Source: Piromyces finnis finn (taxonomy: Eukaryota; Fungi; Neocallimastigomycota). Taken from it: a DNA stretch of 64,000 nt. Location of the stretch: the NCBI GenBank assembly GCA_002104945.1, contig MCFH01000023.1, forward strand, positions 434,001 through 498,000. Direction: 5' to 3'. Under the pieces are notes generated by a model, which worked only from the letters and a program-made list of their open reading frames with translations, did not search any database and had not been told where the DNA came from. Within the stretch, counting starts at the first letter, position 1, and each line of letters begins with the position of its first letter. The position numbers were made by a program, and so were the translations under genes. Of this stretch, positions 1 to 64,000 are shown piece after piece.

Positions 1-2464
1 GATATGTTATTATTACCAGATGAATTTAATGAACCATTATTAGTATTGTTTCCATTTGAGTTTGAATTCTGACGAGTGGAAGTATTATTTGAATAAAAAG
101 AATTTGACGAATGTGCATTTCTTTTTGAACCCATTTTATTTGATATATACTAAGAACAAATAATATATATAAACGGAAAATTATAATTAGAAATTAATTT
201 AATTTACATCTATTTAACTTAAAAAACAATAATTAAATTATTCATAAGTATTATAAAAAAGTCATATTTAATTGAAAAAGAACTATATATATTATTTTAA
301 ATAAGTATATTCTTAAAAATGGGTAATTAATCACTTTGATGATAACGAAAATAAATACATTACCTTTTTTTTTATTACTTACCAATTATAAAAATTTACT
401 GAATATACCTGAATGTATTTTTCTTTAATTTATATTGCTTATTTTTATTAAATTTTACCAGAAAGAGCAAAAAACAATATATTGCTTGTATATTACGTAT
501 ATATTAATATGAAAAAATATTTATATATATTATAATTTAAAAAAGAAATATAAAATTCTTTTATAACTCTTTAATTCAAACTTTTAATTTAATAGAAATT
601 AAAGTATAAGAAAATAATAATAATAATTATATTAATGACTTTGTGCAATTTAATTATTTGGAATCTTGACTTCCAAAGGTATCAATAAAAAAAAACTATC
701 CAATAAATGTCAATAAAATAGCTATATTTGTTTTTATTATATTATTTATTTGTATTATTCAAGCTTTACTTTTATTATTATTTTTTGTTTTTTTTTTCTT
801 AGCCTTTTTTTTTTATCAATATTTTATTCTCTTAAATTCTTTATGTGTGTTTATGAAAATAATTTCAAAAAAGAATTAATAAAAAATAGTATAAAATAAA
901 AAATTTTACTTTTGAAGTTTTTTTTTTTTTTTATTATTATTATTATATTATAAATAATTATTTATTTAATATATATTATTAACTAGTATTTTTTATTTAT
1001 GATTTATGAACTAACAAAAAAAAATTTTATATAAAAAACAATATAACATTTTTAATATATTAAAATAAATAATTTTATATAATGAATTTTCATTTTACAA
1101 AAAAAAGTTTTATTAATTTATAAAGGATAATAAATTGAAACATATATAAAAATATATTCTTATATATAATAAAGATAATTATCTTAATTTAATTAATATT
1201 TAACTTTTTTATTTCAAGTTATATTTTCCATTAGCAATAAATATAATATTTAAATAGTATTACTGAATTAATAAAAAAGAGAAATAATATTATAATAAAT
1301 TATATTAATGTAAGGAATTAATAAAAAAGAGAAATAATAATTTAATAAATTATATTAATGTAAGGAATTAATAATTTCAATAAAAAACAATAATATTATT
1401 AATAAGAATAGTATATTTATTTATATATAAATCAATAAAATATTAGCAATTTATATATGCTAATTTTAACATTTGAAAATCAATTCTCTTTCATAGTAAA
1501 AATATTTATTATATATGTATATATTCTATAGAGTAATTTTAAGAAAATAGTATCAAATTACATAAGAATAAATTTTCTATATTTATTAAAATAAAAGGGG
1601 AAATAATAGCAATTTATAATAAATTAATATTCAATTAATGATTATAACTTGTATAAACACTATAATTTAATAAAAATAATTAACAATGAACTCTTAATTC
1701 AATTTTATTAACAAAATTTTCAAAAACAGTTTTATTGTTCCTATTTAAATATATTTTATATTATTTAAACTATCAAAATTTAAATACAATACCAAAAAGT
1801 CATAAACATTTATATATACTAATAATAAATAATAAAATTTTATAAAAATGGAAATATTGCTATTATTATAAAATTTCATCTATCTAAAAATATTTTTATT
1901 TCATAATTGTAATTTCTAGTTAAAACTAATGACAGGGTAATTTGGTATTGACTTTTGTGGTTCAATACCATAATGCATCATATCTTTAAGCAAATTGGTT
2001 AAAGAGGAAAGCTTTAATTTTCTTTCACTTCCATATATTGAATTTATTATTGTTGTTATTATTATTGGTATGATTTGGTTTTATATTTTTAAAAGAAGTA
2101 ATAATATGAATATACATTAATGGATTATTCTATAAGCAAAAAAAAAAAAAGAAAAAAGAAAAAAATTAAGAAAAATTTTAATACAAAAATACCTTTTATT
2201 TGAATCTTGTTTTTTCACTTTTTATTAAAGTTTTTAATATATTAAATATATTAAATATAAATGATGATATATTAATAATAGTTAGAAAACATTTTTATTC
2301 ACGAATTTTTATTATGTTTAATAAGTACAGTTTTTTTTATTAGTAATTAATGGTTCTTTTGATGATATTAATGAAGGTAAATTATGTGATTTAACAGAAT
2401 CAATAGCTTCTTCACTGTATATCTTTGGTTGTGAAGAGAATATTGTCTTTAAATTGTAATTCAT
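1..2464 (-). CDS. Possible multi-exon gene of unknown function, partial, running off the left edge
   Basis: An open minus-strand exon at ~1-149 (IYQIKWVQKEMHIRQNSFYSNNTSTRQNSNSNG...) follows an AG acceptor at 150-151, with a GTAAGT donor at 382. An ATG-initiated exon at 2464-~2330 reads MNYNLKTIFSSQPKIYSEEAIDSVKSHNLPS. The intermediate exons could not be joined, so these pieces may not belong to one gene. Confidence 0.3.
1265..1374. repeat. 50-bp tandem duplication, ~2.2 copies
   Basis: GAATTAATAAAAAAGAGAAATAAT...TTATATTAATGTAAG starts at 1265 and again at 1315, with a partial third copy at 1365. The copies differ at only about 2 positions. Confidence 0.85.
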
Positions 2465-3592
2465 TATTATTTAATTTTTTTTTAAACTTGCTTAAGTAAA
2501 AAATAATTTTTCTTTTATTTAAGTTTGAAAATTTTTTTGTATTAGAAAAATAATATAAAATTTATTAATAAAAAAATAGGAAATTATTCATTTAAAAATT
2601 TCCGGTTTATTATTCTTATAATAGAATGAAAATTTGAAGAAAAGAATAAAAGAGAAAAATCATTATTTTTTTATTTACTTTAATTAGTACGACAAATAAA
2701 TCTAATTAATATATTTAAATTGTTAATTTACTAGAAAGGAATATAGTTTAAAAGAAATATAATAATAAACCAAATAACTTTTATCTATTCAATAATTTTA
2801 TTATTGATTTTTATTTCCTGTTATTTCTTCCTCATTTCAGTTTCTATTTATATTATTAAAGAAAATTAATATAATCACATAAGATAAATAAATATTTATG
2901 TCGATAAAAACTATATTATTCCAACTCAATCTTAATATTTTATTCTAACAAAATAATTTTTCTCTTATTATTTAATAATTATTATTAAATAAAGTATATA
3001 TAATTCATTTTTTTATAATAAAATTAAAAAATGCTTATAAATTAAATAAGATATAGTTTAATAATAACACTATTGATAAAAAACAATATATCTACAGTTA
3101 GCTTTATAGTTTATCTTTTTAAATATATAGTAAAAAAAAAAAAAACAATAATAAACAATTTTATATATAAAAAAACATTAATAAAACTCAATTTTAAATA
3201 ATATTTGAAATAATTTCAAAAAAATGTATAATTTAATTTAGAAATATCAAATCTATTAACTTTTAATAATATAAATTTACTTTTAAATCTATTGGTCAAT
3301 CATTATTTTATTTTTATATATTATTTTTTCCTTTTTTCTTTAATTGTTGTTTATTCCTTTATTTTAATATGAAAATATAAAAGAATAAAAAATTAATTAA
3401 AGTTTTTATATTTTTTTTATTTTTATTATTCAAATATAAAATGAAGTAATTATAATATATAACAATAATAATCCAACATATATAAATTAAAATGACGATA
3501 AGATATTCATTTTAATTTCTATAATCGAATTCATGTATTGATGACATTTTAAAAAACGTAACAGAAAAAAATTATATATAAATTAATTATTT

Positions 3593-6500
3593 ATGAATGC
3601 AAAAGAAATTTTAAAAAAAATTTTCAAGTATGACTCTTTTCGAGATGGTCAAGAGCATATTATTAATTCAATTTTAAATGGTCAAGATGTATTGTCTATT
3701 ATGCCAACAGGTGGTGGAAAGTCAATATGTTATCAAATACCTTCATTAATGTTGGATGGAATTACTTATGTTATATCACCTTTAATTTCACTTATGCAAG
3801 ATCAAGTGAATGCATTAAAAGATTTAAAGATACAGGCATCTTGTATTAATTCAACTATTACAAAATCCGAAATTAATAAAATATATCAATCAATTAGAGA
3901 GGGTTTAACAAAAATTGTATATGTAGCACCCGAACGATTAGAAAATCAGGATTTCATTTGTTTTTCAAAAAATATTAATATATCAATGATAGCTATTGAT
4001 GAGGCTCATTGTATATCTCGATGGGGACAAGATTTTAGACCAAGTTATCTTAATATATTAGGTTTTATAAATACATTATCAAAACGTCCAATTATAAGTT
4101 GCTTTACAGCAACAGCAACAGAAGAAGTTAAAAGTGATATCATTGCTATTCTGAAACTTGACAACCCAGAAATTATTATCACTGGATATGATCGAAAAAA
4201 TTTGTATTATAAGGTTGAGCATATTGGAAAAAAGGTAAAAAAAATTGAATATATTGTTGACTTTTTAAAAAGTCACCCAAATGATAGTGGCATTATATAT
4301 TGTTTAACAAGAACAGATGTTGATGAATTAATGAATACATTAAATAAAAAAGATTTTTCGATTACAAAGTATCATGCAGGAATGGAAAACTCCGTAAGAA
4401 AACAAAATCAAGAAAAATTTACTAATGATGAAAATCGTATTATTGTTGCAACAAGTGCATTTGGCATGGGTATTGATAAACCCAATGTCAGATTCGTTAT
4501 CCATTATAATATACCTAAAACCATAGAGGACTATTATCAAGAATCAGGAAGAGCTGGTAGAGATGGAAAACCAGCCATATGTATATTATTTTATTCTTCT
4601 AGTGATTCATATAAAAATCAATATTTGATTTCAAAAAATCAAAATTTCCCTGATATTACATATAAAGATTTAACAAGACTTCAAAAAATGGAACACTATG
4701 GTGAAATAAAAGGTTGTCTTAGAAATTATATATTAGAATATTTCGGAGAAAAAAAAACAATACCATGCAATAATTGTGGTAATTGTGATCAAACTTACAT
4801 AAAAATTGATAAAACCGAAGATGCTAAATTGGTGATTAAATGTGTAGAGGAAATTAATAATAGCTATGGTATATCAACTATTATTAGTATTTTGAGGGGA
4901 TCACAAACATCAAAAATTAAAAAAAATAATTTACATTGCTGTAAATGTTTTGGTGCACTGAAGAGTCTTACAGATAATGATATACGGATGGTTATTGATC
5001 AGTTACTTGAAGATAACTATTTATTAAAAGTAAATAAAGTCATTAGTAATGGAAAAATGGTTACAACAATAGCATTAGGTGATAATTCGCCAATTAAGGA
5101 AGGAGATCATGTATATGTAAAAATGATTGAAAAAGAAAAACATGAAACTATCGAGGCCATTATTTATAAGCGAAGATTACTTCATGCATCAAATAATCAA
5201 TCTAAATCAAACCTAGAAAAGATTTTACCTGATAATTCAAATGATGTATTAAAAAGTTCCTATGAATCATATGTATTAAATAATACAGCTAATTCAAATG
5301 ACTCTGTAGTAAATCAATATGAATCAAATTTATTTAATAATTTAATAAACTTCAGTAATAGGTTTATCATTGAAATTAGAAAACTTCAATCTCTATGTGA
5401 AATTCAGAATAATGCAAATCAAATAGAGGATCAAAGTGGTAATATTAGATCTCAGTCTTTTCTTTCAGAAAGAAGTTTAATAATTGATGATAAAAATGAG
5501 ATAAATGAAGATTTAATTAAAAAACAAATAAATGATGAAGATGAATTAACATTGTCTACACCATCATCATTCGAAAAAAATAAAATAATAAAGTTTTCTA
5601 ATATTGAAAAGTTAATAGACATGAAACAAAATTTGTTAAAAGAACTTGCAGACTTACGTATTGAAATTGCAAAAAAAGAACAAATATCACCAAATGATAT
5701 TATTAGTAATAATTCTCTTATAGAAATGTGTATGAAACAGCCTGAAACTGAAAAACAATTATTGTTATTATTAGAGATTGATCAGCATAAATTTAAAAAC
5801 TATGGTTGTCAGTTTTTAAATATAATTAATAAATACAATTCTGTACGAATTGATTTAATAAAAAGTATCAATAATGATATCAATAAATATGATGAAATAT
5901 ATCTTCCTGAGGATATAAAAAAATTAGAAGATAAAGGAAAAAATGATGAATTTATTAAAGAAAAATTCAATATTTCTAATATTTCTGAAAAAAAAGATTT
6001 AAATATAGGATTATTGAATAAGGAAGAAGGAATTAAAATGAAAGATGAGAAAACATCTACATCAATGATCCAATTAGAGCAATGTAAAAATAATTTACTC
6101 CTTAATAACAATAGTAACATTATAAAAAAAAATACATTTGATGAAATATATTCAGATCAAAATTCTGAGAAAGCAGATAATAGTCAATTGTACAATAAAA
6201 AAATCAATGAAAATGAAAGTCTTAAAAAACTCACAAAAAATAATACTTCGAAAATGTATGAAAATAAAATTATGATAATAGATAATGATTTAAAATGCAA
6301 TGAGTCAAATAATGATAATAATGATTTTCAAATACGTAGTAATTTTAATAAAAAAGATTTTCAAACTTCAATAGAATACAAAAACAATTATATTAATATT
6401 GAAGAAAACACTAAAAGAAAAAGAACTGAAAATGTCCAATCACTAAACATAGAAAGTGAAATGGAGAAAATTGATTTATATAAAAGAAGACGATTGGAAT

Positions 6501-7579
6501 ATATTGAAAAAATAAGTAATTATCATTCTATTGAACGTAATTTGATGAAAAAATTGAAAGAGCTTCGTTCAGAAATTGCAAGTGAAGAAAACGAAGAAAA
6601 TTATTATAATATATTTGATGATTTAACATTAATTGAGTTATGTAAACGACTTCCTCAAAATGATGAAGAATTTTTAATGATATCAAATGTAAATGATTAT
6701 AAACTAAAAAAATATGGTTATAGATTTTTAGAAGTAATTAGAGAATATAATTCAATAGTTAAGGATGAAATGAATTCATTAATAAAAAATATGGAAGATG
6801 AAAGAGTAAACGATAAATCTTTTTTACAGGCAGATAAAAATATTGTAAATGAAAATAATAATATAAGTAATGTCATAAACAATAACCAAAATACAATTCA
6901 AATATATAAAAATAATGAATTTTTAAACCCTTCAAATATTAACTTTAATAATAATACTTCTCATAATAATAATATTAATAATGAAGAGGGTGATAATGAT
7001 GATAAAATTGTTAACAATGACATTAATAACAAAAAAAATGAAAATGGCAATGGTAGTATTAATAATATAGAAAATGAGAATAATAAAAAGGAAATTTTAA
7101 TTATTGATAATAATAGTAATAAAATAGTTACTGATGAAAATACAGGCGTTAGCATTGGTAATAAAAAAATTGACTATAACAAAGCCATTATAAATAGAGA
7201 AGAGAATAGTAAAAACAGCATTATTGTTAATAACAATAGCAATAATAACAACAATAACGACAATAATAAAATTAATATTGTAAATAAAACAACCATTACA
7301 AATAAGGACAAGTTTAACCTCTTTAAAAAGTTGAAGGAATTAAGAGATAAAATTGCAGATGAAGAAACAGTAAGACCTAATGAAATATTTAGTGATAAAA
7401 TACTTCTTGAAATATGTAAAAAATTACCAACAATTAAAGAAAATTTAAATAAAATAGACGGAATTGATTATTACATAATTAATGAATATGGATCCCAGGT
7501 TATTAAATTAATAATAGAATTCATAGAAAATAATAATAATAATGAAGAAAAACTCAAACATCATCATAAATTTTTATAG
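3593..7579 (+). CDS. recQ: Intronless bacterial-type ATP-dependent DNA helicase RecQ, 1328 aa: helicase core, Zn-binding, RQC and three HRDC domains
   Basis: Motifs seen: MPTGGGKS (Walker A), IAIDEAHCISRWGQDFRPSY (DEAH and aromatic loop), FTATAT, VATSAFGMGIDKPNVRFVIHY, YYQESGRAGRDG, the Zn ligands CLRNYILEYFGE..CNNCGNC and an RQC winged helix. HRDC-like repeats lie at ~5621-5836, ~6532-6750 and ~7306-7530. Confidence 0.96.
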   Translation: MNAKEILKKIFKYDSFRDGQEHIINSILNGQDVLSIMPTGGGKSICYQIPSLMLDGITYVISPLISLMQDQVNALKDLKIQASCINSTITKSEINKIYQSIREGLTKIVYVAPERLENQDFICFSKNINISMIAIDEAHCISRWGQDFRPSYLNILGFINTLSKRPIISCFTATATEEVKSDIIAILKLDNPEIIITGYDRKNLYYKVEHIGKKVKKIEYIVDFLKSHPNDSGIIYCLTRTDVDELMNTLNKKDFSITKYHAGMENSVRKQNQEKFTNDENRIIVATSAFGMGIDKPNVRFVIHYNIPKTIEDYYQESGRAGRDGKPAICILFYSSSDSYKNQYLISKNQNFPDITYKDLTRLQKMEHYGEIKGCLRNYILEYFGEKKTIPCNNCGNCDQTYIKIDKTEDAKLVIKCVEEINNSYGISTIISILRGSQTSKIKKNNLHCCKCFGALKSLTDNDIRMVIDQLLEDNYLLKVNKVISNGKMVTTIALGDNSPIKEGDHVYVKMIEKEKHETIEAIIYKRRLLHASNNQSKSNLEKILPDNSNDVLKSSYESYVLNNTANSNDSVVNQYESNLFNNLINFSNRFIIEIRKLQSLCEIQNNANQIEDQSGNIRSQSFLSERSLIIDDKNEINEDLIKKQINDEDELTLSTPSSFEKNKIIKFSNIEKLIDMKQNLLKELADLRIEIAKKEQISPNDIISNNSLIEMCMKQPETEKQLLLLLEIDQHKFKNYGCQFLNIINKYNSVRIDLIKSINNDINKYDEIYLPEDIKKLEDKGKNDEFIKEKFNISNISEKKDLNIGLLNKEEGIKMKDEKTSTSMIQLEQCKNNLLLNNNSNIIKKNTFDEIYSDQNSEKADNSQLYNKKINENESLKKLTKNNTSKMYENKIMIIDNDLKCNESNNDNNDFQIRSNFNKKDFQTSIEYKNNYINIEENTKRKRTENVQSLNIESEMEKIDLYKRRRLEYIEKISNYHSIERNLMKKLKELRSEIASEENEENYYNIFDDLTLIELCKRLPQNDEEFLMISNVNDYKLKKYGYRFLEVIREYNSIVKDEMNSLIKNMEDERVNDKSFLQADKNIVNENNNISNVINNNQNTIQIYKNNEFLNPSNINFNNNTSHNNNINNEEGDNDDKIVNNDINNKKNENGNGSINNIENENNKKEILIIDNNSNKIVTDENTGVSIGNKKIDYNKAIINREENSKNSIIVNNNSNNNNNNDNNKINIVNKTTITNKDKFNLFKKLKELRDKIADEETVRPNEIFSDKILLEICKKLPTIKENLNKIDGIDYYIINEYGSQVIKLIIEFIENNNNNEEKLKHHHKFL

Positions 7580-8607
7580 ATTATTTTTAAATTTGAAATT
7601 GTAACTATTTTTAAATTTTTATATATTATGTAAATAAAATAATATTTATATTGATAATTTATTAGATTTCAAAAATAAAAATTCAATTTTTTTTTTTTTT
7701 TAAAAACATATAAAAGAGAAATAATCGAAAATAATATTGAAAGGATAACAAAAATTACTATCTTTTAACTATTTTCTATACTTAAATTTGATAAAGAAAA
7801 TTTATATAAAGTCTATGTAAAAAGTATTTAACTATTTAAAAGTGAAAGTTTTTTTTTTTTTTTTTTAATAAACACTTCATTTAATATCAAAAACTTTTTT
7901 ATTAATATAAGGAATTCTTTTATAATATTAATTATCAAAAATAAATTATTATTTCAAAATTTTAAATATATAAATGATTATATATATATATTCAAAAATC
8001 AAAAATTAATTAAAAAGAAAAATAGCTTAATAGCTTAGTAATTAAGTTAATCATTTTTTTAAATTAAATATAAATTAATCCTTTTATATAATTATTTAAT
8101 GAATTTTAATATTATTTCATATATTGAATTATAAATTTCAAAATTCTGTTTAAAATATCACATTCACATTTAAATAAATAAGTGAATTGAATTATAAAAT
8201 TATGAATAAAAAATAAATCTAAAATAGTTATTTTAATTTATTAAATAAATATATAATAATAACTAATAATAATAAAACATTAATTTTATTTTGAGACATA
8301 ATAAAATCATTTAGAAATTCATTATCCTAATTTTGATATTTAAAATTATAAATATATAATACATATAAATATAATTTGTACCTAAAATAACATTTACATA
8401 AAAATCAATTTTACATGTTAAAATTAAAATAATAAATTTAATTATTTTATTAATATAAAGTATATTTAAATTTCAGATCAATAGTTATATAATTCAAAAT
8501 TTGTCTTTAATAATTTTAAGTATAAATTTCGTAGCTTATTTTTCTAACAATTGCATTTATATTCAATTATATTTTAATTTTCATATTATCACATATTTAA
8601 ATACACA

Positions 8608-10685
8608 ATGGACGAAGAAAAGATTTCTTTACAGGATGATTTATTAGCACAATGTTTAGAAGCAATGAGTACTTTATCAGCAGATAAAATAACCCCTGAA
8701 ATTGATATGGCAATAGCAAAAGTAGAAAAATATATTGGTCATACGGCAGAAAAAAAAAAAAGTAAGCTATTAAAATATCTATAGATTTCATATATAGTTT
8801 TTATTTTATATTTTTTTATAATAATATTTTCTTTTTTTTTTTCCTTTTTTTTTATTTTTCTAAATATATTGATTTTATTTTAAATATTTAAATAAATAAA
8901 TGGTTAATACATTTTAAAATTTATTGAAATTATATATTTGGAATTACCAATAAATTATTAAATTATATAAAAATATTAATTATAACAACAACAACAACAA
9001 CAAATATATATATACATATGAATAGAGGAAAAAGAAGAAAAACAATTCAATCCAAGAAATTTACCATCACATATATTACAAAAAATTTTATTTTTTTTAC
9101 CAAAGGAAGATATTTTATCTTTTGCATTAGTTTGTAGAGAATGGTCACCTGCAGCACTTACTTATTTATTAAGACAACATCCATTTAGAAGTGATAAGGA
9201 ACTTCTTTGGTTTATTGTTAGTAAAAGTAATTCAGATACTTTCATTTCTAAACAATATCAAGGACTTCTAACAGAACTCGATCTAACAGCTGCTCATTCA
9301 TTATATTATGATCTTGGAGTTATGGGTACTGTAGAATGTCAATATGAAAACCCATTAACTTCACTTTTAGATTTACAATTAGAAGCTTTAGCGAAAGGAA
9401 GTAATTTATATTGCTTAAAGGTAATATAATGTTATCTTTTTTTTAAAAAAAAAAAAATTCCTATTAATATTAAAAAAAAATATATATATATAGTTTTTAA
9501 AATATTATATTATATTTATTATTAATTTTTTATTTAAATGTACATTTTACATACATATCAATAATAATAATAATAATAATAACAAAAAAGTTTGATAATA
9601 TACCATTAAGTACCCTTGTCAGAGTTGTAGCTAATTGTCCAAAATTAAGAATTTTGCATGCAAATAAAATTCATAGAATTACTTCAAAAGAAGCTCATTA
9701 TTTATCAACACTCCATTTAGCTTTAACCGAATTAAAGTTTGGATTTTGTTTAAGAAATTTTCAAATTAATGCAGATGAATGGTGGTGGTGTAATTCTAGT
9801 GAGTCTTTAGAACAATTTACAGCCGAATTTTTCAAAAGTATAGGAAAAACCTTACGTGTATTAAGAATTACTGATGGTGTTGAATTAACTGGTAATGTAG
9901 TTAAAGCAATTACTAAAGGTTGTCATGAACTAGAATTTTTAGATTTATCTAAGGCCGGTTTAACATTCTTAGATAATGAAGAATTAATTCGTTTATTTAT
10001 GGGACTTAAAAATCTTAAAACTATATGGATTCGCCCAACTGAACTTAAAATTGTTGGTTTGGCTATCGCTGAAATTACTAGAAATACACCAGGATTAGAA
10101 CATATTTGGTTTGAAGGTGAATCTAGACATAGTTCTGAAGCCTTCCGTGCTATTGTAAATAATTGTAAAAATCTTAGAACTTTACTTATCCGTCGTATTT
10201 TAAGATCAATTAATATGACCGATATTTTAAATGGTTTTGAAAAACTTAATAAATTAGAAGCCCTTGATTTAGAAACTATCGCTACAGATGAATTAGTTGA
10301 ACGTGTTACCAAAAGTTGTCCAAATCTTCGTCAATTAAATATCGGTAATTCCGATAATGTTACTGATGATGTTATTGAAAAAATATATGAAAATTGTAGT
10401 AAATTAGAATGTATTGGTTTGTCAGGATGTAAACATATTACACAAAAATCATATGACTACCTTTGTAAAATGATGCCACAAGTTCGTGTAGTATCATCCC
10501 CTGTTGAATTTACTTCCACTCAATGGATGTATACCATTAATTCTCAAAACATCGATCAATATAGAAATGAACAGTTATACTCTGGTTATAGTTCAAAAGT
10601 TATTAAATATAACAGTCGTCATTTCAGATTCTATATGAATACTGAAAGTTCTAATTATGCATTATCATCCGCCTTGTTAAAATAA
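8608..10685 (+). CDS. F-box/leucine-rich-repeat protein (FBXL-like), 3 exons: 8608-8761, 9026-9420, 9591-10685, ~547 aa
   Basis: Exon 2 carries the F-box LPSHILQKILFFLPKEDILSFALVCREWSPAA. Cys-containing LRRs follow (CHELEFLDLS, CKNLRTLLI, CPNLRQLNIGNSDNVTD, CSKLECIGLSGCKHIT). GT-AG junctions keep the frame. Confidence 0.88.
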
Positions 10686-11635
10686 TGATTAAATTTTATT
10701 ATAAATTCAATTACATCATCTATTATTAACTATATTAATATTAATTATTATAATAATAATTAATAAAAAATAATAAACTAGTAATATAATAATATTTATA
10801 ATTATAGTAAATAATTAATAGTACTATTGTTATAAAATAAACCATTAATAAGTAAATAAAAATAAATGATATTTTAAGAAATAATAAAAAATCACACAAT
10901 AAGAAAATAACAATAATTTAAATATATAAAGGGTTTAGTTTTCATTTAATATAATAATAATCTTATTCAATGAATGAAAAGTATTGAATAATATTCAAAA
11001 ATTAGTTTTATAAAATATTCAAAGAAACACTCTTTCTCATATATTTCTGTAAAAGTATATTAAATAAGTTGTCCTTATTTATAAGTGCTTTTATAATTAA
11101 TTTAAAAAATTATAAAATATTGTTTTCAAAATTTGTATAATCTTTTTTGAAATATTATTTTTGATTTATTTTTATATTGTATTAAATATATATAAAATAA
11201 TACTAATAATAATTGAATAATTTATTAAGAAATAAACATTTAAAATTATATAATGAAATAGTTGAATATATGATTTTGAATGTATAAATAGTTATTATTT
11301 ATATATGGAAATGTTTAATTAAGAATATTGGAATATACTATATTTCTTTTCTCGAAAAGGTATTTTTATTATACAATTAAAATTTATTTGGCATTTAATT
11401 ATTATTTCATTTTTTCTGATTCTTTCTCTATTACTATTTTTTATTAATATAATACATTGCTTATTTCTTCTTGTATTATTTATATATTTATATAACATAT
11501 TTGATATAGATAATATTATCGTTATCTCTCATTTTTTCTTTCTTTCTTTTTTTTTTCTTTTTTCTTTTTTTTTTTTTTTTTTTTTTTTTGCTTCCTTCCT
11601 TCTTTTTTTTTTTAAAAAAAAAAAAATTTATATTT

Positions 11636-12570
11636 TTATTCTATGTTTATAAAAATATTGGAATTAGAATGATTGACATTGCTACTACTACTAGCGGAAT
11701 CATTATTTGAATCGATTTCTTTCATATTTAATACTTCGTAAAATGAGGAATTAAAAATAGTATGTTTTTTTCTTGAATTGGGTATTATTTCTCCAAATGA
11801 CATTTTACCTATATCAATTAAATGATTACTTCGTGAACGAGTAAAAGAACTTATACGAGTCTTTAGATAATATTTTTTAACATATATTTTGCAACAACAA
11901 AATATACCATTGTCATCTATATCAAGTTTATCTTTAAATGGTAATGGGTAAATTAAAATTTTATAAAACTTTTTTAATCCTAATTTTACATAGGAGCAAA
12001 TTAATTTTAAATTTGTTAACATATCTCCTCGACTTGACCCAATCATTACAAATTCCCCAACAATAATTAATACAGATGATATAATATCACTTTGACGAAT
12101 TGGATTATGATTAATGAAATAATCAGAGAGTATAGTAAATGGAAGGGATACCATTAAACCACAAGTAAATGTTACTGTACTAATTAAAGTCGACCCATAA
12201 TTATAACAATAATTATATATAAATCCTAATACCATAATGAATATTAATTCCAACCCTTCACTAAATGATGGCATTATAAACGGCTCAAATCCTAATCGAC
12301 TTAATATTGGTATCCCAGGCCAGAACATTGTTAATGATATAATACCTATTAAACCTGATATCATCATCAATATTTGAAGTTTTCTTTCTCTTATGGAAAA
12401 TCTATCAAATATAATTTGTGCATTTCCGGTGCCTCGACTCACATGTGATCGTGGATGATAACTTTGGACATATTTTGTAAATATTACATCTTGTAAACCG
12501 AAGAAAAAACTACCAGCAACCTTATTTTTAAATAAAAAAAATTATTATTATATATATATATATTTTAAAA

Positions 12571-12608
<38 letters not shown>

Positions 12609-13949
12609 TATTAATAAATGCTGACAAATGGCATTTGGTTGAGAAAAAAAATGAAAATTTTATATTTATTTATAAAGTATAATTAGTTTTATTACAGCTA
12701 AAATATTGGCAATTATTCTTTGTTTATAGAGAGTATCAATGTCATCTCGAAATTCTTCATTTAAATCATTTATATCAATATCTCTTCGAAATATTGTTGA
12801 AGCATTATATGAATTAGAATAAAATGCAAGATCTCCTAAAAAGGTTTCATTGAATTTATTCAATTCTATTTCATCTTGAATAATTTCTTCTACAATTTCT
12901 TCTGAATTCCAAAGTGACATATAAATTACACCAGTAAAACTAAGAGCTATACCAAGTAATTTTGTTAATGAAATTTGCTCCTTTAATATTATGATAGTAA
13001 GAATATATGTGAAAATTGAAGAAGAATTTGATATAACCATCATATCTGAAACGTTAGAATGATTTATAGCAAAATACCATAAGAAGTATGGAATAATTTG
13101 TAATAAAGCCATAATAAAAATAAATGAGAAAGATGGTAATGCTCTTTTTTTACCTAATAAAGAGTACAATAAAATTTTTACATTTTTTGAAATAAAAAAT
13201 GAAATGTCAATTAACCTTGTGTATACTGGTTTTAATGAAGTTTGAAATTTTGATAGAGTTTCTTTATTATTGAAATATTTAAATTTATTATAATAGAATA
13301 CATTATTTTATTAGCTATAATATTTCTTTATTCATAATTTTATTTTTATTTTATTTTTTTTTTAATGAATTTTATGATTACTTGAATTTTTTATAAATCT
13401 TGCTACTTGCTGGTAATATTTCTTTTTTTCATTAGGTGATTCTAATTTCAATGTTTCCTTAACATTTGTTTTATTATGTCTGGCATAAAGCGGTATTGAA
13501 AATATTAACATACTTGTATTTAACCAACTATTATTTATTATAAATTGATTTACAAATTTAAAAATACATATTTAATTAAAATTATTATTTTTACATTATA
13601 AAAAAAAAAATGTTATTTATTTATCATACACTATCAGATATGGTTTGTTGTATTTCATGTTAATTTCAAGATTTCGTATTAATTCCTTTATATATGATAT
13701 AATTTCATAATCATTTATAAATAATGAAATTAAAAAATTAAAATATAAATATATAATTAACATAATATAAACTTTTCTTTTTTTTTTTATAAAAATAAAT
13801 GAATATATATAAATTTATATAAGGAATAAAATATGTTTGATATATCCTAATACCATTTGGAAATTCCAACAAACAATACATATTAGCAAGCAAATGGAAG
13901 AATATCTTAATTCATTAGGATGTAAATTAAAAGGGGTATTTATAGCCAT
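11636..13949 (-). CDS. DMT/EamA-superfamily transporter, SLC35F-like, multi-exon
   Basis: First exon MAINTPFNLHPNELRYSSICLLICIVCWNFQM, then YNKPY..WLNTS. The hydrophobic exons include SNVSDMMVISNSSSIFTYILTIIILKEQISLTKLLGIALSFTGV and GLMVSLPFTILSDYF, which fit the SLC35F pattern. The substrate is unknown. Confidence 0.8.
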
Positions 13950-14660
13950 GATGAGTATATGAATATGAGTAAATAATTTAATTTTATCCTGTTAAATTTT
14001 TATATATAACGATATATTTTTCTTTATTATTTAATTTTTGATGTTTCATTTACAATAATATTCTATAATATATATATATTTTTATTTAAAACATCTATTC
14101 ATATTTTTTTTTTTTAATTTCTAATTTTAATTATATTCTTGCAAATGAAATTAAAGCGCCTTTATGAATTATTAAATTAATAGTGCGAAATTCTTAAAAA
14201 TAAAAAAAAAAAGAAAGAAAGAAAAAAAAAACTTTATATTTAATTATCTTTTTTTTTTTTTTAATTCTATTATATTTTATTTAAATATTTATTCTTAATT
14301 TTTAAGTTTATTTATTTATATATTTTTGGTTTTTTTTTTATTTTATGCCAATTTGATACAATAATTTTTATATTAAATTAATAAATTATTATTTAATTTG
14401 TATTTTATACTTAATAACATAAAAATTAATAGATTAATGATATTTATTTATTACATTTTTGAAATATAAAAAATATTTATATATTTTTATAAAAGTTAAA
14501 AAATATTTGGTATAATATAGATTAAACTATATGTTCTATAATTTCAAATTGTTTTTAAAAAATAAAACCCAATATAAAAACTATTGTAATAATAATATAT
14601 TTTAATTTGTTATAGTATATTTATGATCAATACTTAATTTTTAAAATAATATTTCATATT

Positions 14661-17600
14661 TTACTTCATTAGTTGATTGTTCTTTTCAATAAATGACCTA
14701 AAAACCATATATTTATAATATAATTAGAAATGGTACTATTTATTATTAAATTATTCTATAATATAAAAACATACTTTAACCATGCTCTATGTTCTTGAAG
14801 TAAGGCTTCAGATTTATTTGTAAGATTTAAAGTATGAGATTGATTTAAACTATAATCGTTTATAGAATACAAATCATCATTTAATTTTGTTGATATATCA
14901 GAGCTATAGTTTGATTGTTTTGTATTATGAAGTGATTCATTATAATACTTTGATGGTGAATCAGTAGTTGTTTTTTTGACATAATTCATACTAACACCAT
15001 TATTTGATAAACCATGATTATATGAATCTAATACCATATTAAAAATATATATTACTTATTTATTCATTTATTTATTTTATATAAAATATATAAACAATTA
15101 TTACCATATTTTGTGTTTCTATCATTCATTAAATAACTTGATTGGTAATATGATTTGCTTTTGTTATTTAATGATGAATAACATGAGTAGTTATGATTAA
15201 TACTAAGATTATTCATTCTTTGAGAAGACGAAGAAAATCCGTAGTTATCTTTATTTAAAGAATTATCATAATTATATGTTTTTGAATGTTTGTATTTATT
15301 ATCAAATAATCCATAAGATGAAGAATTATTTCTAGTAGTTCTAATGTGATCCAAAAGACTATCCAATTCCTTACCTAATTCTTCTGTATCAAACATTAAA
15401 TTTTTATTTGAATAATTATTTTTTGTTGGGATTGTACTATCATAATTATCACCATAAAAAATTTTCTTATTACTAGTAAGATATGGAGAATCTTTAAGAT
15501 AAGGTGAATTTATTTCTTCATCATTACTGTAATTTGATCTACTTTCATTTAAATTAGCACCAAGTATATAATTATTTTCGTATTTTCTTGGTGGTAAATC
15601 ACCTCTCATATCATTTTTATTATTCAATTTATAATTATGGCTTTCTGAATTGAAATCTTTATATTTATTACTTTGAGAAGATTTAATATGTATAGACGAT
15701 GAATTATTTTCATTTTCGTTTGAGGAGAATTTCAAACCGTTTGGTTTTATTCCCCAATTATATTTTTCACTTAATTCATTAATATCATTAATTCGTTTAT
15801 TTATATTATAAATACTTTCATTTGAATTTGCATATTTTATTGGAATATTATTTATTGTATTATCATTTTCATATTTAATTCCTAATGAAACATTTTTCTT
15901 TACACCATCTTTATTTTCCATAGGGTTATTAGAATCATCTTCATCAAAACTTATTGATATTTTTTCATCAGTTTCACTATTTTTTTCAGTATATTTATAG
16001 GAATAGTCCAAAAATTCATTTTCATGAGATTCTAACTTTTTCCTACTTAATTCTAATTCTTTAGCTGTTTTTTTGAGATTTTTATCAATAAGATCAAAAT
16101 TTTCTTTTCCATCAGTCTCGATGTATGTTTTTATAAAATTTTTATTATAATTGTCTATCTCAGAAAAAATGACAATTTTTTCATATATAATAATTAAATT
16201 AATAATTGGAAAAATAATAAATAAATAGGTATATATATCTCTTCTTTATATTTATTATATAATTTACCTTGAATTTTTATTCTTGGACTATATGAATTAC
16301 TATCTTCACCTATCTCGATTTTACTATTGTTTATTTTAGTTTTTTGTTGATTAACATAGTTAGTATTAGTGTAGGCTCTTCGAGCATTAATACAATGGGC
16401 TTTGATAATGGAAGCCAATTCAGATACTTCTTTCTCAATAATATCTTGAAGCTTTGTTTTATTATCTTCTAATAACAATTTATCCTTTTCAATCTCGTCT
16501 TTTTGTTTATTATATGAATCGAATAATTGATTGAGCTCGTCTTCCAGCATTTCTTTATGTGTATTTAATTTTTTACGTTCATCTTCAATATCAGCCAAAA
16601 GTTGTTCATTAATAGCTTGATGAGACAGTATCTTATCTCGAAGATCAAAATTGTTACTAATACTTTCTTTTTCTGGATCTTGTTGATTCTCAAGATTGTG
16701 TTTATCAATATTTACAATTTCTAAGTGTTGACGGTACATTTCTTCTCGTTTTTTTTCTTGATTAATTAATTCAATAGTATTTGAATGAATCTTTTTAATA
16801 CGTTCACTAAAGTTCTTTTCTTCTTCTTCTTCTTCTTTTGTCCATTCCTCCCTTCTAAAGGCTAATTGTTTATTAAATCTATTCTTTTCTTCTTCTTGCT
16901 TTTCTAATAATTCACGTGTTAATTTTAATTCTTCACGTTTTCTCATTTGTTGAATTAATTCAAAAATTTTTTCTTTATTTTCTTCCTCTAAAGTTTTTTG
17001 TTGATTACATCTTTCTTCTTCAAACTTTATTTTAGTTTCTTTATATTCTTTTTCAATTTCTTCTCTTATTTTCTCTATTTTAGTATCATATTCACTTTTT
17101 ATACGAATTTGTTCATCATCGATTTTAATATCATAAAATTTTTTTAGCTCCTGTTTATTTTTTTCTAAATCTTCTTCATATTGTTGTCTTAGCTTTTCTT
17201 TTTCAATTTTTAGTTTCTTTAAATTATATTCTTCTAATTGTTGAATTTCTTCTTTTCTTTTCAAAATCTCATTATTTACTTCTTGTTCTTTCTTTTTAAT
17301 ATTTTCTAATTCTTTTGAATTATTTGATTCAATTTGAAGTTGTAATTCCTTTATTTTGTCATCATCTAATTTCTTATTCAAAATTTCTTTTAACTCTTGT
17401 TCATGTTTTAAATTTAATTGCTTTTCTTCCTCTTCATATTGTTCTTTCATTTTTTTCAATTCATCTTCATGTTGTTGACGATATTCTTGTTTTTTTGTTT
17501 CATAATCTTTTTCTATCATTATTCTCTCATTTTCTAATTTTGTATCATTTTCTTTAATTATTTTTTGATATTCCTTATTATATTTATTTTCTTCTTCTAT

Positions 17601-19870
17601 TTTTAAACTATTTAATTTTTCAGAATATTGATTTTTTATTTTTTCCACTTCATCATTATACATATTTTCTTGACTATTTTGTAATTTCACTAGATTTGAT
17701 TTTTGAACTTCTGAAAGATTTGTATCATTATCATTTTTTATTTTTTCTAATTTTTCTTTATATTCATTCATAAGTTTATTTTTTTGATTGTCAAATTCAT
17801 ATTTTAATTCTTTGATACCTTTCTCGCTTTCGGATTTTAATATTTCTACTTTTTGACGATAATCATTAGTAATTTTGTTAATTTCTTCTTTATGTAACTT
17901 GATAATATTATCAATTTCACTTTTATTTTTTATTTTAAGTTCATTAAGTTCATTATCATTTTCCTTTTTCATTTCATTTTTTTTTGCTATAAATGACTCA
18001 CGTTCTTTAATAAGTTCCTTTTCATTGCTTACCATCAAATTTTGAATCTCTACTTCATGCATTGCTTCAATTTCATGTATTTTGACTTCGTTAGCTTCAT
18101 TAAGTTCTTTAATTTGTTTATCATATTTTTCTTTTAATTGATCTAATTGCTTTTGTATTTCCTCTTTAGCATTCATCATTTGTGAACTAAGAAGTTGGGT
18201 ATCAGAATCTATTGAATTATTATTATTAGTAACTGAAGGTAATTCATTTTCTTCTTCTTTCTCAGGTGTTGATAAAGCAAATTCGATTACAAGATCCTTT
18301 TTACGGTCTTCTTTAATAGTAGAAGTAACTGTAACTGAGTTATTATTTTCTGGTTTTAATATTTTATCTGTTGGAATACTATAGTTATCACTTATTTCCG
18401 AATTAATTTCAATAGTTGGTGCTTTTTGATTTGCAATAATTTGCGATATATTTTTGTTTTTTACATCTGCAATAGCTAAACTTTCTGATTTTTCTTCCAT
18501 ATTTTCTTCATCTTCTTCATCTTCATCGTACTCTTCAAAATCTTCTTCGACATCTTCCTCTTCCTCAATATCTTCATTATCATTATCCTCTTCTTCTTCT
18601 TCTTCTTCTTCTTCTTCTTCTTCTTCTTCATCATCTTCATCTTCATCTTCTTCATCTTCTTCATCTTCTTCATTATTTATATCAGTTACACTTTTATGAA
18701 CATTATATAATACTATATAATTGAAATAATAATAATAGCAATAACAACAATAAAAATAATATATTGTATATAATTAATAATACAAATATATAATTAAATT
18801 TTAAAAAAATATTATGTTAAAAATAACATATATTATATATATAGAAATTCAATATGTTTACTTTCGTTAAGAGATTTTTCCCTACATTCTTCTTCATCGT
18901 CTACAGATAAATTTAAATCAGAGATGCTTAAAAGTTGATTTTTATTAGATAATATGGATGTTTCATTTTTTTTATTATCTAATGGATCTAATTGAGTTTT
19001 TGATTTTAAATAACTATTTTTTATTGGAGCTAATTCAACAGTTCTAGATATTGATTTTTCTGTAATTTTACTTTCACTTGATTTCAAATCACTTTCTGAT
19101 ATTTGAGTGTCTGTTTCTGCATTCTTTTTTTAAATAAAAAAAAAATCAATTTATTTTTCATTCTTTAAATTTACTTTAATATAAGCTAATTAATAAGTTT
19201 TATATATCTTTTAATCATTGTATTATTATAATTACATTATCAATTATAAAAGGATGAGATTTTTTATATGCCTCTAATCCTTCCTTTTTACATTTTTCTT
19301 TTTCACTCTCATATAATTTTCTGTAATACTCATCACAAGGATGGTCCCATATACTTTCACCAGTAACGAAATTAAAGTAATATATATTGTCATCATCTGT
19401 TTGACTGTTATATATAATTTATAAAATCAATAAATATATATATATAGAAAATACACATTTTTTTATATTTTATTTATTTTAAATATACATATATAAAATT
19501 ATTTATTATTTTTAAACATTGTACCATGGTTTCCAATTTGGAGGAAGGGGTGCTTTTAACGATTCTCTTGCAATCCATAAAAAATGTTTTTCTTTTTCTA
19601 CATTCATTCCAAGAAATGAAGCATATTCCTCAATTTCTATAAATTATCATTATAATTATAATCATTATTGTTAATAACATAGTTTTCATTTTTTGTTATT
19701 TATTTTTTTTTTTATTAAAAACAATATATAACAAAACATTTAATAAAGCATCTAAATATATATAATTAAATAATAATAGTAATAATAATAGAAAATCTCA
19801 ATTTTTATTTACCTTCAAGGGTTGGTTCATAGTTTTCATCAAATTCTTCTTCTAAAATTGTACTAGTCAT
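14661..19870 (-). CDS. CEP164: CEP164 centriole distal-appendage (transition-fibre) protein: N-terminal WW domain, acidic tract, long coiled coil
   Basis: Spliced N-terminus (exons 19870-19813, 19636-19525, 19404-): [85 protein letters not shown]. This closely matches the CEP164 N-terminal signature as recalled. The 16194-18500 exon is an E/K-rich coiled coil. The last small exon ends at TAA 14661. Confidence 0.88.
18530..18675 (-). repeat. Coding (GAA/GAT)n trinucleotide tract giving a poly-Glu/Asp run in CEP164
   Basis: (TCT/TCA)n on the + strand. The minus frame continuous with the 16194-18500 ORF reads [26 protein letters not shown]. Confidence 0.85.
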
Positions 19871-21233
19871 TTTATTATATTAATTCTATTAATAACTATT
19901 TAAAATAATGAAAATATTAATGAGACGCTTATATTTTGGTTTATAAGAATGTTGATAATACTTCTATTTTTTACAATATTGTTCATTATTTTTATAATAT
20001 TTGTAATGAAGCATACTCATATAACTTTTGGATGATAGAATAAACTAAACTAAACAAAATTTAGGATAACTAAATTAAAAGAAGTATATTTTCAATTATT
20101 ATGATATCATAAAGATTTTTATAATATAAAAACTGCGCAAAGTTCTTTAAAAAAAAAATATATTTTATTTTTATTATTATTTTTTGAGTATCTTGTAATT
20201 ATCTAACTATTGAAATATCTTCTAATAAATGTATTTATTTTAAATAAATAATTAAATAATTCTATTTAATTATAATTATTGTCTTTTAATTATTATTCTA
20301 TTTTTGAATAAATATAATGATATTTTGTTTTTGTTTTTGTTTTTTTTTTATTTCATAAAATTAATTTAATTAAATTTTATTTAATTAAAAAAAACTAGTT
20401 TACAGATAAAAAATTATAAAAAATTTATTTTTGTTTTATATATTTAATAATTATAAAAAGTTTATTTAATATAATTTTTTACAATTTCAAAAATATTTAA
20501 AATAAATATTAATAATATTAAAAATAAATATAAATAGTGTATACTCTTTTTTTTGTATGGTATGTATGTATGTATTTCTTTTCTTTTCAGTATATAAATT
20601 TTAAAATAAGCTTAATTATACTATGAAAAATACACATTACTATAATTGTATTTATATATTTCATAAACATTAAATAAACTTCCATATTATATATACCCAT
20701 ATTATTCTGGAAATTATTCTAAAATAAAATGATAGTTTAAAATAAAAATTTTATCCACCATAACCTTTTTTTTAAATCATAATCCTCAATTAATACTAAT
20801 CTTTATCATATAAGTATACAAATTATTATGTATGGCTAACTAAATAAGAAGAAAATTTAAGTAAAAATACTTTAATAAGTTTCTTTTTTATTAAATAATT
20901 ATTATTATATCTTATTTCTATTTTTATATAAAATAAAATTTATATATTTTATTTTTTTATTTAAAAAAAAAAAAAGAAACAATAATTCAATGTTTTTTCG
21001 TAATTAAATTATTCACTAAATAATAAAAAAAAGAGAAGAGAAAATTATTATATTAAATAAAAAATAATCAAATAACTTGAATTTTTAGTTTACTATTATT
21101 ATTATTATTCTATCCCATAATTTTTTAAAAAAAATATATTATTAATAATATATATAATAAAAGAGTCAATAAGTTTTTATTATATTTATAATTTATAATA
21201 AATCAGTTTATAATTATTGTAAAATAGTTAATA

Positions 21234-24329
<3,096 letters not shown>

Positions 24330-25753
24330 AATTTATAAAAAAAAAATATGTTAATTTTTATTATTTAATTTAATTATCATTCCGTATATTAAAAAGAATA
24401 ATCTATGATATAAAAATAAAAAATAAAAAATTTCTTTATAGTATATTTTATAAATATAAATATTTGTATATATGTTTAACTATACCAAAATTATATATAT
24501 TGTATATACTAAAAATCGAGAAGTAAAAAAAAAAAATCAGCTATCTCTTAAACATATATATTAATATATCAACAAAACAAGAAAATAATATTAAAAGTAT
24601 ATAGTAATAATATGAAGAAATAATTAAAATTAAAATAAATAATTTTAATAATTATTAAATAGTTCTATTAAATATAGTTATAATTGAGAATATAATCATT
24701 ACTTTAAAAACAATAAATAACAATAATAAAAATAAAAAAAAAACTTATATTATTATCAAATTAGCTTTTGTTTTATCTTTAATTTTTACTGTTCTTTATT
24801 TTAAATTTTATTTTTTTAATTTTAATCTTTTTATTTTACTCTTACAATTTTTATTATGTATATTTTATAAATTTATTTTTTAATATTTTTTTTTATTCTT
24901 TTTTTTTTATTCTATCCTTTTTTTTTTTTTTTTATTTCTTTACTTATTTATTTTTGAAAGTTGATGGGAGAAAAAAAAAATAAAATAAAAAATAAAAGAT
25001 ATAGAATTATATGCGGAATATAAAAATAAAATTTTATTTTATAGCGCCTTAATTATTATAAATATAATTTATCTAAACGAAATATTGTTAATAAATATAC
25101 TTTTATTTTTAAGAAATGAGTATTTTTTAAAAAAACTGTTTTTTGTTTATTCGGAATATACGCTGGTTTGAATGTATTTCTTTTATTAATGAAAGAGTCT
25201 TCACTTGTAAAATATTGATGATAATACAGCCTCTTCTTTTTTTTCTTGTAGTTTTAACAAAAATTTAAAAAAACAATTTGTAACTCTTATTCTAATAATA
25301 TTTATTTTTGTTTTTACATTTTTATTATTATATTTGTTTACTATTTTAATAAAGAAACATTTTTTTATTTAAAAAATCAATTAAATTATTAAATATTATT
25401 CATATCTTGAATGATATTTAAAATTTAAATAAAGATTTATATATATAAAAATGCCTCTGGATTTTATTCCTTTTATTTTTTTCATATTTATTTTTTACTT
25501 TTTTTTTTTTTAATTTATTTTTGTTATTATATTTTGTAATACTTATTTTTGTTGTTTATTTGTATTTTATGTTATATATTTATTTGTTATATTTATTATT
25601 CATTTTGTTTTTAAATTATTACTTATTAAATATATATTTATTCAATTGTATTTTTTCTTTCTTTAAAGATAATTATATTCATTTCATGTTCAAAAATATA
25701 TATTCCTATCATATTTATCACACAATTAATCATTAGAAACATTTTGATATTTT

Positions 25754-28700
25754 TTAAATATTACTAATATCATTATTAATTGAATTAGCTAATTGATTTT
25801 GCATATTTAAAGTTCGTCTTCTTATTTCTTTTTCTCTTCTTTCTTCTTCTTGTTGTTGAGCTCTTTGCTTTAATATATTATTTTCAAATCCTGTGGTTAC
25901 ATTAAGTTCATTCATAAAGCGTTCAACAAAAGTTTGCCCTTCTATATCAAATTTTTTTAATTCTATTTGACGTTCATCAACAATATCATAATTATTAAGT
26001 TTACTACCAATAGAATTTGATTTTTTTATAAAATAATTAGATTCTTCAGCTGTTTTCCTCAATAATGGAAGATTATCAGCTGATAAATTATAATTACCGT
26101 TTTTATATAATGAAGTTTTAGCATTATAATTAATATTATTAGTAGCATTGCTATTACTATTAATTATAGTATTATTTTTTGTAATGATATCTAAATCATC
26201 ACTAATACTATTAACATCAGAGATATCAGATACTACTGCAGATAATGGTTTAGAACTATTGTCAGGTGGAATATAAAAAATCGAAGTTTTTTTACTTTTA
26301 CGTTGTTTCTTGGCCAATTCTGATGAACTTATATCAACACATTGAGTAGAAGGACTTCTACTATAGATTTTGTGTTGTTGAATTCCAGGAATAGAAACAT
26401 CACTATTAATATCTATAGTAAAATTTTTAGATTGAATACTAGGAGAATTACCAAGACTTGGTACCTTCATAGGAATATTAGTAAATGATTGATTTGGAGA
26501 AGGTTTAGTATTATTAACAGAAATAGTAGATACTATTGGTGAACATGATTTAAATTCTTTGATACTTTCGTATGAAGTTGAAAGTAATGATGAAGAATCT
26601 TTTCCATTATTAATTTGAGGAATAGGAATAAGATGTTGACTATTAAAGGATGTCTTCCGTGGTCTTGGAGAAATAGAAACAGCTGAAATATTTTCAATCG
26701 AAGCATGAGTTGATACAGGAGATATTACTGGTGTAATACTGTCAAAACGACGTGGATTGGCATCACTAAATTCATTAGTACTTAATTCCGACATTGGTGA
26801 ACTAAGGTTGTATTCTGGGTTAATCATACGAAGAGAATTGCTTACAGAATAAGAATTTGAATCACTTCCAAATTGTTTAAGTTTTTGTTGAATCATTGCA
26901 TTTTGCTTTAATTTCTGATTAATTTGTTGTTTAAGTTGATTTTGAAGTTGTTGTTGTTGTTGTTGTTGTTGCTGAATCTTTTTTACTCTTATTTCTTGTT
27001 TTTGTTGAAGTTGTAACAACATATACTGTTGTTGTTGTTTAGCTCTTTCTTTTTTAGACTTGACTTGAAGAGAAGGAGCACTGTTATTAAGAATTCTTTG
27101 AAGCTCCTCTTGTCCCCGAATGCGTGCTGGACTATTCATATTAATATTAGTTAATACAAAATCATCTTGAATATAATTCGCTTGCTCCTTTTTCATTGTT
27201 TGGTTATTGACATCATATTTTTTAATGTTATTATCAATATTTGGTGACTTCGCTATACTATCTGGAATTAATGGTGTCTTATATTCATTCTTTGCTAGTC
27301 CTTCTGGGAAGTATGCCTTTTCTAAATGATTTAAAGCTTTATGAATTGTAGCATCAGCATCAGAGGTATCAATTAATTCTTTATTATTTTGTTGTTGATT
27401 ACATTCTAGCTGATCTAAAAGCTGAATTAAAGTACTGAAAATTTCTTTTTCAGACTCCTTACTAGAAATTATCTTTTTTGGCTTTGAAACTTCTGAATAT
27501 GGCTCTTGATAAAACACTGGTTGTTTTGGGATACTTGATTTTCTTTTATTTACTGGAAGAATAATATTATCACGAACAATTTTATTATTAGTGGTAGTAT
27601 TTGATGTGCCATTATTGCAATTAATATAATAAGAATTTAATAAACTATTAGTAGTAGTATCATTAGTAATTACTCTACTACTTTTTTTTGAAACATTAGA
27701 GTAGTTTGAATCATTTGAATTTAATCTACTATTTACAGTAGAAATACTCTGAACTGAAAGTACGCTGTTTCGAACATTTATATGATTATCATTATCAGAA
27801 AGATTAGAATTATCAATCTTATCAATAATAGATTTATCAATATTATTTTGATTTTGGCCAATGTGATAACCAGCTTCTTTGACATTAACTTCACTTTCTA
27901 ATGAAAGTTTATTGATATATTTATGTGGTAAATCATCCTTTGGACTCTTAATTTCTGGATGTGGTGATGGTGGTGGGGTGTTTTTAACTATTGGATTAAC
28001 TATTGGATTATTTTGGGAAAGCGGAGAGGAAAAAGACTCCTTTCTACCATACTCTGAAGAAATTGATGGGGATTTTATAATACCAGTGTTAATATTTCCT
28101 GGTAATATAGATAATGAAGATTTTCTATGACTTGGTGACATTGATCTTGAACGATTGGATTCATAATAATTATCATTTTTCAAACTCTTATCATGAAAAC
28201 TTCTACTGATCCTTTGATCTTTACTACCAAGAGAATTTTTACGATAAAGAGCAGATATTGGATGAACATTATAATCCTTACTATAATACATATTACCTAA
28301 AGAATCACTAGATGAACTAACAGAAAATGAATTAGACGTTGGTCCGATAAATAAATCATTTGGTGTTGAAGGTGAAGGTGGAACTGTCTTGGAAGAATCA
28401 CTTTGACTATTATCAGTATCTTTTTGATTATTAATTTTAATATTTAAAGGTTTAGTTATTGGTGAAGATAATGAAGGTGATGGAATACATGATGGATTAG
28501 ATTGACCTACAAAAGACTTTTGTCTTGCCTTACGAGTACTATCTAACAAAGATATACTTCTTTGAGGAATTAAAAAATCAGAATAAGAAGAAGCAGATAA
28601 ATTACTTGAATTTGAATTTCTGTTTGAAAAATCTCCTTTGATACTATTTTCTATATCGTTTAAAATTGTTTCACTACTACTACTTATTAATTGGTTATTT

Positions 28701-29323
28701 TGAAAAATTTTATTGCCACTTAAACTTTTATTAATAATGTTATTGGATATTGATAAATTAGAAATAATTTTATCACTACTTCCATAGGTAAAGGATTGAT
28801 TCCATCTCATTTTCTCATTTAAGGAACTACAACTATTTGAACTATCATATTCATTACTATCATAAATTAATAATTCAGGTGTACTTAAAGAACTATTTGA
28901 GCGACTTCTTCCCATAAACATATGATTATCTGATACTGGAAAACTATTGATTCTATTTCCATTTCCCTTTTGGCTTATATATTCATAATAATTAGAATCA
29001 TATTTTATATTTTCCTTCTCATGCTGATAATTAAATGATGTTTCATCAGGAAATGATTTAAATTCTTCATCTGATTCAATATCAATATCTTCCTCATCAA
29101 TATCAGAATTAGAGCGAGTTTTAAATGAATCTGAACTCCTTGCACTATTAATACGAGTTATATTTGATTCAGTTGTACTTTGTCTTGAGTTTCCTTCCTC
29201 TTCTTTCTGATTTTTTATATCTTCTTTTTGAATAATAGTAGCTGTACTATTCAAAGAAATTGTATTTTTCTTTTCTTTTTCGTATTGGTCTAATAAATCT
29301 AAAGTTTCATAAAGTATTTCCAT
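25754..29323 (-). CDS. Intronless 1189-aa Ser/Asn/Pro-rich, largely disordered protein of unknown function
   Basis: A long uninterrupted ORF in a background where stop codons are very frequent. It has a poly-Q tract, many SP/TP sites and a charged C-terminal helix. No domain was recognised. Confidence 0.8.
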   Translation of the reverse strand: MEILYETLDLLDQYEKEKKNTISLNSTATIIQKEDIKNQKEEEGNSRQSTTESNITRINSARSSDSFKTRSNSDIDEEDIDIESDEEFKSFPDETSFNYQHEKENIKYDSNYYEYISQKGNGNRINSFPVSDNHMFMGRSRSNSSLSTPELLIYDSNEYDSSNSCSSLNEKMRWNQSFTYGSSDKIISNLSISNNIINKSLSGNKIFQNNQLISSSSETILNDIENSIKGDFSNRNSNSSNLSASSYSDFLIPQRSISLLDSTRKARQKSFVGQSNPSCIPSPSLSSPITKPLNIKINNQKDTDNSQSDSSKTVPPSPSTPNDLFIGPTSNSFSVSSSSDSLGNMYYSKDYNVHPISALYRKNSLGSKDQRISRSFHDKSLKNDNYYESNRSRSMSPSHRKSSLSILPGNINTGIIKSPSISSEYGRKESFSSPLSQNNPIVNPIVKNTPPPSPHPEIKSPKDDLPHKYINKLSLESEVNVKEAGYHIGQNQNNIDKSIIDKIDNSNLSDNDNHINVRNSVLSVQSISTVNSRLNSNDSNYSNVSKKSSRVITNDTTTNSLLNSYYINCNNGTSNTTTNNKIVRDNIILPVNKRKSSIPKQPVFYQEPYSEVSKPKKIISSKESEKEIFSTLIQLLDQLECNQQQNNKELIDTSDADATIHKALNHLEKAYFPEGLAKNEYKTPLIPDSIAKSPNIDNNIKKYDVNNQTMKKEQANYIQDDFVLTNINMNSPARIRGQEELQRILNNSAPSLQVKSKKERAKQQQQYMLLQLQQKQEIRVKKIQQQQQQQQQLQNQLKQQINQKLKQNAMIQQKLKQFGSDSNSYSVSNSLRMINPEYNLSSPMSELSTNEFSDANPRRFDSITPVISPVSTHASIENISAVSISPRPRKTSFNSQHLIPIPQINNGKDSSSLLSTSYESIKEFKSCSPIVSTISVNNTKPSPNQSFTNIPMKVPSLGNSPSIQSKNFTIDINSDVSIPGIQQHKIYSRSPSTQCVDISSSELAKKQRKSKKTSIFYIPPDNSSKPLSAVVSDISDVNSISDDLDIITKNNTIINSNSNATNNINYNAKTSLYKNGNYNLSADNLPLLRKTAEESNYFIKKSNSIGSKLNNYDIVDERQIELKKFDIEGQTFVERFMNELNVTTGFENNILKQRAQQQEEERREKEIRRRTLNMQNQLANSINNDISNI

Positions 29324-32300
29324 TTTTTTTATTATTATTTGATAAAATATATATTTTTTGTATTATAAAATTTTTATTTTAATAAAAAATTTTAAAAAAA
29401 AGTTTTCAACGATAAAAATATTTCCTTTTTGCCTTTAAGTTTTTTAATAAAAAAAATAACTTCTATAATACAAAATATAAATTAATTTTTAAATTTTTTT
29501 TAAATTTATATAAACAGAAGTCAAAATTTAAAAGAAAAAAGAAAAAGAATTAGATTAGATTAGTAGAGAAATTTATAAATTTATAAACTATGCTTTTTTT
29601 AATATATATATATATTTAAATAAACTATTTATATTTAAAATTATGATTTAACTTTTTTGATATTTTAATGCTTATTTTTATTTTAAACCATTAATAAAAT
29701 AAAATAATATACTTGTTATTATTTTAATGATAAATTATTTAACACTCTTTTTTTTTCTTTAAAAACAAAAAAAGATTATTTTTATCAATTAGAAATAAAA
29801 GACAACAATAACAAAAATATATAATATTTAACGTTTGCTTTCTGTTTCCTTGCTTTTTGTTTGTTTGTTTGTTTGATATTATAATTAAATTAAAACAATA
29901 CTTTTGAATAAGAAATAATAATTCTAAATTAATAAATTATTTTTATTTACATATATTGTGATAAAAAATACTTTACTTTTTATCCATTAATATATATTTC
30001 TTAATATTTCTAAAAAATATCCAATAATTATATTTTATAAAAAGAATATTGATATATACTAAAGTTTTAATTATAATAAATTTCAAATATTAATAATTAT
30101 CATTATTCCTTTATATTATATATTTTTGTTTCATAATATATTATCTTTTAATTTTTTTTTTTTTTTCTTTTTTTTTTTTTTGCCTAATTCTTTATTATAT
30201 TCTAAATTTAGTATTAATATTATTTTAATATTATACTGTTTATGTTATTTTTTAAATTTTTTTTTTTGTTGTGGTTTACTATATTTTTTCTTTATATTAG
30301 AGAATATGAGAATATGCTATTTATTTTCTTATTGAATAAGTGAATAGAATAAAAAAATATAACTATTTCACTAGTTATTTAAAAAAAAAAAAAGAAAAAG
30401 AAAAAAAATATATTTAACAAAAAAAAAAAAAAGAAAAAAAAATATATTTATATTATATATAATGTATTTTATTATAAAAGAATATTATAATAAAAAAAAA
30501 AACTTTTAATAACTAATTATAAACAAAAATTTCATATTTATTAAGAGAAAAAGAAAAAGAAGAAGAAAAAAAAAAAAGAAAACTAATTTCTTTATATATA
30601 CAAATTCAATATTCTTGTTTAAAAGAAAATGTATGAAAAATTTTAACCTTTTATGGAAAGAGTGATTTAAAAGTCTAATAAATATAAATAATACACAAAA
30701 GAAAATAAAACAAAAAATATTAATTTTTACATATTATTATTTAATTAAAAATTTAATATAGAAAGTAAATTAATTAATCAAACTTTATTATATAAATAAT
30801 TTAAACAAAATAAAAAAATTAATTTTAAAAAACTTCTATGAAATTATATATTAATAATTTAATACATTAATATATAATAATTAATTAGTATTACACATAT
30901 TATATATTATTATTTATATTTATATTAGAAATACTAATTAAATTTCTAAACCATTTATTTTTCGTAGATTATTTTAACTTAAAACTTGAAAATATTAACA
31001 TAATAATATATTGTATAATATATTAATGATATTGCTTCTATATATTATTATCTAATGTATTATACATTTTAATTTATTAACCATTTATTAATGTTTTTAA
31101 AAAATATATTGTTACTACACAATATAAATATAATAACAAATATTATGAATATTTATTTATCATAATAAAATATTACAAACATCAAAAGAAAAAAATAACA
31201 CAAATGTATTCTTAGGCATTTCCTTTTTTTAAAAAAAGGAAGATATACGAAGATAAAAACCTTTTTTATTTCATTCCTTTGGTTTTTCCATTCTTAAGAA
31301 AAATTTTATTTAATATTTTAAATAAATAATTCTATAAAAATCAGATGAATTTATTATTAAATAAAGACATCTTTATTATTACTTATAAAATAGCTTTTTC
31401 TAGTATTAATTATGAATCATTAATCTCACACCAATACTATTTTTGATAGTAAAACACAATTTTTAATCATTTATAAAATTATCCAAATAATATATTAATT
31501 ACCTACTCATAAAAAATACCCATGTATGAATAATATAAAAATCAATTTTAAATTATTACTTTCAAATAACAAAAGTATCATCAAAAGAAGACTAAAGATT
31601 TACTTAATACATTTTTTATATCCCAATTCACAAAATATAATTTAAATAATAAAACCTAATAAATATATATATTCTTCCTTAATCTATAAAAATAAGAAAA
31701 ATATATAAATAAACAATAAATTATTTTTCAAGTTAATCTTAATTAATTCTATCATTCTATATATTTTTTATTTGTTTGTATAAATAACTTTTATTAAACA
31801 CCTTTACCAGCATTTACTATACATTATATTTTATATATATTTTCTATAGAAAATATACATAAAATATAATTAAAAAAGTAATATAAATAATTTATTATTT
31901 AAATATTATATATAATAAGATTTGGAATTGGCATTTTTTTAACCAATAAAATTAAGGAAATAATTAACTTTAATACTATTAGAAATAAAAATTATTAAGA
32001 ATTTTCTTATAATCTATGTTAATTATATAATAGACTTGATTCATTTTATAGTCTATTCCTTAAAGTCTAATGTTAAATATAATTTTACAATTTTATTAAA
32101 ACCTTTATATATAAAATGAAAAATGATTTTAATTATCAAAAAGAAAAAAAAAATTTAAATTTAAAAAGAAAAACTTCATTACAATTATATATAAAGTCAT
32201 TCTTTATAAATATAATAAGTTTGATTCCTTTTTAAAGAAAAGAAAATAAATTAAAAGAATACTAATAACTCAATCATTAATAAATATTTTTTAATATGAT

Positions 32301-35300
32301 CAATTAAATATATCAAGTTTTTTTTATTATAAAAATATCATCTTTTAATAAGTATTTAATCATTTTTAAAAAAAACCTCTAAATGCAATTTTTATTTTTA
32401 CTAAAAATACATTTGCTTTTTTATTATGCTTTAATTAATATATTATTACTAATAAACTTTTACTAGTATTTTATTTATACATTTTGGAATGTGAACCTCA
32501 ATATCTTTTTAATTTTTTAAAAAATAAGTATCTAAATTATCATTTTAAAAAAAAATAGAGAAACATAATAATTAAACTTTATTGATTTTAATTTAAAATA
32601 TTTATCCAAGTTTTAGAGTTTATTTAATTCATTTTTTAAATAAAATATCAAAATATATATTAATATATATTAATAATATGTTGGAGAGTACTAAGTAAAT
32701 ATTTTAATGTATTATTAATTATTATATTTTGGACTTTATTTTTAAAAAAGGTGACATTAAATTTAATATATTGGATATATTGGTTTACCACATATCAATA
32801 TAATACTATCAAAATTTAATTTCTTACCAAAAAAAAAAAGAAAAACTCATTATTATAATAAAATAAATATAAACATTACTAAAAATAATAGCATTTCACA
32901 TCAAATAAAAGAATTAGTTTCAATATAAAAATCCGCTTTCATGACTATTTCTATTATTAATGACTTTATAATAATAACCTATTTATTATTATAACATATG
33001 TTTATTCAACTAATTATTTATTATTTAATATTTCTTATATACAAGTAATTAACAAATTCTAGGCTTATAAAAATAGAAATTTTTTAAAAAAAATTTTAAA
33101 TATAACCATTTTTATAAATCAAAAATTTTTATTTGTTCTTTTTTAATAATCTAAAATATAGAATATACAAAATTGAAAAAAAAAATAAATAAATAAAAGT
33201 ACAAATGGGTAAACATAGAAAAATAAACATAAGGTATAATAAATGTGTTCAGAATATTATTGATTATTATAAATAACATCAATAATCAATGCATTAATTC
33301 TTCAAATCTTTATTTTTTTTATATTTTTTTACTAAATAATTGTTTACTTTTATTATTTTGTCTTATATTTTATTGATTATGGAATTAATGAAACAAAAAG
33401 CAAATAGAATTTAATATTTCAATATATATAATAAAGTATACTATTATATATTAAAATATATTTGACTATTTTATAAACATTCATGTTTCAAAAAAAATTT
33501 AAAAATTAATAAAAAATCCACATCTTTTAATTAATAGTTTAAATTATATATTAATTATATATATTATCATATATTATCAATATATTATATATACATACTA
33601 TATTATGATTTTATTTGATTTTTAAATAAAAAGTGGATAAAAAGCTTTTAATTATAAATTTTATTAATTTTGAAAAGAGAGTGAATAATAAAATGGTTTA
33701 TATTTTTATCATGTAATTTAAATTTGGTTTTGTTAAAATATAAAGTATGCTGATAAAAGCAATATAAACAATAATGATAAAGCTTCTAGCATAAAATATA
33801 AAACATTTTAATGATTTGAAGTTGAATTTTTCAATATTAAAAATTTATTATTTAGTTGATTTTAATATAGGTTAGGATAGCTCTATAACGAATGTATTAT
33901 AAATTTAAGATTCAACATTATTTAATATTTTCTCTTGTGCTTCTTCTTAATGTACTTCTCATTTTAGATAATCAAAAATTTAGTATATTAACTTATTTAA
34001 TTGTTATTTATAAATATGGATTAAACTAAAATAAGTATGACAGATTAGTAGAACTTAAACACATACCTTATAAAATATATTATTCATATATGATAATACA
34101 TTTTGTATTATTCAATTTATTACTATTATCAATATCATTCATTCTAGATATAAAAAATAATAAAGCTATACAAAAGACTATATTGAAAATCCATACAAAA
34201 ATATTTTATAATAAACTTTAATTAATAATAAACAGCATTTCAATGAATTTATTCAATTTGTATTTTCAATTTAAATAGCATATATTATAAAAGCTATAGT
34301 ATTATTATTTACATATTTTTATAATACAAGAGAATAAACATTGCTTATTAAAGTTAAATAATAATGATAATGATATCTATATTAAAATATAAATAAAATT
34401 ATAGACTTTAAATGTTGGTGAACTAAAAAACACATAAAATATTAAAAAACAATATATACATTTATAATTTTTTTTTTAATTCATAGGTTTTTCAAAATAT
34501 GAGTAATTATATATAGTTATATATATCTTTTTTTTTTCAACGTTAAAGTTTAATAGGATGATACAAAACAATGAGTAAAATATATATGATTTTTACTTAC
34601 TTTTTCAATTAACATTAATATAATTATCTTTATAATTAAATAAATGGAAAAAAGATGTTTTATATATTATTAAAATAAATTTATTAAGCTTTTTTTTTTT
34701 TTTGAAAAATAAAACAAAATTATTTTTCTCTCTTAATATATTATATTTGAAATAATACATTAATTAGTAAAATATTGAAAAAAGCATTTTATATACTTTA
34801 TTAATGTTTTGTATCATTTTGATTAAACTCAAGCATTAAAAAAAGTTAAGATGTATATATATAATTACTCATCTTTTAAAAAACCTAAAAATTAGAAAAA
34901 AAAATTATTATTAAGAAATTATTTATGTTATTTTTTAATATCTATTATTTTCATTCTGATGACATTTTAATCCATGTATCATTATTTTAACTCTTATGAA
35001 TAATTAATATAACTATTATTCTCTTTTGTATTAATTATAAAAATATTTTCGTTGATATATAAATAATATCAATTGAAAGAAGTATATATTATTATAATTG
35101 TTGTTATATAATTAAAAATCTAGTACTTTTTATTAATTTGAATTCCATTATATACTTTCAGTTATTTCAAAGTTATAAAAAATTTACAATAAAAATGTAT
35201 TTTTAATAAAACTATATTTAAATGAAAAAAAAGAAAAAAAACTAGTTTTTATTTCAAGTTTTTGTCAATTACAAAGAATTTATAATATTAGTTTATATAA

Positions 35301-35706
35301 CAGTTTTATATATCTTAAAATAACTAAGTAATACATATACTCATTATACGTTTATATAAAAAAATGAAAAATCTATTTTTTTTTTAAATCGATTTAAAAA
35401 TTAATGTGTAACAAAATAAAAAGAATTTAATTTGATAGATATTTAATTATCTAAAAATTTTAAAAATATTTTAAAATGTTTCTTTTTTTATTTTTTATTT
35501 AAATTGTTAAAAAATAAATTAGTTTTAATTTTTTTTAAATCACAATTTTAAATTTATTAAAGTTTTATCTTTTAACTTTTTATAAATCTACTTATATAAA
35601 AAATAATATATAATATGATTAATTATAGAATATAGCGAATATAGCAAATAATAAGAACTAGTAGGGAAAAAAAGAAAGAAAAATAATTTTACAATAATGA
35701 ACAGAA

Positions 35707-35950
35707 ATGACAAATATTAATCATCAAAATCTATATTACCTCACCGTAGTAAAGCAATCATTGGAAAAAAATACTTTAGCACTCGTTTCAACAGGGGTTG
35801 GTAAAACATTTTTATATACAGTGTTATTAGAATATTTTTCAGAAAAGAATGGTCAACAAAGTGTCTTTGATTCAGAGGATAATATACCAAAATTTAATAA
35901 TTTATTTAAATTTATAAAATTGGAAAATGAAAAGCATAACAAAAAAAGTA

Positions 35951-35991
<41 letters not shown>

Positions 35992-36118
35992 AACATAATA
36001 AATATAAATTATAAAGATGTATTATTAATTATATATTTTATTTTCAATTTATTTAAATAAACTAATATAATTTTTTTTATATATATATATTCTACTTTTT
36101 TTTTTTTTTTTTTAAAAA

Positions 36119-36149
<31 letters not shown>

Positions 36150-39100
36150 GATATTTAATATTTTAGCTAATATTAAAGAATTTGTAAATTCATCAAAATT
36201 TGAAGAGTTGTTAAAACAAAATCCAATTTCAAGGTCAAAGATTATTCAAAATACATTTAGTGTTAAACTAAGAATTAAATTAAAAAAATGGATGGGTTTA
36301 AAATTAATACTTCCATTCCACAAGAAAAAAGTAATATTTCTGGAATCCTCTCATTCAAACCTTCAAAAACAAATAATGGCATTAAGTACAGTTAGTGATT
36401 TTAAGGTTGGTTGGTTTTCAAATTCAGAACCTTTATCAACTTCAAGTTCAACCCCTAATTATTACTATAATAATAATATTAATAATTTCAATAATTATAA
36501 TTCTAATTATAATAGTTTAAATTACAATAACTATTATTTGGACAATAATTATAATAATCATAATTCAAATCACATAATATTTGATAACAATAATTTCGAA
36601 AATACAAATAATTTTAATTTTGATTATAAGGAAAGGAAATTCAATAATACAATTTTTAATGAAAATTCGAATTCTAATTATAAAATAAATTATGATAATA
36701 CTAATCCTATGAATTTTGAAACTTGTTGGGATATTGTTAATTTCATTATTAGTAATTATTCCAAAGAATCATTATTTTTAACACCTATTCAGTTTAAGTA
36801 CCTATTGGATATAGGATTACTAACATTTAATAGCAATATTAAATTAGTAGTAGTAGATCACTGTCAAACCATTCAAAGTAATAAAATGGATTATTCTTAT
36901 TATTCAAAAATAATGACTTTATATAAAGAAAATAAAAATGAAGATGATTTAACAGGCAATAAACTAAAAGAAATGGAGAATGGAAAATCTAATCAAAAAA
37001 TTAGAAAAAGAAGACGCTTAAATTCGGAAGAACAAAAACCATTTTATACAAGAATTGTGGGAATCATTGATAAAATAAAAGAAAATAAAAAAATCAATAT
37101 TGGTAATTTAGAGGAATTTTATCATTGCCAAATGATTTGGGTTGATAATATTGATTTTCCTTTAACATGTTCTAATGATATACAACTACAAAATTCTAAA
37201 AAAGAGCATCATAACTTAAATGGTAAATATAACAAAGAGTTGAAAGTAGATGCTCAATTAACTAATGAAATTTTTTTACAATTAAAGAAAGACGATTCCA
37301 TAATTGAGCAACATATTGAAAAGGTTTCTAACGAAAATTTAGATATTAAAAATGTAAGCCAACTTAGTTCTGTATTTTTTGCTAATGAATCTATGATTAT
37401 TTATTACCAATGTATTGATATAGACTGGAATATATATGATGAGCAGATTAAGTTTGAACAACAGAAACAAAAGCAGCAAAAGCCACAAGATAGTTTTTTT
37501 CATCAGCAATATAAGATACCGTCTATTCTTTTTACGGAAATGGAAAAAGCCAATATTAACGATCGTTTCAAAATTATTTTAATTATTTATGTTAAAGTAA
37601 TGGAATTTTTAGTTAAAAAAATGAGTTGGCTTAGTGATTATAAAAACTTAGAAAACACTAAACGATTAATTAAATTAATAAAAAATGAATATAAAGAATC
37701 AGGATTATGGTGTGCATGTAATTTGGCCCGAATTTATGTAGACAACTTATACCATGCATTTTGCTATCATATTATTAAAGAAGATTATAATTTACTCTTG
37801 AGTCGTCATTTTCAATATACCAAAGATTTATTGAAATGTTTTAATTTTGAAGATTTAAACAATAACCAATTCCTTTCACCTAAAGTTGTTAGCATTATTG
37901 AATGTCTAAATAATCATATTAAAAAAATTAACTATAAAAAGGTATTTATTAACAACAAAAAAAAAATTATAAAAGCGTATTAATTTGACATCATTCATAA
38001 ATTTTTTTAATATATAGAATTATTAAAAATATTATAAATTGTTAATGAAATATTGATAATATTTCTAACATAAATAATTATTTATTAAATAACATAATTT
38101 TGTTAAAAAAGAATAATTATCATTATGATTCCACCATTGATGATACAACATATAGAGGAATAATTGTTGTTAATCACCTAATGGGATTAAAAACTCTTAC
38201 CGAAATTTTAAATGAAATCCCAATGTTAAAAGAACAAGGAATTCGTTGTGGTTACTTAATGGAAGTTAATAGTAATTACGGTACATCTCATAAAACCAAT
38301 TACAATCAAAATCAGATTTTACAATTGTTCAATAAAAATCAAATAAATACCCTTATTATTACTAGAAAAATGTTGCAAGAATCATTAAAGTAAGTTTGGT
38401 TTTGATTAATTTTAAGTTATATTTACTGTCATCATAATAATATTTTTCTTATTGTAATTTTTACTATCTATTTGATATATTTATATGAAATAAATAAAAC
38501 AATATAATTTCTCATTTATTTTTTCGATATATATTCATTTAATATTATTTTAGGATTAATTATTTATCATTGATTATTGTTTCAGAATCCTTGACCTATT
38601 CTCAAGATTATTTAGATATTTATTATAGAGCAAATATGATGAAAAACCCAGATTTTGAAATAAAATTTATTATATCTGATGTGAAAAATTTAAGTGAAAC
38701 TGATAATTCAACGGCTTTAGATACAGTCTCATCTGACTATACCAGTGACAAAAATACTCTTTATAATACACTTTCCTTAATAGCTAAGGCTAAAATTAAA
38801 TTCCTAAAAGATCAAGGCTTAAGTAAACGTGATATTTTTAAAAAGAAAAAATCCAATGGAATAAGTAAAAATAACTCAAATGCTCAATTAATATTAGCAG
38901 ACCATTTTATATCAAATAATGAAAAATATGTTCATAATTATTTATGTGGAAACGATAAACCTCTTCACTCAGCCATTAATATTTCGATTTCATTAATGTC
39001 AGCTGAATCAATTTTAATTAAATTATTTTCATGCTCTCAAACCCTTCATCATTTTAAAAGCTTTCTTATTTATAATGTAGGCGTTTCAAAGCATAAGCAA

Positions 39101-42100
39101 TCATCATATTTATCTTCAAAGAATATAAATGATTCATCACTTAAATATAAAAAAGAAAAAATATGGAATGTTTACTATCGACAAAGACAAAATCAAATTT
39201 TACATCATAAGTGTTTAACTCATACTGAATGGAATCAATATTGGAGGAATGAAAAAAAATTGTTGAATATATCCGATGAATCAAATATTGTTGATAATTC
39301 TATAAATAATCAATTTGATACATTTGCTGATTCATCATCCCCAGCAATAAATTCATTCTCTAATTATTGCTATCCAATTACCGATTCTGAAGTCAAGAAT
39401 GATGAAGGAACAAATATTACTCTTCCATACGGCTTTGCTTATGCAATTCATTTACCATTTATGTCTTGTTCCCATGGCCTTATCAAAGAAGACAAAATTT
39501 TTATTGGACCAATTCGTTTAACGCGAAAGTTAGCTTATCAAGCTGTTATGCTGGAAATTTGTCAATATCTTTACACTGAACAAATTCTTGATTCTAATTT
39601 CTTGTTGTCATTAAAATCCCAAGGAATTATATCCCAATCAAATCATTATTATAATAGTGAAGAAGATTATTACAGAAACAGCAGAAAAGAAGATAATTCA
39701 TTTAGATATCTTGAAAATATCTCATATATAGAAAAAAATAAAAAACTAAAATTAGAGGGTAATTATATTTCTGATGATAAGCATTTTAAACTTCAATTAG
39801 AACATGGTATAAATAAAAAGAAAGAAGATGTTGAAGAAAACAAAGAAAATGAAGAAAATGAGGAAAAAAGAAAAGAAAAAGAAATTTTACCAAGTAGTAA
39901 TAATGACCAAGAAATTGATAGACCAGATTCTCTTTCTGAATATAAACGTCTTATTCCAAAGGCTTTGATAGCTGATAATCTTTGGGATTTCAATACTTTT
40001 TCGAAAGACAATAAAATTAAAAATATATATAAATTACAAAATGAAGAAACAGTTAAAGATCAATTAAAAAAAGAGGATGAGGACATGCATAAACAAAATG
40101 AATCGGCGGAAGAGAAAAAAGGAACTGATATAGATGTTAATATAGATCATAACGAAATTTTATATACTAAAGAAAAAGAAATAAAGCAATCTTATGAAAT
40201 GAAATTAATGGAAGGAAAGCAAGAAGATGAAAATTTAACAAAAAAATGTAACGATGGAATGGTAAAAGAAACGAGTGGACATGAATTTTATGTTACTATA
40301 TTTTCTTTTGGTCCTGAATTAGAACTTTACACTCGTAATACTTTACACTGTGATAATGCTTTTTATAATATTATTAACCAACCAGAAGAAAATACTAATT
40401 TAAAACCACCTTCAGAAATGTCAATAACAGAAGATAAGGAAGAAGGTGAATTAAAAGAAGATATAAACGAAGATGAAAATATGAATGAGAAAGAACCAAT
40501 AAAACTAGACAGAGAAGGAGAAAAATATTACATTAATGAAATTAAAAATACAAATTACTATTTTAAACCTGCAAAAGATAGAAATCTTTTTCTTTATAAT
40601 TCTAATGAAAAACAAAAGAAAATTGAACCTCGTCGTTCTTTTGCACTTATCACTAAACGCCCTATTCCTTCAAAAGAAATTTCAAATTTCTGTGTATGGT
40701 TAGATGGTAAGATATCTTGTAAAGTAAAAATTCTCCACTGGCATGATCAATCTCAAGAAGGGACTATTGGTATTGGTAATTGCTTTAAAGATGAAATTTT
40801 TGACTATAATATTAAAGAAAATTCATCAGAACCAACAAAAAAAGGAGATCAAAATTCTAACCATGATATTTCTTTTAAAGGCCTATACTATGAAAGTGAT
40901 GATGAAGATGATGATAATGATAATGATAATGATAATGATAATGATAATGATAAGAAAAATTATAGTATTGGTAATGAAGATCAAATTAGAAAAAATTGTC
41001 CAAAAGATTCTGAAAAATCTGTAGATAATAAAAGTGAATGTGAAAAAGTTAATCTTGATAAATCAGAAGCAAATATCTATCGAAAGATTACACTGACAGA
41101 TCAGCAAATTGAAGCTATGACAGAATTTCAAGAGTATTTTTGGAATATGGTGATGTGGGGTCAACCTAGATCCTTAAAAAGAAAATCAACAACGCAGGTA
41201 CCCTTAAAATATAATGAAAATGATGTAGAAAATGAAAATAACAAAATAAATAATAGTGAAATTAGGATACCTATCATACCGGATTCTGAGTGTCGTATGT
41301 ATATGATTTTACCAGTTATAGGTTTCCCTCTTTTTGATAATTATAATTCAAAAGAAAAAGAGTCTGATACTAATATCAGTGATGAAAATGATTTGTCCTT
41401 CTTAATCAAAGATTATGAACTTTTAAAAAAATGGAAAAATAATTATACTAAACGTTGGCCAAAACTTCCTGAAATACCAGACCCAATCCTTTGTAAATGG
41501 GAGATTGATTGGTCTTTAATAGATAAAGTAGTTCAAGGCCCAAAAATATCATTGTATACATGGATTCGTACAGTGGGAGAGTATATATCTTTGAAAGAAA
41601 AAGAAAAAGAAAATAATTCTATATCAATAGGAATTAAAAAATATAATATAATTAAGCAAGTAGCAGAAGAAACAAAAACTACGCCTATTATATACACTTC
41701 ATCATTTCATGCGCATAATAATTCCAAATTACATAACAAAAATGTATTATACTTTAAAACTCGAAATAGTTTTGATGTATTATATGATATGGCATTAAAA
41801 ATGGAAAATGAAAATATATATAAAAACATCGAAGGGCAATCAGATCCTTCTGTTACATATTCCCCAGAAGTCATGAAAAAATTAGATATGGCAATGAATC
41901 AAACTTTTATACTAACGGAGCATAATAATAATCGATATCGTTTGAAAAAGGTTCGTCAAGATATTACCCCCAAAACAGAATTCTATTCTTCTCGTTATAA
42001 AATTTCACTCAGTTATTTAGATTACGCAACCATAACAAATAAAGCAACTGTCATTGAACATCCTAATTCAGTAATGGTTGAAGCATCTCATATAAAAATT

Positions 42101-45100
42101 TCCACAAATATGTTAAAGCCTTCTTCACAATGGCATTTATTATTCCCAAAATATAAATCAATAAATGAAACTAAAAATCAATCGGTAACATCTACAACTT
42201 CTTCGCATTCTAATAAACCTAAAACGACAAGCAATAAATCAAATTCTTCTATTTTTTTAATTCCAGATATTTGTAAAATTTTACCGGTACCAATGGAGCT
42301 CTTCCAATTAGCTTATTTAATTCCTTCATTAATTCACCGTATTGACCGTTACATGATTGTCAATCAATTTAAGAATAAATTAAATCTTCCTATTACCCAT
42401 AATCAAACACTCTTTTCTGCTTTTTGTTCATGTTCTGCTCATGAAGGATCTAATTATGAACGTTTAGAAAATTTAGGTGATTCTTTCATCAAATTTGCTG
42501 TATCAATCGATATCTTCAGAAAATATCCTAATTTAGATGAAGGAGGTATGACTTTTCACCGTGGTAAAATTATTTGTAATAAAAATCTTTATGAAATTGC
42601 ACTTCGTAAAAAGTTTGATGAGTTAATATTTGTAAATGCTTTTAATCCAAAAGGATGGCATCCTCCAAATGTACAAACGCCATATGCCTATATTCCAGTG
42701 GAAATTTCTAATAATAATACATCCAGTAATAATACAAACCTTAACACAATAAATCCTGACATAAATTCAAAAGATAATAGTAAAGAAAAGACATTTTCTT
42801 CTATTGATTCAAACGCTAATTCTTCAACAATACCCATTTCTAATAATAGTATAACTACCAGTAGTATCAATACAGATAATACACAAAAATCCTCTGATAT
42901 AAAGGTAAATTCACAATCAGTATCCAATACTGATTCTCCAAAAACTTTAATAGATACTCTAAAGGAAGGAGTCAAGCATAATAATAATAGCCAAAATAAT
43001 AATATCAACCATAATAATAATAGTACTGATCTTTCTACAACTAAATCTAAACAAAAGAAGAAATCAAAGAAGTTAGATAATACTATATCTCTTTATCAAA
43101 GTTCAAAGGGACCACTCTGGCGTGTTATTTCTAAAAAAACATTAGCTGATTTTGTCGAGTCCTTAACAGCAGCATATTATGTTGAGAGCGGTTTAAATAC
43201 AGCCATTCGATTCTGTCGTATTATTGGTTTGGTTTCTGAAAACACAGGTCAATGCTTTAAAAATAATTCACATACTAAAATTGATATGAATGAAGAAAGT
43301 AAAGATAAATTGAAACTCGCCCAATCTGTTATCAATAGTGATGTGAATCGTTTTATTATAATTTATAAACATTTATATCAAGCAAAGTTTAATGATCTTA
43401 AAAAAGTTAATTATGGCTTCATTAATAATAATATTTTTTATCAATATATGCAAAATACTTATAAACAAGAAGCAAATAATTCTAGTATTAATAATTATTC
43501 AAATTCCATGAATTTAATGAAATATAATACCTATTCTTCAAATGCTGATAATACCTATAATGACTCTTATTATCCAAAAAGAAAGTATGATGACTATGGA
43601 ACACCAATAATACTAAATGAAGAATTATCAATGAGTGATACTTATCAAGATTCCAGTATTAATAGGAAAAAAAGAAGAAAAAGAAATAAGCACCATAGGA
43701 TGTCAAATGAAGATGCAGAGTATAATCAAATATCTGAGAATATTCTTTTTGATCAAGATTTTTCTTTAGAAACTCCTACTCCAAAAGCATCACACCCATC
43801 AAGAAGTAGCTCAGATTCCTCGCCACTTTTAATGAGTAATAAAAAAATAGAACCAATAATAGTTGACTCGTCATCAAAAGAAAAGACAATGCCTTCTTTT
43901 CTTCAAATTAATGAAAGTATTGAAAATAAACTTAAATTATTTTACCAATCTAAGATTAGAAATGAAAATGACATATCATTACAATATCTTGCCAAAATTT
44001 TCCCATTTGATGCTATAGAAGAAAAACTTCATTATCATTTTAAGAACAGGTTATATTTGGTGGAAGCCTTTACTCATGCCTCATATACAACTGTTATTAC
44101 ACATAATTATGAGCGCTTAGAATTTTTAGGAGATGCTACATTAGATTGGATCCTTATTCGCTTTTTCTATTTAACTTATCCATCCGCTACTGCAGCAGAA
44201 CTTAGTGAACTTCGTCAGGCAGCGGTTAATAACGAATCCTTGGCTCGACTTTCCATTAGTTTAGGATATCATTACTATTTAATGCATCATTCCCCAAATT
44301 TACAAAACGAAATTTCCATGTATATTGATATGTTAGAAAAGAAAAGAATTCATCTTAATCAAGATTCATCATTAACCCAACCACAAAATATAAAAATCTC
44401 TACAAAAAAGAATAGTAAAAAGAATACAACTTTAAATTCTTCCAGTACTAATATCAAATCAGATATTAGCACGTACCCAGAAGTTGCAGACCAACATCCA
44501 CTCCAAAGTACATATGAAGGTCCAAAAGTTCTTGGTGATCTTTTTGAAGCTGTAATTGGTGCAGTTCTTGTTGATTCTAATTATAATGTTGCCACTGTTT
44601 GGCGTGTCTTCCGTCCTCTTCTTAGTGATTTCTTAGATAAGCACGCCTCACTTGAAAATCTTAGTCAAAGTACAGTTCGTGGCGTTCATGAATATTGTCA
44701 AAAATTAGGTTTTGCTGTGAATGATTTACAGTATAGGTAAGTTATTTTAAAATATATAAATACAAATTTAAAAAATTTAAAAAATTATAAAATACTATAA
44801 AATTATATGCTAGATCATCTATAACAGAAGCATATTGTTTTTCATTAAATATTAATTTTTAAATCTTTTTTGTTTAAAAATAATGACCCATTTTTCTAAT
44901 ATAATTTTATTTATTAATAATATTATTCAATTTTTATAGTTATAGAAAAATTAATCCATTACAAAATCGCTATAGAAATTATTCACCTATTCATGATGCA
45001 ATTCCACATTATTCCTACGAGGTGTATGAATGTCATCTCTACCTTTGTGATATGACTTTAAGTATTGGATATGGTAATACACAGATGGCCTCTAAACGTT

Positions 45101-45939
45101 CCGCTACTGGTAAAGCCATTGAATGGCTTCATAATCATCCCGAGGAAATACAATTAATTTTAAATCGTAAGAAGGATACTATCGTTAAAGAAAATATGAT
45201 GATGGATCCATTAAATAATAATACCCATTATATAAAAACTAATAAATATAATTCTTTGGAATCAACTACTTCAACTTTATCTCAATCATCCCCATTAAAT
45301 GTTCATATCAAGTTTGATGATGATGATAATGATAATGATAATGATGAAATGAAAAACCAAAAAAATACTGAAATTAGAAATGAAAATGAAAATGAGCATA
45401 ATGATAATAAAATAGAACAAAAATTTGAAACTGATGATGACGATAAAGAAGAAGGTGAGATAGAAGAAAGTGATTTAGAAGAAAACAAATATAAGGAAGA
45501 AGAAGAAAATAAAATTATTCCACATCAATCTGATTATGCCCTACTGGAAAAGAAAAAAGGAAATAAAATAGAAGAAAAGAATAAAAATATTTCAATCAAG
45601 ATTAATACAAAGACAGTAGAATATAATGATGATGATATTTCAAGTAACGATAGTAGTGACAGTAGCAGTAGTAGTACCGATAATGAAGAAGGAGAAATTG
45701 ATAAAAATAATAGTATTATTAAAAGATATCCAAAGAATAGTAATATTGATTTTTTGAAAACGCTAAATTTTAATGAAGAGGAGCAAAATATATATGAAGA
45801 AACTAGCTCTATTAGTGATGATGATGATGATGATGATGATTCGGAATCTTCAGATTCAGAATCTGAAAGTTATTATATTGATAGTACTGATCAAGATAGT
45901 GATGAAGAAGACAGTAACGATAGTAGTGAATCCTCTTAA
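35707..45939 (+). CDS. DCL: Dicer-like RNase III, ~3,158 aa; exons 35707-35947, 36167-37941, 38112-38389, 38554-44736, 44940-45939
   Basis: Domains in order: helicase-like N-terminus (STGVGKT), DUF283-like segment (IGPIRLTRKLAYQAVMLEICQYLY), PAZ-like segment (~41890-42290), RNase IIIa (ERLENLGDS...ADFVE), RNase IIIb (ERLEFLGDA...PKVLGDLFEAVIGA), a dsRBD split by the last intron, and an acidic tail. All four GT-AG introns keep phase, and the summed CDS is 9477 nt. Confidence 0.93.
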
Positions 45940-46773
45940 AATCATTTATTTTAGAATATATTTCAATATTTAGAAATAATTATTAATCTATAATGTTTTA
46001 AAGTATAATATTACATATCTAGTATTTTATCTATTTTTTTTTTTTTTCTTTTTTTTAATACTTTAAAGAATTTTATCCAATTTATACAATTTTTAATTTA
46101 TTTAATACAATTATAATTAATTTATTTAAAAATAAAACAATTTTTTTAATATATTAGAAAATTTTAAAATCTCTATAAATTAAAACTTGATACATTTAAT
46201 ACTATATACCACCTTTTAATTTAATCTTTTTTTTTTCAATCGAAATGACATTTTAATTATTTATAAACTATAAATAACCATTGTTAAATTATTCACATTT
46301 TCTAATTTTATTATTTTAATAAAAAAATAACACTATAAATCTTTATATAAAACGACCTTAATTTTAATGTTTTTTTTTTTTTTTTTTTAATTTTATTTGA
46401 TATATAATTTAAAAATAAAAATTTCAATTTCTTATTTTAATTAAATAAATATAAATATATGTTTGTAAAAATTATAATTTTTAAAAAATAATAGATTTGT
46501 TTTTTATAATTGTGTGTGTATTAATGTTATATTATTGATAATATTTTTGAAAGTGTTTAAAAAATGAAATTTTCTTTTATTTTTAATGTATTAAAAAATA
46601 AATTTTCATTTAATTATAAAAAAATAATATCTCCGAAAATTCCATTTGTTTTTTCGATAAATAATTATATATTGTTAATGCGCTTGCTATCATTCAACGT
46701 TTTAAATGTAATATTTATTGATATAATTATGCGTCTAGTTATAAACGCTGCTTGTTTTGTAAATTTATTAAAT

Positions 46774-47688
46774 TTAGAACATAAGGAAAATAATAGCAAA
46801 AACAATAGCCATCATTGAGTATTTAATAGCTTCAGCTGAACTGTCTTCCATTAGAAGAACAGAATTTGTTGGAGTGATGAAATTAATGGTTGTTTTAGTT
46901 GGGTTAGCGTTGGTACTGTTACCTTGAATAACACCATTAGTAGCAAGACTACCAACAGTTGAAGTAGCGGCATTAATACCATTGGAAACAGTAGTAGCAG
47001 CATCATTAATACCGTTAGAAACGGTGGTAGCGGCATTATTAATACCGTTAGAAACAGTAGAAACTACGTTAGCAACAGTAGTAGCGGCACTGTTAGCAAC
47101 GCTTGAAACAGTAGAAGCAGCATTATTAACACCGTTTGAAACAGTAGTGGCAACATTTCCTACAACATTACCGTTGGTACTAGTAGCAGCAGTGTTACTG
47201 TTGGAGTTGGAACTACTGTTAACAGTAGTAGTAGCACTGTTTGAACTACCGGAGTTTGAGGAATTATTGGAATTGCTGTTTGATGAAGTGGAGGTGGAAC
47301 TAGAAGTGGAACTAGCGTTGTTAGAACTGTTGGAACCAGAGTTGGAAGAAGTGGATCCTGAGTTGGTATTAGTGTTAGTGGCACTACCATGTTGCTTTTG
47401 AACGTAGTGAGTATCAATACAAGCAATGTAACATGATTCGGCTTCTGGATTGACAGTTGGACAGTTAGCAATACAACTGTTCATAGCAATAATATCAGCT
47501 AAATAATATAATATAATAATTTATTAATATCTAAATAATAACATACTTTATCAATTCCATTTTATCACTTCATTTTTATTCACAAAAAACTTTTTTTAAA
47601 CATTTTCTCATTATATACCTGCAGATTGAGCATTAGCTAAAAGAGCTAAAGTACTGATAGCAAGAGCAAAAACTTGTAAAGATTTCAT
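46774..47688 (-). CDS. Secreted Ser/Thr/Asn-rich, probably GPI-anchored surface protein with a 4-Cys head and 11-aa repeats; exons 47688-47619 and 47498-46774
   Basis: Signal peptide MKSLQVFALAISTLALLANAQSA, then CIANC...CYIAC, an S/T/N stalk and AATTVSNGIN[ND] repeats. The hydrophobic C-terminus SSAEAIKYSMMAIVFAIIFLMF fits a GPI signal. Confidence 0.85.
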
Positions 47689-50600
47689 TTTTAGTATATG
47701 TTATTTAATCAATTAATTTATTTTATTTTTAACGTTTATTTGATTTTTATTGGCTTTAACTTTTTAATTTATAATTTGTTTATTAGTTTTTTTTTCTTAA
47801 CAAAAAAAAAATTACTTTTTTTCAAATATATTATTAAATGAAACGAATTAATTTACTAATTGAATAATAATAAAAACATTTGCATTTTAAAGATTTATTG
47901 AACTTTTTATATGTTTTGGTTTTCCACATATAAAATTAATTAGAAATTTTATAATATAAGAATATTATATAATAAAATTACTTAATAATATACTATTTAA
48001 TGGATTATGTATATATTAAATAAATTATGATAAATAAATATTTAATATATATGTCAACCTATTACCATAATTCTATTACATAGAATGAAAAAAAAAAAGT
48101 TAATATATAGTATATATATTATTATATTAACATCTAGTTTATTAATTGTATTTTATTTACAAAAAATAATATTAGGACATTATTATACAATATATTAGCG
48201 ATTTAATTAAGTAGTATATTATTCGTATTGTAATATATGGTATCTGCCTTAAAAATTTATATTGTAAATAAATTAGTGTAATTTATTGTTATATATATTA
48301 TTTAATTTTATTTTATATTATTTATTAATGGTTTTATAGGGATTAATATATTTATTTCTTATAAGTTGAAATAATACACAATATATTAAAATATATTGAT
48401 TCTAATATAATTTAAAATTTATTATAGTATAATATAATAATTTTATAATAAATATTAATATAATTTTCAACTTACAAATAAATAAATCATTTTTTATTTA
48501 TAATAGAAAAATATAAACAAGTAAATAATACTATTAATTATTATTATTATTATAAATTAAAGTTGTAATCTGGGCTATATATTATTATATTATCAAGAAA
48601 AATAATAAAGTATTTTATCTCATCAATAACTATTTAATGTATTGATCAATATATATTATTTATGTTATATATATAATATAAATATAAAATAATTGAAGTA
48701 AATATTATTCATCCATTTTTATTATTAATTAAATATATATTAGTATGTACAATAAAATATATAAATAATATAGTGGAATAAAATAATTAATTATTAATAC
48801 TAAATAAAAATTAATATAAAAAAATAATTATAAATGAGTTAATATATTAAAATATTATTATATAATAAAAGAATAATTTTGATTATTAAACTAAATCCAA
48901 TCATTCCATATAATAATTGCCACTTGCCACTCTTTCTAAATATATCAAATATTAAATTCAAAAAAAAAAAAAAGTGCATTATTTTTTTTTCAATATTAAT
49001 TAAAAAGAATATAATAATATAGTAATATATATTATAATAAATAACTCATATCAAAATTAATAACTGTATAACTTCTTCATTTATATAAAAATATAATATT
49101 AAAAGACATGTATATAATTATATGAACCGCTATTTCTTTTTTTGATATTGTAAAACTTATTATTCTGCTAATATCAATAATTATCCATTTAAAAAAAATT
49201 TCTCCATTTAAAAAAAAAACTTTAATATACAAATATAAAATTTTAAAATTCAGTTAATGTAATAGAATAAATCTATTTATAAAATTAAATGAATATTTTA
49301 ATGTAATGATATTAGATATTATAATGTTAAATACATTTAAAATAATTATATATTTTATATCCTCTGAAGTAAGATAATAATAAATCAATAAAAGATGAAT
49401 ATTTAAATATAAAAATTATTTTTTTTCTCTTAAAGCAAAAAAAAATTAAAAAAAATGAAAATGAAATTATATTTTTTTATCATTTAGTATTTGCTACATT
49501 TAAGATTATAAGCCACATATCATTAAAGTAAAACAAATTTTTAAAAAGGCTTATAAATTCTTATAAAAAAAGAATGTGTACAAAACAAAAATTGTTGGAA
49601 AAACAATATATAAATTTTAATTATTGTACCTATACATATAAATAAATTTATATTAATAGAGTTTTAATATAAATTTTATTATCTATTTTATATTGAGTAG
49701 TATAACAAAATACTATATTTATATAATAAAATATAAATGATTATTTAACACAATTATTAAATAAAACCTTCTAAATATAGTAATTTTTAATTTATTTTTT
49801 GATAATTGAAAAAGAAATAAGTAAAAAAAAACTAAATATTAATAAATTGATTAGTGGATTGTAAAAGTTCAAAAGTTTTCAATAATAACAATTATTGAAA
49901 ATTAGTACTAAATTAATGTATTAATAAGAATATTATTTATCATATTTCATTATTACTTATTTTGAAATTATCTATGATATAAAAGATAAATAATAAATAA
50001 TCTGTAATTCTATGTATTAGTTAATGTTGTTAAGTATTATAAAACTTGGATGGCTAAATTTATTATAATATGTCAAATAATAATTATTAATTAGTATTCT
50101 TAACCCTTGAACTTTATTTAATATAAAAAAATATATTTATAAATACAGAAGTATTAAATTAATTTTTCTTTAAACTTTAATAAATAGTAAAATTTAATGA
50201 AATAAATGTTGGCCAATAAAAAGTCAGAATCTTTTAAATTATCAAATATTTTCAAATTTATTATTTTCTAAAAGAAAAAATATAAAAAAGCATTCTATTT
50301 TTAATAATAAAAAAAGTTTTATTATATATAATAATAAATAATAATAAATAACTACTCAATTAAATATATACACCTTAAATTATCTTTATATTTGAAATGA
50401 TTAGATTTTCACTTAAAGTGTTCATATTCATGTCTTATTGTTGGTCAATTTAAACTTTTTATATTGTGTTACCAAAATAAAAGTTCAGAATTTAAAAATT
50501 TTAAGATTTAATTAAAAATAATTAATGAATAAAAAAGGAATATTAAAATGCATGTTTATTTTTATATAATTAAAATATTATATTAGTAATAATGGTTAAC

Positions 50601-51967
50601 TAAAAAAATAAAAAAAAAAAAAAAGTATATTAATACTTAATTTCAACAAAAAAAAAGTTGTATATAACCAATAGTATTTGCATTTTATCACATAATTTAT
50701 AATATTAAAGCTAAATATTTATTTTCCTTTAATTTTTTCTTCATGATATTATTTATGCCAAGTGATTAAACAATCTATAAAAAATAATTAATAATATTAT
50801 ATTAGTGTTATATTAGTATAGAATAATTATATATAATAATTACATAATCGCATTTTAAGTTGTCAAGCCTATGTTTATTGCATTGATTAGTATTTCTGAA
50901 AATAAAATCCACAACAAAATAACAAAATGTAAATATAGATATAATCAAAATAATTAATGTAGAATGTATACATATTGTTTATATCATTTATATCATTATT
51001 TCGTTATTAATATATTAATATATTATGGGCTGGTAATGAATTTAAAAATTTATCAAATTAAAAAGATTTAACTTTCTTAAATATAATGCAACATCTGCCT
51101 TTCTATCATTAGTAGTAAAAGGTCAGACTTTTCAAATAAATTTTGTATATTCGGGAATAATGTGTTTCCGAGAATTTCAAAATTCTTTAGACAACATGAA
51201 ATAATTATTGACATCAAAATCTCACCTGTATTTCTATTTTAAATAATTTTATCCTTATAATTATTATTACTTTTAAATAACTCAGATTTTTGGTTCTACC
51301 CTTACAGAGTTTATTTTATTCCTTTTGTATTATTATTGCTTATTGTATGGTGATTTAGAATTATTTAATATCTTTTATTCCAATTATTACTTTTTCAATT
51401 AAATACATCTTTAATGAAATTATTATATTAACTGTTGTTTAGGAATTCTTATTATTATTTTGTTATTTATAATAGATACATTTGTCTTAATAAAGTTATT
51501 AAATAGTATTTCTACTATTAAAATAGAAAAAAAATTCTTATAAGCAATTAAAAAAACATTTTTAACAATCGATAATTTATAATTTGAATTAAACAATTTT
51601 ATGTTATTTAATTCAAATTAGCATTTGAATATATTAATAAATATATAATGATATATATTTCCATATATTTACTTAACATGAAAAGTTATTTAGTATATTT
51701 AATTACAGAATAAACAACCACTATTCTAATCTATGTCTTCAGCATCTGAAGACATGAAACTTTACTCATTTTCCTTTATTATATTAATAAATTATTTTTT
51801 ATAAAGTTTATGTTACCACATGACCTCATCTATAATTCAACCATTAATATATGAAATTTAATTAATTATAAAAAAAAATAAAAAATTGTTTTTTTTAATT
51901 AATTCTTTATTTTCAAATTACTATTATTTAATTTTAAAGGAAGTTTTAATAATAAAAATAATAGAAA

Positions 51968-53694
51968 ATGGGGAAAGAGACAAAAATAAATCCTAGATGT
52001 TATTTTGATATTACTATTGATGGGAAAGAAGAAGGAAGAATTATATTTGAATTGTTTGCTGATGTAACACCAAAAACTTGTGAAAACTTTAGAGCATTAT
52101 GTACAGGTTATTATCAATAATGAGATAATATAAATTAGATGAAGAATGAGAATGTTTTATTATACTAATATTCAAAAAAAAAAAAAAAAAAAAAAAAATA
52201 TTTCCTAAAGAATAAAATAAACATGCTTCTAATTGAATTTCGAATTAAATAATTAAATGAGTCATGTTTTTAAACTTAATTCCAAATGTATAATGATATT
52301 ATTTCAAATCAATAAAACATTAAAATTTAAAAGTATATTATTAAATTTTTACAGTAAATAATACAATTTTTAAAGAAAATTAAAATTATAATAATTATCA
52401 ATAATTGTCAATGTCAATAGGGGAAAATAACATTTGAATCTTATTAAAACATTATAGTAATCAATAAATTAATTCAAAAGCAAAGAAGTATGGAAATAAT
52501 ATTAATTATAATTAATTGATGAAATGATATAATGTGAAATATAATTTAGATAATTATTTTGTTGTAGAAAATATTAAATGCTTTTATTATTTTTTTAAAA
52601 AAAAAAAAAAAATACCAAATCAAATTAAAAATTATTTAATGCTTTATATTTCAAATACAGGAATTTAGTAATAGAATATTTAATAAATTTAATGAATCAT
52701 TAATACATTTAAATAAATTTCAATTTAAAAAAGTTATTTTTTTAATAACATTTATTGATTAAAAATAATCAATTCATTCATTTTATATAAAAAGTTATAT
52801 ATTTTTTTTTAACATTTAATCATATAAAGATCACAGCAATTATATATATATCATTAATTTATTTTATCTATCTATTTCATCAATATTAATAATTATTAGG
52901 TGAACTTGGTTCTTCAAAACTTTCTAATCGTCCACTTCACTATAAGCTTTCAAAATTCCATAGAGTTATAAAAGGTTTTATGTGTCAAGGTAAAGTACTT
53001 TAAAAAAAAAAAGTTCAGTTAGTATACATAGAAATTTTTATATATTATTTATTAAATTATAATATTATGTAAAAGTTAATCAATTTTCTTATTTTTTCAA
53101 TAATTTTATTTTATTTTTTATCTTTAGGTGGTGACTATACACAAGGCAAATATTCATAATTTTCTGATGGTTTTAAACAAAATGATTGCTTATAATTTTA
53201 TAGTTATTAATTTTATTATTATGATTAATACTTTTTTTTATTTATTTTTAGGATCAGGTTCTGGTGGTGAATCAATCTACGGTTTAAACTTTCCAGATGA
53301 AAATTTTAAAAAGAAGCATACATCTGAAGGTTTATTATGTATGGCAAATAGGTAAATATTATATAATAAATAAGTAATATATTAATATATTAAAGATAAA
53401 TAAGATTAAATGGATAGGATATAATACTTCATAAATACCATATTATTATACTAGTAATTAATTCGTACAATTATATGTTTTTTTGTATAGAGGTCCAAAC
53501 ACCAACTCATCACAGGTTTTTTGAAATATTTATTTGCGAAATTTTTTATTTTTGATATATAATTTTCTGAATCATTTATTTATTAAATTAAATATATTAT
53601 TATATATATATATATAGTTCTATATTACATGTAGACCTTGTTCTAATCTAGATGGAAAACATGGTAATATATAAAAGAAATAATAATGATGAAA

Positions 53695-53764
<70 letters not shown>

Positions 53765-55145
53765 TCAATTATAATAACATATTAATTCTATCTCTTGTTT
53801 TATTTTAAATATATTAATAGTTGTATTTGGTAAGTAAAAAATAAAAAAAAAAAAAATCTGTATTCATTATAAAAAAAAAAAATTATAATATAAATCAATG
53901 TTAATAATAATATTATTATTATATTTAAAGGTCGTGTTGTTAGTGGTTATAAAATTGTAGAAAAAATTGAAAATGTTCAAACCGATGAAAAAGATTGTCC
54001 TATTTTACCTGTAGTAATTTCAAATTGTGGTGAATTAGAATTAAGAAAAGTAGTAAAAAAGGTTCCTAAAAAGGAAGAACCTAAAAAAAAAGAAGAAACA
54101 AAAAAAGAAAATAAAACCGAAAAAAAGAAAAAGAGAAAACAAATTAAATCATATTCCAGTTCAGATTCTGATTCTGATTCATATTCATCTGGCTCGGAAT
54201 CAAGTTCTGGATATGATTCTTATAGTGATTCAAGTTCATATTCCGGATCTAGTGGTTATTCCTCATACTCTGATAGTTCAACAGATAGTGAAAGTGAAAA
54301 TGATCATAAAAAAAATAAAAAAAAGAGCCGTAAACATAAAAAATTAAAAAAGCATTCTTCAAAAAAGCATAAAGAAGAAAAAAAATTAAATAAAAAGAAA
54401 TCTAAATCATCATATTCTGATTCTGGTTCTGATTCAGAATCCGAGCATCACAATGACGATAAGAAGAAAGATAAATTACAAGAGAAGGATAAAAAAATAA
54501 CATCTGAAGAAAATAAAAAGGAAATAGAAAACAAAAAAGACAAAAAAGACAATGATGGTAAAATCGAAAAGAAAAAAGAAAAAAGCAGAGGAAGAAGCAA
54601 AAGTAGGAGCAGAAGTAGGAGCAGGAGTCGTTCTGATAGTAGAAGCAGTAAGAGAAGCATAAGTGATAGTGAAAGTGAAGAAGAAGGAGAAATAAGAAGA
54701 AAAAGGAAGAGAAGTTGGAGTAGAAGTCGGAGTAGAAGTAGAAGCTGGAGTAGAAATAATAATAGAAGATATAGAGATAAATATAGATACAGAAGTAGAA
54801 GCAGAAGTAGAAGCAGAGACAGATATAGTAGAAATAAGCGATCTCAAGATCACTGGAAAAATGATTCTTCGTTCAGACCTCGTAATAATTATCGTCAAAG
54901 AGATAGTCGTTTGGAAGTCTATAACGAATATAGAAGAAGTGATCCACCAATTGCCTCATCTAACATAGATGTATCTAAAATAAAATATAAAGGAAGAGGA
55001 CGTATGATGGTAAGTAGTTAATTATTCAAAACAATAACATAATTATATAATATATAATAATAATTTTAAATAAATTAACATTTTATTTATTTACTTTTAT
55101 TATAATCCCTAATTATTGTAGTATCGTAGAGATTGGACTAAATAA
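51968..55145 (+). CDS. Cyclophilin-type PPIase with Lys/Ser-rich and RS domains (PPIG/CypRS-like); exons 51968-52106, 52900-52989, 53128-53145, 53252-53351, 53491-53515, 53618-53663, 53821-53829, 53931-55009, 55122-55145
   Basis: The spliced product reads [98 protein letters not shown]. It continues into RSRSRSRS repeats and a C-terminal [11 protein letters not shown]. Confidence 0.9.
53698..53762. repeat. (ATT)n microsatellite in cyclophilin intron 6
   Basis: A run of TTA repeats directly visible in the sequence. Confidence 0.9.
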
Positions 55146-55461
55146 GCATCAACCTTTTAAAAAAAAATGCAAAAAAATATATTCATTTAAAATCATCCAA
55201 TAAAGTTTTTTAATTTTAAAATCCTCTCTTTATGCATATACTTTGTATTTTATATATTTTTATTCTTTTATTTATTTGAATATAAATAATTAATATATAA
55301 TTGAGTATTGTAAATTTGTTTTTAATTATTTATAAAACCAGAAAACCCCATATTTTATTCTTTTAGTATATATAATGCAAACAATTACTAAATAAAAATT
55401 ATTTATTAAAAAAAAATTTTTTTTTATAAAACTCAAATATTGATATTTATTATTTGTTAAT

Positions 55462-55463
55462 AT

Positions 55464-55538
<75 letters not shown>
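55462..55538. repeat. (TTTA)n tetranucleotide microsatellite downstream of the cyclophilin
   Basis: About 19 consecutive TTTA units. Confidence 0.9.
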
Positions 55539-55539
<1 letters not shown>

Positions 55540-56838
55540 AATACTTAATTTTAAATTTTAAAAATTTAATTAAAATTTTTTTAAATTTAAATTCCATAAA
55601 ACATTGTAAAATTTGTTAAATTAAAATTATTAAAAAAAAATAAGAAAAGATAAAAGCTTGTTCTCTTTTCTATTCTTTTTTAAGTAAACTAAAATTGAAT
55701 AAATCCTATTAAAAATTAAAATATATTTTTATATATTTATATATATTTTTTTTATTTATTCATTATTGAATATGAATACTATATAAATATCAAGCTTTTA
55801 AAACTTGGTAAATTTTTTTTTTCTTTTTTTCATTTGATCTTAATTCGACCTTTTAAAAGTCAATATATTTATTATATATTAAATTCATATATTGTATTAT
55901 TATTGTAATAAATTAAAAAAGTTAATTAATTGATCTATCTTGATAAATCCTTTTCATTATAAAAATTTAATACACAAAGTATACAACATTCTTTGTATTA
56001 ATTACTTTATATATAATTAAACAGTTAAAGTTAAATGCATATACGAGCTATTAATAAGATTACTCATTCTATATTTCTTATTTTTGTTTTATATTTATAT
56101 ATAATGATTAATAGGTAATTAATAAAGGAAGAAAGATTATTTACACAATTAATAATAATACTACTACTGCTAAAATTTATTAAGCTAATTATAGCTTAAG
56201 AATAATTTTCAAGAGATAATGATAAAAAGAGAATATTATATTATTATTGAATATTAAATAATAAAAAACTAAAACACGAAATAATAATAATAATGTTATA
56301 ATAAAAATATACAAAAAATGGTATAAATAAAATTAGATTTTCTAATTTCTTATTTTTCTTCTACTTTGTTGTTGTTATTGCTACTGTTTTTCTTTAATAG
56401 TATTATTATTATTCTTTAATTTTACCTGTTACTAATTATTAATTTTTTCATCGCTTGAAATTTAATAAAGTTTCTATTTTTTCATTAATCATTAATCGCC
56501 TTCACTTTTCTTCTTTTATATATATACTCTTTTTAATGCCCTATTAATATTTATATTTTTTATTAACAGAGATACACATCTTTACTTAATGGGATTAAAT
56601 GAATAATACAATTCTTTATTTTTTTATATTTATACCGTTTAATTTCTTTAAATTATCAACATAATATTATAGTAAAATTGAATATTTATTTATATTTTTT
56701 CTATAGAGAATTATTATAAAGATTTATTCTCATATTTATTATATTTGTATGGGTAAAATTTAGTAATATTTTTTTGTTTGTTTATGTATTGTTTTATAAT
56801 GATTATTTCGATAATTAAGAATGATGATATTATTTTTC

Positions 56839-57708
56839 TTACATATTAATAAACACAATAAATAAGGAAAATATTAATATTGTTGTAAATGAAATAGTAA
56901 TGGACATAGCACTACTAATATCATTTATATTCACATATTTTGGACATTTATTTGAAAGAAGATCAAAGATTTCATCAGTATTAGTGTTATTAATTTTTAT
57001 TGTAACAGTTTCGTTATTTCCTTGATCATAGGTAATACTTTTTCTATTTTCTGAATTAAGTTTTGAACGATAATTTTGCATTTCTCTATAGTTTTTAAGA
57101 ATACCATCAATACAAGTATTTGTTGGATCATTTGCAGTCACATTATTTTGTTTACAACCTATAATTAATTCCTCTTGGAATTTAGTATAATTGGTTTTTA
57201 AATAATGAATAATTGGACATAATTTTCCTTTTTCTTCATTACCGGTTGACATACCAGTATCTTCTAAAATTGTATGATTTCCAGTCTTGTATTCATTACA
57301 TAAAAGTTGAATATTAGCATCTAAATATCTAATACCATATGAAAATTGCGTATCTCCACAAGGATTTAATTTTCTGAAATTTTCTAAAGCATCAAAATAT
57401 TTATTTTTACAAATATCATTATCATTACTGACTACATTGACATGAAAAAGATTAAGAGATACAACATATGCATGCTTCATACAATCATCATTTGTTTGAC
57501 TAAGAGCATCTTCAAAATGTAAATAATCTTCTGTTTTTTCTACATCAACAGTTGGAGTCGAAATTTCACTTTCTATTGTAGTAGTGGCTTCTTCCTTTGT
57601 AGAATTTGCAGTAACGGTAACATATACAGTAACATCTTCTGAACTGACCTTTACAAAGTAACAACATAAAAATACTAATATAACTATTATACTATATTTA
57701 TGAACCAT
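56839..57708 (-). CDS. Secreted Cys-rich, probably GPI-anchored protein, 289 aa, single exon
   Basis: N-terminal signal peptide, a T/E-rich segment, about 8 Cys (C..C..PC..LLC..KLCP..GC..C) and several N-glycosylation sequons. The hydrophobic C-terminus is SSAMSITISFTTILIFSLFIVFINM. Confidence 0.82.
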   Translation of the reverse strand: MVHKYSIIVILVFLCCYFVKVSSEDVTVYVTVTANSTKEEATTTIESEISTPTVDVEKTEDYLHFEDALSQTNDDCMKHAYVVSLNLFHVNVVSNDNDICKNKYFDALENFRKLNPCGDTQFSYGIRYLDANIQLLCNEYKTGNHTILEDTGMSTGNEEKGKLCPIIHYLKTNYTKFQEELIIGCKQNNVTANDPTNTCIDGILKNYREMQNYRSKLNSENRKSITYDQGNNETVTIKINNTNTDEIFDLLSNKCPKYVNINDISSAMSITISFTTILIFSLFIVFINM

Positions 57709-60242
57709 CTTTATCTTGAAAAAAATATAAAATTATTTTTTTTGAATATTCTAAGTTTATATAATTAATATAAGAGTGTATGAATAATACAAGTATTATT
57801 ATTACAAATAAAAAAAAATGAAGGTTTCACTTAAAAGATACCTTACCTTTTTTTTATTATTATTACTATTATTATTAAAACTATTATTAATTGACCAAAA
57901 ACAATATTTTCTTCTTTTTTCTTACTAAAATATGTATGTATATATATTTGTTATATATATACACTATATATTATTTACAATTTTTTATTTTAAATTTGGT
58001 TGTTATTTGGTCGATAAACAAATAAACTTTAAACTTCTCTTTAAATTAATAAATTATATTTTTCTAATTATTTTTATTTTTTATTTTTTGGTTATTATTA
58101 TATATATATGTGTGTGTGTTTTATCGTTGCTAATTTTTTTATCCTATCTTTAGAGTAATTTTCAAAAAATATTAGCAATTTCCTTCAATTCCAGAAATAA
58201 TCTTTCAATATTACTGTTGCCAACTTAATTTTCTTGTGAAAAAGGTTTATCTTAATTTTTTTTCAAATTATAAATTTACTTTTAAATTCTTTTAAAAATA
58301 AAATTAAAAATAAAAAGTATTTCTTTTATTAAATTATACTTTAATCACTTTTTACTTGTGTTTTTTATATAAATTTCTTTAAATAACAAAATCATTTATA
58401 ATTCACAAGTGAAAATTATTATATATAAGATTTTTAAAAGAAAATAATAATGTTTTATATGATTTTAAAATATATTAAAAAGTATAATTATTATAATTTT
58501 TCTCAATTTTATTTTAATATAATCAAAGATTTTAATCATATATTATTTTACAAACTTTGAATTTTATTATTTGATATAATTTATTATTAAAAAAGATAGT
58601 AAAAAAAATAAATATTGTATCTTAATATTAAGAATAACATAATCATTCCCTTTACATCTACATACTATATTAAATTATGATTATTATTGCTGTTGTTGCA
58701 ATTGTGTTTTGTTTTAATATAAAAAACATATTCCATATGAAATTTTAAAAAATGATTTTCATAAATTAAATATGGTTAAATATAGAATATGAAAATAGAA
58801 AATTTTTTATTTTCCAAATTAACAAAAATGGAGAAAATTATAAAACTATTAATAAAATATTAATTATAATACAAAAAGTTAAAAGTATAATATAAAACAT
58901 GAAATTCATAATAAAAAAATAAAAAATATATATCTATATAATAATAAAAATTAATAATTAATACAATAGTATTTTTGTTTTTATTCAAAGCAAATTGATA
59001 AATACTTATTAAAAATTGAAAAAACAGGATTTTTAATTAAAGTCATATTGATTTGAATTTATTTATATATATATTATAAATATAATTGTGTTGATTATCT
59101 TTTTTCTAAATTTAACATAATATACTTTTCTTAATATGAATGATCCTTAAAATATCATATTTTTTCCAAAAATTATATTCTTTTATTATGTTTTTTTTGT
59201 TGTTGTTGTTGTTGTTGTTGTTGGCTTATGATTATATTTTTTATTTCTTTTAATTAAAGTTTAATCAAGTTTTGCTTCAATCTATTATAATCATCAATAA
59301 AAAAAAATTAAAATGTATTATTTACAATAAAATTTATAATATTTAAATTTCCTTCGCCATACAAATTGATAAATAATATATTTTATTATATATTATGAAG
59401 GATTAATTAATTTTTGAAAAGGTTCATTTCAATTTTTATAAAAAAAATATATATATATATATGTATTTTTTTTTTTCATTATTATTTTATTGACTTTATA
59501 AATTATTGTTTTATTATACCTTTATTTGATAATAAATGTATAAGTTATTTAAATATATATATAATTTTTTATATTTAATGTGTATTTTTAACGATTAATA
59601 TTAAAAGTTATAATAGTATTATGTTAATAATAATAATATATATCTTCATTAAAATTAAAATATATAATATTGTGTAATATAATTATTAAACAATTTATAT
59701 TACAATTAGTAAAAAATGACTACATTTTTTAAATTTAATAAAATCTTATAAATAAAAAGAAAATAAGAAAGTGAATAAATTAGTTCTATTACACTTAATA
59801 TTTAACTAATGTCAAAACATAAGAGTTCTTAATAATAATAGTGAATAGTTATATATTTTTTGGAAATAATAACTTTAATATAATTTGTTTACAATAAGAA
59901 AATAAATTAAAAAAATCAACAATTTTTTTTAAACATTCATTGGTTGTAAAACTTAAATTATAAAAAAAAAACAAAATAAAAAAAATAACAAATTTTATAT
60001 TTATTAGTGTATTTATTAAAGTATAGAATATGCAACACCAATATGAAAATTAATTAAATAATAATAAAATAAATCATAATAAATAATATTATATATATAA
60101 TAAAAATTAAAATACTACTACATAAAATTATAAAAATTAATATATAATTTTATCAATACTTTTAATTTATCTAATGAATAAAACAAGTTTTACCTAAATA
60201 TTAACTATTAAAATATATATTGAGATTATATAATTATATATA

Positions 60243-64000
<3,758 letters not shown>

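What the first reader, a model, noticed from the sequence alone, without database searches (positions are those of the whole stretch)
40439..45699. Three EEGE[IL] ARS2/SERRATE-recruiting-like motifs plus NLS-like patches in Dicer: candidate nuclear microprocessor-like system
Seen: KEEGEL (40439-40453), KEEGEI (45448-45462) and NEEGEI (45685-45699) sit in acidic disordered regions where Gly is otherwise rare; two are in a ~250-aa acidic tail after the dsRBD. Basic NLS-like clusters are KIRKRRRL (36997-37020) and RKKRRKRNKHHR (43664-43699). Known: the acidic E[ED]GE[ILV] short linear motif recruits ARS2 (S. pombe Red1; human ZFC3H1 and ZC3H18). ARS2's plant ortholog SERRATE partners DCL1 in nuclear pri-miRNA processing. 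The nuclear RS-cyclophilin in this window carries the same motif (EEGEI, 54680-54694). Inference: this Dicer may dock directly on ARS2 and the cap-binding complex to process capped hairpin transcripts, a plant-like arrangement I do not know to be described in fungi. Acidic tracts can produce such motifs by chance.
Basis: partly seen in the sequence, partly recalled or inferred. Interest (0 to 1): 0.72.

Follow-up and report, generated by a model that had tools for sequence, protein, structure and literature searches.

The report
ARS2-docking motif conserved in gut-fungal Dicer
A giant Dicer (the enzyme that cuts double-stranded RNA into small RNAs) of an anaerobic gut fungus carries one short acidic peptide, conserved in four related fungi, that matches the known docking motif for the cap-associated protein ARS2, plus conserved nuclear-import-like patches, so the enzyme may be brought to newly made capped RNAs in the nucleus; binding itself has not been tested.

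Summary
All three EEGE[IL] peptides and both basic patches translate as described, and they sit in one five-exon Dicer gene (35707-45939, about 3,158 aa) with two intact RNase III centres.

The motifs are not a by-product of composition:
- Local shuffles predict 0.02-0.05 matches to [ED][ED]GE[ILV] per protein; three are seen.
- 125 other Dicers hold seven in total, none of them conserved.

Conservation separates the three:
- **Motif 1 (40439-40453):** K-E-[ED]-G-E-[LI] in 4 of 4 gut-fungal orthologues. It lies in an otherwise variable acidic loop, and 4 of its 6 codons show synonymous changes.
- **Motif 2 (45448-45462):** only the KEEGE core is kept in Neocallimastix, where position 5 is Thr.
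- **Motif 3 (45685-45699):** specific to this lineage.

Both NLS-like patches are conserved in every orthologue that covers them (three for one, five for the other). An orthologous transcript contig shows that the acidic tail is spliced onto the RNase III exon.

Not tested:
- whether this genome has ARS2;
- whether the peptides bind it;
- where the enzyme sits in the cell;
- whether it processes hairpins.

No indexed paper links this motif to a Dicer. In Neurospora, BiFC detected no ARS2-DCL-1 contact.

Verdict: a credible new carrier of a known motif. The microprocessor-like reading remains speculative.

The parts
35707..45939 (+). Dicer-like gene. Inferred model has five exons: 35707-35947, 36167-37941, 38112-38389, 38554-44736 and 44940-45939 (stop at 45937-45939). 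Coding length is 9,477 nt, about 3,158 aa.
   Evidence: GT-AG sites read. Exon phases add up to a multiple of 3. Each exon has a homologous ORF in L002, L007 or L008. Only the last junction is backed by transcript evidence, and that comes from an orthologue.
35707..35947 (+). Exon 1, with a helicase motif I-like GVGKT.
   Evidence: Translation; conserved in L002 (TGIGKT). Pfam detects no helicase domain in exons 2 or 3; exon 1 itself was not scanned.
36997..37020 (+). Basic patch 1, KIRKRRRL (about residues 358-365): candidate monopartite NLS in a variable insert of the helicase region.
   Evidence: QK[IV][RK]K[RK]RRLN is conserved in the window, L002 and L008.
40436..40453 (+). Motif 1, KEEGEL (EEGEL is about residues 1394-1398): canonical ARS2-recruitment-type motif in a variable acidic loop between the DUF283-like region and RNase IIIa.
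   Evidence: Aligned K-E-[ED]-G-E-[LI] in the window, L001, L002 and L007. The flanks differ and carry indels. K, E, E/D and L/I codons vary synonymously or conservatively.
42400..43400 (+). RNase IIIa domain (approximate), with a long Asn/Ser-rich insert. Signature residues ERLENLGD and DFVES are present.
   Evidence: Pfam, (two stretches of PF00636); sequence.
43664..43699 (+). Basic patch 2, RKKRRKRNKHHR (about residues 2469-2480): candidate NLS in the variable IIIa-IIIb linker.
   Evidence: KK(R/K)R(R/K)K(R/K) is conserved in P0001, P0002, P0122/P0131 (Neocallimastix type) and P0123 (Pecoramyces), while the flanks diverge.
44060..44580 (+). RNase IIIb domain, with ERLEFLGD and DLFEA present.
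   Evidence: Pfam PF00636 at ORF residues 1848-2003. 81-84% identical to orthologues.
44737..44939 (+). Last intron (GTAAGT...TTTATAG). It splits the C-terminal dsRBD-like fold.
   Evidence: The equivalent 410-nt GT..AG intron is absent from transcript-type contig L012 when compared with genomic L011.
44940..45220 (+). Second half of a dsRBD-like module (VYECHLYLCD...GYGNTQMASKRSATGKAIEWL).
   Evidence: Strongly conserved with Neocallimastix. Pfam gives no dsrm hit, so the fold assignment rests on resemblance only.
45221..45936 (+). Acidic, Ser/Asn-rich C-terminal tail of about 240 aa. Conserved islands: HIKFDD, RYPKN and SESY-YIDS followed by an acidic run.
45445..45462 (+). Motif 2, KEEGEI (EEGEI is about residues 2996-3000).
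   Evidence: It aligns with KEEGET in Neocallimastix (ATA versus ACA); the core is conserved and position 5 is not.
45682..45699 (+). Motif 3, NEEGEI (EEGEI is about residues 3075-3079).
   Evidence: It aligns with an E/D run without Gly in Neocallimastix, so it is lineage-specific.
54680..54694 (+). EEGEI between RS repeats and RRKRKR, in the last exon of a cyclophilin with an RS/KS-rich tail (a separate gene).
   Evidence: The exon starts with the end of Pro_isomerase (PF00160, E 4.7e-4, just under the cut-off). Conservation was not tested.

Best explanation
The locus encodes a giant Dicer of about 3,158 aa in an anaerobic gut fungus (Neocallimastigomycota). Both of its RNase III centres are intact.

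Shown:
- It carries one evolutionarily fixed short linear motif, K-E-[ED]-G-E-[LI]. The motif sits in a variable acidic loop and fits the ARS2-recruitment motif exactly.
- This species has two further canonical copies in the acidic C-terminal tail.
- Two classical NLS-like basic patches are conserved.

Inferred mechanism:
- The enzyme is imported into the nucleus.
- Motif 1 binds the basic zinc-finger 'effector' surface of the C-terminal leg of ARS2, as Red1, ZFC3H1, FLASH, NCBP3 and ZC3H18 do with low-micromolar affinity.
- In this species the tail copies would add avidity.
- Dicer would then sit on the cap-binding complex-ARS2 platform of nascent capped Pol II transcripts. There it would compete with decay and export effectors.
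- It would cut whatever double-stranded parts those transcripts form.

Gut fungi lack an RNA-dependent RNA polymerase. Hairpins or sense-antisense Pol II transcript pairs are therefore the plausible dsRNA sources. Which of the two is used is open.
For: - **Motif identity and excess over chance:**
- **Motif 1 conservation:** 4 of 4 orthologues spanning Piromyces-like and Neocallimastix lineages, inside a loop with indels and about 11% invariant columns. Four of its six codons vary synonymously.
- **Motif 2:** the core KEEGE is kept at the aligned position.
- **Tail is part of the Dicer mRNA:** orthologous spliced contig.
- **NLS-like patches:** conserved in three and in five orthologues within variable segments.
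- **Motif definition:** consensus (E/D)(D/E)G(E)(L/I/V), multiple copies per effector, location in disordered regions, Leu accepted at position 5.
- **ARS2 contacts with Dicers or Drosha elsewhere:** Dcr-2 in flies and DCL1 in plants, as cited in PMC6803386.
- **No RdRP in gut fungi:** PMC5796279.
Against: - No ARS2 gene or protein of this fungus was examined, so the partner is assumed from its wide distribution in eukaryotes.
- No binding, structural or localisation evidence exists.
- The AlphaFold model of the motif-1 region was uninformative (pLDDT 28.7), so disorder is inferred only from composition and indels.
- The tail copies are not canonical in Neocallimastix (KEEGET, KEEGEE, KEEGKD). 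Mutation of the position-5 Ile abolishes Red1-Ars2 binding.
- The recurrence of KEEG with a free fifth position could point to a different reader of the motif.
- In Neurospora, BiFC showed no ARS2-DCL-1 contact.
- Only four orthologues, all from one phylum, were available. Chytrid Dicers lack the motif.
Confidence: 0.45

Rival explanations
1. The conserved acidic K-E-E-G-E element is functional but is read by something other than ARS2. One option is an intramolecular nucleic-acid mimic that folds back on the dsRBD or the basic patches to gate RNA binding. Another is a docking site for a different basic-surface partner, such as an importin, a dsRNA-binding cofactor or an Argonaute.
For: - In Neocallimastix the tail repeats KEEG three times with T, E or K-D after it. 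What recurs is therefore KEEG(E), not the hydrophobic fifth residue that ARS2 needs.
- A Lys precedes the motif in most copies, and the ARS2 consensus does not require it.
- Neurospora ARS2 does not contact DCL-1 in BiFC.
Against: - Motif 1 keeps L or I at position 5 in all four orthologues, and its only other substitution is E to D at position 2. That is exactly the variation the ARS2 consensus allows.
- No other described motif class with this pattern was met in the papers read.
Confidence: 0.25
2. The motifs are chance products of D/E-rich low-complexity sequence in an AT-rich genome, where GAA or GAT turns into GGA or GGT in one step. They have no function.
For: - Motif 3 has no counterpart in Neocallimastix, and motif 2 loses its hydrophobic residue there.
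- Isolated matches occur in other Dicers at about chance rate and are not conserved in their relatives.
Against: - Three matches against 0.02-0.05 expected, with 0 of 5000 local shuffles reaching three. This stays improbable after correcting for a few hundred motif classes.
- Motif 1 is invariant in register in four orthologues with synonymous codon variation, while the surrounding loop diverges.
Confidence: 0.1
3. The full plant-like reading: this Dicer is the catalytic core of a nuclear microprocessor that, docked on ARS2 and the cap-binding complex, excises miRNA-like small RNAs from capped hairpin precursors.
For: Everything that supports ARS2 docking and nuclear import. The absence of RdRP in gut fungi favours hairpin or antisense sources of dsRNA. 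SERRATE-DCL1 is the plant precedent.
Against: - No hairpin loci, small-RNA data or HYL1-like partner were examined.
- Docking on ARS2 would serve equally well for siRNA production from sense-antisense pairs or for RNA surveillance.
- In two ascomycetes ARS2 is either not needed for small-RNA production or does not contact Dicer.
Confidence: 0.15

Closest known systems
ARS2-recruitment motif (ARM, 'EDGEI'; ELM LIG_ARS2_EDGEI_1) of S. pombe Red1 and human ZFC3H1, ZC3H18, ZC3H4, FLASH, NCBP3 and PHAX
   Same: - Same five-residue pattern [ED][ED]GE[ILV].
- Acidic, apparently disordered context.
- More than one copy per protein.
- Carried by a nuclear RNA-processing factor.
- Conserved as an island within variable sequence.
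   Different: - The carrier is a Dicer, which no indexed paper lists among ARM-bearing effectors.
- Binding is untested.
- Only one of the three copies is conserved across genera.
Arabidopsis DCL1-SERRATE-HYL1 dicing complex
   Same: A nuclear Dicer-like enzyme physically coupled to the ARS2 orthologue and through it to the cap-binding complex; NLS-bearing Dicer.
   Different: - As summarised in the papers read, SERRATE binds DCL1 directly, but no ARM peptide in DCL1 was named there.
- No HYL1-like partner or miRNA loci were examined here.
- The fungal enzyme is about twice as long, and Pfam does not recognise its helicase.
Drosophila Dcr-2-Ars2 interaction (Sabin et al. 2009, as cited in PMC6803386 and PMC12922007)
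   Same: An siRNA-type Dicer that physically associates with ARS2.
   Different: - The papers read name no motif on the fly Dicer.
- Insect Dcr-2 sequences in the hit list carry no match to the motif.
Fungal Dicer-like proteins of chytrids and Dikarya (for example Geranomyces DCL1-like, Neurospora DCL-1)
   Same: Nearest sequence relatives through the RNase III domains (34-44% identity over about 12% of the query); same tandem RNase III core.
   Different: - They are 1,400-2,100 aa long.
- Pfam recognises helicase, DUF283 and often PAZ domains in them.
- They lack the conserved ARM, and Neurospora DCL-1 shows no ARS2 contact.

Membership tests
Dicer / Dicer-like RNase III | Two tandem RNase III domains in one polypeptide | tested here: met
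   PF00636, E 3.2e-36, two stretches in the 2056-aa ORF.
Dicer / Dicer-like RNase III | Catalytic acidic residues in both RNase III centres | tested here: met
   Read. IIIa has ERLENLGD ... DFVES. IIIb has ERLEFLGD ... DLFEA. All are invariant in orthologues.
Dicer / Dicer-like RNase III | N-terminal DExD/H helicase module | tested here: inconclusive
   GVGKT in exon 1 and helicase-like blocks in exons 2-4. Pfam reports no helicase family in exons 2 or 3, even at E up to 10; exon 1 was not scanned.
Dicer / Dicer-like RNase III | Dicer dimerisation (DUF283) and PAZ/platform domains | tested here: inconclusive
   PF03368 scores 16.8 bits, below its 23.7 cut-off. There is no PAZ hit. The AlphaFold model was unusable.
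Dicer / Dicer-like RNase III | Closest relatives are Dicers | tested here: met
   373 hits. After two gut-fungal orthologues, the best are chytrid and other fungal, plant and animal Dicer-like proteins.
ARS2-recruitment motif (ELM LIG_ARS2_EDGEI_1) | Sequence pattern (E/D)(D/E)G(E)(L/I/V) | tested here: met
   EEGEL, EEGEI and EEGEI. Consensus taken.
ARS2-recruitment motif (ELM LIG_ARS2_EDGEI_1) | Lies in an accessible, disordered region | tested here: inconclusive
   Windows of +/-20 residues hold 24-47% D/E and 16-18% order-promoting residues, against 31% for exons 4-5 overall. The motif-1 loop has indels between orthologues. The structure prediction gave no usable confidence.
ARS2-recruitment motif (ELM LIG_ARS2_EDGEI_1) | Conserved in orthologues while the flanks drift | tested here: met
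   Met for motif 1 only: 4 of 4 orthologues with synonymous codon changes. Motif 2 keeps only its core and motif 3 is not conserved.
ARS2-recruitment motif (ELM LIG_ARS2_EDGEI_1) | The organism has ARS2 with the basic effector surface on its C-terminal zinc-finger leg | not tested
The scan's notes hold no ARS2 gene for this genome. ARS2 is reported in most eukaryotes except S. cerevisiae.
ARS2-recruitment motif (ELM LIG_ARS2_EDGEI_1) | Direct, salt-sensitive, micromolar binding that is lost on mutating E1 or I5 | not testable with these tools
   Needs ITC or pull-down, or at least a complex prediction with the cognate ARS2.
Plant-type nuclear dicing complex (DCL1-SERRATE-HYL1) | Nuclear localisation of the Dicer | not testable with these tools
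   The only evidence is conserved K/R patches of classical NLS type.
Plant-type nuclear dicing complex (DCL1-SERRATE-HYL1) | Hairpin precursors and miRNA-like products; dsRBP cofactor | not tested
No cofactor search was made.

The most novel reading that the evidence does not exclude
In anaerobic gut fungi, which have no RNA-dependent RNA polymerase, Dicer has become a true ARS2 effector. Imported through its conserved NLS patches, it docks by a fixed EDGEI-type motif on the cap-binding complex-ARS2 platform. There it competes with decay adaptors such as the motif-bearing ZCCHC8-like protein. It dices capped hairpin or sense-antisense transcripts co-transcriptionally. This would be an independently evolved, motif-based counterpart of the plant DCL1-SERRATE arrangement.
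Probability: 0.2. Interest if true: 0.8.

Novelty: new variant of a known kind. Interest (0 to 1): 0.55.

Why it matters
ARS2 sorts capped nuclear transcripts by letting effectors with the same short motif compete for one surface. So far the known effectors serve decay, termination, export or histone-mRNA processing.

A Dicer that carries a conserved copy of the motif would add RNA interference to that competition. It would also give a simple molecular explanation of how ARS2 and Dicers are coupled, which is known genetically or by pull-down in flies and plants without a defined peptide.

It would further suggest how fungi without an RdRP feed Pol II transcripts into RNAi. The prediction can be tested with two recombinant pieces and a few point mutants, even though these fungi are hard to manipulate genetically.

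A practical by-product: public gene models of this Dicer are fragments, so the full-length model is itself useful.

Tried and rejected
- **Tail word search:** found nothing, and it even missed the Neocallimastix tail that the exhaustive search later found. It was probably swamped by low-complexity words.
- **Metagenome scans:** two scans, with the tail and with an RNase IIIb alignment, returned no orthologues, only 30%-identical RNase III loci (L003-L006).
- **L008:** the longest contig of the L001-type orthologue shows no last exon within 900 nt of the intron start. That lineage's tail stayed unknown.
- **AlphaFold2 of the 721-aa motif-1 region:** with a 4-sequence alignment it gave pLDDT 28.7, so no fold or disorder call was taken from it.
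- **PDB search with the motif-1 peptide:** no match.
- **Plasmid search:** empty and irrelevant in hindsight.
- **Supplement search for gut-fungal ARS2:** the supplement of the SERRATE evolution paper held nothing.
- **A general C-terminal ARM in fungal Dicers, considered and rejected:** three other Dicers (P0079, P0119, P0126) have a match near the C-terminus. Six other Sordariomycete DCL-1 proteins, relatives of P0079, lack it, and the total is at chance level.
- **Recent internal duplication as the source of the three copies, rejected:** their codons and flanks differ.
Full report
**What is there**

The window is extremely AT-rich: 13-28% G+C. An earlier follow-up of this scan names the genome Piromyces finnis. 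I did not verify the species. The closest orthologous locus with a species label is Neocallimastix californiae, GCA_002104975.1, so an anaerobic gut fungus is certain.

The finding lies in one gene on the + strand. The ORFs are 35707-36060, 36148-37983, 38100-38393, 38570-44740 and 45022-45939. They join through GT-AG introns whose phases add up. The resulting exons are 35707-35947, 36167-37941, 38112-38389, 38554-44736 and 44940-45939. The total is 9,477 coding bases, about 3,158 aa.

Pfam finds two RNase III domains, and the catalytic E/D/D/E residues are present in both. A sub-threshold Dicer dimerisation domain is the only other Pfam signal. No helicase family is recognised, although exon 1 has GVGKT.

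The nearest relatives outside gut fungi are chytrid Dicer-like proteins, which match only through the RNase III region.

**Is the tail part of the gene?**

Yes, as far as orthologues can show. A 2,095-nt JGI contig (L012) encodes one 676-aa ORF that runs from RNase IIIb through ...NDLQYS-YRKINPL... into the acidic tail. Aligned to the genomic contig L011 of the same lineage, it lacks a 410-nt GT..AG intron at exactly the junction inferred for the window.

Direct RNA evidence from this species could not be obtained. Four runs hold the stretch. Nothing was laid.

**Check of the observation**

All peptides translate as written. The given coordinates cover the five codons EEGE[IL]; the K or N codon lies just upstream.

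Chance does not explain the three motifs:
- With the protein's own composition, 0.02 matches to [ED][ED]GE[ILV] are expected.
- Shuffling within blocks of 200 down to 20 residues, which keeps local acidity and local Gly content, gives 0.03-0.05. None of 5,000 shuffles reaches three.
- The three motif glycines are the only glycines in the protein with five or more D/E within five residues.
- The motif occurs four times in all six-frame ORFs of the 64-kb window: three times here and once in the RS-cyclophilin.
- Of the eight [ED][ED]xE[ILV] words in long ORFs, four have Gly at x.
- Among 125 other Dicer-like proteins there are seven matches. Three of them sit near a C-terminus. For one of these (P0079), six other Sordariomycete DCL-1 proteins lack the match.

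| Element | Orthologues compared | Result |
|---|---|---|
| Motif 1 | window, L001, L002, L007 (N. californiae) | DKEEGEL, EKEEGEI, NKEDGEL, DKEEGEL, in register |
| Motif 2 | window, Neocallimastix (L007, L011, L012) | KEEGEI versus KEEGET (ATA versus ACA) |
| Motif 3 | window, Neocallimastix | NEEGEI aligns with a Gly-free acidic run |
| Basic patch 1 | window, L002, L008 | QK[IV][RK]K[RK]RRLN in all three |
| Basic patch 2 | window, P0001, P0002, Neocallimastix type, Pecoramyces | KK(R/K)R(R/K)K(R/K) in all five lineages |

Motif 1 sits in a loop between two strongly conserved blocks. Apart from the motif, that loop has indels and about one invariant column in nine. The substitutions seen are the ones the published consensus tolerates: E to D at position 2, and L to I at position 5. 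The Lys, Glu, Glu/Asp and Leu/Ile codons differ synonymously or conservatively between lineages. The constraint therefore acts on the peptide.

Tails could be compared only with Neocallimastix (L007, L011, L012). The apparent frameshift in the N. californiae assembly is an assembly error, because L011 and L012 read through it. Neocallimastix has two more KEEG words elsewhere in its tail (KEEGEE and KEEGKD), neither with the hydrophobic fifth residue.

Mutating Ile36 of Red1 abolishes Ars2 binding. The Neocallimastix tail copies should therefore not be counted as canonical.

In short, one motif is fixed across the group. The extra tail copies are a feature of this lineage. A looser KEEG(E) theme recurs in both tails.

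**The basic patches**

Both patches lie inside otherwise variable segments. They fit the classical monopartite NLS pattern. That they act as NLSs is an inference.

**What is known**

- The consensus (E/D)(D/E)G(E)(L/I/V) is an established ARS2-recruitment motif. It binds the basic zinc-finger surface of the ARS2 C-terminal leg with micromolar, salt-sensitive affinity.
- It often occurs in two or three copies and always in disordered regions. Leu is accepted at position 5. ELM lists it as LIG_ARS2_EDGEI_1.
- ARS2 contacts Dcr-2 in flies, and SERRATE binds DCL1 in plants.
- In fungi, ARS2 and the cap-binding complex promote meiotic silencing in Neurospora. There ARS2 touches the Argonaute but not DCL-1 in BiFC.
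- Fusarium ARS2 is dispensable for small-RNA production. A Botrytis paper assumes a plant-like complex by homology only.
- Gut fungi have Dicer, Argonaute, QDE-3 and QIP but no RdRP.
- No indexed paper combines ARS2, Dicer and EDGEI, or 'ARS2 recruitment motif' and Dicer.

**Interpretation**

The best-supported reading is that motif 1 is a functional short linear motif and that ARS2 is its most likely reader. Every position matches the consensus, and the observed substitutions are the permitted ones. Together with the conserved NLS-like patches, this suggests a nuclear Dicer docked on the cap-binding complex-ARS2 platform. I put this at about 0.45.

The main rival, at 0.25, is a different reader or an intramolecular role. 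The KEEG theme with a free fifth position in Neocallimastix tails points that way. Pure chance is unlikely for motif 1 (0.1) but quite possible for motif 3.

The further step to a microprocessor-like hairpin pathway is not supported by anything examined here (0.15). Sense-antisense pairs or surveillance substrates would fit equally well.

**What could not be done**

- I could not check whether this genome encodes ARS2.
- The structure prediction failed.

**Public annotation**

The N. californiae orthologue is filed as two fragments: 'ribonuclease III, partial' (389 aa) and a 193-aa hypothetical protein that is the frameshifted tail. No full-length model of this window's gene was found in the protein collection.

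**Verdict**

One conserved ARS2-type motif in a Dicer is a new carrier for a known motif class. The mechanistic reading is plausible and cheaply testable, but it remains unproven.

Noticed in passing
L007:10440-10510 (N. californiae MCOG01000144.1): The public assembly has a one-base frame error in an A/G-rich run of the Dicer tail. The annotated 193-aa protein ORY37127.1 therefore ends in a false Met/Lys/Ile run. The Illumina contig L011 and the transcript contig L012 read straight through as ...NKGKEKEEGEEEDDDD...
   Followed up: yes
L007:6507-10582; P0124, P0121: The N. californiae Dicer is publicly annotated only as fragments: a 389-aa 'ribonuclease III, partial' and a 193-aa hypothetical protein. 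The genomic ORF alone is 2,419 aa. No full-length model of the window's gene appeared in the protein collection.
   Followed up: partly
window 45800-45936: The extreme C-terminus keeps a conserved island, SESY(I)YIDS, followed by an Asp/Glu/Ser run in both Piromyces-type and Neocallimastix tails. RYPKN lies upstream. The hydrophobic core plus acidic/Ser run looks like a SUMO-interaction-type motif; this comes from memory and was not tested.
   Followed up: no
window 35707-38640: The helicase region keeps a Walker A-like GVGKT in exon 1 and has VVVDHCQ where DECH is expected. It also carries long Asn-rich inserts. Pfam recognises no helicase domain in exons 2 or 3 at all; exon 1 was not scanned.
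   Followed up: partly
window 53894-55018: This is the last exon of a cyclophilin with a long RS/KS-rich tail. Its single EEGEI sits between RS repeats and RRKRKR. RS-rich human proteins (THRAP3, PRPF4B) are on the published list of motif carriers. Conservation was not tested.
   Followed up: partly
window 3593-7579: An intronless 1,328-aa RecQ helicase with DEAD, Helicase_C, RecQ_Zn_bind and RQC domains and three HRDC stretches. Another reader flagged it as a possible bacterial transfer.
   Followed up: no
L001:1880-1960: The L001-type orthologue has a Gly-rich acidic stretch (DGEEGEKPEEEEDGEKDKEGEGEE) upstream of motif 1. It has several EEGE/EDGE cores but Lys at position 5. This is another case of the core recurring without the hydrophobic residue.
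   Followed up: no
Nothing was laid, and the places were left out of all later searches.
   Followed up: no
L008:9910-10807: In the L001-type orthologue, no last exon is visible within 900 nt after the RNase IIIb exon. Its last intron is much longer than in the window (203 nt) or Neocallimastix (410 nt), or the contig ends too early.
   Followed up: no
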